A stretch of 64,000 nt of DNA from Octopus vulgaris (lineage: Eukaryota). How positions within the stretch are numbered: the stretch's first letter is position 1; each line of letters opens with the position of its first letter. This document shows, in pieces, positions 1 through 64,000 of this stretch. Made by a program: the position numbers and the translations under genes. The stretch lies in contig OX597840.1 in the NCBI GenBank assembly GCA_951406725.2, positions 2,480,001 through 2,544,000 on the forward strand, read 5' to 3'. Under the pieces are notes generated by a model. It made no database searches. It was not told the DNA's origin and saw nothing but the letters and a program-made list of their open reading frames with translations.

Positions 1-356
1 CTCCAAGAAAAACTAAGCAACGAGCATTAGAAAAACTAAGCTGCAAGCGTAGATTTCCTGGAAGAAGGATCGAATGCATACGAACACCAGGACAGCAAAA
101 GGGACAGATATAAAAAAACAAAAACAATAATGGAATACAGAAACATGAAATACAGAAGCATTAACGGTGAAAACAACAAGTGTCTTACGACTGATAACAA
201 GCAAACAAATTTTTTCTCTGGCGCATTGGAAGGAGCCTTTATAGCGGCGGACGAAAAACAACGATGTTAACGTGACGATGGTCAGAAGCTGAAAGGCAGA
301 TTTCAGCCAGCAGTCACGTGACAGAGAAGAGAGAAAAGAAAAGAAAGAGAAGCAAA

Positions 357-390
<34 letters not shown>

Positions 391-400
391 CAAACGCAAC
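1..400 (-). mobile_element. Probable PLE-type terminal-repeat remnant (family P3-related)
   Basis: The minus strand GTATGCATTCGATCCTTCTTCCAGG..GCTTAGTT resembles 18328-18380 (ATACATTCGCTGCTTTCTTCCA..). No coding signal. Confidence 0.3.
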
Positions 401-699
401 AAAGAGAGAGAAGAGAGAGAAAGAAGGAATCAGAGAGGAGAAGGGATGGGTGTCGAAGATTGACCTGTGAGTGCAGAGCGAGACAAAGAAATAGGAGGGT
501 AGTGGAAGATTAGACCAAAGAATCAGAGGAAAGAGAAGAGAAAAAGAGGATGAGTAGAGAGAAAAGAGAGGAGAGAGAAGAGAGAGAGAAGGGGACAGAT
601 CAAGTAAAAATGAGAGAGAGAGAGAGACAAACAGAGAGTCGTACCAATTATTAAGAATATGTGCTCACATTAATGTTAAGAGGGTACGGGGCGCCTGGA

Positions 700-820
700 A
701 TATATGTTAAGGTATGTAGAAAAATACAACATGGACAAGAACGTATAACTCTTAGAAGACGATACAATAAACACGGACAGGACATTCGAAACCCTCAGTC
801 TTCAGACAAGAACCGGATCA
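700..820 (-). mobile_element. Short PLE-derived element P3 with degenerate hammerhead-like motif
   Basis: Minus strand reads CTGAAGA..TTCGAATGTC. Similar to 62430-62574 (GGACAAGAACG..GACGATACAA..CATTCGAA..TCTTCA..CCGGATCAT). Abuts (TA)n. Confidence 0.45.
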
Positions 821-833
821 TATATATATATAT

Positions 834-926
<93 letters not shown>

Positions 927-945
927 CAGACAGATAGACAGATAG
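820..945. repeat. (TA)n-(GATA)n-(GACA)n compound microsatellite
   Basis: Directly visible. Confidence 0.95.
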
Positions 946-1353
946 AGTGACTGACAGACAGATGCTTACACACATACATACATATATGTATATGTATTCA
1001 TATTTCTAAATTTATTAAGATTTTTATGAAACCTACTGAGATATTCAATGGAGAAAAAAATCAGTTCTTTGAAGAAATCTTTGCTGCCATTGTAACTCCG
1101 AGAAACACCAGAATCCATTCTTGAACTTTTAACTTTTGTACAAGGTTCTCCTAATTATGCCATTGCAATATTTCAATGATCTTTGAAATTGTATAGCGTC
1201 ACTGCAAAATTAATTACTGTAGCTTTTCTTCTTTTACATTTAATGGTTACTTTGGTTTAAATTGTATTTGCTCTGCGCATGTGATATATGATTTTAAGAT
1301 GGTGAACTAGTTGAAGCGTTACCGCGTCGGACAAAATGCTGAGCAACATATCT

Positions 1354-1602
1354 ATTTCGTTACTACCCACAAGGGGCTAAACACAAAAAGGACAAACAAG
1401 GACAGACAAATGGATTAAGTCGATTATATCGACCCCAGTGCGCAACTGGTACTTATTTAATCGACCCCGAAAGGATGAAAGGCAAAGTCGACCTCGGCGG
1501 AATTTGAAGGTCGACTTTGCCTTTCATCCTTTCGGGGTCGATTAAATAAGTACCAGTTGCGCACTGGGGTCGATATAATCGACTTAATCCGTTTGTCTGT
1601 CC
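1354..1602 (-). mobile_element. 5'-truncated SINE family B with inverted duplication, inserted into an older B copy
   Basis: Matches the full copy at 29428-29658. Arms are 1400-1494 and 1508-1602. A degenerate B head at 1298-1353 resumes after 1603. Confidence 0.85.
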
Positions 1603-1664
1603 GTATCATCTGTGCGTACATTTTGACTTGAAATGACGCCGATGTCGACTTTGTATGTAAGACT

Positions 1665-2150
1665 ATATGTATTTTTGTCCCTACCATTACTTGACAACTG
1701 GTGTTGGCGTGTTTACGTCATTGTAATATAGCGATTCTGCGAAAGAGTGATATAGATACGAAGTGATATCAAAAACTTCCGGGGCTAGTTATGTTTAAAC
1801 AGGTCGCGGTCTCAAAGCGACGAAAATATTTTGACAAATTAAATTTAAGTGTTCAAGTGAATCTAACGGTTTTGTGTGTTTCTTAAATGGCTTATAAACA
1901 CCTTCCACGCTGCAAAAAAAAAAAGTTATTTGCCTAAGTTTTAACATCATCTCCTTCGAAATAGTAACCTTGCACAGCAATACACCGGTCCCTGTGTTCC
2001 TACCACTTTTCGAATCCGGCCTGAAAGTCGTTTTCAGTAAGAAACCAGGCTTGAAAAATATAAATACCAGGATAGATTCCTTCGACTAAAATTCTTCATG
2101 GCAGGGCTCCATCATCGTCACAATCGAATGACTGAAGCAAGTAGAAAGAT
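1665..2150 (+). mobile_element. Degenerate SINE family A 3' half interrupted by a mariner fragment
   Basis: CTTGACAAC..GTGTTTACGTC..GATATAGA [insertion] TAAG..CCAGGCTT..CGACTAAA..AATGACTGAAGCAAGTA is colinear with 5030-5200. Confidence 0.7.
1757..2035 (-). mobile_element. Mariner 3' end relic (transposase C-terminus + TIR)
   Basis: Minus-strand translation ENDFQAGFEKW*EHRDRCIAVQGYYFEGD matches the mariner C-terminal W..CI...G.YFEGD motif. TA+CGAAGTGATATCAAAAACTTCC at 1757 is TIR-like. Confidence 0.75.
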
Positions 2151-2619
2151 ACAAATAAAAGACAACGCGATTCTTCAAATTGCAGCATATAAAAATAATT
2201 ATGTTTTATAAAACTCTCTCTTTCTCCGCTGTTGGTGGAACGAGGTGACGAATGAAAGCACTTTCGTATTAGACTTTTTGTTTTCTTTCATTTTAGTATC
2301 TCCGTAGTATATTGTAGATGTTTAAATTATGGTTTGATAGAATCCACCTGATGTTCCGTTTGAAGAGATTTTGCGTAGTATTCCCCTCTGTTATATATCT
2401 AGCATGTATCTATTCAAAAGAATATAATTAATATGTTGATTGTCAGATTTTAATTGGGATGTTGTCAATAGGTACGAAAGTGTGTTTCTTTTGCGTTAAA
2501 TATGCGTGTTAAATGTGTCTGTGTGTATTTGTGTCAAAAGAGGTTTATGCTATCTCTGTTGATCAGAAAATTAATTTTTTTTCCATATGTTGAATATTAA
2601 GAGAAACGATAACGACAGA

Positions 2620-3062
2620 AAAATTTTACTAGTGTATACACAATGTAAGCTGAAAATTAAAAACGTTTGCTTCAGTCGAAACGGAACTCTAATTTCACAA
2701 CCGACCACCTGTTTCACAAATGCCTACGCAGAAACCAAACGCATTAGAGGAAGGAAACCTGTTGCATATAATTTATTCCAGAGATCTCTCTTTGTCAGGC
2801 TATCGCTACTTGAAGTGCCTCAAATGTTACAACAATAGATTTTAAATAACCAACCAGCATCGGAAATCGCATTCGAAGAATTCCTCGGCTCCAGAAAGCT
2901 AGCATTGCTCTGATATCTAAATAGACTTGTTTCTTGTTGACAAAAAAAAAATGTCCAGATAATAATTGTCATAATTTCGATTAAGAAAATTGATTCTGAG
3001 ATGAGATATAATTGTTTTAAATTAAATGTTTAAAAACTGCAATTATCTTCCACAAACTGATA
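2620..3062 (+). pseudogene. Mariner (Hsmar1/cecropia-like) transposase relic with 3' TIR
   Basis: Frameshifted YSRDLSLSGYRYLK..NNQPASEIAFEEFLGSR..LNRLVSC*QK..NFD* parallels YSPDL..YHFFKHL..NQQDAENAFQEFVESR..INKLISRWQKC..YFD*. Ends in TIR-like AAAAACTGCAATTATCTTCCACAAACTGA+TA. Confidence 0.75.
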
Positions 3063-3346
3063 ATTGGTAAAGGCGTGGTTTAGGTCGCAGCCTCAAAGTG
3101 TGGGCGTGTGTGTGTGTGTATGCGTGTGTGTGTGTGTGAATGTGTGTGTGTGTGTGTACGTATGAATGTGAGTAAAAGTATGGAGTCTTTTGAGTAAGAT
3201 ATTTTAGCTGTTAAAGGATGTATGCTTACATATTTGAGCTCACATACACACACAGAAACAGAACTAAACACACGTATATACATATGCATATATTTGTGTA
3301 TATATGTGCATGTATGTATGATTTTATATATATATATGTATGTATA

Positions 3347-3393
<47 letters not shown>

Positions 3394-4129
3394 TTGAGCA
3401 TGTGTATATGTATGTGTGTGTGGGTGTGGGTGTTTGTATGTGTGTGATTGTGTAGTTAGGGGATTGTATATTTTGATTGCTTGCTCTAACGCATTGCGAT
3501 TTCTCCCTGTTCAAGTGTTGCATTGACAGAGACTATTCACTTGAAGGAACGTTTAATGAGAGAAAAATTAATATACTTGTAATTCAAAATGCGTCTTAGA
3601 TTCATAAATGTTGCAACTTTCTACTTCGAAATGGAATCTGTTCGCCTTGTCTGTAGATTGCTTTTGGTTTATAATTGATTTCAATGTATATTTACTTTTG
3701 CAATTTTAGAATTTTTGTAGCATAATACTAGTACTACATAATGGTTTGGTACAATCCGCCTGATGTTGCGCATTAAGGAATATTTAATGTGTTTATCTGT
3801 ATTAGATTTAGCATGCAGTTCATTCGTATAACACAATCTGATGCGTGGGTTGTGTGATCTTAATATATTTAGTGTCAAATATATGTATTTTTCTGTAGTA
3901 TACCGTTAATTTTAAATTATAAATTAGTACAACCTGCCTCGTATTGTGTATTGAGATATTCCTGATAGTGTATTCGTCTATATCATATTTAATTGCTTTT
4001 GATTCTTATAAAATATTTATGTGTGGTTCGTGTTTTTTTTAATATTGTTGCAACATAATTTGTTTCGTACAATAAATAAGATAACCAGACAACAGATAAA
4101 ATGTCTTCCAAACAACTTGCACATGCAAG

Positions 4130-4543
4130 TGCTACCAGTCAAAAGCTCCGCATACCGGAAGCCAGCAAGTGTATGGGGTCTTCAGGAGAGAATGCGCGCC
4201 GTTTCGGGGCCTACCTCTCGACAGCATCAATGCGCACCGGCCCCCCTCACTGATATGAGGCCCCGCTTGCTAGGTGAGCGGGTTATCAAATTAAGCTCAA
4301 TATCATCGCCTCTTTTTAACCAAATCCAGTGGCTAGCCTTCTCCACTGTATATTGGATATTGGTCATGGTGGTATTGCTTTTACGATGAGTTAGTCCTTA
4401 CGATAAGAATAGTCGTCTCACACTGTGTCCAACGAACCCTCTACATCCGACTTCGATTGGAAAATGTTCCGCTTTCCAGCCTGCGTCTTCACATTCCTCG
4501 AGAAGGATTACATAACGATTAAATTTTCGAACCCGAGCAGCGT

Positions 4544-4545
<2 letters not shown>
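4130..4545 (-). mobile_element. HERO-like RLE non-LTR retrotransposon 3' fragment
   Basis: AARVRKFNRY..LEECEDAGWKAEHFPIEVGCRGFVG..VEKASHWIWLKR. EVGCRGF and ..AS.W.WL.R are characteristic of the HERO restriction-like endonuclease C-terminus. Followed by a GC-rich 3' UTR; the 5' break lies in (TG)n. Confidence 0.8.
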
Positions 4546-4584
<39 letters not shown>

Positions 4585-4777
4585 CATGATAGATCGCTAG
4601 CCACTACACCCATTTTTCTCTCCTTGTTTCTTTCCTTGTTTCTTTCTGTGTTCCTTTCTGTGGAAGAGCGAAGGCTCGAAACTTTAAAGACTTTTTCAAC
4701 TCCAGAGCGTTATACTAATACACCTGTTTGTTTTCTACACCACCTGTCTTCGTCTTTTTTTGTGTGTGAATTCTCCC
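4585..4777 (+). mobile_element. PLE-derived short element P1 with hammerhead-like motif
   Basis: CTGTGGA-AGAGC-GAAG-GCTC-GAAAC at 4658-4682. Homologous to 9616-9801 and 23255-23820. The 3' end is followed within a few bases by (TA)n. Confidence 0.65.
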
Positions 4778-4802
4778 ACATATATATATATATATATATA
4801 TA

Positions 4803-5215
4803 GGCGCAGGGGTGGCTGTTTGGTAAGTAGCTTGCTAACCAACCACATGGTCTCCGGGTTCAGTCCCACTGCGTGGCATCTTGGGCAAGTGTCTTCTGCT
4901 ATAGCCCCGGGCCGACCAATGCCTTGTGAGTGGATTTGGTAGACGGAAACTGAAAGAAGCCTGTCGTATATATGTATATATATATAAGTGTGTGCGAATA
5001 TGTTTGTGTGTCTGTGTTTGTTTCCCAGCATTGCTTGACAACCGATGCTAATGTGTTTACGTCCCCGTCACTTAGCGGTTCGGCAAAAGAGACCGATAGA
5101 ATAAGTACTGGGCTTACAAAGAATAAGTCCCGGGGTCGATTTGCTCGACTAAAGGCGGTGCTCCAGCATGGCCGCAGTCAAATGACTGAAACAAGTAAAA
5201 AGAGAGTAAAGAGAG
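4803..5215 (+). mobile_element. tRNA-derived SINE family A, full length
   Basis: A-box-like GTGGCTGTTTGG, B-box-like GGGTTCAGTCCC, CORE-like CTTGGGCAAGTG, internal TA/TG microsatellite, GTAAAAGAG tail. More than 15 copies or fragments in the window. Confidence 0.9.
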
Positions 5216-5523
5216 TATATATATATATATATATATAGGGTCCAATCCAATTGACAACGTAGGTCAGGTAGGTACTGTGTATACAGTGTAAGCACCTGTG
5301 TACGCCAGCTAGTAGCAGAGGTGAGAGGGTATATGTATCAAATGAAATCAAAAATCCTTTGTGTTCTGTTTTTGATTTCATTTGATATATATATATATAT
5401 ATATATTTTATAATTAATTTAAAGTTGTGCTAATTTTTCTTGAGAACAATTCTTAGTGGTTGAGACCATTGCGGATCTATTTTTAGCGTAAGAGCGTCCA
5501 CATAGTGGATTCTCTCTCATATT

Positions 5524-5612
<89 letters not shown>

Positions 5613-5614
<2 letters not shown>

Positions 5615-5772
5615 GATGGGCTTCTTTCAGTTTCCGTCTACCAGATCCACTCACAAGGCTTTGGTCGGCCCGAGGCTATAGTAGAAGACAATTGCTCAAG
5701 GTACCACGCATTGGGAGTGAACCCGGAGCCATGTGGTTGGTAAGCAAGCTACTTACCACACAGCCACTCCTG
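5613..5772 (-). mobile_element. SINE family A, 5' half
   Basis: Reverse-complement match to 4805-4968. Confidence 0.85.
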
Positions 5773-6099
5773 TGGATGTTTCGGTCAAATATAAAGCCCT
5801 GCGTTTAAATACTGGCGAATAGCTGAAATATGAAACCACTGTCTAACTGGAAGATACCTTGAATTATCCATCAGAGAAGGGCGAAGGGTCAAACTGTAAT
5901 TGTATATTTACTGTTTCTTTTAGTCATTTCATTGTACCCATGGTAGGGCACAGATTGGAGTGGCTTTGTTGACTACTTTAACTGTTGTACTATTGTACTT
6001 TCTTCAGTGTCGTATTTATTTTGACGTTATTTAATTGTCCGGTTGCTTCAGTTACGTGACAAACCTACACAGCGCAAGCGCAGCCGTGTAGGTGTTCAA

Positions 6100-6214
6100 A
6101 AGTATATGCGCGCGTGTTTGTGAGTGTGCGTATGTGTGCGTGTGTGCGCGCGTGTGTGTGTGTTTGTGTGTGCGTAGGTATATACACATCATGCACGCAT
6201 ATATGTTCGTATAC

Positions 6215-6294
<80 letters not shown>

Positions 6295-6513
6295 AATATA
6301 TATATATTTATATATATGCGTGTACGCATGCACACACAAATATATATATATATCTACATATATATATATACATATATACATATATATACATACATATACA
6401 TATACATATATTCATATATATACATATATACATATATATACATATGTATATACATATATATTTATACATATATATATTTACATATATATTTATATATACA
6501 TATATATATTTAC

Positions 6514-6544
<31 letters not shown>

Positions 6545-6712
6545 CATATATACATATATATACATACATATATACATATATATATACATATATGTATATA
6601 TATATATGTATATATACATATATAGATACATATATATATATATAGAGAGAGAGAGAGAAAGAGAGCGGGAGAGGGAAATGTGTATGTGTGTGTGCGTGTG
6701 TGTGTGTGTGTT
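6100..6712. repeat. (TG)n/(TA)n/(TATACA)n/(GA)n compound microsatellite
   Basis: Directly visible; explains the YI/HT-rich ORFs. Confidence 0.95.
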
Positions 6713-7094
6713 GTAAGGCAATTTTGAAAGCTGTTTCTTGCCTTGTTTAGTTCGAAGCAATAATTTCCTACACACCGTTAACGAAAAGTCGTAACAAAGA
6801 ACTATATTTGAAATGGCCTCGGGGGCCAGCTTTATTGGTTTAGCAACCAGTTCAGCTTTTACGAGGGTACATAACATAATTGCTTTTCTTGGTTACCTTT
6901 TTGTGTTGTTGTTTCATTTTTCATTCTTTTTATTTTTAGTTTGAGACTTTTCGTCTATGAACAGGATAATTAAAAGCGACATATAATATACTCCTGAATA
7001 TACAAATAAGATGTATTCGTCGTGGCTACACCTGCTAGAAATAGCAACCGAAATTCCCTTAAATAACCCACACCGAAACATTTGTCTTTTATTT

Positions 7095-7325
7095 TTTATT
7101 TGTTTCAGTCATGGGAGTGCGGTCATGCTGGGGCAACAACTTAATGAATATTTAGTTGAATTAGACGACCCTGGTAGTATTTTTTGTTGTGTTTTAAGCC
7201 TGGTGCGTCTTTTATCTTTGTCTTTTGCCGAACCGCTAACTACCCAGGATGCACACTATCCGGGATACAAAGTACTCAACACTGATTTTCAAGCGGCGGT
7301 GTGGGATAGAAACCAAAACACATAC
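7095..7325 (-). mobile_element. Degenerate SINE family A 3' half
   Basis: TTGTTTCAGTCAT..GCGGTCATGCTGG..TCTTTTGCCGAACCGCTAA. Confidence 0.7.
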
Positions 7326-7342
7326 ATACATACATACATACA

Positions 7343-7376
<34 letters not shown>

Positions 7377-7412
7377 CATACAAACAAACATACATACAAA
7401 CATGCATGCAGA

Positions 7413-8333
7413 TATTGGGCTATCCCATAATTAATACGTTTTTTTTATACTTGTTTTATTATTTCAAATTAAGATAAAATTCTTTTCTCATCTAAAATAT
7501 AGTCCCTTTGATTTTCTGCAATGCTCTTCCATTTATCTGATACACTTTCAAGGCCACTCTTCCAAAATTCACTTGTCCGTGACGAAAAATACTTTTCCAG
7601 TATTGTTCTGACCTCGTCTATAGAAATCATATTTTTTTCAGTCCAAATGATTTCGAATACTGCGGAATAAATGACAATCAGATGGGGCAATGTCCAACGA
7701 TATATGATGGATGGGGCATCGTTTCCCATTCAAACTCCTCTAGCCTTTGAAGTGTCATCCTCACTGCATGTGGCCGAGCATTATCCTGACAGAACACTTT
7801 TTTTCTTGAAACCAAAGATGGTCGTTTTTACCGATGGCACGAATGTATTGATGAATGGTTGGATGACCAAATCCAAATTCTCTGCTAGTTCCTCAATAAT
7901 TACCATGGGATTTTGTTCCACCAGGGTTTACAGGACGTTCTCGTTAAGCTCTACATATCTTCCAGGACGAGGCTCGTCTTCTAGGCTGTAGTTTCCGGCT
8001 CGGAATTTCTGGAATGACCATGGATACTGGTTTACGCTTATTCTCTGATACTCATATACTGCATCAATATTCCTCGCACATTCCTTTGCTTTATTGCCAT
8101 TATTGATCTCATAATCTAAATATGCCGAATATGCTCCTTTGTCACTTCCATTATAGCATTGGGAAAATAGCTGATAAAATTGAACTGCACTCTTCAAAAC
8201 TTGCACTAAGAATAGGCACAATGTAAAATTACAACCTGCTTTTAAGTTGATACAAGTAGTTTATTACGCCTCCCTATGAGTTTTAGTTCATGTAATTGAA
8301 AAGAAACCGCATTATTGATAGGATGACCCAATA
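7413..8333 (-). mobile_element. Internally deleted mariner transposon with both TIRs and TA ends
   Basis: TIRs TA-TTGGGCTATCCCATAATTAATACG and (rc) TA-TTGGGTCATCCTATCAATAATGCGG. N-terminal FQKFRAGNYSLEDEPRPGR and C-terminal YFSSRTSEFWKSGLE..KWKSIAENQRDYILD. About 920 bp, against ~1.3 kb typical for a complete mariner. Confidence 0.9.
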
Positions 8334-8382
8334 AATGACTATGCACACATTTACACACACACACACACCCATACATACATGC

Positions 8383-8448
<66 letters not shown>

Positions 8449-8453
<5 letters not shown>

Positions 8454-8650
8454 TAATCCAAACATGAACGAAGAGAAAACACAACAACGCGAGGACGTGG
8501 AACAAGTATAGTGTTATTGAACGCTCAAGAAGGGAAAGAAAGGAGGATTTAACGTTTCGAGCAGAGCACTCCGTCAGAAACATAGAAAAAGGAAAGATCC
8601 AAGGAAGGGAGGACAGCGAAAGAAAATCGCCAACGATACACACGCGGTCA
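8449..8650 (-). mobile_element. PLE-derived short element P2 (degenerate hammerhead)
   Basis: Homologous to 17915-18123. Minus strand CTGACGG-AGTGC-TCT-GCTC-GAAACGTTA. 3' end abuts (TA)n. Confidence 0.7.
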
Positions 8651-8659
8651 CATACATAT

Positions 8660-8764
<105 letters not shown>

Positions 8765-8781
8765 CATATATATTCTTATAT

Positions 8782-8945
8782 ATGACGGACTTATTTTAGT
8801 TTCCGTCTGCGATATCAATCCACAAGGTTTTGGTGGGCCCAGAGCTATAGCAGAATACAATTGTCCATGGCGCCACCAATGGAACTGAACCGAAAACTAT
8901 GTTGCTGAGAAGCAAGCTGGTTTCCATAGAGCCACGTTGGCTCCA
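8782..8945 (-). mobile_element. Degenerate SINE family A head
   Basis: Similarity to the rc of 4805-4968. Confidence 0.65.
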
Positions 8946-9214
8946 TATAAGAAAATTCCTAGGCCCATGATGGGGCAAGAAATCACGATCCTGTAATCTA
9001 TCGTCTCGTACTGTATACTGTCTATCTAGCAGGGCTGCATAGTTTTTGAAATCTATAGAATGGGATATTAGACAGCCGCGTCAATTCCTCTTTATATACC
9101 GTAGTTTGTGGCTTTGTAGACAGAGCATCATGGAGAGCGCATACACATTGTGGAAATAAAAAAAATATAATAATAAATCTCTGAGCGAGATATAAACAGT
9201 AACTGCTCTATAAC

Positions 9215-9550
9215 ATAAGGGGGATCAGCCATCTGAATGTGGCTAGGGTCAGGGCGGGGTAGTGGGGGTGTTACTGATGCATTTAGCCCCAGGCGATCAT
9301 CAACGTCACCAGAAGGGCTGACACCATCTCGGTGTCCTTGCCAGCCTGCAAAGGGAGATCAGCCTCCCCGAAGATACGGATACTACATACGGACCGGTTT
9401 CGAGATTATTGCCTCTTGTCAACGTATGGTAAGCACCGCTCTTCGTTGAGTGACTTCCCCTACAGGCTGGATATATAGGGATTTTCACAGTAACCACAGT
9501 CACTGGCGTAGAAAATCCGTTACTGAACCGGTGAGTGTGTTACATCATAA
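9215..9550 (-). mobile_element. Retrozyme-like non-autonomous element (family R), copy 1
   Basis: Shares GATGATC.CCTGGGGCTAAA..CAGTAACACCC..AGCCA.ATT.AGATG and a hammerhead fold with 18776-19232. Confidence 0.65.
9386..9428 (-). ncRNA. Type I hammerhead ribozyme, U3-A8 core variant
   Basis: CAUACG-UUGACAA-GAGG-caauaa-UCUC-GAAA-CCGG-UC^CGUAUG: perfect 6-bp stem I, 4-bp stem II, palindromic ACCGGU stem III, GUC cleavage triplet. Confidence 0.75.
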
Positions 9551-9615
9551 GGCACAAAAAGCGTGTGACTCTGCCCAGATCAACAATGTATATATATATA
9601 TATATATATATATAA

Positions 9616-9801
9616 AGGGAAAGTTTACGGAAATAAACAAAAGACGAAGGCAAGTTGTGTAAAACAAACAAATGCATTAGTATAACGCTCAGGAATAGAA
9701 AAAGTCTTTTACGTTTCGAGCCTACGCTCTTCTACAGAAAGATACACAGAAAAAAACAAGGAGAGAAAAATGCTTGTAGTAGCTAGCGATCTATCATGGC
9801 G
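9616..9801 (-). mobile_element. PLE-derived short element P1
   Basis: Minus strand CTGTAGA-AGAGC-GTAG-GCTC-GAAACGTA at 9737-9710. 3' end at (TA)n. Confidence 0.7.
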
Positions 9802-9822
9802 AATTATTTATATATATAACGA

Positions 9823-9964
<142 letters not shown>

Positions 9965-10046
9965 TATGTATGTATATATGTATATAACTATAATAAACTT
10001 ACTTGGAAATGGATGCTTGGCGTTCAAGCAAATAACAATATAAAGA

Positions 10047-10099
<53 letters not shown>

Positions 10100-10142
10100 C
10101 ATATATACACACACATATGTACATACAGACGCATACATACGC

Positions 10143-10585
10143 ATAAACTGGTCCATAGTAAGGCACGCGAAATCATAAAATATCATTACCAGAAGATGCT
10201 ATCTCTCCTCCGAGTAATCCATGTCTATTCTGTAGACTGAGAAGATCATTAATAGAATTTCTGAAAGACTCTCAAGATGCCTATACGCATATAAATGTAC
10301 TTTCGCACAATGCAGTGTGAATGAACGAGTAACTATTAACATTATTTACTTTAAGGTATGGATGAATTAAGTTTAGTTTTAACATCCCCATTCTTATATG
10401 TATGTACACATGTGTGTTTATATATGCATATAAATATATATAATAATAGCTATTGCTTAACTATTTTCTCGGAACGTCTCTGATGAAGGGATTTATAAAA
10501 TATCCCGAAACAGCTGTAAGAACTTCCTTTTATAAACGTTCTGAAATCTTTCACTGCTTTGGATTTTTTTTATCTCTTTCTGTTA

Positions 10586-10589
<4 letters not shown>
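10143..10589 (+). mobile_element. Penelope-like element 3' end: GIY-YIG C-terminal relic + UTR with hammerhead, ending in (TA)n
   Basis: INWSIVRHAKS*NIITRRCYLSSE*SMSIL*TEKIINRISERLSRCL resembles the PLE endonuclease tail I.WSI...A.PY....RC.LCL.E...I....LN.RSE..S.CRH. Confidence 0.75.
10471..10527 (+). ncRNA. Canonical minimal type I hammerhead ribozyme
   Basis: GGAAcgUCU-CUGAUGA-aGGGAU..AUCCC-GAAA-CAGCUG-UA^AGAacUUCC. Intact CUGAUGA/GAAA core, ACAGCUGU palindromic stem III, GUA triplet. Confidence 0.8.
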
Positions 10590-10664
<75 letters not shown>

Positions 10665-11034
10665 CTTTTACTCTTTTACTCGAGCACAGCCTTTAGTCGA
10701 GCAAATCGACCCCGGGACTTATTCTTTGTAAGCACAGTACTTATTCTATCGGTCTCTTTTGCAGAACCGCTAAGTGACGGGACGTAAACACACCAGCATT
10801 GGTTGTCAAGCAATGCTAGGGGAAGAAACACAGACACAGAAACACACATACATATATATATATACATATATACGACAGGCTTCTTTTAGTTTCCGTCTAC
10901 CAAATCCACTCACAAGGCATTGGTCGGCCTGGGGCTATAGCAGAAGACACTTGCCGAAGATGCCACGCAGTGGGACTGACCCGGAACCATGTAGTTGGTT
11001 AGGAAGCTACTTACCACACAGCCACTTCTGCGCC
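10665..11034 (-). mobile_element. SINE family A, near full length
   Basis: rc match to 4803-5215, with a small 3' deletion. Confidence 0.9.
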
Positions 11035-11071
11035 TATGTATATAATATAGGTATATTATATAATGTAGGTA

Positions 11072-11702
11072 TAATATATGATAAAACTTTTCGAAAAAAT
11101 TCTATCAAAGGCCACCATATTAAAAAATACTTTTAAAGGTTAAATTTATAAACAACTTATAAAAAATTCTAATGTCAAATATGCCGAAAATAGACAAATC
11201 GTAAATAACCATATAATTTATCACTATAAGCCCGCGTCTCGAAGTAAGCCGATAAAAATTTCTAAGAATTTTCTCCTCGTCAGCGATAAATACGGTAAGT
11301 CATAAATGAAATACTTACCTATACCCATGGAAGAAGCAAACACTAAGTCATGAGCACACCTAAGCACCCCAAATATATCCAAAATAGAAATTCTCCAGCA
11401 TACTTCGAGACCCGTATGATAGGACTGAAAAGTCTCATAGAGTGAGACAAACCGGAAGTGAACACTATTAAATTTACATCTAATATAGGATAAAATTTTT
11501 CGAAAAAATTCTATCAATGGCCAGCATATTAAAAAAATCCTCTAAAGGTTAAATTTATAAAGAACTTATAAACAAGGGCAAAAGAAAAAAAGTTCTAATG
11601 CCAAATATGCCGAAAATAGACAAATCGTCAATAACCATATAATTTATCACTATAAGCACGCGTCTTCAAGTAAGCCGATAGAAATTTCTAAAAAATTCCG
11701 TC
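11072..11702. repeat. ~409-bp unit present about 1.5 times in tandem
   Basis: 11072-11275 repeats at 11481-11702 (TAATATA.GATAAAA.TTTTCGAAAAAATTCTATCAA..TAAGCCGATA.AAATTTCTAA). Confidence 0.9.
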
Positions 11703-11744
11703 ATTATCGTATCGGTCCCAATTTCAGAGTTGACTCATAAGAAT

Positions 11745-11873
11745 AGTACTTATTCATAAGCCGGGTACTTATTCTATCGGTCTTTTTCGCCGAATCGCTA
11801 AGTTACGGTGACGTAAAGACACCAGCATCGGTTGTCAAGCGATGTTGGGGGACAAACACAGGCACACAAACAT

Positions 11874-11906
<33 letters not shown>

Positions 11907-11913
11907 TATATAT

Positions 11914-11996
<83 letters not shown>

Positions 11997-12157
11997 TACA
12001 TATAGATATACATATATATGACGGGCTTCTTTCAGTTTCCATCTACCAAATCCACTCACAAGACTTTGGTCGGCCCGAGGCTATAGTAGAAGACACTTGC
12101 CCAAGGTGCCACACAGTGGGACTGAAATCGGAACAATGTGGTTGGTAAGCAAGCTAC
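11745..12157 (-). mobile_element. SINE family A with internal (GATA)n expansion
   Basis: rc match; the central microsatellite contains (GATA)n. Confidence 0.88.
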
Positions 12158-12271
12158 ACGCACACAGATAAAATCAGACATATAAAAAGGATATTATATA
12201 TAGTGGAGTGTGGGGTCCTGCTGCTATCTATCTATCTATCTATCTTTATTGTTTCTTTATAGTTTCTTTAT

Positions 12272-12345
12272 AGTTTCTTTATTGGCCACACAGGGCTGCT
12301 TGTCCCATCTGTGTGCAGCTCTGAGTGGCCAATAAAGAAACTTAT
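12272..12345 (+). mobile_element. Extreme 3' tip of the Tx1-like LINE, with inverted duplication, within (TATC)n
   Basis: CTTGTCCCATCTGTGTGCAGC..GTGGCCAATAAAGAAACTTAT matches 28523-28568. Confidence 0.8.
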
Positions 12346-12360
12346 ATATCTATCTATCTA

Positions 12361-12405
<45 letters not shown>

Positions 12406-12430
12406 GTGGTTTTGTCTCTAAATAATATTA

Positions 12431-12477
<47 letters not shown>

Positions 12478-12815
12478 ATGTGTGTGAGTGTGTGTGTGTG
12501 TGTGTGCATGTGTTTGTCCCCTAACATCGCTTGACAACCCATGCTGGTGTCTTTACGTCAACGTAACTTAGCGGTTCGGCGAAAAAGATCGATAGAATAA
12601 GTCTGGTCATGCTGCAGCGGCTGTTATTTTTTACGTCAGTCAAGCTCAGTCTATGTAGCTGAATACAGTCTCAGGTAATTCTTGTGTTGTTAAAACGTTG
12701 CTTTAACCTGATTTCCGCGACACAGTATTATGTGGTCTTCACATCTTTGACTACGTTTCATTTGGAGGAAACTGTAACATGTATTTATAGACGCACACAC
12801 ACAACCAACGAACAA

Positions 12816-12851
<36 letters not shown>

Positions 12852-12872
12852 CAAGATGTGTCGGTTCGTATT

Positions 12873-12925
<53 letters not shown>

Positions 12926-13084
12926 GCATACGTGTTTGTATGCGTACCTATATACATATGCATGTGTGTAGATTTCGAAATGTACATATATAGCATATGT
13001 ACATGTATGTATACATATATTCACACTTTTGTTTTTATATGCATATACAAAACACTCACGTACTTACATTAGCCTGCATACCTC

Positions 13085-13355
<271 letters not shown>

Positions 13356-13864
13356 GTATCTTTAAGTTCCTCCCCTCTCTCTCTATATATATATATATAC
13401 ATATATATACATATATACATACATATGTACATACATACACACTCACACACACACAAACACACACGAGTATATATATATATATACATATACATATATACAA
13501 ATTGAATAAATGTCTCCCTCCCCTTCCAACGCAACCACCAGCATCATCGCCACTATCAGCACCATTCCACCAACCTTCCAACCGACCTTCCCGCCAACCA
13601 TCCTCCACCACATACACTTTTGATTTAATAAATATATTTAAATCTCTCACTACCCTCTCTTTTATAGCACTAAAGTCTTTGATATTCAGCTTTTAAATCT
13701 CGAAAAGAATATCGAAATAAAAAGAAGACAAAAAAACGTATATATATAAATAAATCTGAAAATTCTTCAACAAATTCTATATCGTACCTAATTCCATTTT
13801 CGTGAAAGAATGAGCGTAAGTAATGTAGCATAAAAGCGGCGGCGGTGGCGTACACGGGGAACAA

Positions 13865-15637
13865 GGTGGTGGTGGCGGCGGCGGAGGTGACTGTGGTGGT
13901 GGTTGTGGTGGTGGTGGTTGTGGTGGTGGTTGTGGTGGTGGTAGTCGTCGCAGTTGTGGTTCTCCTGGAGGTGGTGGTGGTTTTGGTAGTGGTGTTGTAT
14001 TGGTGGTGTGGTGTTGATGCTGGTGATATGGAGGTGTTGATGGTGTTGGCGGTTAGGGCAGTTGTGGTGGTGGTGGTGGTTGTGGTGGTGGTAGTCGTCG
14101 TCGTTGTGGTTCTCCTGGAGGTGGTGGTGGTGGTTTTGATAATGGCGGTTGTGTGGTGTTGTATTGGTGGTTTGGCGTTGAAGCTGGTGATATGGAGGTG
14201 TTGATGGTGTTGGCGGTTAGGGCAGGTGTGGTGGTGGTGGTGGTGGTGGTGGTTGTGGTGGTGGTTGTCGTCATCGCAGTTGTGGTTCTCCTGGAGGTGG
14301 TGGTGGTGGTGTTGGTATTGGTGATTCCGGTGGTGCTGTTTTGGTGGTGGCGTTGATACTGGTGATATGGAAGTGTTAATGGTGGTAGCGGGTAGGGCAG
14401 TTGTGTGGTGGTGGCAGTGGTTGTCGTCGTCGTCGTTGTGGTTCTCCTGGAGGTGGTGGTGGTGGTGCTTTTGGTAGTGGTGGTTGTGTCTGTGATTCCG
14501 GTGGTGTTGTGTTGGTGGTGACGTTGACGCTGGTGATATGGAGTTGTTGATGGTGGTGTCGGTCGGAGCAATTGTGGTGGTGGTGTTGGTGGTGTTGGTG
14601 GTGTTGGTGGTGTTGGTGGTGGTGGTGATAGTGGTGTTTGTTGTAGCGGCCGTCGTCGTAACAGTGGTGCGGGTGGTGGTTCTGATAGTGCTTGTTAGTG
14701 GTAGTACTGGTGGTGATGCTTCTGATGTTGGTTGTATAGTGGTGTAGGTAGTGGCTCTGTTAGTGAAGTTGTTGGTGGGGGATTGGTGGGGCGGCAGTGA
14801 CGGTCATTGTGATGGTGGTAGTAGCGGTGGTAGCAGTGATTGGTGGTGGTAGTGGTGGTAGTGGTGGTGGTGGTGGTGGTTGTGGTTGTGGTGGTGTGGC
14901 AGTGGTGGTGGTGGTTGTGGTGGTAGTGGTGGTTGTGGTGGTAGTGGTTGTTGTGGTGGTGGCAGTTATGGTGGTGATGGTAGTGGTTGTTGTGGTGGTG
15001 GTTGTCGTGGTGGGGGTGGTGGTAGTGTTGGTTGTGGTCGTGGTGGTATGGTCGTCGTCTTCATCGTCGATATTATGGTTGCCGCGGATGTGGTAGTGGT
15101 GGTGGTGGTGGTAGTTAACGTGAATGTAACGTTGTAGTGGATACGTAGGTAGATTTGTAATGCTGGTGGTGACAGTGGTGGTGGTTGTACTGGTAATATT
15201 TGCGGTGGTTGTGGTGTTCTTGGTCATGTAATCATTATAATTTCTTTCATAATGGTGATGGTGGTAGTGTTGATGTTATTGATGATGATGATGATGATGA
15301 TGATGTCCACCACAACGACGATGATGATAGGGGATTATGATGATGATGATGGTGATGATGGTGGTTCCGTCAAGTTTCTTTTGACGATGATTATGAAGAG
15401 GAGGAGCAGCGGAGGAGGACGATTATGATGGTGATAATAATGAGAACAAACATGATGCCGATACTGCTGCTGCTGATAATGATGATGATCATGATCATCA
15501 TCATGATGATGGTGGGGATAAGGAGAGGCGTATTAGGAGGAGGAGGAGGAGGACGACGACGACAACAATGATGTTGATGATGATGATAATGATGATGATG
15601 ATAATGATGACGATGATGATGATGATGATGATGATGT

Positions 15638-15669
<32 letters not shown>

Positions 15670-15793
15670 ATGATGATATGATGACGATAATGATGCCTCC
15701 TCCGACGACGACGAGGAAGATGATCATGATAATGGTGGGGATAAGGAGAGGAGGATTGGGAGGAGGAGGATGAGGAGGACGACGACGACAACA

Positions 15794-15829
<36 letters not shown>

Positions 15830-15845
15830 TTGATGATGATGATGT

Positions 15846-15885
<40 letters not shown>

Positions 15886-16206
15886 AAGATGACGATAATG
15901 ATGCCGCCACCTCCTCCGACGACGAAGATGGTGATGATCATGTTTCATGATAGCCATTGTGGCGGCAGAGGCGGAGTAGGAGTCGGAGTCGGTGGCGGTG
16001 ATTGTATTTGTGCTGATGTTAGAAGAAAACGAATCCGAAATTCACAAAATAAAACGCATTAAACAACAAAAAAATATATATATATAAAACAAATAAAGAA
16101 AGATATAACATAGCAAAATCCACAAAAGCACAACAGCAACAGTAACAATTATAAATGGAAAATATAAAAAAAAAACAACGAGCAAACAACACTAAATTGA
16201 AATTAA

Positions 16207-16237
<31 letters not shown>

Positions 16238-16298
16238 AAGAAGAAGAAGAAGAAGAAGAAGAAGAAGAAGAAGAGGAAGCAGAGGAAGAATGATGATG

Positions 16299-16365
<67 letters not shown>

Positions 16366-16427
16366 TAATAATAATGATAATAATAATAATTATTATTATA
16401 ATAATAATAATAATAATAATAGTAATG

Positions 16428-16458
<31 letters not shown>

Positions 16459-16592
16459 TAATAATATAAATAATGATAATAATAATAATAATAATAATAA
16501 AAATAATAGTAAAAAAATAATAATAATAATAATAAAAATAATAATGATGATAATTATAATAATAATAAGAAGAAGAAGAAGAAGAAGAAGAA

Positions 16593-16651
<59 letters not shown>

Positions 16652-17350
16652 CGATGATGATGTGGATGATAATAATAATAATAATGACAATAATAATAAT
16701 AATCGCAACAATTGGATGACAAAAAAAATCTTGAAGACATTAAAGAGAAGAATAGAATAGAATAAGATAAATGAAATAGGAAGGAAAAAAAGGAAAGAAA
16801 GGAGGAAAGAATGAAGATAACATTTAATTAGATAACACCGGCATGTCTGGAGAGGATTTTGAAACTTTAATATAATAATATTGCCGGGAAATAGGATTAT
16901 GTCGGTGGTTGTGGAGGCGGTGGTGGTGGTGGTGATGGTGGTGGCGGCGGCGGTGGTGGTGGTGGTGGTGGTGGTGTCGGTGGTGGTGGTGGTGTCGGTG
17001 GTGGTGGTGGTGGTGGTGGTGGTAGTTATGATGGTCGTGGTGGTGGTGGTGATGGTGTTGGTGTTGGTGGTGGTAGTGGTGGTGGTGGTGGTGTCGGTGG
17101 TGGTAGTGGTGGTGGTGGTGGTGTCGGTGGTGGTGGTGGTGTCGATGGTGGTGGTGGCGGTGGTGGTTTCGGTGGTGGTGGTGGTGGTGTCGGTCGTGGT
17201 GGTAGTGGTGGTGGAGAAGGTGGTGGTGTCGGTGGTGGTGGTGGTGGTGGTGTCGGTGATGGCGGTGGTGGTGGTGGCGGTGGTGGTGGCGGTGAAGGTG
17301 TTGGTGGTGGTGGTGGTGGTGGTGGTGGTGTCGGTGGTGGTGACTGGTGT
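13865..17350. repeat. Large trinucleotide low-complexity block: (GGT)n, (GAT)n, (GAA)n, (TAA)n, (GGT)n
   Basis: Directly visible; includes internal 150-230 bp duplications. Confidence 0.95.
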
Positions 17351-17752
17351 TGTTGGGGGTGGACAGAAATAGACAGGTGATGAGGAGAGGATTGGTGAGA
17401 GGGGTTGCAGGGCGAGAGAAAGAGTAAAGAGAAGAGAGAGGGAAAGAGCAGGCAAAAATAGAAAAAACAATAAAACGATATGCATACACACACATACACA
17501 CACACACATACACACCTACATATATATATTCGGTTCTAATCTAGAAACGAATTCGTCCATAATTAATCCAATAGGCTGGGATTTCGTTGTCTTCTTTCTC
17601 TTTACCATATACGAGTTACAAATTCTGTTAGTTTGTGGAGACTGTTTTACTAGTAGTAGAAATAGTGACCTATCTGGCTGCTATTTCTAATATTTTCGGT
17701 ATGTGGTTTTGAGCAATTTGTGGCAATTAACCCTTTATTATATATTATATAT

Positions 17753-17840
<88 letters not shown>

Positions 17841-17849
17841 GTATATATA

Positions 17850-17914
<65 letters not shown>

Positions 17915-17915
<1 letters not shown>

Positions 17916-18123
17916 AAGTTAATCCAAACATGAAAACACAAAGAGAAAACACAACAACGCGAGGACGTGGAACAAATATAGTATTATTGGACGCTCAGGA
18001 AAGAAGGAAAGAAGGAGGTTTTAACGTTTCGAGCGGAGCTCTTCGTCAGGAACATAGGAAGAGGAACGATCCAAGGAAGGGAAGATGGAGGAAAAAAAGT
18101 CGCCAACAATACACACACGGTCA
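17915..18123 (-). mobile_element. PLE-derived short element P2 with intact-core hammerhead
   Basis: Minus strand CUGACGA-aGAGC-ucc-GCUC-GAAAC-GUUA^AAAC at 18049-18018. AACGUU palindrome. 3' end GGATTAACTT next to (TA)n. Confidence 0.75.
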
Positions 18124-18734
18124 AAATCCTGGTTACATATATCTCAGAGCTATCGGAACCAGGGAAGTAGTAAATTATCCAAACGAGGAGTAGACCGGAA
18201 GCTACACTTCAGGCCAAATATACTTTGATTATATAATGGTATGATCATAGTATCCTTAACCTGAAGAATAGCTTGCGGAGTACTCCTGGTTTGGATAATT
18301 TACTATTTCTGAGGTTTCTTGTTTTCGTATACATTCGCTGCTTTCTTCCAATGAGTGTAATGTTCTTAGGTCAATTATTCCTTGGGCCTGGCCAGATTGG
18401 AGCAATCTCGATTAAAACCAGCCGAAATTGAATAATTTACTATTTCCGAGGTTCCGCTACCTATGAAACATATGTAGCCCGAATTTTATCTTCTCCATTC
18501 CCTAATTTTTTAATGTTTATTTGCATATACAAGAACCATTGTAGTTAACCGTGGGCTGTAACATTAACTATTTCTCAGCTTATCGTACTTTGATATGGGA
18601 AAAGTCCATAAACGTCTACGCCAATAAACCATTATTGCTCCTGAAAGTTGTTTTTTGTATCTTCGACGGATTGCTTCAAGCTTCCTACATCTTGAGCCTT
18701 GGATCTTACCGTTACATACACATAAAAACATACA

Positions 18735-18768
<34 letters not shown>

Positions 18769-18775
18769 CATATAT

Positions 18776-19232
18776 AGTAACACCCACCCTTAGTGGTTAG
18801 CCATATTGAGATGGCTAGTATACTTTACGTTGTCGAGCGGTTACTGTTTACATCTCATTCAGAGATTTATTATTGCTTGCAGACAGTTTTTCGAAATCAG
18901 TGACGAAAGTTACTAGAAAAACCTATAAGTATTTGCAAAAAGGTCTTCCTTTCATCGTAAACCGGCGATTACCGTACCTTGACAGGAGGCAAATTACCTT
19001 GAAACTGCAGTCCGTGCGTATCGCTTAGGTTTACGAGAGAGGGATGACCTCCATTGGCAAATACCATAAGGGCACAGAAAGTGTGCCTAAAGCCTGCTGG
19101 AGACGATGATCTCCTGGGGCTAAAAGCTACAGTAACACCCACCCTTATTGGTCAGCCATATTGAGATGCTTATTATACTTTACGTTGTCGAGCGGTTACT
19201 GTTTACATCTCGTTCAGAGATTTATTATTGCT
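18776..19232 (+). mobile_element. Retrozyme-like family R, 355-bp unit present 1.29 times
   Basis: 18776-18877 repeats at 19131-19232. Hammerhead fold at 18973-19018. Flanked by TA/TACA repeats. Confidence 0.75.
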
Positions 19233-19245
19233 ATATATATATATA

Positions 19246-19387
19246 TGTCTACCAAATCCACTCACAAGGCTTTGGTCGGACCGGGGCTATAGTAAAAGAC
19301 ACTTGGCCAAGGTGTCACGCAGTGGGACTGATCCTGGAACCATGTGGTTGGTAAGCAACCTATATACCACACAGCCACTCCTACGCC
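19246..19387 (-). mobile_element. SINE family A head
   Basis: rc match to the A head. Confidence 0.85.
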
Positions 19388-19404
19388 TATGTATACAACG
19401 ATAA

Positions 19405-19639
19405 ACGTCGCCCTTTTCAAACCTAGCCAGGCTCATGGGCCCGGTTTCCCGGTTGATGTGGTTTATGTGTTCCCCCTTGCTGTGGCCACTGGCAGCATTA
19501 CTCAAGAAACAGGAAGAGAGAGTGAGAGAAAGTTCCTCGTGGAACTTTTAAGTCTTTTCGCTCAATAAATACACACAACGCCTGGTCTGGGAATCGAAAC
19601 CGCGAGTCCGTTGCCCTAACCACTGGGCCATTGCGCCCC
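19405..19639 (-). mobile_element. Diverged, deleted SINE family C-related copy
   Basis: rc GGCGCAATGGCCCAGTGGTTAGGGCAACGGACTCGCGGTTTCGATTCCCAGACC tRNA-like head; CTTTCTCTCACTCTCTTCC and AACCGGGAAACCGGGCCCATGAGCC as in 21152-21443. Confidence 0.75.
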
Positions 19640-19659
19640 CACACACTTATGTATATATA

Positions 19660-19709
<50 letters not shown>

Positions 19710-20479
19710 TTTTTTGTCTGTGTTTGTGTGTGTGTGTGCATGTGTATACATAAGAACATATATGTATGTAGGTATACACATTTGCAATGAGCTTTCTGCA
19801 AATTCAGTCAAAATAAATTGGCTGAGGCGGGAGTATCGTCGAAGGCACTTACCGAAGGTGCGGCCCTATAGGAACGAACCTGAAACCACGTAGTCACAAA
19901 TCAATCTTCTTAACCATAGAACCATGCTTGGTGCTTATATGCAATAGTAATAATTTCATGTTTCAAGTATTCCATGGAGACGGAATGCCAATGAATTTAA
20001 TATTGTTATTACATTAAGATATATTTGAAATAAATCTGAAAGAAACGTAACGTTTGTATATTTGGTAAAATATAGGTTATTAGTAACAACTAGTGGCCGC
20101 ACGTGAAAATTCCACAGAACAAAAAAAAAATAAGAGAAGCTATTGAAGAAAGATAGAATGAGTTGCATTTTTATTTTGCTAAGATATTTCACTTCCAGTC
20201 AGAATAAAATATTATATGAATTTAAAAATTTCCGTCTGCTAAGCAATTTATATTTCTTTCCTTCTGTCTACCAGTTCAACGAACTCTTTAATCATGTAAT
20301 TTTCCTCTTCAAGTCTTTAATATTTCTCTCTTTCTTTCTACCCTTTCAACAGACATTTTACCGAAGTAATTCCCCGTTTCATGCCTTTTAAATTTCTCTC
20401 TTTTTCTTCAGCTTTCCCTCCTCCCCCCTACAGCAACTCGCTAAAACTTCTCTCTCCCACAATTCTCCCACCGTCTGAA

Positions 20480-20894
20480 GGCGGCGAGCTGGCAGAAACG
20501 TTAGCACGCCGGGCGAAATGCGTAGCCGTATTTCATCAGGGGCTACGTTCTAAGTTCAAATTCCGCCGAGGTCGACTTTGCCTTTCATCCTTTCGGGGTC
20601 AATAAATTAAGTACCAGTTACGCACTGGGGTCGATATAATCGACTTAATCCGTGTGTCTGTCCTTGTTTGTCCCCTCTGTGTGTAGCCCCTTTAGGGTAG
20701 TAAAGAAATAAGTATTTCGTCTGCCGCTACGTTCTAAGTTCAAATTCCGCTGCGGTCGACTTTGCCTTTCATCCTTTCGGAGTTGATAAATTAAGTACCA
20801 GTTACGCAGTGGGGTCGATGTAATCGACTTAATCCCTTTGTCTCTCCTTGTTTGTTCCCTCGATGTTTAGCCCCTTATGGGCAATAAAGAAATA
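20480..20894 (+). mobile_element. SINE family B head-to-tail dimer with 18-bp TSD
   Basis: GGCGGCGAGCTGGCAGAAACG..GTTCAAATTCC..GCCTTTCATCCTTTCGGGGTC. TSD ACAATTCTCCCACCGTCT at 20459-20476 and 20895-20912. Confidence 0.9.
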
Positions 20895-21151
20895 ACAATT
20901 CTCCCACCGTCTTTTCTCCTTTCTCTTCGCCTCTCTCTTTAACTCACACCGTGCTGCATTTGGTTAGTGTATTATTATACTCCTCTCTTCTTTCTTCACC
21001 ACTGATGTTTCTCCCCCCCCCCTCTCTCTCTCTCTCACTTGTACTCCCCTTGTCACTCAGTCCAACTTTCTAACTAAATTAGAGAAGGCGAACGAAAAAG
21101 CAGGTTATTTTATAGACATTACTTTTTAGTTATCATTAAATTACAAATAGT

Positions 21152-21748
21152 GGAGGTACATGGCATAGTGGTTAGAGCAGCGGACTAGCGGCCGAGGGAT
21201 CGCGGGCTCGAATCTCAGACCGGACGATGTGTGTATTTATGAGCGAAACACCTAAGCTCCACGCGGCTCCGGCAGAAGGTAATGGCGAACTTCTGCGGAC
21301 TCTTTCGCCACAACTTTCTCTCACTCTTTCCTCCTGCATCTTGCAGCTCACCTGCGACGGACCGGCGTACCGTCCAGGTGAGGAACCTATACATCAAGGA
21401 AACCGGGAAGCCAGGCGTGACTCGAGAAGGAACAAACAACAACATATATATATGTGTGTGGAGGTACATGGCATAGTGGTTAGAGCAGCGGACTAGCGGC
21501 CGAGGGACCGCGGGTTCGAATCTCAGACCGGACAATGTCTGTATTTATGAGCAAGACACCTCAGCTCCACGTGGCTCCGGCAGAAGGTAAAGGCGAACTT
21601 CTGCTGACTCTTTCGCCACAACTTTCACTCTTTCCTCTTGCAGCTCACCTGCGACGAATCGGCGTCCCGTCCAGGTGAGGAACCCACACCCCAAGGAAAC
21701 CTGGAAATCGGCCCTATGAGCCAGATGAGGCTCGAGGAGGAACAAACA
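21152..21748 (+). mobile_element. Two tandem tRNA-derived SINE family C copies
   Basis: GGAGGTACATGGCATAGTGGTTAGAGCAGCGGACT..GGTTCGAATCTC heads at 21152 and 21460; (AAC)n-type tails; ATTACAAAT at 21140-21148 and 21750-21758. Confidence 0.9.
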
Positions 21749-21869
21749 TATTACAAATGAAATATCGGTTGTAAATAATGTAAATGATGTACATAATTTC
21801 TCATCTCTTAAGTATAGAACTGTACTATAAATAATAGTCAGAGAGAGTGAGAAAGAGCGAGAAGAAGGG

Positions 21870-22275
21870 AGAGACAGAAGGAGAAGAAGAAGAAGAAGAA
21901 GAAGAAGAAGAAGAAGAAGAAGGAGAAGGATAAGAAGAAGGAGGAGAAGGAGGAGGAGAAGAAGAAGGAGGAGAAGAAGAAGAAGATGAAGAAGAAGATG
22001 AAGGAGGAGGAGGAGAAGGTGGAGGAAGGAAGAAGAAGAAGAAGAAGAAGAAGGAGAAGGATAAGAAGAAGGAGGAGGAGGAGGAGAAGAAGAAGAAGAA
22101 GAAGAAGAAGAAGAAGAAGAAGGAGGAGGAGGAGAAGAAGAAGAAGAAGAAGAAGAAGAAGATGAAGAAGAAGGAGGAGGAGAAGAAGAAGAAGAAGAAG
22201 AAGAAGAAGAAGAAGAAGAAGAAGAAGAAGAAGAAGAAGAAGAAGAAGAAGAAGAAGAAGAAGAAGAAGAAGAAA
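21870..22275. repeat. (GAA)n/(GGA)n polypurine tract
   Basis: Directly visible. Confidence 0.95.
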
Positions 22276-23030
22276 ACTGGGCCCAACAGTGGTCAGCGTG
22301 ACCTCCAGGTACATTTCGGCCTTTTGGGGGCTTTTGAAAAGATCGAACGTGCCACCAACCATATAGTTACACGAAAATTAGTCGTCTCTGATATGAGAAA
22401 AGTGAAAACAACAGTCACTGCTATTTATTTATTCATAACCTTTCAAGCTTTTGTATTCGAGTAATTAATCTTTAGTCATCAACCTTATAACAATATGCAA
22501 ATGATTTTGGGCCTCGGTTCATAGTTGTTTACATTATAATAAATAGCCCCCAGTCATTAACACCATCAGTTAATGAAGTAGATTTTCGCTATAGAACTCG
22601 TCTTCAAAACTAGACAATTAATAATTAAAGCGAAATTAATAGCGAGAAAAAACAATGCCCGAATCGAATCAACGTTTATATAACATACACCAGCCAGAAA
22701 CAATAAAAAAAATATTAACCAAATTAGCGCTGATAGAAAGCCGCCAACGTTTACAAGTTAAATCACGGTGCTAATGACAGCACTAAAATAACACCAACGC
22801 CATTTTGTTCAGACGACTATATATGGAATTTTAGTAAACGAGGCACCAGCGCCAACAGGTTTTGCCAAAAGTTGAAAGACAGAGGGTCTAAAAATCACTT
22901 TTATTAATGTCGATTTTACCGTTTCAAAAAATAATTCAAAGGGAACTCTGATTAAAAGAAAGCAAAGATAACTCTTTGTAGGGCTATCCATCTGTCTGTC
23001 TTTCTACCTACCTACATACCTATGTATGTA

Positions 23031-23178
<148 letters not shown>

Positions 23179-23254
23179 ATATATGTGTGTGTGTGTGTGT
23201 GTGTCTGTGTGTGTGTATGATCGGCATGGTTGACTGCTAGCTACTAAAGCCTTC

Positions 23255-23555
23255 TTTTTTATACCCTCTCTGTTTATTTTCCCGTCTTCCTTTCAGTTGA
23301 AGTGCATAGGCTCGAAACGTAAAAGACATTCTCACCTTCCCGAACGTTAAACTAATACACCTCTTTGTTGTTTGTACATACATATATACATGTAGGGAGA
23401 GTTTATGGAAAAAACAAAAGACGAAGACAGGTGGTGTACAAAACAAACAGATGTATTAGTAAAACGCTCAGGAATAGAAAAAGTCTTTTACGTTTCGAGC
23501 CTACGCTCTTCTACAGAAAGGGACACAAAAAACAAGGAGAGACACAAGGAGAATA

Positions 23556-23612
<57 letters not shown>

Positions 23613-23820
23613 AGAGTTTACGAAAATAAACAAAGGACGAAGGCAGGTGGTGTACAAAACAAACAGATGTATTAGTATAACGCTCAGGAATAGAAAAAGT
23701 CTTTTACGTTTCGAGCCTACGCTCTTCTACAGAAAGGGACGCAGAAAAAAAACAAGGAGGGAAACAAGGAGAGAAAAGAAGAGAGAAAAGAGGAGAGAAA
23801 AAAATGTGTGTAGTGGCTAA
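23255..23820. mobile_element. Cluster of three P1 copies (one +, two -) separated by TA-rich repeats
   Basis: + copy 23255-23378; - copies 23393-23552 and 23608-23820; all contain GGCTCGAAACGTAAAAGAC. Confidence 0.75.
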
Positions 23821-23827
23821 TACATAT

Positions 23828-23858
<31 letters not shown>

Positions 23859-24092
23859 CATATATACACACACCATATACGAACACTGTTCATGCGTCAT
23901 ATTTACCACCCTTTCAAAACATTATTGGTTGCAATTCCACGATTATAACTTCATTAGTCTTATCATTTGATGATCTTGTTTGTATACATTTTCAATATTT
24001 GTTATTTTTTCTCTGCCATTTCCTATTCACTCCAGGGTGTAGCATAGAGATCGAAATGGAATGACTTGTTCGCTAGTGATACGTTGGCCGGG

Positions 24093-24168
<76 letters not shown>

Positions 24169-24224
24169 CTTCTGGCTGACTAGTAGGTTGGGTAATTGTG
24201 TAGTTCATATCTGGTGTTTTACTA

Positions 24225-24450
24225 TGGCGGCGAGCAGACGGAATCGTTAGCAAAGCGGGTAAAATACTTAGCGGTAATTTGTCCGTCTTTACGTTCTGAG
24301 ATCATATTCCGCCGAGGTTTACTTTGCTTTTCATCATTCCGTGGTCGGTAAAATATGTTTCTGTTGAGCACTGGGGTTAATGTTATCAATTCAATCCCTC
24401 CACCGTGATTCCTGGCCTTGCTTTGTGCTAAAATTCGAATCCGATATCAG
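24225..24450 (+). mobile_element. Degenerate SINE family B
   Basis: GGCGGCGAGC..TTCCGCCGAGGTTTACTTTGCTTTTCATC. Confidence 0.7.
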
Positions 24451-24846
24451 GTGTCTTACTATCAACTATATCCAAAGGCGTTGCACTGGGAGAATTGTTA
24501 CCGACGCGGACAAAATACTTCGCTGCATTTCTCTCAGTTCAAATTACTGTGTGTGTGTGTGTGTGTCTGTGTGTGTGTATGTGTGTGTGTGTGTCCGTGT
24601 CCGCGTGTGTGTGTCTCCGTGTATGTGTTTGTCCTCCACCATCACTTGAAAACCGTTGCTTGTGTGTTTAAATCCCGGTAACATAGTGGCTCGGCAAAAC
24701 GAGTCTGATTAAATAACTGCCAAGATTAACAAAGATTAATTACTAGGGTCAATTCGTTCGACTCGACAAATTCTTCAAGGCTGAGCCCCAGCTTGGCCGC
24801 AGACTATTTTATCTTTTATTTTTTATTTCTTTTACTTATTTCATTA

Positions 24847-25260
24847 ACTCTTTTACTCTTTTACTTGTTTCAGTCATTTGACAGCGGCCATGCTGCAGCA
24901 CCACCTTTTAGTCGGCCAAATCGACCCCAGGACTTATTCTTTGTAAGCCTAGTACTTATTCTATCGGTCTCTTTTGCCGAACCGCTAGGTTACGGGGACG
25001 TAAACACACCAGCATCGGTTGTCAAGCGATGTTGAGGGGACAAACACAGACACACAAACATATACACACACATACATATATATATATATACATATATACA
25101 AAGGGCTCCTTTCAGTTTCCATCTAACAAATCCACTCACAAGGCTTTGGTCGGCCCCAAGCTATAGTAGAAGACACTTACCCAAAGTGCCACGCAGTGGG
25201 ACTGAACCCGGAACCATTTGGTTGGTAAGCAAGCTACTTATCTCACAGCCACTCCGGTGC
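24847..25260 (-). mobile_element. SINE family A, full length (tail-to-tail with a degenerate + copy at ~24620-24800)
   Basis: rc match to 4803-5215. Confidence 0.9.
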
Positions 25261-25790
25261 AAATTACAAGATAAAGATAAAAATATATGAATATTCTAAC
25301 AGAAGAAAAAAACACTTCGGGTCTTCTCTAAACAAGAGTAAAGCAACACCAAAGACTCAGCGCTACACGGCCGCCATTTTAGTCCAGCCGCATAAAACAA
25401 ACAACCAACTAAAACAACCTCCAGCCCATGCCCGTTGTTTTAACTCAATATGTTTATATTGCTACATAATTAAGTAGAAATATTGTACAATAATCTGCCT
25501 CATACTAAGTGTAGTGAGCGCAAGTACTAAAATATCTGCCGTTCTCTAGGCAGTCACTACCACGACCACTATAACAGCCACGGCATCCACCACCACTACC
25601 ACCGCTACAGCAAGCAACGCCATTTCACCTCAGACCAACGAGATACGATGTTATTCAAACAAATTACAAGCGGAAATAATCGATTAGTTATTGATTAGGG
25701 TATTGAGAAATATTGAAAGTTTATTAGCCGAATTATAGCAGAAGGAAAAAAGAAAAAAGAGAAAATCACATATAAAGAATATATATATAG

Positions 25791-25862
<72 letters not shown>

Positions 25863-26146
25863 GTATATATATATAAATTTTGAGAGGAACATGAAGAAGA
25901 TAATATATTCAAAATAAAATATAAATAAAGTAGAGAAAAATAATAAATTAACACATTAAAATTACAATAAAAACGAAATTGATATAAAAAATATAATTCC
26001 AGCTAAATGTTACAGACACACTCGTGCGCCTCCACATAAACGCGTAACATACATACATACATACATACATACATACATACATACATACATACATACACTT
26101 ATGTATCTATTAAAGATAAAAAGAGGTGTATGTGTATCTATACATG

Positions 26147-26200
<54 letters not shown>

Positions 26201-26544
26201 GGGATTATATATATATATATCTATATATATATATACAGAGAGCGAGGGAGATTATATACATATACATGTATATGCAATGTATATGTGTGTTTGTGCATAT
26301 ATATATGTATATGTATACATATACATATACATATATACGCGTGTGTGTGTATGTATGTATTTATGCACTTATACACATTCATATGTACGTGTACACGAAT
26401 ATATACACACGTAATATATATATATAGTACTTATATGTGTATATATATATATATGTATGTGTGTGTGTACATGCATATATACATATAAGCATACATACAT
26501 ATGTACATACATACATGCATAGATAGATATATATATACATATAT

Positions 26545-26768
26545 ATATGTAGGTCCCGGGTTGATTCGGGGTTAACCACAGTAAATAAGGTACTCAATAC
26601 ATAGCAGAGTAAAATTAATTTATTATATAGAAGGAGCTTCTACAGGACTAGAACTGTTTCATTCAAGAGAAATCTTCAGGAAGCTTCCTGAAGATGTGTG
26701 AGCTTCCTGAAGATTTCTCTTGAATGAAACAGTTCTAGTCCTGTAGAAGCTCCTTCTATATAATAAAT
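26545..26768. mobile_element. PLE-type terminal element with fold-back duplication; hammerhead-like fold in both arms
   Basis: Arms 26618-26685 and 26701-26768. AGCUUC-CUGAAGA-UUUCucuuGAAU-GAAA-CAG-uucuaguc-CUG-UA^GAAGCU. Confidence 0.7.
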
Positions 26769-26776
26769 AAATATAC

Positions 26777-26808
<32 letters not shown>

Positions 26809-26953
26809 ATGTATGTATGTATGTACTTATACATGTATATGTATGTATGTATGCATGCACACAGATACACTATACGCTTATACATATATATATATATACA
26901 CACATAATTGTACGTGTGTGTGTGAGTGTGTGTGTGTGTGTGTGAGTGTGTGT

Positions 26954-27019
<66 letters not shown>

Positions 27020-27133
27020 ACACGCAGGGGAAATAACCGTGCGATATTGGATCAGGAACCGCTTCTCATATATATTAATTTAGTGACAGATTTACAACAG
27101 GAACTCAAACGCCAGCCTGCTAGGGAAGCTCAC

Positions 27134-27169
27134 CTCGAAGTCGTTGCCTCTGTCAGAATTGTTGTTCAT
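27134..27169 (-). CDS. Candidate first coding exon (MNNNSDRGNDFE) of an unknown gene
   Basis: Lies in the CpG-rich non-repetitive island 27020-27470. CAACATG context; ends in a strong donor GAG|GTGAGC. No downstream exon found. Confidence 0.2.
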
Positions 27170-27478
27170 GTTGTCGTCTTCGTCGCCATTGCAATCGTCC
27201 TTCTTGCTTCTGTTGTTACTGTTGCCGTTGTTCTCCACTCCGTCTCTTTTCTTTCCTGTTCCAAAATGTTGCCGAGGTCATCTTTGATATTCGTACTCTC
27301 TCCGTAATCGACGAAACTAAAGTAAGGCAGAGCATTAAACTGGATTTGTCAACCCTCCACACGTAGCTGTTCTGCTGTATTTTTTCGCTTTTCGCCGAGC
27401 TCTGCTTTCAAATCGGACATTTTACGAGCGAAAAATCGCTAAATGAAACTAACTTCAATTCCTCTTCCACACTGTATA

Positions 27479-27562
<84 letters not shown>

Positions 27563-27565
<3 letters not shown>

Positions 27566-27743
27566 TTTTCCTCTCCCCCTTTTTTTTAACCCCTCTTTTT
27601 TTTGTCCTCTTTCTCTCCTTTTACGATCCCATTTGATCGAAACTCCCCCTTCCTTCTTTTTTTTTTTTAAACCTTCAAAAGAAAAGCTCTACCTTGTAAT
27701 TTGTTCTATCTGTGTGCAGCCCTGTGTGGCTAATAAAGAAACA

Positions 27744-27815
<72 letters not shown>

Positions 27816-28565
27816 AATCTATCTATCTATCTATCTATCTATCGTCAATATTGTCATGCCTCCTTCCTTCAAACGGGAAGGAAGAGCTATTTTCATCATC
27901 CTTGTAGCTATGGCGAAAGAATGTATCTGGTGGACGCGTCTGAAAGGATTGGAGACAAACACTTTCCTCTCTGGTCAATCTCTCATCAACTTCTTCAAGT
28001 ACCACATGGAAAGGAAAGTGAGAGTAGAGAGGCAAGTTTTGTCTAGCGAACGTTTTAAAAAAAGATGGGTGAATGTAGCAAGGATGGCACGTATGAATGA
28101 CGCGAAGCCACCTTGAGCATAATCCTATGAACCCAGAAATTGAAAACAGAGGGTTACCCACTTGCAAACAAATGTGGTAACATATAACAATATTGACCAA
28201 CGTTACCGCGGTCTTTTTCGTAGGCTTTTCTTCCCACGGAAAAACCTTACTTGCTTTCCCCTTTATATCATACACCATAACACTGTGATACACGATCCCT
28301 ATTGATCGTTTTTTTCCTCTTCCCCTGTTTTTCCCCTTTTTCTTCTTTTTTTCATTTCTCTTTTCTTTTGTTCCTTTTCCTTTTCTCTTTTTTCTTTCTT
28401 GTTCTTTTTCCCATTTACGATCCCTTTTGATCGAAAACCTACGCCACCTTTTTTTTGTTTCTTTTGTTACTTGTTTTTTTTTTGGGTTTTTTCATCCCCA
28501 AAAGAAAAGCTCTACCTTGTAACTTGTCCCATCTGTGTGCAGCCCTGTGTGGCCAATAAAGAAAC

Positions 28566-28568
<3 letters not shown>
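27563..28568 (+). mobile_element. Two 5'-truncated Tx1/L1-clade LINE 3' ends, each embedded in (TATC)n
   Basis: ORF piece ILVAMAKECIWWTR..FFKYHMERKVRVER..FKKRW resembles the Tx1 ORF2 C-terminus. Shared 3' end AAAAGAAAAGCTCTACCTTGTAA..AATAAAGAAAC at ~27677-27742 and ~28500-28566. Confidence 0.75.
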
Positions 28569-28653
<85 letters not shown>

Positions 28654-28767
28654 ATATATATATATATATATATATCTATATATATATATATATACCTATC
28701 TGTCTGTCTGTCTGTCGTTCTGTTTGTCTACCTATATGTTTATGTATCTATCTATCTATCTACCTAC

Positions 28768-28801
<34 letters not shown>

Positions 28802-29154
28802 CTCTATCTATTTCTCTAATTATCTTTCAATATCTTTGTCACTAAGTTTTTAACTGAGCTGTTAATCTCTCTCTCTCTCTCTTTCTCTTTTTCTCTCTCC
28901 CTCTCTCTCGATTTATCTATCTGTCTGATACTCTGATTGTCCGTCTGTCTGTTTGTCTCGGTGTCTACTACTGGGTATTACTTTGTTTACATCCCTGTAA
29001 TCTATTTCCTCGGCGTAAGAGACGTCTCGAACGTGTAAAATTTTTTAAATACCAAGTTATAGAATCGATGTTTCGACTAAAGAAAACGCCACCAATGCGA
29101 AGCCCAGGCATGGCTGCAGTCCAATGACTGAAACCAGCAAAAGATAAAAGATAA

Positions 29155-29187
<33 letters not shown>

Positions 29188-29427
29188 TATTCTTGTACAC
29201 CAGAGAAAGACACACACATGTACTCACAATTACATAGAGAGACAATCGCTTTTTTTTTCTCTTACATAAACACACACAAACAGGCGAAGCCTTCTTTAGG
29301 TGACCCAATCACATGATGACGAGCGCCATCTCACTTCCTCCTGGACAAGAACCGAATATTCACAAACACACACTCACACACACACACATACACACATACA
29401 CCAGGCAGTGGTAATGTCTCACATTAA

Positions 29428-29658
29428 GGCGGCGAGCTGGAAGAAACGTTAGCACGCCGGGCGAAATGCTGAGCGGTATTTCGTCTGCCGCTACGTACTG
29501 AGTTCAAATTCCGCCGAGGTCGACTTTACCTTTCATCCTTTCGGGGTCGATAAATTAAGTACCAGTTACGCACAGGGGTCGATGTAATCGACTTAATACC
29601 TATGACTGTCCTTGTTTGTCCCTTCTATGTTTAGCCCCTTGTGGGTAATAAAGAAATG
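29428..29658 (+). mobile_element. SINE family B, full length, 14-bp TSD
   Basis: TSD GGTAATGTCTCACA at 29410-29423 and 29659-29672. Confidence 0.92.
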
Positions 29659-30200
29659 GGTAATGTCTCACACACTTAAACAGTGTCCAACAATGTCCTA
29701 GAGATACAGATATTGGAACCTAAGGATCCAATATTTACGGCATCACACAAGCACTCACATGCATACAGTCCCACACACATATAAAGATAAAGAAATACGG
29801 ACACGCACACAGAAGCAACCTCATATGTACGCACACATACACACACATCTCTCTATCTCTCTCTTGAGTAAATTCATATAGAAAAACTCGTGACATCTAC
29901 CTCCTTCAAGTGCAAGAAACACATGATCAGACATACACACACGCACACCCGCATCGACGTATTCACACACACACACAGACACACATACGCACACATGTAT
30001 ACACACGCGCATATGCACACGCGCACGCACACACACACACAGGTACACTCTCACTTATGCACACACACACAAACATTTACAAAACCACACACGAGCTCAG
30101 AGGCACTCCCTCTTGTACATACGCAGATTTTCACCTTTCTCTTAAAATCGCACACATATAATCACGCGCCATCTACCTCGTACGAACCCAAGAAACACAA

Positions 30201-30234
<34 letters not shown>

Positions 30235-30989
30235 ATGCAAACACCACAAATATATATATATGCACGTGCACAAACACACAACCGCACACAGAAAGGCCGT
30301 CTTATGCACATTCACAGTTACAGACCCGCAAGCGCTCACCTCCATTTTAAAGACATACCTACATCCAACCGAGCGCCATCTACCTGCTTCGTGCACAAGA
30401 GATCCATATTCACACACACACACACATACACAAATACACAAACACGTACACATACATACATACAAAGACACGCACACAGGTAATCTTACACACGCTCAGG
30501 CTCACACACAAACAGGCGTTTACCACCATTTTAATCACATACCTACACGCAAACGCGGGCCGTGCACATATACACACATACCAAATTACCTAGAAACCCA
30601 AGCATGGTAATCCGTACTTACAAACACTCACACATACCACAAATATGACATCGAATGTTGTAAGCCGACACATTCTTGCCTTAAAATATTGAATTATTAC
30701 TGTCAGAAGACGAAGTGGGAATTTTCGCCACGAAATGAAAGCGAAAGTTGATATACGACCATTTTCGCCATCTTAGCTCTCGCACAAACTGACAATGAGC
30801 CAGGCGAGCGCAAAGCGTTGATTAACACCTCCTGGTAATAATATGTACACACAGAGATAGGTTACTTTCTGACTTAATCTGCATATATTGAATACGGAGG
30901 TCTCAGCTCCCAGACTCGAAAATGTCCGGCTATTTGATCTCATTGCAAATTGTTGCAGGTATTCTGGTTGCTGAAGATTTGTTTCGTAA

Positions 30990-32400
30990 TGGTGATGGGA
31001 GTAGCAGTTGTGTTAATGATGGTTGTGGTGGTGGTAGTGATGGTCTTAGTGGTGGTGGAGGTGGTGGCTGGTTGTGATGGTGGTGGTGGTGGTGGTGGTG
31101 CGTCGCTGGTTGTTATGGTTGTGGTCTTTCTGATGTCTGCTGTCGTTGTTGCCAATATGTGTGGTGGTGGATGTGATGATGGTGACGATGACGATGGTGG
31201 TGGTGGTGGTGGTGGTGGTGGTGGTGGTGGTGTTGGTGTGGTTGTGGTAGTTGTGGTGGTGGTGGTGATGGTGGTTGTGGTGGTGGTAGTGATGGTCTTA
31301 GTGGTGGTGGAGGTGGTGGCTGGTTGTGATGGTGGTGGTGGTGGTGGTGGTGGTGATGGTGGTGGTCTTTCTGATGTCTGCTGTCGTTGTTGCCAATATG
31401 TTTGGTGGTGGATGTGATGATGGTGACGATGATGATGGTGGTGGTGGTGGTAGTTGTGGTGGTGATTGTGGTAGTTGCGGCGGTGGTGGTGGTGTTGGTT
31501 GTGGTAGTTGTGGTGGTTGTGTTGGTGGGGGGTGATGGTGGTGGCGGTGGTGGCGGTGGTGGTTGTGGTTGTGGGAGTTGTGGTGGTGGTGGTAGTTGTG
31601 GTGGTGGTGGTGGTGGTGGTGGTGGTGGTGGCGCTGGTGGTGTTTGTGGTTATGGTAGTTGTGGTGGTGGTGGAATTGGTTGTGGTTGTGGTAGTTGTGG
31701 TGGTGGTGGTAGTGGCGGCGGTGGTAGTTGTGGTAGTTGTGGTGGTAGTTGTGGTGGTAGTAGTGGAGCTAATGCTGCTTCTGCAGATGATGATGGTGTA
31801 GCAGTGATGTTGGTGATGAATGTAATGATGACGATGATGATAATGATGGTTGTAGTGGTCGTGGTGCTGGTGGTCGTTGTGCTGGTGGTAGTGGCGGTGG
31901 TGGTAGTGGTGATTGTAGTGGTGGTGGTGGAAGGGTAGTGATAATACTTCTGCAAATGATGATGATGGGGTTAGTGGTAATGGTGGCGGTGGTAATGATG
32001 ATGATGATGATGTCGACGACGACGACGACGACGATGATGATGATGGTGGTGGTGGTGATGGTGGTGAAGGTGGATGATGTAGGTAGTGTCCTTTGAGTTG
32101 ATAGTCATAATGGTGGCAGTAGTGGCTTTGTTAATGGTTGTGGTGTTAATGGTTGTGGTGGTGATGGTTGTGGTGGTGTGGTAATGCTGGTGGGGATGTT
32201 GGTGCTGGTGATGATGATGGTGACGGTGGTGGTAATGGTTGTGACAAATGTGCCGGTGGTGGTGGTGGTGGTGATGTTAAAGATAATGGTAATTGTGTTG
32301 GTGGTGATGGAAGGTGGTGGCGGCGGCGGCGGTGGTGATGGTGGTGGTGCGGGGGGGGGTTATGGTAGTACAGCTGCTGCTGGTGCTGCTGGTGATGGTT
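30990..32400. repeat. (GGT)n/(GAT)n low-complexity block with ~250-bp internal duplication
   Basis: 31020-31200 repeats at 31270-31450. Confidence 0.92.
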
Positions 32401-32805
32401 TGTATGGAAAAGATCAATTCGTGTTAGATCTGATGACCTAATACTCAGAGCATGGGTTTGCTAAACTAACACTTGTGTTATCCTTGAAACGGCTGTAAGA
32501 CTTCTAATTAAATTATCCTAAATGACTTGAGATACTCGTTCTATCTTGGTTTTTACGTTCATGGGTGAACTCTGTTTTGGATTAACAAACACAGGATGAT
32601 GTGGCTGCCTGCAATACATTTGGTGAAAGACATGGTTCATGAGCGCTGAGGGAGAAATAAAGAACAATGACAGGAACAAAAACAGCAACAACAACAGCAA
32701 CAACAAACACAAAAACAGCAGCAACAACAATATCCACAATGCCATAGTTTGTAGAGTGCCTTAAACTAAATTCGCATTGGGAATTGAATTCAGCCCCAAT
32801 GATCA

Positions 32806-33352
32806 TGGTTTTGTGATTGCAGCTCTCACGTGAAATCGGGCTTTGTACAGCTCCTGGTGAATAGTTTTAGTGGAAACTGGCTTCTCGTGGTGGTCATTAA
32901 GCTCTGCAGTAATCTTGGGACCTGTATTTTTGTGATCCTTTCTTACAATTCGCGTAAGAGTCCAACGATCCCTATCATAAAGTTTTCGATTTCTTCAGGA
33001 ATGTTCTTTCGACGAGGAGGTTTTTCCCTACTTCTCAAAGGCTGCCATTACTTTCGGGAGAGTACTTCTGGTTACACCAGACATTTCAGCTGTTTCCGTA
33101 ACGCTAGCGCCTGCCAAACGAACACCAACAATTTGACCTCTTTCAAAGTCCGATAGATCTGTAATTTTATTGAATTTTAATTAACTTTTTATGCTCGTAT
33201 CTGAAAAGGAACGACAATTTTATCAAAACATATTAAGTTACAATAATAGTAAATCAAAGAACCATAAAAATAATAAAGTTTTTGACGGTTTTATAGATAA
33301 TTCAGAATTATTATGTTATGATGCTATGTGTTTCCATTATTTTGTCCAACGC

Positions 33353-33355
<3 letters not shown>
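32806..33355 (-). mobile_element. Tc1-like transposon 5' part (TIR + N-terminal transposase pseudogene)
   Basis: 33165-32806 translates ITDLSDFERGQIVGVRLAGASVTETA..DRDRWTLTRIVRKDH..ITAELNDH..VSTKTIHQELYK..AAITKP with 2 stops. TIR CAGGCGTTGGACAAAATAATGGAAACAC. Confidence 0.9.
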
Positions 33356-33408
<53 letters not shown>

Positions 33409-33704
33409 GTAAGTATGTATGAATGTATGTATGTATATATATATGCATGTATGCATATTTCGGTGTTAATGTGTCCGCGTCTCTACTTGTATCTATAACG
33501 GTGCGTCGATATACGTGTGTGGCATTGTACATATATCTATATACGTGTGTCTATGTACATATGTCCACATATATACATAAATGAGTTTGTGTATGCTTCT
33601 TTGAGAGGTTCCATGTGTTATATATATATATCTGTATATGCAGGTGTCCGCATATTTTTTTTCGTGTATAGGTCTTGATTTCATATATATCATCTTATTA
33701 TCAT

Positions 33705-33925
<221 letters not shown>

Positions 33926-34623
33926 TATATATGTTTTATTGCAGCTGAATATTCTTCCTTTATTTTCGTTTTTATATATTCCTAGCCAATATCGTATTTA
34001 TATTAAATCGAGCGTTTAAAATGTAACAGAAATAAATATATGAATGTAGGAAAAAAAAATCGACAAAATTTATAGATGAAAAAAAATGCAAACACATACA
34101 AGCGAAAAGATACAAAGACACATACACAAAGACACAAACACACACACGCACATATGGACATACTTTCCCGCATATATAAACACACATACACACAAATATA
34201 CTTGCTCGTGCACACACATAAATTTGATGGAGATATATATATTGAAAAATGTAGATAAATTTATAATACAAAAAAATATTATGAATTCACCATAAGAATC
34301 ATAACGTGAAGGTAAGATCTGATATACATGCCGGGGGATATAAAAATGTATATATAAATATATATATATGTGTGTGTATGTTTGTGTGTGTGTGTATGTG
34401 TGTGTGTGTATGTATATATATTTATACATATATATATAAATATATGCCTTATTGTATACAGGTAGGTATATTCTATTAGACGCACGAGGTCACACGCTTA
34501 CGCACATATATATATAAAGATAGAGAGATAAATAGATAGACACATAGATAGATGGATTTATAGCCAAATAGATAGATAGATAGATAGATAGATAAATAGT
34601 TAGATAGATGGATTTATAGACAA

Positions 34624-34692
<69 letters not shown>

Positions 34693-34787
34693 GTGATATA
34701 TATCTACGTTTACATATATATGTGGGTCTCTATGTGTGTGTATATATATGTATACATATATATACTTGTATATATACATATGTATAA

Positions 34788-34856
<69 letters not shown>

Positions 34857-35204
34857 AATATATATATGCAAGTACTACGTACATAACTACCTAACAAACA
34901 TATGAAAGATGATATATATGAAAATAGTAGAACTAATACACATATCAAACAGTTTAATGAAACTAAACGATATCATAACAGGAAAAAGAAGTTATCAGCA
35001 GATTTGTACACTAAATTTATACTTATTTATAGGCACGTGATACATTCTTGAGTGCCATATACAATTTGTGTGCGTGTATGTGTATGTATATGTGTGTATG
35101 ATGCACGTTTGTGTATATACAAATATATATATATGTATATATATGTATATACATATATATATATATATGTATATATATGTATATACATATATGTACGTAT
35201 ATAC

Positions 35205-35254
<50 letters not shown>

Positions 35255-35443
35255 ACTGACAAACCCACACATACACCAATGTTTGCATTGACATATATAT
35301 ACATGTGTATACATCTATATATATTGGGCAATCAACAAATATAAAAAAAACAGTTGTTTTTACAAATATTCCATATATATACATATATATATATATATAT
35401 GTATGTATATGTATATGTATATGTATATATTTATATATATGTA

Positions 35444-35480
<37 letters not shown>

Positions 35481-35566
35481 TTACCTACATATTGACATGT
35501 GTGTGCCGTCGTATACTTATGTGTATATATGTGTGTGTGTGTTTTATATATATACATATATACATG

Positions 35567-35632
<66 letters not shown>

Positions 35633-36169
35633 CTGCAAACATATATAGATGTAGATAAATATATGTCTCTCCCTATATATACATATATATGTATACATAT
35701 ATATATATGTATATGTGTGTGTGTATATATATATATATCTATATATATATACACATACACACATATACATATGTACATATGTATGAATGCACGTATGTGT
35801 ATATATATATTCATATTAGTACGTATATATGTATATATGTGTGTAGATATAGATATATGTGTTTATGTTGCTGTACATACAATTATGTATGTACTTCTCT
35901 ATGTGTATATACCTTCTACGCATGTATGAATATATAGTATTTGATTTTTATTTCCAATTATTTCAAGTCAATCGTATAAAATCTTTGCGCACATCCTCGG
36001 GAGTGCTTATGTGGGCAATTTGATATTTTTCTAAACGTTCTCCATCTATCTATGTTTCCTAAAATATATTAAATGTCCCACAATGTAATCACAACAACAA
36101 CATCGACAATGATTATTGTAATAGTAATAGTAAAAACAAATTGAGTAATAATAATAGTAACAACAACGA

Positions 36170-36172
36170 CAA

Positions 36173-36248
<76 letters not shown>

Positions 36249-36253
36249 TAATA

Positions 36254-36338
<85 letters not shown>

Positions 36339-36690
36339 GGAAGGATGAGGAAAGGATAAGAGAAGAAGAATAAAAAAAAGAACAAGAAAATGAATGAGAA
36401 GAAGAAGAAGAAGAAGAAGAAGAAGAAGAAGAAGAAAAAGAACAACAAAAAGAAGAAGAGGAAATAGAGGAAGAAGAAAAGGGAGGAGAAGAAGGAGAAG
36501 AAGAAGAAGAAGAAGAAGAAGAAGAAGAAGAAGAAGAAGAAGAAGAAGAAGAAGAAGAAGAAGAAGAAGGAGAAGAAGAAGATGAAGAAGAAGAAGAAGA
36601 AAAAGAAGAACAAGATTAAGAACAAGAACAAGAAGAAGAAAAGAACAACAACAACAGCAAAAGCAGCAAGAACAAGAAGAACAAAAAATA
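36170..36690. repeat. (TAC)n-(TAA)n-(GAA)n compound microsatellite
   Basis: Directly visible. Confidence 0.95.
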
Positions 36691-37365
36691 TATGGATCAA
36701 AAGAAGTCATTATTTACCACGAAGAGCAGAGTGTTAAGTGAACGTAGAAAGATGCGCTGGCAGAAATTTCTGGCGTTGTTTACATCTCATCGAGCGTGAT
36801 ATGATATGTGCAATACTATAATAGTTTACAAACATCAAGAAATAGACTGTCTCTCCAGCGGCTTCGGACACCGGTCTTCAGTCATGGAGCTCTACAGAGT
36901 CAGGGTTAGCGTTTTTCAGGAAAAGGAAATACTTTTCTATTAAGTACTTCCAATGCGTGACATGATGTGCAGGCAAATAGGACATTTATTAATATTAACC
37001 ATAGAGATTTTCTATAGAATTCATACACAGTTCTGTGATGTAAATCGCACTGCTAACACCGTAGAACACAATTTTGATTTATAACAACGTTTAACATACT
37101 TTATAGTATATCATGGTTGCATAATGACATAAGGTGTCCCTACAGGCCATTTATGATTACAGAACATTTTAGAAAGATATGGGCATAAATTGTCCCCGTA
37201 TGAACCTAATTCATCAGTCTTCAAACAGAGATCATACTGATAAGGGATTAACGTTATTGTGAAAGGTAGGTGCGTTCTGTACTCCAGGGTCATGGCGAGC
37301 TGTTATAGACCATAATATTACAGTTTAAAATAGGAAATTAAAATTGTTCAAGAAGGACCCTAAGC

Positions 37366-37507
37366 CAGTGCTCTGCAACATGTGCCTTCCAAAATTCAGC
37401 GTCACATTAAAAGTATAGGGGAAAACTATATTCGGGTTACACTGCGCGACACCCAACATTGTCTCGTGACATACTAGTGCGTCGCAGCACACTGCTGGGG
37501 AGCGCTG
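37366..37507. mobile_element. hAT (Charlie-like) MITE
   Basis: Imperfect TIRs CAGTGCTCTGCAAC / GCTGGGGAGCGCTG; 8-bp TSD CCCTAAGC / CCCTTAGC. Confidence 0.65.
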
Positions 37508-37907
37508 CCCTTAGCCACTTGTGTTTAAACAGGGAGGCCTACAAAGACAAGATTAACATTTTTGAGGAAAAGGAATTGTGTTCTGTTAAGTAATTATTAT
37601 TTATTAATTATTTATTTATTATCTTGCTTTTTTTTCTACTGAACCACTCTGAGCAATCTCATTCAAATTTCATCGAATTTGGTGTTTTTCTTATTTTATT
37701 CTTTGACTGCAACCATGATGGAGCAGCGCTTCCGAGGGTTGAGTCGAACAAATCTATCCCAGTATTTGATTCTAAGCCTGGCACTCATTATTTTGTTCCT
37801 TCTTTTCGAACCGCTAGGTTAGCGGAACGCACACAAAATCACACGGCTCATCAAGCGGTAATGGAGGACAAACACAAAACACACAGGCAACATAGACACG
37901 CCTATAT

Positions 37908-38266
37908 ATGGTGGCTGCCCTCTCGTTATCGAGTATGGCCATTACACGAAGCTTAATCAATGTTGTTATCGTGCAATGCCTGTGCAAGAAGATTTTTTTT
38001 AAAGTGAGGAAAAGCTGTGCACTGAGTCAATCTCACTCACTAAGCAACAGCAGCCATAATCCGAAAACAAGAACAAGTCAACATAATCGTTAACCACTGA
38101 GCCGGAAGTTTTATGTCGGAGTTATCCCAGTTACCTGAGTTAGCTTCTCCTAGAAGGATGCCTTAACAAAGGCTAGGAGTCCTTCACTCTCAATGGTTTA
38201 AGCGCGCGATTGGGTATCCAGTCCGATTATTTCTATGTCCCCGCGCATGATGCATCCCTCCTGATA
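37908..38266 (-). mobile_element. RTE-related non-autonomous element fragment
   Basis: rc GGGGACATAGAAATAATCGGACTG..GAGTGAAGGACTCCTA.CCTTTGTTA.GGCATCCTTCTAGGA is shared with 41479-41562. The TCTAGGAGAAG..AACTC motif resembles RTE 5' UTRs. Confidence 0.55.
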
Positions 38267-38267
38267 T

Positions 38268-39848
38268 ACATGCATACATACATACATACATACATACATA
38301 CATACATACATACATACATACATACATACATACATACATACATACATACATACATACATACATACATACATACATACATACATACATACATACATACATA
38401 CATGCATGCATACATACATACATACATACATACTACATACATACATACATGCATACATACATACATACATACATACATACATACATGCATACATACATGC
38501 ATACATACATACATACATACATACATACATACATACATACATACATGCATACATACATACATACATACATGCATACATACATACATATATACATACATAC
38601 ATACATGCATGCATACATACATACATACATACATACTACATACATACATACATACATACTACATACATACATACATACATACATACATACATACATACAT
38701 GCATGCATGCATACATACATACATACATACATACATACATACATGCATACATACATACATGCATACATACATACATGCATACATACATACATACATACAT
38801 ACATACATACATGCATACATACATGCATACATACATACATACATACATACATGCATACATACATACATACATACATACATACATACATACATACATACAT
38901 GCATACATACATGCATACATACATACATACATACATGCATACATACATGCATACATACATGCATACATACATATACATACATACATACATATACATACAT
39001 ACATACATAAATACATACATACATATACAAACATGCATACATACATACATACATACATACATACATACATACATACATACAAACATGCATACATACATAC
39101 ATACATACATACATACATACATACATACATACATGCATACATACATGCATACATACATGCATACATACATACATACATACAAACATACATACATATACAT
39201 ACATACATACATACATACATACATACATACATACATACATACGTACATACATACATACATACATACATACTACATACATGCATACATACATACATACATG
39301 CATGCATACATACATACATACATACATACATACATACATACATGCATACTACATACATACATACATACATGCATACATACATACATACATGCATACTACA
39401 TACATACATACATACATACATACATACATACATACTACATACATACATACATACATACATACATACATACATACATACATACATACATACATACATACAT
39501 ACATACATACATACATACATACATACATACATACATACATACATACATACATACATACATACATACATACATACATACATACATACATACATACATACAT
39601 ACATACATACATACATACATACATACATACATACATACATACATACATACATACATACATACATACATACATACATGCATACATACATACATACATACAT
39701 ACATACATACATACATACATACATACATACATACATGCATGCATACATACATACATACATACATACATACTACATACATGCATACTACATACATACATAC
39801 ATACATACATACATACATACATACATACATTCATACATACATACATAC
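38268..39848. repeat. ~1.6-kb (TACA)n array with TGCA variant units
   Basis: Directly visible. Confidence 0.97.
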
Positions 39849-39849
39849 A

Positions 39850-39968
39850 AAGATACCCAGTAATTGGTGTTGAAATTCTAATGAAGCTGCCTTGAATCTA
39901 GTTTAGAAATCGGATCTTTCTCTATTGGCAAGAAGTATTGAAATAAAACTGAGCGATGACGTACATAC
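39850..39968 (+). mobile_element. 3' UTR tip of the (TACA)n-associated R4-like LINE
   Basis: TGTTGAAATTCTAATGAAG..CTTTCTCTATTGGCAAGAA..TGAAATAAAACTGA matches 42180-42265. Confidence 0.7.
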
Positions 39969-40087
39969 GTTCTTAGCTACATGTATACACAAACATATAT
40001 CCGGAGATTATACTGAAAAACTAACGGAAGTGGGGATAAGTTTTATGTAGAAAGATATAAGACGCTCAGTTTTTATTTTTTTATTTT

Positions 40088-40470
40088 ATTCTTTTACTTG
40101 TTTCAGTCATTTGACTGCGGCCATGCTGGAGCACCGCCTTTAATCGAGCGACTCGACCCCGGGACTTATTCTTTTGTAAGCCCAGTACTTATTCTATCGG
40201 TCGCTTTTGCCGAACCGCTAGGTAACGGGGTCATAAACACACCAGCATCGGTTGTCAAGCGATGTTGGGGGGACAAACACAGACACACAAACACACACAC
40301 ATACATATATACGACGGGCTTCTTTCAGTTTCCATCTACCAAATCCACTCACAAGGGCTTTGGTCGGCCCGAGGCTATAGTAGAAGACACTTGCCCAAGG
40401 TGCCACGCAGTGGGACTGAACCCGGAACTATGTGGTTGGTTAGCAAGCTACTTACCACACAGCCACTCCT
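40088..40470 (-). mobile_element. SINE family A, full length
   Basis: rc match to 4803-5215. Confidence 0.92.
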
Positions 40471-40524
40471 GTTGAATAACACCACCTTTATCTGAATGTA
40501 CTAATTTCCCTCAAATGGCGAACT

Positions 40525-41000
40525 CTTCCACTGTTTTAAAGTAGTGTCCTTCACAAGCGATGCATTTGCTCCATTGTGATTTAAACATTCAGATAGTTAC
40601 TGTCGAATCGACTTTCATAGCACTGAAATTCTCTCTCGCTTCATTCATCAAATCGTTGTTGTCAAGCACCGATGTCGTTTGATGGGAAGAGGTTCACTTC
40701 AGATGGCGCCATACCTGGGATGTACGATGGATGAGGAACCACTGTCCAATCAAATGAAATTAGAACATTTTCAGACTTCTCCTAATGACGCCCCTGCGCT
40801 TTTGACTATCTCAATCGCTTTAATAACACGGATACTCTTGTTAATCAAGGAGATCGATAACCTTATCAGTCTAATACATTGACAATGTTGTCATCAACAA
40901 AAGCAGTGACCATAATTTTCGGAGTATCTCTTTGCTCTTTTGAAGTTCTGAGACTTTAGATAAGTGGCCTGACCCGCATTCCCTGAACTTAACCTTCGTC
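40525..41000 (-). pseudogene. Degenerate mariner transposase C-terminal half
   Basis: WTVVPHPSYIPGMAPSEVNLFP corresponds to W...PHPPYSPDLAPSD..LFP; QWSKCIACEGHYFK is the C-terminal motif. Confidence 0.8.
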
Positions 41001-41256
41001 TATAGATCATGAACATGTCATGTTTCTGCCAGTGTTCAGAGATCGGGTGGGCGGGATTAAAATCTTCATTGGTTCCAGATGAATAAAATGAAGTCAGACT
41101 TTTGGGATAATACGGAATAATTAAATTATGTGACTATACAGAATACATAGTCGTTAGTGAGTGCAGGTAATACACACACTCATACATATATGCATATATA
41201 TGTACATATACACATACATATGATTACATGAGTGTGTATATATATATGTATATATA

Positions 41257-41562
41257 GGCGTGTCAGGTCACTTTCGAGCTGTTGGTAACATGTAAGCCAG
41301 TACAACCTGTTGCATGGTCGGGTCGTCGGTGACTACACCGGCAACCCCACCAAGATTGCTTGGTGAGGAGGGTGTTTATTGGACACCCTGCGGGATGAAA
41401 AACAAAAGCCGTCAAAGTGCGGAGGAACTCTTGAGAGTCAACGGCCATCCAATGAATGTCTTAAGGATGTATCATAAGCGGGGACATAGAAATAATCGGA
41501 CTGAACGGTTAAAGCATTGGGAGTGAAGGACTCCTATCCTTTGTTAGGGCATCCTTCTAGGA
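41257..41562 (+). mobile_element. RTE-related element 5' region
   Basis: Its 3' part is homologous to 38150-38250 (rc). Confidence 0.55.
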
Positions 41563-42272
41563 TGTATTCTCATGCATATAGTTGCACATCTAGACATACT
41601 CATATATGCATAAATGATAATTTGCTGGACAGTTTTACAGCTCTAGTGATGGATAGGATCTGTCGTCTTCGAATAAGCTTTCTCCTTTCTGGTTTTGAGA
41701 AGCCATATTTCTCAAGATTGGCATTTAGGCAGTGTGTTTATATATCCTAGGATCTCAGGATCCCAATGTGTATGTATGTGTATGTATGTATATTTATATA
41801 TATGAAAACGGGGCTTTCTCTATTGGTAAGAAATTTTGAAATAACAATGAATAATGACATACATACATACATACATACATACATACATACATACATACAT
41901 AATTATTGGTGTCCTGAGATATGTAACACACTGCCTAAATACCAATCTTGGGAAACTAGGCTTCTCAAATCAAAACCAGAAAGGAGAAAACAAATTCGAA
42001 AACTACAGATCCAATCCATCACTGGAAGTGTAAACCTTTCCAGAATTTTACCATTTTAGTATATATGAGCATGTCTAGATATGTACCTATATGCATGAGA
42101 ATACATACATGAAGCAAAACATACAGATCTGCACATATATATACATACAGGAATACAAACAAATATACCTTGATTTTGATGTTGAAATTCTAATGAAGGA
42201 GCCTAGGTTAGATACCGACTCTTTCTCTCTTGGTAAGAAATCTTGAAATAAAACTGAACAATGATATACATA
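41562..42272. mobile_element. Cluster of R4/Dong-like RLE LINE 3' ends in (TACA)n (- copy 41562-41767; + tip 41801-41860; + copy 41901-42272)
   Basis: IIGVLRYVTHCLNTNLGKLGFS/KPERRKQIRKLQIQSITGSV resembles the R4-clade C-terminus (IIGALG..L.KLG..LQ....GT). Confidence 0.65.
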
Positions 42273-42376
42273 TATGAGTGTGTAGGGAATAGAAAAGAAA
42301 TGGACAGGACAGACAGAAAATACATATGTGTCTATATGTATGCGTAGGTATATCGCTCTCTCTTTCTCCCTCCGTT

Positions 42377-42426
<50 letters not shown>

Positions 42427-42449
42427 ATACGTTCTCTGCATAAAATGTG

Positions 42450-42675
42450 TCTCTTTTACACTTTTACTCTTTTCCTTGTTTCAGGCATTTCACTGCGGCA
42501 ATGCTGGAGCACCGCCTTTAGTCGAGCAAATCGACCCCAGAACTTATTCTTTGTAAGCCAGTACTTATTGTATCGGCCTCTTTTGCCGAACCGCTAAGTT
42601 CAAAGCCAGCATCGGTTGTCATGCGATTTTGGGGGAACAAACACAGACACACAAACACAAACATATACATATACA
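42450..42675 (-). mobile_element. SINE family A 3' half
   Basis: rc match. Confidence 0.8.
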
Positions 42676-42959
42676 TATCTTGATATTGATATTGAATTTC
42701 CAATGAAGGAGCCTAGGTTAGAAACCTGCTCTTTCTCCCTTGTCTGCATAAAATATTTATATATCTTCATGTGATATATCCATTCCTATATATTTACATC
42801 ATATACAGAGATACAAAATCTATAAATATATATGTATGTGTGTGTGTGTGAGTGTGTGTACTCAGATATTTATGTTAATGTACCAACACATACAACAATA
42901 TATACAGGTATATGAAAACATATAACGAATGCATATATATACACACACACATATATATC

Positions 42960-43004
<45 letters not shown>

Positions 43005-43532
43005 GTGAGTGTGTGTGTGTGCATATAGTATTTTGCATATCGCTTTAAATCCAGAAGAGGAAGAATCAATCATGTTTTCTAATCATTACATCATTAAAGA
43101 ATTATTCTTCAGCTTCTGCAATTTTCTCTATATGCATATATACATGTATACATAAAATACATCCCATAAATATATACATATATATATATATACACATATA
43201 AACATATATATAATACACATATAAACATATATATATATATATACATATATATGCATATATGTCTGTGTGTGCATGTGTGTGTGTGTGTGTACAGGCATGT
43301 ATGTATAGCTCATTAAAGACCTAATTAACTATATTGATATGTTTCATACGAAGCATATTGGACATTGCTAGAAATTATATGTTTTGTGCTTCGTGTATAT
43401 TTTACTAGAATTTGATAACAACGTATTGAATATTTACAGAAACATAATCTCTCATTTTCTCTTTCCTCCTCACTCACCATTCTGTCTATATCTCTCTCTC
43501 CTCCTTCCTCTCTCTTTTTCTTCATATCACTC

Positions 43533-43609
<77 letters not shown>

Positions 43610-43943
43610 TTCGTCTCTCTTTATTTCATTCTCTCTGTCTTTCTCGTTGTCTGTCTTCGTGTTTCACGTTAAAACGCAAACTTTTTATCCGTTTCTGTCT
43701 GCCTCTTCACTCTCGTTCCCTTTTCTCTCTTTCTTCCTCAATTTCAGTCTCTCTACCCTCTCTCTCTACCCTCTCTCTCTCTCTCCTCTCTTCTTCTGTC
43801 TATCTCTTCAGGCCTCTTTGCATCTCTATGCTCGCATATCTTTTTACATATTTCTTGGTATCTCTCTCCATCCATGTATTGTTCCATCTCCCTCTATCTC
43901 TCTTAATCCCTCTCTTTCTCTATTTCTCCCCCCCTCTCTCTCT

Positions 43944-43978
<35 letters not shown>

Positions 43979-44069
43979 GGTCTCTCTACACCTCAATATC
44001 TAGCCCTCTTACTGTCTCTTTTTCATTCTTTCTCTCGCCATCTCTCCCCATACATACATCTACATCTAC

Positions 44070-44121
<52 letters not shown>

Positions 44122-44147
44122 ATGTATATGTATATGTATGTATATAC

Positions 44148-44180
<33 letters not shown>

Positions 44181-44212
44181 GGTATGTATATGTATGTATG
44201 TATGGATGTATG

Positions 44213-44245
<33 letters not shown>

Positions 44246-44271
44246 TTATGTATATGTATATGTATGTATAT

Positions 44272-44317
<46 letters not shown>

Positions 44318-45019
44318 ATGTATGGATGTATGTATGGATGTATGTTATTTCTTTATTGCCCACAAGGGGCAATTTATGGATGTATGTATATATATATATG
44401 TGTGTGTGTGTGTATATGTATGTATGTATGTATATATATCTCTCTTTGTCTCTTTATCCAACTCTTTTACTCACTCTCATTCAATCTACCTCTGTCTCCT
44501 CTCTCTCTGTCCCTCTCTTTTTTTGTCCCTCCGTCTTTCTCTCTCGTATATGTATATGCGTGTGTCTATGTGTGTGAGTGTGTGTGTTTGTCTGTAGCTC
44601 TCTCTCCCTTACACTTCTCTATTCCTCTATTTCTCTCACTTTCTCTCATTGATTCCTTCTCTCCTCATATTTCTCTGTTTTAACACAACTTCCTTTACCC
44701 TTACTCTTTATTCTGTCTATCTGTCTGTCTGTCTCGCTCTCTCTTTCTCTCTCTATCTATCTCACTCTTTCTCCTTTTTGCTCTCTCGCTGTCTCTCCCC
44801 CTCTCCGTTTATTAATCTTTCCCTTTGTCTTTCTCTTGCTCTTGTCTCTCATCCAATGTAACTTGCTTTTTCACAACGACCTAAACCAGTCGGGTTTTCT
44901 CTCTTCGCGCAGGCATTTACTATTTCGATCTCTCTTCCTCAGAATTAACTTGTCCAGTTTGCCACTCTCACTCAAGGACCCTTCTTTCATACATCGCTAT
45001 TCCGCCTGTCCTAAGTATA

Positions 45020-45672
45020 TGTTTCTTTATTGCCAACAAGGGCCTAAACATAGAGGGAGCAAACAAGGACAGACAAAGGGATTAAGTCGATTACATCGAC
45101 CCCAGAATAATATCACTCGAAGATGTATTTGCCAGGGGTAAAAAATTCACGGGGATATTCTGGGAATATTTATGTTTTTGTTGATACAACATATTTCAAT
45201 ACATGTCGATACATACTTGGTGATATTTCCTTTTGTTATTCTTATTTTTTATTTCTTATATCTTTACTGTCAACATGGGGCTAAACATAGAGGGGACAAA
45301 CAAGGACAGACAAAGGGATCAAGTCAATTACATCGACCCCAGCGCGTAACTTATACTTAATTTATCGACCCAGAAAGGATGAAAGGCAAAGTCGACCTCG
45401 GCAGAATTTGAAATCAGAACGCAACGACAGACGAAATACCTATTTATTTACTACCCTCAAGGGGCTAAACACAGAAAGGACAAACAAGGACAGACAAATG
45501 GATTAAGTCGATTATATCGAACCTAGTGCGTAACTGCTACTTTATTTAATCGACCCCGAAAGGATGAAAGGTAAAGTCGACCTCGGCAGAATTTGAACTC
45601 AGAATGTAACGGCAGACGAAATACCACTAAGCATCTCTCCCAGCGTGCTAACGTCTCTGCCAGCTCACCACC
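45020..45672 (-). mobile_element. Cluster of three SINE family B copies or fragments
   Basis: Fragments at ~45020-45105, 45255-45440 and 45441-45672. Confidence 0.85.
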
Positions 45673-45849
45673 TTATCCTGTTCTAAGTATAACCCCATGT
45701 ACACAGGACATATTCGTCTGCAGAAGACCTGAAAGAGAAAACCGCAAGCAGGTGTTACAACGTAAGTTTTTAAAGCTAGATTCAAAATCCCTAATACCGA
45801 TCCGGACAAATGGAATGTTAGTTGGATAGTTATTGATCCGTCCTTGTGA

Positions 45850-46390
45850 GAAAAAAAATCGGAGAAAATTTTTTGGTATATCATTTGATACAGACGCCCT
45901 ACCCTTTAAAGGCTTTTCTGCTCATTGCAAAAGCCCTCACAGACAGAATGCAAAAACGTCCGTACTAACCATAAATATGTTAACCTCTTCAAACCACATA
46001 ACCTTAAATAGGCTTTATTTGTACAGTTTATATGAAGAATATTATATTTTTAAAACCTACTTTATGTACCGAAGTCCCTTGTTTATGTAAATGCACCAAC
46101 ACAACCCTATTTAATAGGCTCTATATTTCTGTTGTATACCAAACATTGTTTAGCTCAATAAATCTATAATATGATACACAGTAATATAGCCAAAGCAAAC
46201 TTTTATCGATTTTGCAATCTCAACTCTTCGTTCGGAAGCGCAGATATACAGAATGCAACGAAAATCACTAACCATATGTCGTTATAGAAGGAAGAATTAT
46301 TCAATATATATCGTTAACTGGTTTATTGTAGAGAAATCAAAACCGATTTTAGATGGCAGCAATAAATTTGACGTATGTGCAGCGGGGTAT
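45850..46390 (+). pseudogene. Highly degenerate Penelope-like linker/GIY-YIG relic
   Basis: Frameshifted NHKYVNLFKPHNLK/IGFICT, RFCNLNSSFGS..NATKITNHM and VNWFIVEKSKPILDGSNKFDVC echo the PLE motifs HK.FN...K.SYSC, RF.NH..SF..N.T.LS.H.W and I.W.I.....PY..G...C.LC. Confidence 0.55.
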
Positions 46391-46866
46391 TCGAAGAACA
46401 GAGTGGTCGTAAAAGCACACGACACTGGGAACTATATTTAAATACTAAATCTGAAATATTCGGAAAATGCTGACACACGCATTACTTTATACGATACGCT
46501 GAATACAAAACCTTTGATTTTGTAAATGCGAGTGAGGTTAAAGGCAGGATTAGGGCTTCTGTTCATTACTATATATGCACATATTATTTCGTAATTGTTT
46601 CAAATACATTAATCAGTTTGGAGTCATTAATCTTGTATCATTCTACTATGGAAATACAGTTAGGTGCATTTTGTCTGGAGTTGCATTAGCGCTTTCCATT
46701 CTAGCATTCCTGACATACATTGTGCTGGAAGCTTGTGAAAATCAAATAAACTATAAACCGGTTGTGTTCATATTAGTATAGAGACCAATACTTCTACTTA
46801 TATCGGCTGCTCCGTAAATCGCAAGGGGTGCTTACGTATCCACTATTTTTCCTATAATTTATGATA

Positions 46867-47268
46867 GGCGCAGGAGTGGCTATGTGGTACGTAGCTTGTT
46901 TACCAACCACATGGTTCCGGGTTCAGTGCCACTGAGTGGCAACTTGGGCAAGTGTCTTCTACTATAACCTCGGGCCGACCAATGCCTTGTGAGTGGATTT
47001 GGTAGACGGAAACTGAAAGAAGCCCGTCGTATATATGTATATATATGTGTGTGTGTGTTTGTGTGTCTGTGTTTGTCCCCCTAGCATTGCTTGACAACCG
47101 ATGCTGGTGTTTTTATGTCCCCGTTACTTAGCGGTTCGGCAAAAGAGACCGATAGAATAAGTACTGGGCTTACAAAAGAATAAGTCCCGAGGTCGAGTTG
47201 CTCGACTAAAGGCGGTGCTCCAGCAAGGCCGCAGTCAAATGACTGAAACAAGTAAAAGAGAAAGAGAG
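46867..47268 (+). mobile_element. SINE family A, full length
   Basis: Match to 4803-5215. Confidence 0.92.
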
Positions 47269-47415
47269 ATACATAGATAGCCCGAAGTTTTAGTGACCCA
47301 CGGACAACAATGTTAAATTCGATTTGGGACATCATTTGGGTCGCTAAACCGTACTTAAAAACAGATACGGATGTAGGCTTTGCTGCATGGAGCTTTTGGA
47401 AATTTTAAAGAGATC

Positions 47416-47714
47416 TGTTGTATAGGGAAACTGTATACCCCTCCCGGTAAAAACTGGTGGGATAGGAAGTAGCCATTATAAATAGACCAGTAGCCAGTCA
47501 TAAAGAGGGGGGTCAAGAGTCGAAGAGTTGAGAGTCGACAGTTCTCGTCGATGTCTTGTGGAACTATCAGCGATAGTAAGACAGAAGAAGTTAGTGCATT
47601 TCTATTCCGATGCGAAGAGATACAACGGTATCCGATAACTCGTAACTATTCTGGCTTCTAGTGTAAGACAACAACTACAGTACAACGGCAATCACACATC
47701 ATCACTTTACAACA
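47416..47714 (+). mobile_element. 5' LTR of a Ty3/gypsy retrotransposon
   Basis: TGTTGTA...TACAACA inverted termini, internal TATAAATA, followed by PBS-like TGGTGACGAGG at 47716-47726. Confidence 0.85.
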
Positions 47715-47858
47715 GTGGTGACGAGGAAAAACAAATTTACGCGGAGTGAAAAGAAAAAAGATATTACACGGAGTGTTTAAACTAATCCACTTGGAAAATT
47801 AAATAGCTCGACAAAAATTAAACAAACTTTTTGAGCAAACATACGAACATCGTAAAAT

Positions 47859-48695
47859 ATGGAAGACTCGTTAAGTGGGTTAGTGAGCTGTAAAAACAGT
47901 AACAATAGCAACACAAGGAACAACGAGAACAACAGCAAGGATTGCAGAAGCAGATATTATAACTAATGAAGCTGAGGGACAAACCGGTGGATACATTTTC
48001 GCATGTCCATCTAGCAAATTCCATAAGCGAATTCAATTATAACCCCGAAGAGGCTTACTTTAGAAGATTTGAACAAATTTTTGAAAAAGCATTCCAGGAT
48101 TGGACGGATGAAAGGAAACTGCGTCTAGTTTTAAGAAAACTAGCGACAGCAGAGCATGAGAAGTATACTCTTTTACTCTTTTACTTGTTTCAGTCATTTG
48201 ACTGCGGCCATGCTGGAGCACCACCTTTAGTCGAGCAAATCGACCCCGGGACTTATTCTTTATTTGTCAGCAGAAGTTTGCCATTACCTTCTGCTGGAGC
48301 CGCGTGGAGCTTAAGTGTTTTCGCTCATAAACACACACATCGCCCAGTCTAAGATTCGAACCTGCGATCCCTCGATCACGAGTCCACTGCTCTAACCACT
48401 AGGCCATGTGCCTCCACATGGTAAATTCATATTTCGAAAACATTGTCCGGTATAAATTTCACCGACACAGTTGAGATTTTGAGGAAAATGTTTAGTGTAA
48501 AAGCAAACCGTTTAATAAAAGATGCAAATATTTAAACATAGAAAAGTGCAAAGATGAAGATTTCACTACTTACACAGGCAGAGGAAACAAAGAATGAGGG
48601 AGATTCAGGTTGGATATGCTTACTCCAGATTCCTTCAAGTGTTTAATTTTGCACAGAAATTGAAAGGAAAATGGGATGCTGAAATCCGAACGAGG
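47859..48695 (+). pseudogene. Ty3/gypsy (Mag/K02A2.6-like) gag relic interrupted by SINE pieces
   Basis: LANSISEFNYNPEEAYFRRFEQIFEK..WTDERKLRLVLRKLATAEHEKY [insert 48165-48420] INFTDTVEILRKMF..DEDFTTYTG..LTPDSFKCLI..DAEIRTR. Confidence 0.8.
48165..48415 (-). mobile_element. SINE C head (48415-48266) joined to SINE A tail (48261-48165)
   Basis: Both halves match the family copies and lie in the same orientation. Confidence 0.8.
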
Positions 48696-48834
48696 TAATG
48701 TCCACATTACCTCGGATATACTTGTTGCATATTTTGATTGTAATCACCCCATGGATTTTTATGGATAATACCATACAAAATTCTGGTGCCTTTGGCTTAA
48801 GTACCATATTCATCTGAATCTAAATTTTGCTGAA

Positions 48835-48905
<71 letters not shown>

Positions 48906-49157
48906 CAAACGATGAATACCTTTGCGTAAACCATGGTCCGTTTTGTTCTCTTACTTTATTATCATCTTATAATCATCTCATAATAATGACTTTTATGACT
49001 CGTATTACTACCTCAGTCAATCTAAATGTACATATTTGTCGTTACTTGCCATAAATAGCCTTTTTTTTTTATTTGCAACGTGCATTTTCGTTGATTTTTC
49101 ATATTTTATCCTTACGTTTCCACGTGTATTTTATATTTTCTTTTCGTAACATATTTC

Positions 49158-49196
<39 letters not shown>

Positions 49197-49209
<13 letters not shown>

Positions 49210-49475
49210 TTCGAGACAAAACCACTATTTTGCAAAACAAACAAGGAAAGACCTAATCAATACATAAAAATTTTTAATATAAAGAAATAAACGATTGTAG
49301 TGGCGGTTTATTTCTTTATATTAAAAATGTTTATGTATTGATTAGGTCTTTCCTTGTTTGTTTTGCAAAATAGTGGTTTTGTCTCGAATTAATATTATAT
49401 AATATTTTACTATAAAATTGGATTTAATCCTAAATCTGATCTTTTCCCTGTAAATTTGGATTCCTAATTCCCTTA
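49197..49475. mobile_element. (TA)n-flanked element with 96-bp fold-back
   Basis: Arms 49197-49292 and 49306-49401 with 1 mismatch. A short related fragment lies at ~12402-12432. Confidence 0.75.
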
Positions 49476-49486
49476 TTATTATTTAT

Positions 49487-49565
<79 letters not shown>

Positions 49566-50399
49566 TATGTAGTTCAATGTTATAATTGGTACAAGGCTCG
49601 TAATTTTGATGGAAGGTAGAAGTTCACTACATCGAAACCAAGTGTTCAACTAGTACTTATTTTCTCGACACTTGTATGATAAAAGGCAAATTCGAACTCA
49701 GTTCAGATAGCAAAGAACTGAACCGAAAGAAATTGTGATAATCATTTTGCCGGAAGCTACAACGATTCTATTATCTTATTGCTCTGTATATATATATGCA
49801 TTAGATTTTTATTCATTTCAGAATGATATCACTTCGACCAGGCAGACAACCATCTTTCACAACGTAACCACGGTAACAAGCGAGAGAAATTTCAATAAAA
49901 ATATAACGTTAACCGTTTTGTATTTGTAAACATATCTCTCTCATTTAGTGTTTCCAATGTTGATTTGTTTTCAAAGTCAACACTAATGAGATTACGTGAT
50001 CGGATAGAGGAGATCACCAATTCCGATTCTATTTGCCATTCCTTAAACTCTTCCATTACATGAAACTGGTCACGTCTCTCCAAACAATCAACTAACGTTT
50101 ATTGTAAAGGCTTTTCCCGTTTAACTTTGCAAAAAGAATTGATGTGCTGCCATTTTTAAAAATAACACATCTTCATTCTCTACGTTTGCCTTTCTGACTC
50201 TGTGTGTGTGTGTCTCTCTCTCTCTCTCTCTCTTTCTCACTCTCTAAATCTCTCTCTCTCTCTCTCACTTTCTTTCATTCTTTCTCTCCTTTCCACGCTG
50301 CCTGTCTATCTGCTTCTTTCTTTCTCTCTCTTTCTCTCTCTCTCTATCTCTGCCTCACTATCACACTCTTTATATAATTCGGTCTGTGTATGCATATAT

Positions 50400-50440
<41 letters not shown>

Positions 50441-50445
<5 letters not shown>

Positions 50446-50575
50446 ATGAAAACACAAAGAGAAAACACAAACATGAAAACACAAAGAGAAAACACAACAA
50501 CGCGAGGACGTGGAACAAGTATAGTATTATTGGACGCTCAGGAAAGAAGGATAGATCCAAGGAAGGGAAGACGGA
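50441..50575 (-). mobile_element. P2 element with the hammerhead segment deleted
   Basis: Matches 17926-18090 but lacks ~18010-18066. Confidence 0.75.
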
Positions 50576-50595
50576 GTCAATGCTCTCTCTCTCTC

Positions 50596-50701
<106 letters not shown>

Positions 50702-50702
50702 G

Positions 50703-50740
<38 letters not shown>

Positions 50741-50906
50741 CTTGTTTGATTGTTTGACTGATTAACAAAGCGCTAGATCGATGAAAAGATAGATATATTC
50801 ATACATATGCACACCTGACACTTGTTAAACCAAACACACTCAAATATCCACCTGCCTATCCAAATATTTATCTGTATAACTGCTTACACGTCTATCTTTC
50901 TATCTC

Positions 50907-51560
50907 ATTGAAAAGTTTAGAGACAAACACTTTCCTCTCTGGCCCACCTCTCAACCTTTTCAAGTATTACTTGAAAAGGAAGGTGAGAATAGAGAGTGAC
51001 GTTTTGTCCAAAGAAAAGTTTTACAGAAGGCGGGTGAATATGGCAAGGATGGTCCTATAAAAGAAGGAGAGAAAGAGCGCTTTGCTCTCGTTATTGCCTT
51101 TTTCGTTTCGGAGGTTACCGTGGTTCTTTTCCGTAGGATTTTCCTTCCGCGGATCTATCTATCTATCCACTCAGTCGTAGTCGACTCTCGGTTACTTGTT
51201 GGATCAGTGTCCTCCAGTCAGTTCTATCCTGGGCCGCTTCTTTCAGATTGGCTACGTCCATTCCGGTATCACTCCTGATGGTGTCAAGCCAGCGGGTTCT
51301 TGGTTGGCCTCTTCCTCTCTTGCCACTGACCATTCCGAGCATGATGTCCTTCTCCAGGGATTTTCTCCGCGGATAAACCTAGTCAATGTTACATATACTC
51401 CCCCTTTTGAAAACTCTCAGTGTTAAAAACGACACTTTTGTTATTTCCTTGTGTACACGTCCGAAAATGTTTTCAATCCCTTTTGATCGTTTTCGGAAAC
51501 AAAAAATCTACATTGTGTTGTTCCCTCTCTGTTTGGCCCAACATGGCTAGTAAAGAAATC
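50907..51560 (+). mobile_element. Older Tx1-like LINE 3' fragment
   Basis: GAGACAAACACTTTCCTCTCTGG..GGGTGAAT..GCAAGGATGG is homologous to 27940-28090. Degenerate TATC on both flanks. Confidence 0.75.
51155..51360 (-). mobile_element. RTE/BovB-like LINE 3' end with (GATA)n tail and TSD
   Basis: SLEKDIMLGMVSGKRGRGQPRTRWLDTI..LKEAAQDRTDWRTLIQQVTESRLRLSG* (51360-51163, uninterrupted). TSD TCCGCGGAT at 51146-51154 and 51366-51374. Confidence 0.9.
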
Positions 51561-51777
51561 TAAGTTTCTATCCATTTATCTATTTATTTGTATACCTGTA
51601 TATCGACATACCTCCCTATCCATTTACCTATCAACAAACACGTGTGCGCCCGCAAACACACAGACACACACAAATTAATCTATCTTATTTATATACCTCG
51701 TTATGTATATTTCAACCAAACAATCTTCTTCTTCCCCCTCCTTCTCTGTATCTTGACATATCTATTTTATCTATCTG

Positions 51778-51850
<73 letters not shown>

Positions 51851-52462
51851 TTATCTATCAATCGATCGATCAGTCCATCTATCTATTTCTCTGTCTATAT
51901 AACTACATATATATATATTTATCACCTACTCATCGTGCTATATATCTTCACCCTACCAATATATCTACCCACATACCATATCATCTAATTTGTAACTCCC
52001 TTACCATTCTTACAAGATCTCCTCGCTAACAATTAACTTCTACCCCATCTCCACCTTCTCCTACCATGCTTCTCTCAACATCCCCTACACACCAACCAAC
52101 TCCCAATATCACCCATCCACTACCTTTTTGCTTCCATCCGTAACATTCCCTCCTTTCTCCTACCACTACAAATCCCCTCTCTAACATATTCTCTTCTTTG
52201 TCATCTCCTCCCACAACCCCCTTCGCATCTTACCATTTCATACTTCCTACCCTTTCTCTCCACCCCCACCCCTGTGCTAATCCTATCCCCTCTCACTCAT
52301 CCCCACCCACTCCTACTTCCTTTTATTTCCTCCTGCTCAATTCATTTGTGGTCATTTATTTTTTAATTAAAAAGTTTCATTGTCTGATACCAATTGTCTT
52401 TTGTATCACTCCATCTTACACCTCTTTCCTCCTTCTCTCTCTCTCTCTCTCTCCCCCCTCTC

Positions 52463-52767
52463 TCCCTCTCACTTTTACTATTCTCTCTCATTCTCTGAGT
52501 TTCTCTCTTAGCGGATCTACTTCTAGCATAAGGTTTGTCTCATTTTCTCTCCGTTGCCCTCTCTCAATATCTTACTGTCTCACAACTGTTTCTCTTGGAC
52601 TCCTTCTCTCTCTCTCTCTCTCTCTCTCCCTCTCATTTTTACTATTCTCTCTTATTCTCTGAGTTTCTCTCTTAGCGGATCTACTTCTAGCATAAGGTTT
52701 GTCTCATTTTCTCTCCGTTGCCCTCTCTCAATATCTTACTGTCTCACAACTGTTTCTCTTGGCCTCC

Positions 52768-52798
<31 letters not shown>

Positions 52799-52935
52799 CC
52801 TCTCACTTTTACTATTCTCTCTCATTCTCTGAGTTTCTCTCTTAGCGGATCTACTTCTAGCATAAGGTTTGTCTCATTTTCTCTCCATTGCCCTCTCTCA
52901 ATATCTTACTGTCTCACAACTGTTTCTCTTGGACT

Positions 52936-52974
<39 letters not shown>

Positions 52975-53110
52975 TCATTTTTACTATTCTCTCTTATTCT
53001 CTGAGTTTCTCTCTTAGCGGATCTACTTCTAGCATAAGGTTTGTCTCATTTTCTCTCCGTTGCCCTCTCTCAATATCTTACTGTCTCACAACTGTTTCTC
53101 TTGGCCTCCT

Positions 53111-53141
<31 letters not shown>

Positions 53142-53741
53142 CTCTCACTTTTACTATTCTCTCTCATTCTCTGAGTTTCTCTCTTAGCGGATCTACTTCT
53201 AGCATAAGGTTTGTCTCATTTTCTCTCCGTTGCCCTCTCTCAATATCTTACTGTCTCACAACTGTTTCTCTTTGCCTCCTTCTCCCTCTCCCCCTCTCTC
53301 CCTCTCACTTTTACTATTCTCTCTCATTCTCTGAGTTTCTCTCTTAGCGGATCTACTTCTAGCATAAGGTTTGTCTCATTTTCTCTCCGTTGCCCTCTCT
53401 CAATATCTTACTGTCTCACAACTGTTTCTCTTTGCCTCCTTCTCCCTCTCCCCCTCTCTCCCTCTCACTTTTACTATTCTCTCTCATTCTCTGAGTTTCT
53501 CTCTTAGCGGATCTACTTCTAGCATAAGGTTTGTCTCATTTTCTCTCCGTTGCCCTCTCTCAATATCTTACTGTCTCACAACTGTTTCTCTTTGCCTCCT
53601 CCTCCCTCTCACTTTTACTATTCTCTCTCATTCTCCGAGTTTGTCTCTTAGTGGAACTACTTCTAGCATAAGGTTTGTCTCATTTTCTCTCCGTTGCCCT
53701 CTCTCAATATCTTACTGTCTCACAACTGTTTCTCTTGGCCT

Positions 53742-53784
<43 letters not shown>

Positions 53785-53925
53785 TCTCCCTCTCACTTTT
53801 ACTATTCTCTCTCATTCTCTGAGTTTCTCTCTTAGCGGATCTACTTCTAGCATAAGCTTTGTCTCATTTTCTCTCCGTTGCCCTCTCTCAATATCTTACT
53901 GTCTCACAACTGTTTCTCTTGGCCT

Positions 53926-53962
<37 letters not shown>

Positions 53963-54563
53963 TCACTTTTACTATTCTCTCTCATTCTCTGAGTTTCTCT
54001 CTTAGCGGATCTACTTCTAGCATAAGGTTTGTCTCATTTTCTCTCCGTTGCCCTCTCTCAATATCTTACTGTCTCACAACTATTTCTCTTTACCTCCTCC
54101 TCCCTCTCCCCCTCTCTCCCTCTCACTTTTATTATTCTCTCTCATTCTCTGAGTTTGTCTCTTAGCGGATCTACTTCTAGCATAAGGTTTGTCTCATTTT
54201 CTGTCCGTTGCCCTCTCTCAATATCTTACTGTCTCACAACTGTTTCTCTTTGCCTCCTTCTCCCTCTCCCCCTCTCTCCCTCTCACTTTTACTATTCTCT
54301 CTCATTCTCTGAGTTTCTCTCTTAGCGGATCTACTTCTAGCATAAGGTTTGTCTCATTTTCTCTCCGTTGCCCTCTCTCAATATCTTACTGTCTCACAAC
54401 TGTTTCTCTTTGCCTCCTTCTCTCCCTCTCCCCCTCTCTCCCTCTCACTTTTACTATTCTCTCTCATTCTCTGAGTTTCTCTCTTAGCGGATCTACTTCT
54501 AGCATAAGGTTTGTCTCATTTTCTCTCCGTCGCCCTCTCTCAATAACTTACTGTCTCACGACT
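52463..54563. repeat. Tandem satellite, 13 units of 144-184 bp with a variable (CT)n tract
   Basis: Anchor GCGGATCTACTTCTAGCATAAG at 52511, 52675, 52845, 53017, 53187, 53347, 53507, 53651, 53835, 54005, 54165, 54325 and 54487. Confidence 0.97.
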
Positions 54564-54823
54564 CTGTATCTCTTTGTCTCCTTCTATCTCACTTGCATTT
54601 AATTATCTCTGTATCATTTTTCCTAACGCTCTCTCTGTCTCGGTTTTCTACCTTTCACCCTCTCTCTTTCTCCCGCTTTTATTATCTCATTCAGAGTTTA
54701 GGTCTTCACCCTCTCTGCCACCATTTCACAATCTGACTTTCTTACTGTCTCATACTCTCTCTCTTTCTCTCTCTGTCACCCTCTCTCTATCTATTTATCT
54801 ATCTATCTAGCAATCTTTCTATC

Positions 54824-54886
<63 letters not shown>

Positions 54887-54890
<4 letters not shown>

Positions 54891-55222
54891 ACCCCTTCGG
54901 TCATGAGTGACCATGGGTTTGCACCTAGAGAGTTATCCTCTGAGGCACAAGTCTGGGCAAGGTTGTTTTTATGGAAGACCAGTAGTCACCCATGCATACC
55001 GGCCTCCCCTCTCCATGCCACTGATGTTATCCAAGGGAAAGACAAAGGTCGATACAGCTTGGCACCTGTGACGTCGCAACTCATTTCTACAGCTGAGTGA
55101 ACTGGAGCAACGTGAAATAAAATGCCTTGCTCGTGAACACAACACGCAGCCCGATCCGGGATTCGAACTCACAACCTCACGATCGTAAGCTCGACGCTCT
55201 AACCACTGAGCCATGCGCCTCC
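54887..55222 (-). mobile_element. tRNA-derived SINE family D, full length, in (TA)n
   Basis: rc GGAGGCGCATGGCTCAGTGGTTAGAGCG..GAGTTCGAATCCCGG (A/B boxes), then CORE-like GAGCAAGGCATTTTA. Confidence 0.85.
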
Positions 55223-55493
55223 ACTATATATATATATATATACAAAGAAAGAGAGAGAGATTAGATGAAAAAAAAACAGAGATGTGTTTTACAGCATTTA
55301 AAAGTATATTAATTAGACTCATGATATCTTTATCAGCATGGCTCTAATATACTCTAAAATGCTGTAAAACAAATCTTCTATGTTTATTCTTCTTATCTCT
55401 TTTTCTATTCATATCCACCACGTGTGTTTCCTCACTAAAATATTTTCTACATAAATTTTTTCTAACATTATCTATCTCTCTCTCCTCTTTCTT

Positions 55494-55548
<55 letters not shown>

Positions 55549-55551
55549 CTC

Positions 55552-55585
<34 letters not shown>

Positions 55586-56360
55586 CACGCACATATGAGA
55601 GAATAAATGGAGCAACAGTTAATTAGAAGTTGTTCATTGTTATTAAATAATCATAGTTTGATTATATTTAAAATAACATAACAGCTGTTTCAGTTGTCGT
55701 TGTTTTTTTTATTTTTCAGATAAACTTGCATTTATCTTGTTCCATGTAACAAATATCTTTAGAATGATTTGGGCTTATCAGAGGAATATTGACGAGAGAA
55801 CGAAAGTTGACAGCATAAAAAAGGAAAAAGGAAAAGGAAAAGGAAAAAACGAGACAAAGTTTATTAAGTCTTTAGGCTTACATTTTTCCGGTTTTTAAAG
55901 GTTGCCCGCCAAAAACTTAATGAACTTTGTTCTTTTTTTCCTTTGTCCTTTCCCTTTTCTTTTTTCTTCCTATCAATCTCCTGCGAATATTTCTCGGTTA
56001 AAGTCCACATGATTCTGGCGATGTTTGAACATGAAACGAGATAGAGACAATTTCACCTCAAAAATAACAAACTGAAACAGATGTAAATGTTATTTTTAAC
56101 TATAATTAATCTCTGACAATTTAATACCAATAATCAACTACGAATCGTTAATTGTTGCACCATTCCTTCTGCTATCTAAATATATTAAACCACGGTTTAC
56201 TTTTTAAATTACCAAACGTATAGCAAGGCCAATAAATAGTTAGGTTAATACACCAGTAGTGCCTGCAGATACATTAATCCTTTAGATGGTTGCATAACCT
56301 CTAACTCATAATTATATATATATATATATATTTCTTTTTATCTATCAATATATATATATG

Positions 56361-56391
<31 letters not shown>

Positions 56392-56727
56392 TTCTTTTTA
56401 TCTATCAATATATATATATATATACATATATATATTTAAAGATAATTCATAGGGTAATAATGAATTATTATTACAAGTGGCCTAGCACAAAAAAAACGAA
56501 TTAGTCATTAGACTATATATAATTCATATAGAAATACAATAAGAGGCTTCTAAATAGGAAAGCGTTGTGCTAGAAAGAGCAGTAGAAATTTCAAAAACCA
56601 CAAAAAAGGATAAATTCTCGAAAGGAATGAAAGTTAAAAACGTTTACCATATCAACTATCCTTTTTGTGGTTTTTGAGATTTCTACTGCTCTTTCTAGCA
56701 CAACGCTTTCCTATTTGGAAGTCTCAT

Positions 56728-56764
<37 letters not shown>

Positions 56765-57689
56765 CTTTATCTAACTATCTATCTATCTATCCATGCATCC
56801 ATCCATCCATCTATCAATGTATCTACCTGTCTGTCTATCTATCGATCAATCTTAATTCCTTTGAACAACTACCTGTCTCTTTAACCAGCTTTCTCAATTA
56901 TTAGCGCACTCTCGTAAATTAATCTCTCTCTCTCTCTCTTCCTTTGGCACTCACACTTTCTCTCTTTCTCTCTCTTTCTTCTTACCTGGCTCTATGATTG
57001 CCTCACAATATGTGTCTCTCATTTCATATCTCTCAGTCTTTTTATTATATCTCTCTGTCTCTCTCTCTCTCCCCCCGTTTATATGCCTCACTTATTTCCC
57101 TCTTATCACACTCTTTCTCTCTCTTTCCCTCTCTCTCCCTCTCTCACTTACTATCTTTCTCTTTCATTATCTTTTTCTCTTACTTTCTCTTTCACTATCC
57201 CCTCTCTCTCATTCTTTCTCTGTCTCTCTGTTTATCTCTCTTTCAACGCTTCTCTGTTACTATCTTTCTCTCCGAGTCTCTGCTATTCTGTCTCCCTCCC
57301 ACTCTTTCTCTCCCCATTATTCTACACTTCTTTCCCGCCTTTCTCTCCCTTTCTATCCATTTATTAGATTTATCGGCCTGCCTGTTTATTTAATCTATCT
57401 TCTTATCTATCTAGCTCTCTCATTCTCTTTCTCCCCATCTCTCTCTATTTATCTATCTATCTTCCTCTCTCCCTTTCGCTTTTAACAATCTCTCAGGTTC
57501 TTATATTATATATCTCTCACCTTCTCTATATTTTTACTCCATCTTCATCAACATATATGTATTTATGTATGCATGTATTTATATGTATGCATGTTGCATG
57601 TATGTATGCATGTTGCAAGTATGCATGCATGCATGCAAGTATGCATTCATGCATGTATATGCATATATATGTATGTATGTAAGTATGTA

Positions 57690-57735
<46 letters not shown>

Positions 57736-57765
57736 TGCATGCATACATGTAAGTTTGTATATATA

Positions 57766-57930
57766 GGCGTAGGAGTGGCTGTGTGGTAATTAGCTTGCTT
57801 ACGAACCACATGGTTCCGGGTTCAGTTACATTGCGTGGCACCTTGGGCAGGTATCTTCTACTACAGCCTCGGGCCGACCAAAGCCTTGTGAGTGGATTTG
57901 GTAGACAGGAACTGAAAGAAGCCCGTCGTA

Positions 57931-57995
<65 letters not shown>

Positions 57996-58227
57996 ATGTA
58001 TACACAAACATATTCACACACATACATACATGTCTGTGTTTGTCCCCCCAACATCACTTGACAACTGATGCTGGTGTGTTTACGTCCCCGTAACTTAGCA
58101 GTTCGACAAAAGAGACCGATAGAATAAGTACTAGGCTTACAAAGAATAAGCCCTGGGGGTCGAATAGGTCGACTTAAGGTGGTGCTCCAGCATGGCCGCA
58201 GTAAAATGACTGAAACAAGTAAAAGAG
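57766..58227 (+). mobile_element. SINE family A, full length
   Basis: Match to 4803-5215. Confidence 0.92.
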
Positions 58228-58429
58228 TATATATATATAAATATATATATATACATATATATATATACATATAGCATATATATATATATCTATCTATATA
58301 TATATATATATATATATGCGTTTCTATTCCCCGTTTTTTTCCCTGCACGCCCCCCGTCAGATTTATGTGCCCGACATCATTCTCCTTCAACACACACACA
58401 TGTAAACCCCATTATTTCTCTATCCAAAC

Positions 58430-59290
58430 GAACCCTAACCTTTCCCTTCCCACTCTCAATACGTTACTCGTTCATTCTCCATCTCCTAGACTCCTTCTCT
58501 TTCTCATTTGTTGTCAATCTACCACCACCACTCTTCGAACAGTCCCTAAACTTTCTACCCTCTCATTAATTTCTTCGTTTATCCACAAATCCCTAGTCTC
58601 CTTTTCCTCAATATCTACCCCGTACAAGCCCTAAATTTCCTTCACCCACTCATTCGTTCTCTCATTCATTCATACTTTCGTATTGTTGTTCTCTCCAGCG
58701 ATCGCTCCCTACACCACAAACTCTACCTCGTACGACAACCTAACCTTTCTCTCCTTTTCGCAATGTTTCCCTTCATTTATTTACTATCTCCTAGTCTCCT
58801 CTTTTTCATTTGCTGTCAACAACGCTACCTCAACCCCGAACAACCCCCAAAGCTTTCTGCCCTCTCACTGACTTTCTCATTGATCCAAAACCTCCTGGCC
58901 TCCTTACCTTCATCATTCGTTACCTACACCTCTATCTCTACCCTTACAAGCCCCTAACTACCCTGCCCCTTTCTGATATCTCCGCATTCATTCATACCTT
59001 CGTATTCTCTTTTCCTCACTCCTTCATTACTTACACCACTATCGCACAACCCCTCACATTTCTCCCCTTCTCATTCATTTCCTCATTCAATCACACAATA
59101 CCAGTCTCCTTAACTCCCTCATTCACAATCTACATCTCTAGTTCCACCTCGTAAAACCATTAACAATTCTCTCCTTCTCAGACAGTCTCTCATTCATTCA
59201 CACTCACATATTCTTCAGCCCTCTCCCTTTCGTTGCCTACATCCCTGTCTCTACCCCATCTCGAACCCTCTATAATATTCTTTACCCTCG
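58430..59290. repeat. Old degenerate pyrimidine-rich tandem repeat, ~105-bp period
   Basis: CCCTAA-like anchors near 58435, 58544, 58630, 58739, 58845, 58952, 59051, 59158 and 59268. Confidence 0.55.
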
Positions 59291-59644
59291 AAACGTCAAT
59301 GCTACATATACCGACATTGTCACTACACTCCATTCAATATGTTCAAACACTATAAATGAATTTTCTTCTATTCAACAAATTTCGCTGTGAAAAGCTTCTC
59401 AACTAATTCGCGTGTGATACAGCTATACACGAGAGTTCACAAACAATTTTTTAATTTATGCATCTCTCCTAGCAACTTCAATACAATCTTACATACAACT
59501 TGCGAATGGAGATGGAACACACGCATATACACAAGCAAATACATCCGGACTCACAAGCGTACGTATTGTACATGCATGTATACACATTTACACAACCATT
59601 TCTGCGCATATAATTGTACGTATGAAAATACACATGTATGTATG

Positions 59645-60098
59645 CATACATATAAATGTATATATGTATGAAAATACATGTATATATACATATATATGTA
59701 TATATATATACATATATATGTATATATATATAAATATGTGTGCGTGTCTCTGTAAGTATGTGTGTGTATACATACATATAAATGTATATATGTATGAAAA
59801 TACATGTATATATGCATATATATGTATATATACATACATTATATGTATATATAAATATGTGTGCGTGTCTCTGTAAGTATGTGTGTGTGTATACATACAT
59901 ATAAATGTATATATGTATGAAAATACATGTATATATGCATATATATGTATATATATAAATATGTGTGCGTGTCTCTGTAAGTATGTGTGTGCGTATACAT
60001 ACATATAAATGTATATATGTATGAAAATACATGTATATGTGCATATATATGTATATATATAAATATGTGTGCGTGTCTTTGTAAGTATGTGTGTGTGA
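59645..60098. repeat. Microsatellite-derived minisatellite, 4 units of 104-126 bp
   Basis: GAAAATACATG at 59670, 59796, 59919 and 60023, each followed by GTGCGTGTCT.TGTAAGTATG. Confidence 0.9.
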
Positions 60099-60799
60099 GT
60101 GCGCGTGTATGTGTGTATGTGTATAGTTATATATGTGTATACATAGGAGGTATAAGACTAAACTAAAAACCTAAAGGTGTACACCTACGCACAGACGCAT
60201 ATGAGCAGGGATATATTGTTACACATAACTACAGAGAAACACATATATACACAAACACGCACGTGCACGCGCGCACACACCACAGAATACAAAGGGGGCA
60301 AGTAAAAAGATATTCAACATAATTATATACACATACGCAGATATAACGAAGGCAATTTTTATATTATAATCTATGCGTAAGCGGTTCACTATATACATAT
60401 GTACATACGCATACACACACACACAAGCGTTTGTATAAATGTGTATATATGTATATATATATATACATGTATATATAATATACATACACACACACAGACG
60501 TACATATATATATGCATCTCCACACACACACAGATATGAATATGTGTATGTACATACAAGTATATATACGTATACATACGTATATAAGTATGAATAAATA
60601 TTTGCATATATATAAATATATATATTTATAAAAATATGTATATATATATATATATATATAAATATACAAATATATATATATAAATATATGGACACATATA
60701 TATAGAGAGACACACATAAACATATATATGCATATACATATGCCTATGTATTCTTATATACATATCTATATATATCTATGTATATAGATGATGATATAC

Positions 60800-60876
<77 letters not shown>

Positions 60877-61008
60877 ACATATGTATATTCATATACGTGC
60901 GTTGTGTAATTTAAAGAAAAAATACAGAGATTGAGAGGTACTTTCTGCAAAAACACGTACAAATATATACACATAAGCGGACAGACACATAACTATGTAT
61001 AGATATGT

Positions 61009-61069
<61 letters not shown>

Positions 61070-61701
61070 TACACAAAATACATAAAGCGATATCGTTATT
61101 CTAAGGTTTCCTAAACACGATATTTTGTAATTATCTTCCTTTATACAAATATCGCTGTGTGTCTCTGTGTGTATGCCTGGATGCGTGTATCTGAACCAAA
61201 GTACACAGAGCAACTCATATACACCTCATGGAAATATAAACGCATAAATATATATATATTAAACATAAATAATAATGTATATCTATTTCTATATACACCT
61301 ACACCTATACGTTTGTGTCTATACACATATATTTATATATATATATATACATTTATATATGTATGCGTATATGTATATGTATATATACATATATGTATAT
61401 ATATGTATATATATATAGGGTTAGAGAGATACATACATGCATATATACATATATATATGTATGTATATATGCATAGCAATGACTCATCTGCATATGTATT
61501 GCCTCTATCTATCTATATATCTATATATATGGATATATATACAGAGAGAGAGAGGGAGAGAGAGACAGGGGAGAGGGAGAGATGTATAGTGTTATATACC
61601 GGTGATACACGCACATATATCAAGATTGTACCAGCTTAGTAAATCGAAGCGATTTATTTACTTATTGATAAAGCACAACGACTAAATTTATAATCGGTGC
61701 A

Positions 61702-62027
61702 ATGAATGTATATGAATATGAATTAAAAAGAGGTGAGTTAAAGTCAAACAAGCCACCTGTCTATGGGAAATTTAGCACAATATCTAACTGTTTCGCTCTC
61801 TGTTCATCTCTTCAGCCACCATCAAAGAAAAATCTATTACACTATTAATAACACAATACATAGAATTTCCTGACCTCAGGAAATGTCTGTCTGTAAATAT
61901 ACAAAGCATGGACAAATTAATGAAGGAATCGTTTCACAAATCAAGGAAAACTAAAGACTACCTTAGAAAGACTGAATATTGCATAGATTTTTGCTCTGTA
62001 GAGGAAATTTTATGTGGTTTTCGCTAG
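61702..62027 (+). CDS. Candidate two-exon 80-aa ORF (61702-61732, 61816-62027), unknown product
   Basis: AG|GTGAGT donor, CTAAC branch point at 61784, pyrimidine tract and TTCAG| acceptor. The spliced frame stays open for ~70 codons. Confidence 0.25.
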
Positions 62028-62134
62028 TTAATCATGTTTCTACTTTTTCTAAACACTACACGTCTACAAGAGATACTTTCTCGAAACGAATGAATCAGTT
62101 TAGCAGGCTTTCAAACACATAATTATTTTACGTA

Positions 62135-62189
<55 letters not shown>

Positions 62190-62193
<4 letters not shown>

Positions 62194-62358
62194 TAAAAAC
62201 GGTAAGATAACAAAAGAATGAAAGAGACCTCAATATTATGTAAATAGAGGAAATTTATCTGTAAATAACCGAAGAGATGGTGGTGTGGATTTCCACCTCG
62301 GCATCCGAAACTTAGAGTTTTATCTTGGCTACCGAATAATTGTCACATATTATTTTAC

Positions 62359-62362
<4 letters not shown>
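62190..62362 (+). mobile_element. (TA)n-flanked PLE-type element with degenerate hammerhead and short inversion
   Basis: ATAA-CCGAAGA-GATG..CATC-CGAAAC-TTAGA-GTT-TTAT; inverted pair TATCTGTAAATAA / TTATTTTACAGATA. Confidence 0.5.
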
Positions 62363-62429
<67 letters not shown>

Positions 62430-62433
<4 letters not shown>

Positions 62434-62574
62434 AAAAAGGGACAAGAACGCAAAACAGCAGGACAACTAGATGATACAAAATGGGACAACAAAACATCCA
62501 GATAGACGATACAAAAAAAAGGACGGGTCATTCGAAGCCTTTTATCTTCAATCAAGCACCGGATCATCTTCGCA
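62430..62574 (-). mobile_element. P3 short element
   Basis: Homologous to 730-820; 3' end at (TA)n. Confidence 0.55.
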
Positions 62575-62679
62575 AGAGAGAGAGAGAGGGGGAGAGAGAA
62601 GGAGAGACTACTATTTTGAACTAATACTGTTCCGTTCCTAATAACGAAAATCCCATTTTTTTTTTCTATTGTATTAGAA

Positions 62680-63047
62680 TGGGTTCTCCGCATGACGTTG
62701 CTATCGGATACTTGCTATTAATGAAGCACAATATGGGAAAGGAATACACATTTTGTAATGTCACTGCGGCTGCTGGACGATGTTTCCGTCTTCAACTAAT
62801 GTATTCCAAGACGAAATCCGCAGTGAAACGTTATTTTAGCAATATGAGGTGTTACGTTAAGGGTATCGCAGAAGGCCAGATTGGAGTCCCAAACTTCCGA
62901 GTTCTTTTACAGGGCTGAGAAAATCTGAAGGACTGCTGCAATACGTGTGGGAATCTGAGAATGAAATAGTTTGGATAAAATCATAACTAAATGATCCTCC
63001 TATAGTTTTCTTTTACCCAAAGCCAGGAATTTTTCCGCACCCCCTCG
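62680..63047 (+). mobile_element. Degenerate mariner 3' part with TIR
   Basis: LQG*ENLKDCCNTCGNLR..* parallels FF..GL.KL..R..KCV.L.G.YVE*. TIR-like rc CGAGGGGGTGCGGAAAAATTCCTGGCTTT. Confidence 0.6.
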
Positions 63048-63289
63048 TGCGTATGTGTGTATATAGATATATGTGTTTGTGTGTGTTTGTATGTGCACAT
63101 ATATATACATACATGCCTATATACTTCCCTTGTTTAAAATTATTTATAATTTTCACCTTTAGGGGTATTTTAATATGCTGGCAACGTAGATGGAATTTTT
63201 TGGGGGGAAAAAAATTATATCCTATGTTATAAGTAAATTTATTACCATTCACTTCGGGACTGCTTACCACTCAAAGTTGTGGTTCGTGA

Positions 63290-64000
63290 CCGGCCACACA
63301 TTTAAAGAAATAGGATTTTTCTTAGGATGGGGGCAGTACATATCATCATAATCTTTTCGATTTCTCTGAGACATGGTTCTCCTGGGATTTTCTTATCTAC
63401 ATGTTTCTGACACCGCTTTCTCGTCATACCTAGGGCACCTATATTAAACAGGAACAATTCTCGCTTTAAGATGCCACATCTTTTGTATTTCAATTTCCAG
63501 GTCCTTATCTTAACCTAATTTCTCAATTTCCTTTATAGTTAATTTTTTATCAGTGAGAACACGTATATCTATAAATCTACAAGTATTTTCTTCGCTGTCT
63601 TTAATAATAATGTCTGGTCGATTAGCCTGGATTGTTGTGTCAGATTTGACTGGAAAATCCAAAGGATAATGACATTTCTACCTTGACAGACTGGCTGAGG
63701 ATGATGTTTATACCAGTAATCAGTGCTAATATTGTAGTGCTTACATATTTTCCAATGTAACTACTGTACTAGACTATCGTGGCGTTTTTTATATTCGTTT
63801 CGTGTCAGCACTGGACATCTCGATATGAGATGGTCTATTGTTTCGTCAAGTGCATTGCAGAATCTATATTTAGGGTCAGAACCTTTTTGAAGAACTTTAG
63901 CCTGGTTACTTCTTTGAATAAAAGCTTTGATCTTGTGCCAATAAGAAACCTTCAGTCTCTGCTTTCAGTCTTTAACTTCTCAGCCACTGAGGGGTTCTTG
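63290..64000 (-). pseudogene. R4/Dong-clade non-LTR retrotransposon C-terminal region (zinc knuckle + RLE), continues beyond the window
   Basis: Frameshifted LKAETEGFL..QDQS, RFCNALDETIDHLISRCPVL..EYKKRHD, IQANRPDIIIKD..FIDI, KDLEIEIQKMWHL, IGALG..ILRKIL. Confidence 0.9.

Follow-up and report, generated by a model that had tools for sequence, protein, structure and literature searches.

The insertion at 18776-19232 of the 64,000-nt stretch of Octopus vulgaris DNA analysed here (the window) belongs to a dispersed, non-coding 355-bp repeat family carrying a predicted type I hammerhead ribozyme. Taken as a whole, the family is best explained by mobilisation through a Penelope-like reverse transcriptase/GIY-YIG endonuclease acting by target-primed reverse transcription, a reading to which we give a probability of about three in four. 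The features of the window copy are listed in Table 1, where the unit coordinate u is the window position minus 18775.

Table 1. Features of the 355-bp window copy and of the related copy in the same window.
Feature	Position	Strand	Description
Whole insertion	18776..19232	+	Single-armed, 5'-truncated 355-bp non-coding retrozyme copy, 1.29 units
Upstream partial unit, pLTR-like	18776..18877	+	u1-102; one difference from the family's common bases
Downstream repeat	19131..19232	+	u1-102; conserved stem u0-7 with u66-72 and terminal hairpin; both fixed 3' ends inside
Fixed end 1 19186 (u56), 46-nt 'tail', fixed end 2 19232 (u102)	19186..19232	+	Mapped copy ends
Left flank	18729..18775	.	(TACA)n/(TA)n target; target duplication not resolvable
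Right flank	19233..19246	.	(TA)n target
ATCAGT box	18896..18901	+	58 nt before ATCG start; predicted snRNA-type promoter element, putative function
Predicted transcription start 18954 (u179) and site-specific LINE target	18951..18970	+	u176-195 duplicated in other copies; empty in the window copy
Predicted long stem with hammerhead at tip	18929..19065	+	Folded on intact array unit, u154-290
Type I hammerhead (predicted)	18973..19018	+	U3-A8 core, palindromic helix III; G2.1C 18978, A9G 18985, C11.1U 19000
Predicted cleavage site GUC^C	19012..19013	+	u237/238; from sequence
360-bp sister-family copy	9165..9521	-	357 nt from homologous 3' end; intact U3-A8 hammerhead, core at 9422

A decayed copy of a protein-free repeat

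Self-comparison of the sequence revealed direct repeats of 105 nt (18773-18877 and 19128-19232; 93.3% identity, offset 355), of which 3 nt lie outside the element, leaving 102 nt within its bounds. This agrees with the first-pass annotation, which had described a 355-bp unit copied 1.29 times, 102-bp direct repeats, a non-coding core and termini other than TG..CA. TG..CA ends are absent from the window copy, which is flanked by TA repeats; there is no coding frame, the longest Met-initiated frame in a natural three-unit stretch being 35 aa, and ARAGORN called no tRNA in 18000-20000. The copy ends at u102, and its upstream partial unit appears to be the remnant of copying beyond one full unit.

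The genome searched comprises 2.8 Gb in 227 contigs. A 22-mer from the repeat has 540 exact matches in it, a control 22-mer none, and the recurrence of the 355-bp repeat is not due to chance. The window locus is an ordinary decayed copy of a protein-free mobile repeat.

Other repeats were seen in the window. A very abundant dispersed repeat, which we take to be SINE-like, adjoins the element at 19247-19400 (contig depth >100,000 at 19246-19287; no tRNA called by ARAGORN). A 296-bp dispersed repeat is present at 20603-20898 and 45253-45548 in opposite orientation (87% alike). Long open frames of trinucleotide repeats (13670-17540, 21545-22464 and 30938-32130), with runs of Thr, Ser and His, are probably microsatellite artefacts.

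Copies end at two fixed points

From the 540 matches, 100 were taken in order of position, beginning with the first; all lie on contigs 1-3, and they gave 79 distinct loci with 132 arms. The 3' ends of 66 arms lie at u48-60 and those of 53 at u95-106, with 13 elsewhere, so that 119/132 fall at two sites; the preferred positions, u56 and u102, are 46 nt apart. As the probe covers u34-55, earlier ends are under-sampled, but any end lying between the peaks or past them would have been seen. The 5' ends are scattered across the whole unit. Circular permutation, as claimed in the first-pass annotation, is contradicted by this mapping, the 3' ends not being random. Randomly primed copying of a circle, giving circularly permuted insertions, would account for the spread of 5' ends, but it is refuted by the fixed 3' ends of the arms and by the homologous 3' end of the second window copy (see below), and we consider it extremely improbable.

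Two arms are arranged head to head in 53 of the 79 loci. Wherever both ends of such a pair could be typed, u102 was combined with u56 (39/39); pairs of two u56 or two u102 ends were not found (0 each), and the probability of such strict pairing under independent choice is about 1e-12. The 5' ends of the paired arms lie within 35 nt of each other in 21 of the 39 pairs, compared with 9.9 by permutation, and 26/119 arms exceed one unit. The first 12 flank bases are 87% AT, and 45/118 arms end in TA repeats. In the two-arm loci of both samples (n = 54), TA repeats are present on both sides in 11, and target duplications of 7-15 nt were found in 27 of the 43 with non-TA flanks, against 3.9 in shuffled pairs.

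Viewed alone, the window locus resembles short terminal repeats around a core, as in a TRIM or an LTR-type retrozyme with true 102-bp terminal repeats. The family data refute this reading, whose probability we regard as negligible: the length of the direct repeat differs between loci according to the 5' end, the majority of loci consist of inverted arms without a direct repeat, target duplications measure 7-15 rather than 4-5 bp, and TG..CA is lacking. Furthermore, the hammerhead is of type I and lies outside the repeated part of the window copy, not of type III inside an LTR.

A second copy had been placed at 9215-9550 and credited with a permuted start. It actually spans 9165-9521 on the minus strand and belongs to a separate 360-bp family, being 68.6% alike to the window 355-bp copy over 293 nt. 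It shares the homologous 3' end and so differs only by 5' truncation. This sister family, for which 5 of 30 loci were dropped (two from the same array, three possible segmental duplicates), has two fixed ends of its own, with a homologous 3' end, and is younger than the 355-bp family. At one locus of the 355-bp family (L050), a pair of copies stops within the hammerhead, at u231, with AT-rich DNA after them, possibly a minor third end or a duplicated deletion.

A Penelope-like footprint

Penelope-like elements (PLEs) are described as 5'-truncated, with partial tandem copies, a 5' copy in inverted orientation, (TA)n targets and, at one end, a tail of 30-40 bp (PMC8557442). Purified Poseidon enzyme of the anole cleaves and elongates both strands, favours AT-rich DNA and uses two internal RNA start sites which bound the tail (PMC11167929). 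The octopus family has the corresponding traits of a non-autonomous PLE: two fixed 3' ends bounding a tail, 5' truncation, partial tandem copies, an inverted 5' copy and AT-rich or (TA)n targets. Penelope-type pasting is likely because the relatives end at two fixed points and not at random. Since the two ends match the two internal starts of Poseidon (PMC11167929), u56 and u102 are read as probable start sites of reverse transcription.

The genome contains intact elements with reverse transcriptase and GIY-YIG domains in two families, of 781 aa and 775 aa (150 of 6136 GIY-YIG candidates were scored). It had been proposed that fixed ends matching the terminal repeat of a long autonomous element would speak against a circle. 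Fixed 3' ends were found, and in the two intact PLE families there was no homology of the unit to an autonomous PLE end and no matching terminal repeat. Fixed ends are no refutation of a circle, since PLE reverse transcriptase begins copying from internal sites of fixed position (PMC11167929). Unit matches beside two PLE loci (L156 and L163) were rejected as unrelated neighbours.

The 781-aa family (L146-L165) is young; its pseudo-LTRs measure 509 bp, and an upstream frame of 479 codons has no Pfam match. The 775-aa family (L163:2582-4983, L285-L314) is very young, with 76/76 scored copies at 100% identity, and ends in TA repeats. About 140 nt before its 3' end a hammerhead-like motif with a CCGAAGA core was seen by eye; it is absent from the pattern scan.

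The hammerhead is kept in the family and damaged in the window copy

The core of the hammerhead is conserved in 133 copies (G5 in 131, A6 in 133, A9 in 131, G12 in 132, A13 in 131, A14 in 130 and C17 in 130). At pair 3-8, 75 of them have U-A and 45 have C-G. Pair 2 of helix I is C-G in 105 and U-A in 11, and pair 4 of helix II is G-C in 112 and A-U in 11, giving 11 double (compensatory) changes in each helix, counts which represent a few subfamily events and are not independent. In one subfamily group, U4C is found (36/133 copies) and the G10.1-C11.1 pair is missing (49/133). The type I hammerhead of the family thus covaries, including the U3-A8/C3-G8 exchange, and is a predicted self-cutting motif. 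There are three ribozyme cores within one lineage, reflecting the age of the family. The palindromic helix III is a trait of hammerheads thought to act as dimers.

Folded as a circle, an intact array unit has -105.8 kcal/mol (z -5.15 compared with 60 shuffles), with the hammerhead topping a long stem. Folds of the single motif showed no significance (z -1.18 and 0.07), and an Rfam search detected the hammerhead neither at the gathering score nor at E 1.

For the window copy, the position of the hammerhead and its cleavage site at 19012/19013 stand as first annotated, but the helix I given there does not: C 18978 opposes C 19013, breaking the core-adjacent pair, and position 9 is G instead of A. 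The lesions of this copy recur as follows at other loci: G2.1C in 1/105, A9G in 0/106 and C11.1U in 2/112. The hammerhead of the window copy is likely impaired and probably dead as a source of circles; because it has three lesions and only one ribozyme, this copy should not itself be able to yield a circle.

A predicted start site that is also the target of a LINE

The ATCAGT box of the unit lies 58 nt before ATCG at 18954, a spacing like that of U2 snRNA genes. Among 14 usable U2 loci (L383 was left out of the count), 12 have ATCAGT, in one case ATTAGT, 57-61 nt before the ATCG start, and the remaining two have a LINE-like tail in place of the box. An snRNA-type transcription start at u179 is therefore predicted as likely. 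At two U2 loci (L374 and L381), the 90 nt before the U2 start resemble the 3' tail of a related LINE; a sister LINE family therefore inserts at the first base of U2 genes.

Three unit copies break off at u195 and continue into a 5.3-kb L1/Tx1-like LINE with endonuclease, reverse transcriptase, zf-RVT and CCHC domains. Of 207 candidate 3' ends of this LINE, 40 were scored and the best 30 evaluated, one of which is the query's own locus. The unit follows in 25 of the best 30 (L315, L316, L319-L368, e.g. G000:C4:6174900-6184800), in several subfamilies, and starts at u176-179 in 23 of these 25 cases. The other ends are followed by a deleted unit (one), by the target and another LINE (two) or by a different hammerhead-like sequence (two). 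Target duplications at the LINE insertions reach 14-20 nt. An apparent pile-up of 5' ends at u176-177 was rejected, as those arms run on upstream as LINE insertions.

A second LINE family, 81% alike, has the identical insertion site (L315, L318 and L346). At L325 and L345 the 5.3-kb LINE is closely followed by a hammerhead-like sequence that is unrelated and has a CCGAUGA core, probably another retrozyme family.

The 5.3-kb LINE resembles target-specific Tx1-clade LINEs (Tx1L, Keno, Tx1-Mar; PMC4494074) in its fixed site within another repeat, the 14-20-bp duplication and tandem re-insertion; it differs in that its site is the predicted start of a ribozyme repeat. In the open-licence papers searched, neither a Tx1 element in a hammerhead repeat nor an snRNA-type promoter in retrozymes is reported.

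The RNA template

We propose the following cycle. Transcription would begin at u179 under an snRNA-type promoter inside the unit; where a locus has two hammerheads, cleavage of the transcript at u238 and ligation would yield a circle of 355 nt. Both DNA strands would be cleaved by a PLE enzyme acting as a dimer, which would prime from both DNA ends on a single RNA, one at u102 and the other at u56; copying would traverse the ligated cleavage site and the start site, and from u102 just over one lap would give the 1.29-unit layout of the window copy. Longer arrays would also grow after insertion, by re-insertion into the copy's own tail and by unequal exchange. The complete scheme of a self-contained circular-RNA parasite, in which internal promoter and hammerhead would make the circle, the dimeric enzyme would prime both strands at paired sites 46 nt apart and the promoter would be regenerated past one lap, is tentative and falls somewhat short of even odds. 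Its weakest step, the circular RNA template, stands at about even odds.

Arms read through both critical positions. In the bin holding u238, 4/61 arms stop and 57 pass; near u179 only 2/44 first-pass arms stop, one of them at a LINE. Neither a once-read cut monomer nor a one-unit transcript is thus the usual template, and the promoter at u121 is regenerated only by reading beyond both u238 and u179.

A cut linear monomer (u238 to u237) could nevertheless serve if the enzyme jumped from its 5' end to the 3' end of the same or another molecule. Such jumping would account for chimeric laps and for a cluster of second-pass stops at u216-239 (9/19). We think it unlikely, as first-pass arms do not stop at u238 (4/61 in its bin), 10/19 arms pass u216 on the second lap, and the switch in L097 lies between u64 and u131 and not at u238. 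Three second-pass 5' ends (L385, L407 and L409) were found exactly at u221, the 3' strand of helix II.

Divergence within loci is 4.25% between arms and 5.2% between laps, and 7.4% between loci; the corresponding values for the 360-bp sister family are 1.28%, 1.33% and 3.28%. This supports one template per insertion event, with laps that usually share a haplotype. Stops per base rise from 0.54% before to 1.02% after one lap (P 1.4e-4), and at u216-242 from 0.72% to 2.1% (P 0.024). Stops about twice as common after one lap are expected if the enzyme meets its own product. Within the position-sampled set by itself the rise falls short of significance (P 0.10), and u102 arms show no onset at one lap (4 stops/961 nt); later deletion between direct repeats could mimic it. 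The exact two-lap pattern is found at only 20 loci genome-wide (28 matches, 9 of them in one array), a small number of potential linear masters.

Other loci point to tandems of different origin. In three or four of 16 long overlaps (L069, L077, L097 and, borderline, L227), the laps come from different subfamilies. L097 has a 28-nt tail duplication and looks like a second insertion into the tail of an older copy. The ten-unit array L164 (G000:C4:13620759-13624368) consists of two interleaved haplotypes five changes apart, with two mixed units; ten laps of one circle were rejected as its origin, since it has two haplotypes and not ten identical laps. Some tandems have arisen by re-insertion or later expansion, without a circle. 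At L338 a copy continues into 1 kb of LINE sequence, which may be read-through of an uncut hammerhead or a LINE insertion with target deletion.

The same element and enzyme could also work on RNA that stays linear and uncut, either a multimer or a read-through transcript, supplied by a small number of master arrays, the arrays being rebuilt by tail re-insertion and unequal exchange and the hammerhead having no role in transposition. In vitro, hammerhead cleavage is dispensable and the enzyme works mainly on uncut RNA (PMC11167929); tandems formed without a circle are seen in L097 and the two-haplotype array, L338 is possibly a case of copying through an uncut hammerhead, and a homogeneous array would likewise give one-haplotype laps. 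On the other hand, 5' ends do not accumulate at the predicted start u179 (2/44 on the first pass; the second-pass ends at L402 and L411 are LINE insertions), 29 single-arm loci have no common upstream host sequence, two-lap loci are scarce, and the hammerhead core has been kept across subfamilies. We judge the linear multimer doubtful, less probable than the circular template though well ahead of monomer jumping.

Contigs of 4/4 runs guessed to be RNA contain family sequence, and contigs show neither ends, strand nor circles; contig depth drops upstream of about 18994, a fall that only a DNA control would make interpretable. Ligation at the cleavage site should restore the genomic sequence, so that any read spanning 19012/19013 would match the genome colinearly and say nothing about a circle. 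A signature of RNA editing, which would tie laps to one molecule, was sought and rejected: A>G changes are not in excess among the rare variants that laps share (8 of 34, with 4 T>C; 0/5 in the sister family).

Discussion

The assignment made in the first-pass annotation, an animal non-LTR retrozyme with a type I hammerhead and more than one unit per reverse transcription, is supported. At the level of sequence the family has every property of that class: a non-coding unit in the range of 170-400 bp, a predicted type I hammerhead, and head-to-tail repeats with at least two hammerheads, the last in the ten-unit array and other multi-lap loci and not at the window locus. Units of known animal non-LTR retrozymes measure 350-390 in mussel and 330/350 in axolotl, and PLEs have been proposed as their mobiliser (Cervera and de la Pena 2020, PMC7229834). 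Shared features are the non-coding unit of about 350 bp, the type I hammerhead, the short palindromic helix III, the strongly self-paired fold and the co-existence with PLEs; cleavage and circles are predictions in the octopus. In contrast to the retrozymes described there, the octopus copies are mostly dispersed, with fewer than 1.5 units and two head-to-head arms instead of tandem arrays, and non-canonical U3-A8 and U4C cores occur beside C3-G8. A term search of that paper gave no mention of octopus or cephalopods.

Li, Clavereau and Pollet (bioRxiv 10.64898/2026.07.22.740005) regard non-LTR retrozymes as non-autonomous PLE derivatives. Their conclusion is the same as ours, for units that measure about 300-360 bp and have numerous monomeric copies; their link is drawn from co-occurrence and pLTR similarity, whereas ours comes from insertion ends, no homologous pLTR having been found in the two PLE families compared. 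No mollusc is named between the abstract and the discussion of that preprint.

Compared with endonuclease-bearing (EN+) PLEs (anole Poseidon, PMC11167929; PMC8557442), the octopus family is alike in two internal starts bounding a tail, extension of both strands, AT-rich targets, 5' truncation, partial tandem copies and an inverted 5' copy. It differs in having no ORF and a tail of 46 nt instead of 30-40 (PMC8557442), and its start sites are strictly paired, one per strand, while Poseidon in vitro showed no strand difference (PMC11167929). The U3-A8 core is a likeness to the Cercyon PLEs of Schistosoma, from which it is known, and a circle has been proposed for more-than-unit copying in PLEs since 2014 (PMC4209133). 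In the open-licence papers searched, neither cephalopod retrozymes nor twin priming or paired start sites in Penelope elements are reported.

What the 355-bp family adds is age, that is, three cores and signs of array growth after insertion. As arrays also lengthen through re-insertion and subsequent expansion, a tandem arrangement does not by itself prove a circle.

These results bear on the movement of animal retrozymes and on the restoration of the upstream repeat in Penelope elements. A circle has been proposed, while in the only in vitro study RNA that had not been cut was sufficient (PMC11167929). With its short unit and hundreds of copies, the family preserves a record of each step of transposition, and the 39/39 pairing of start sites is a precise biochemical prediction. 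If true, the reading as a circular-RNA parasite would explain the pLTRs, tails and inverted arms of PLEs in one mechanism, and a LINE would in turn capture the promoter of the retrozyme.
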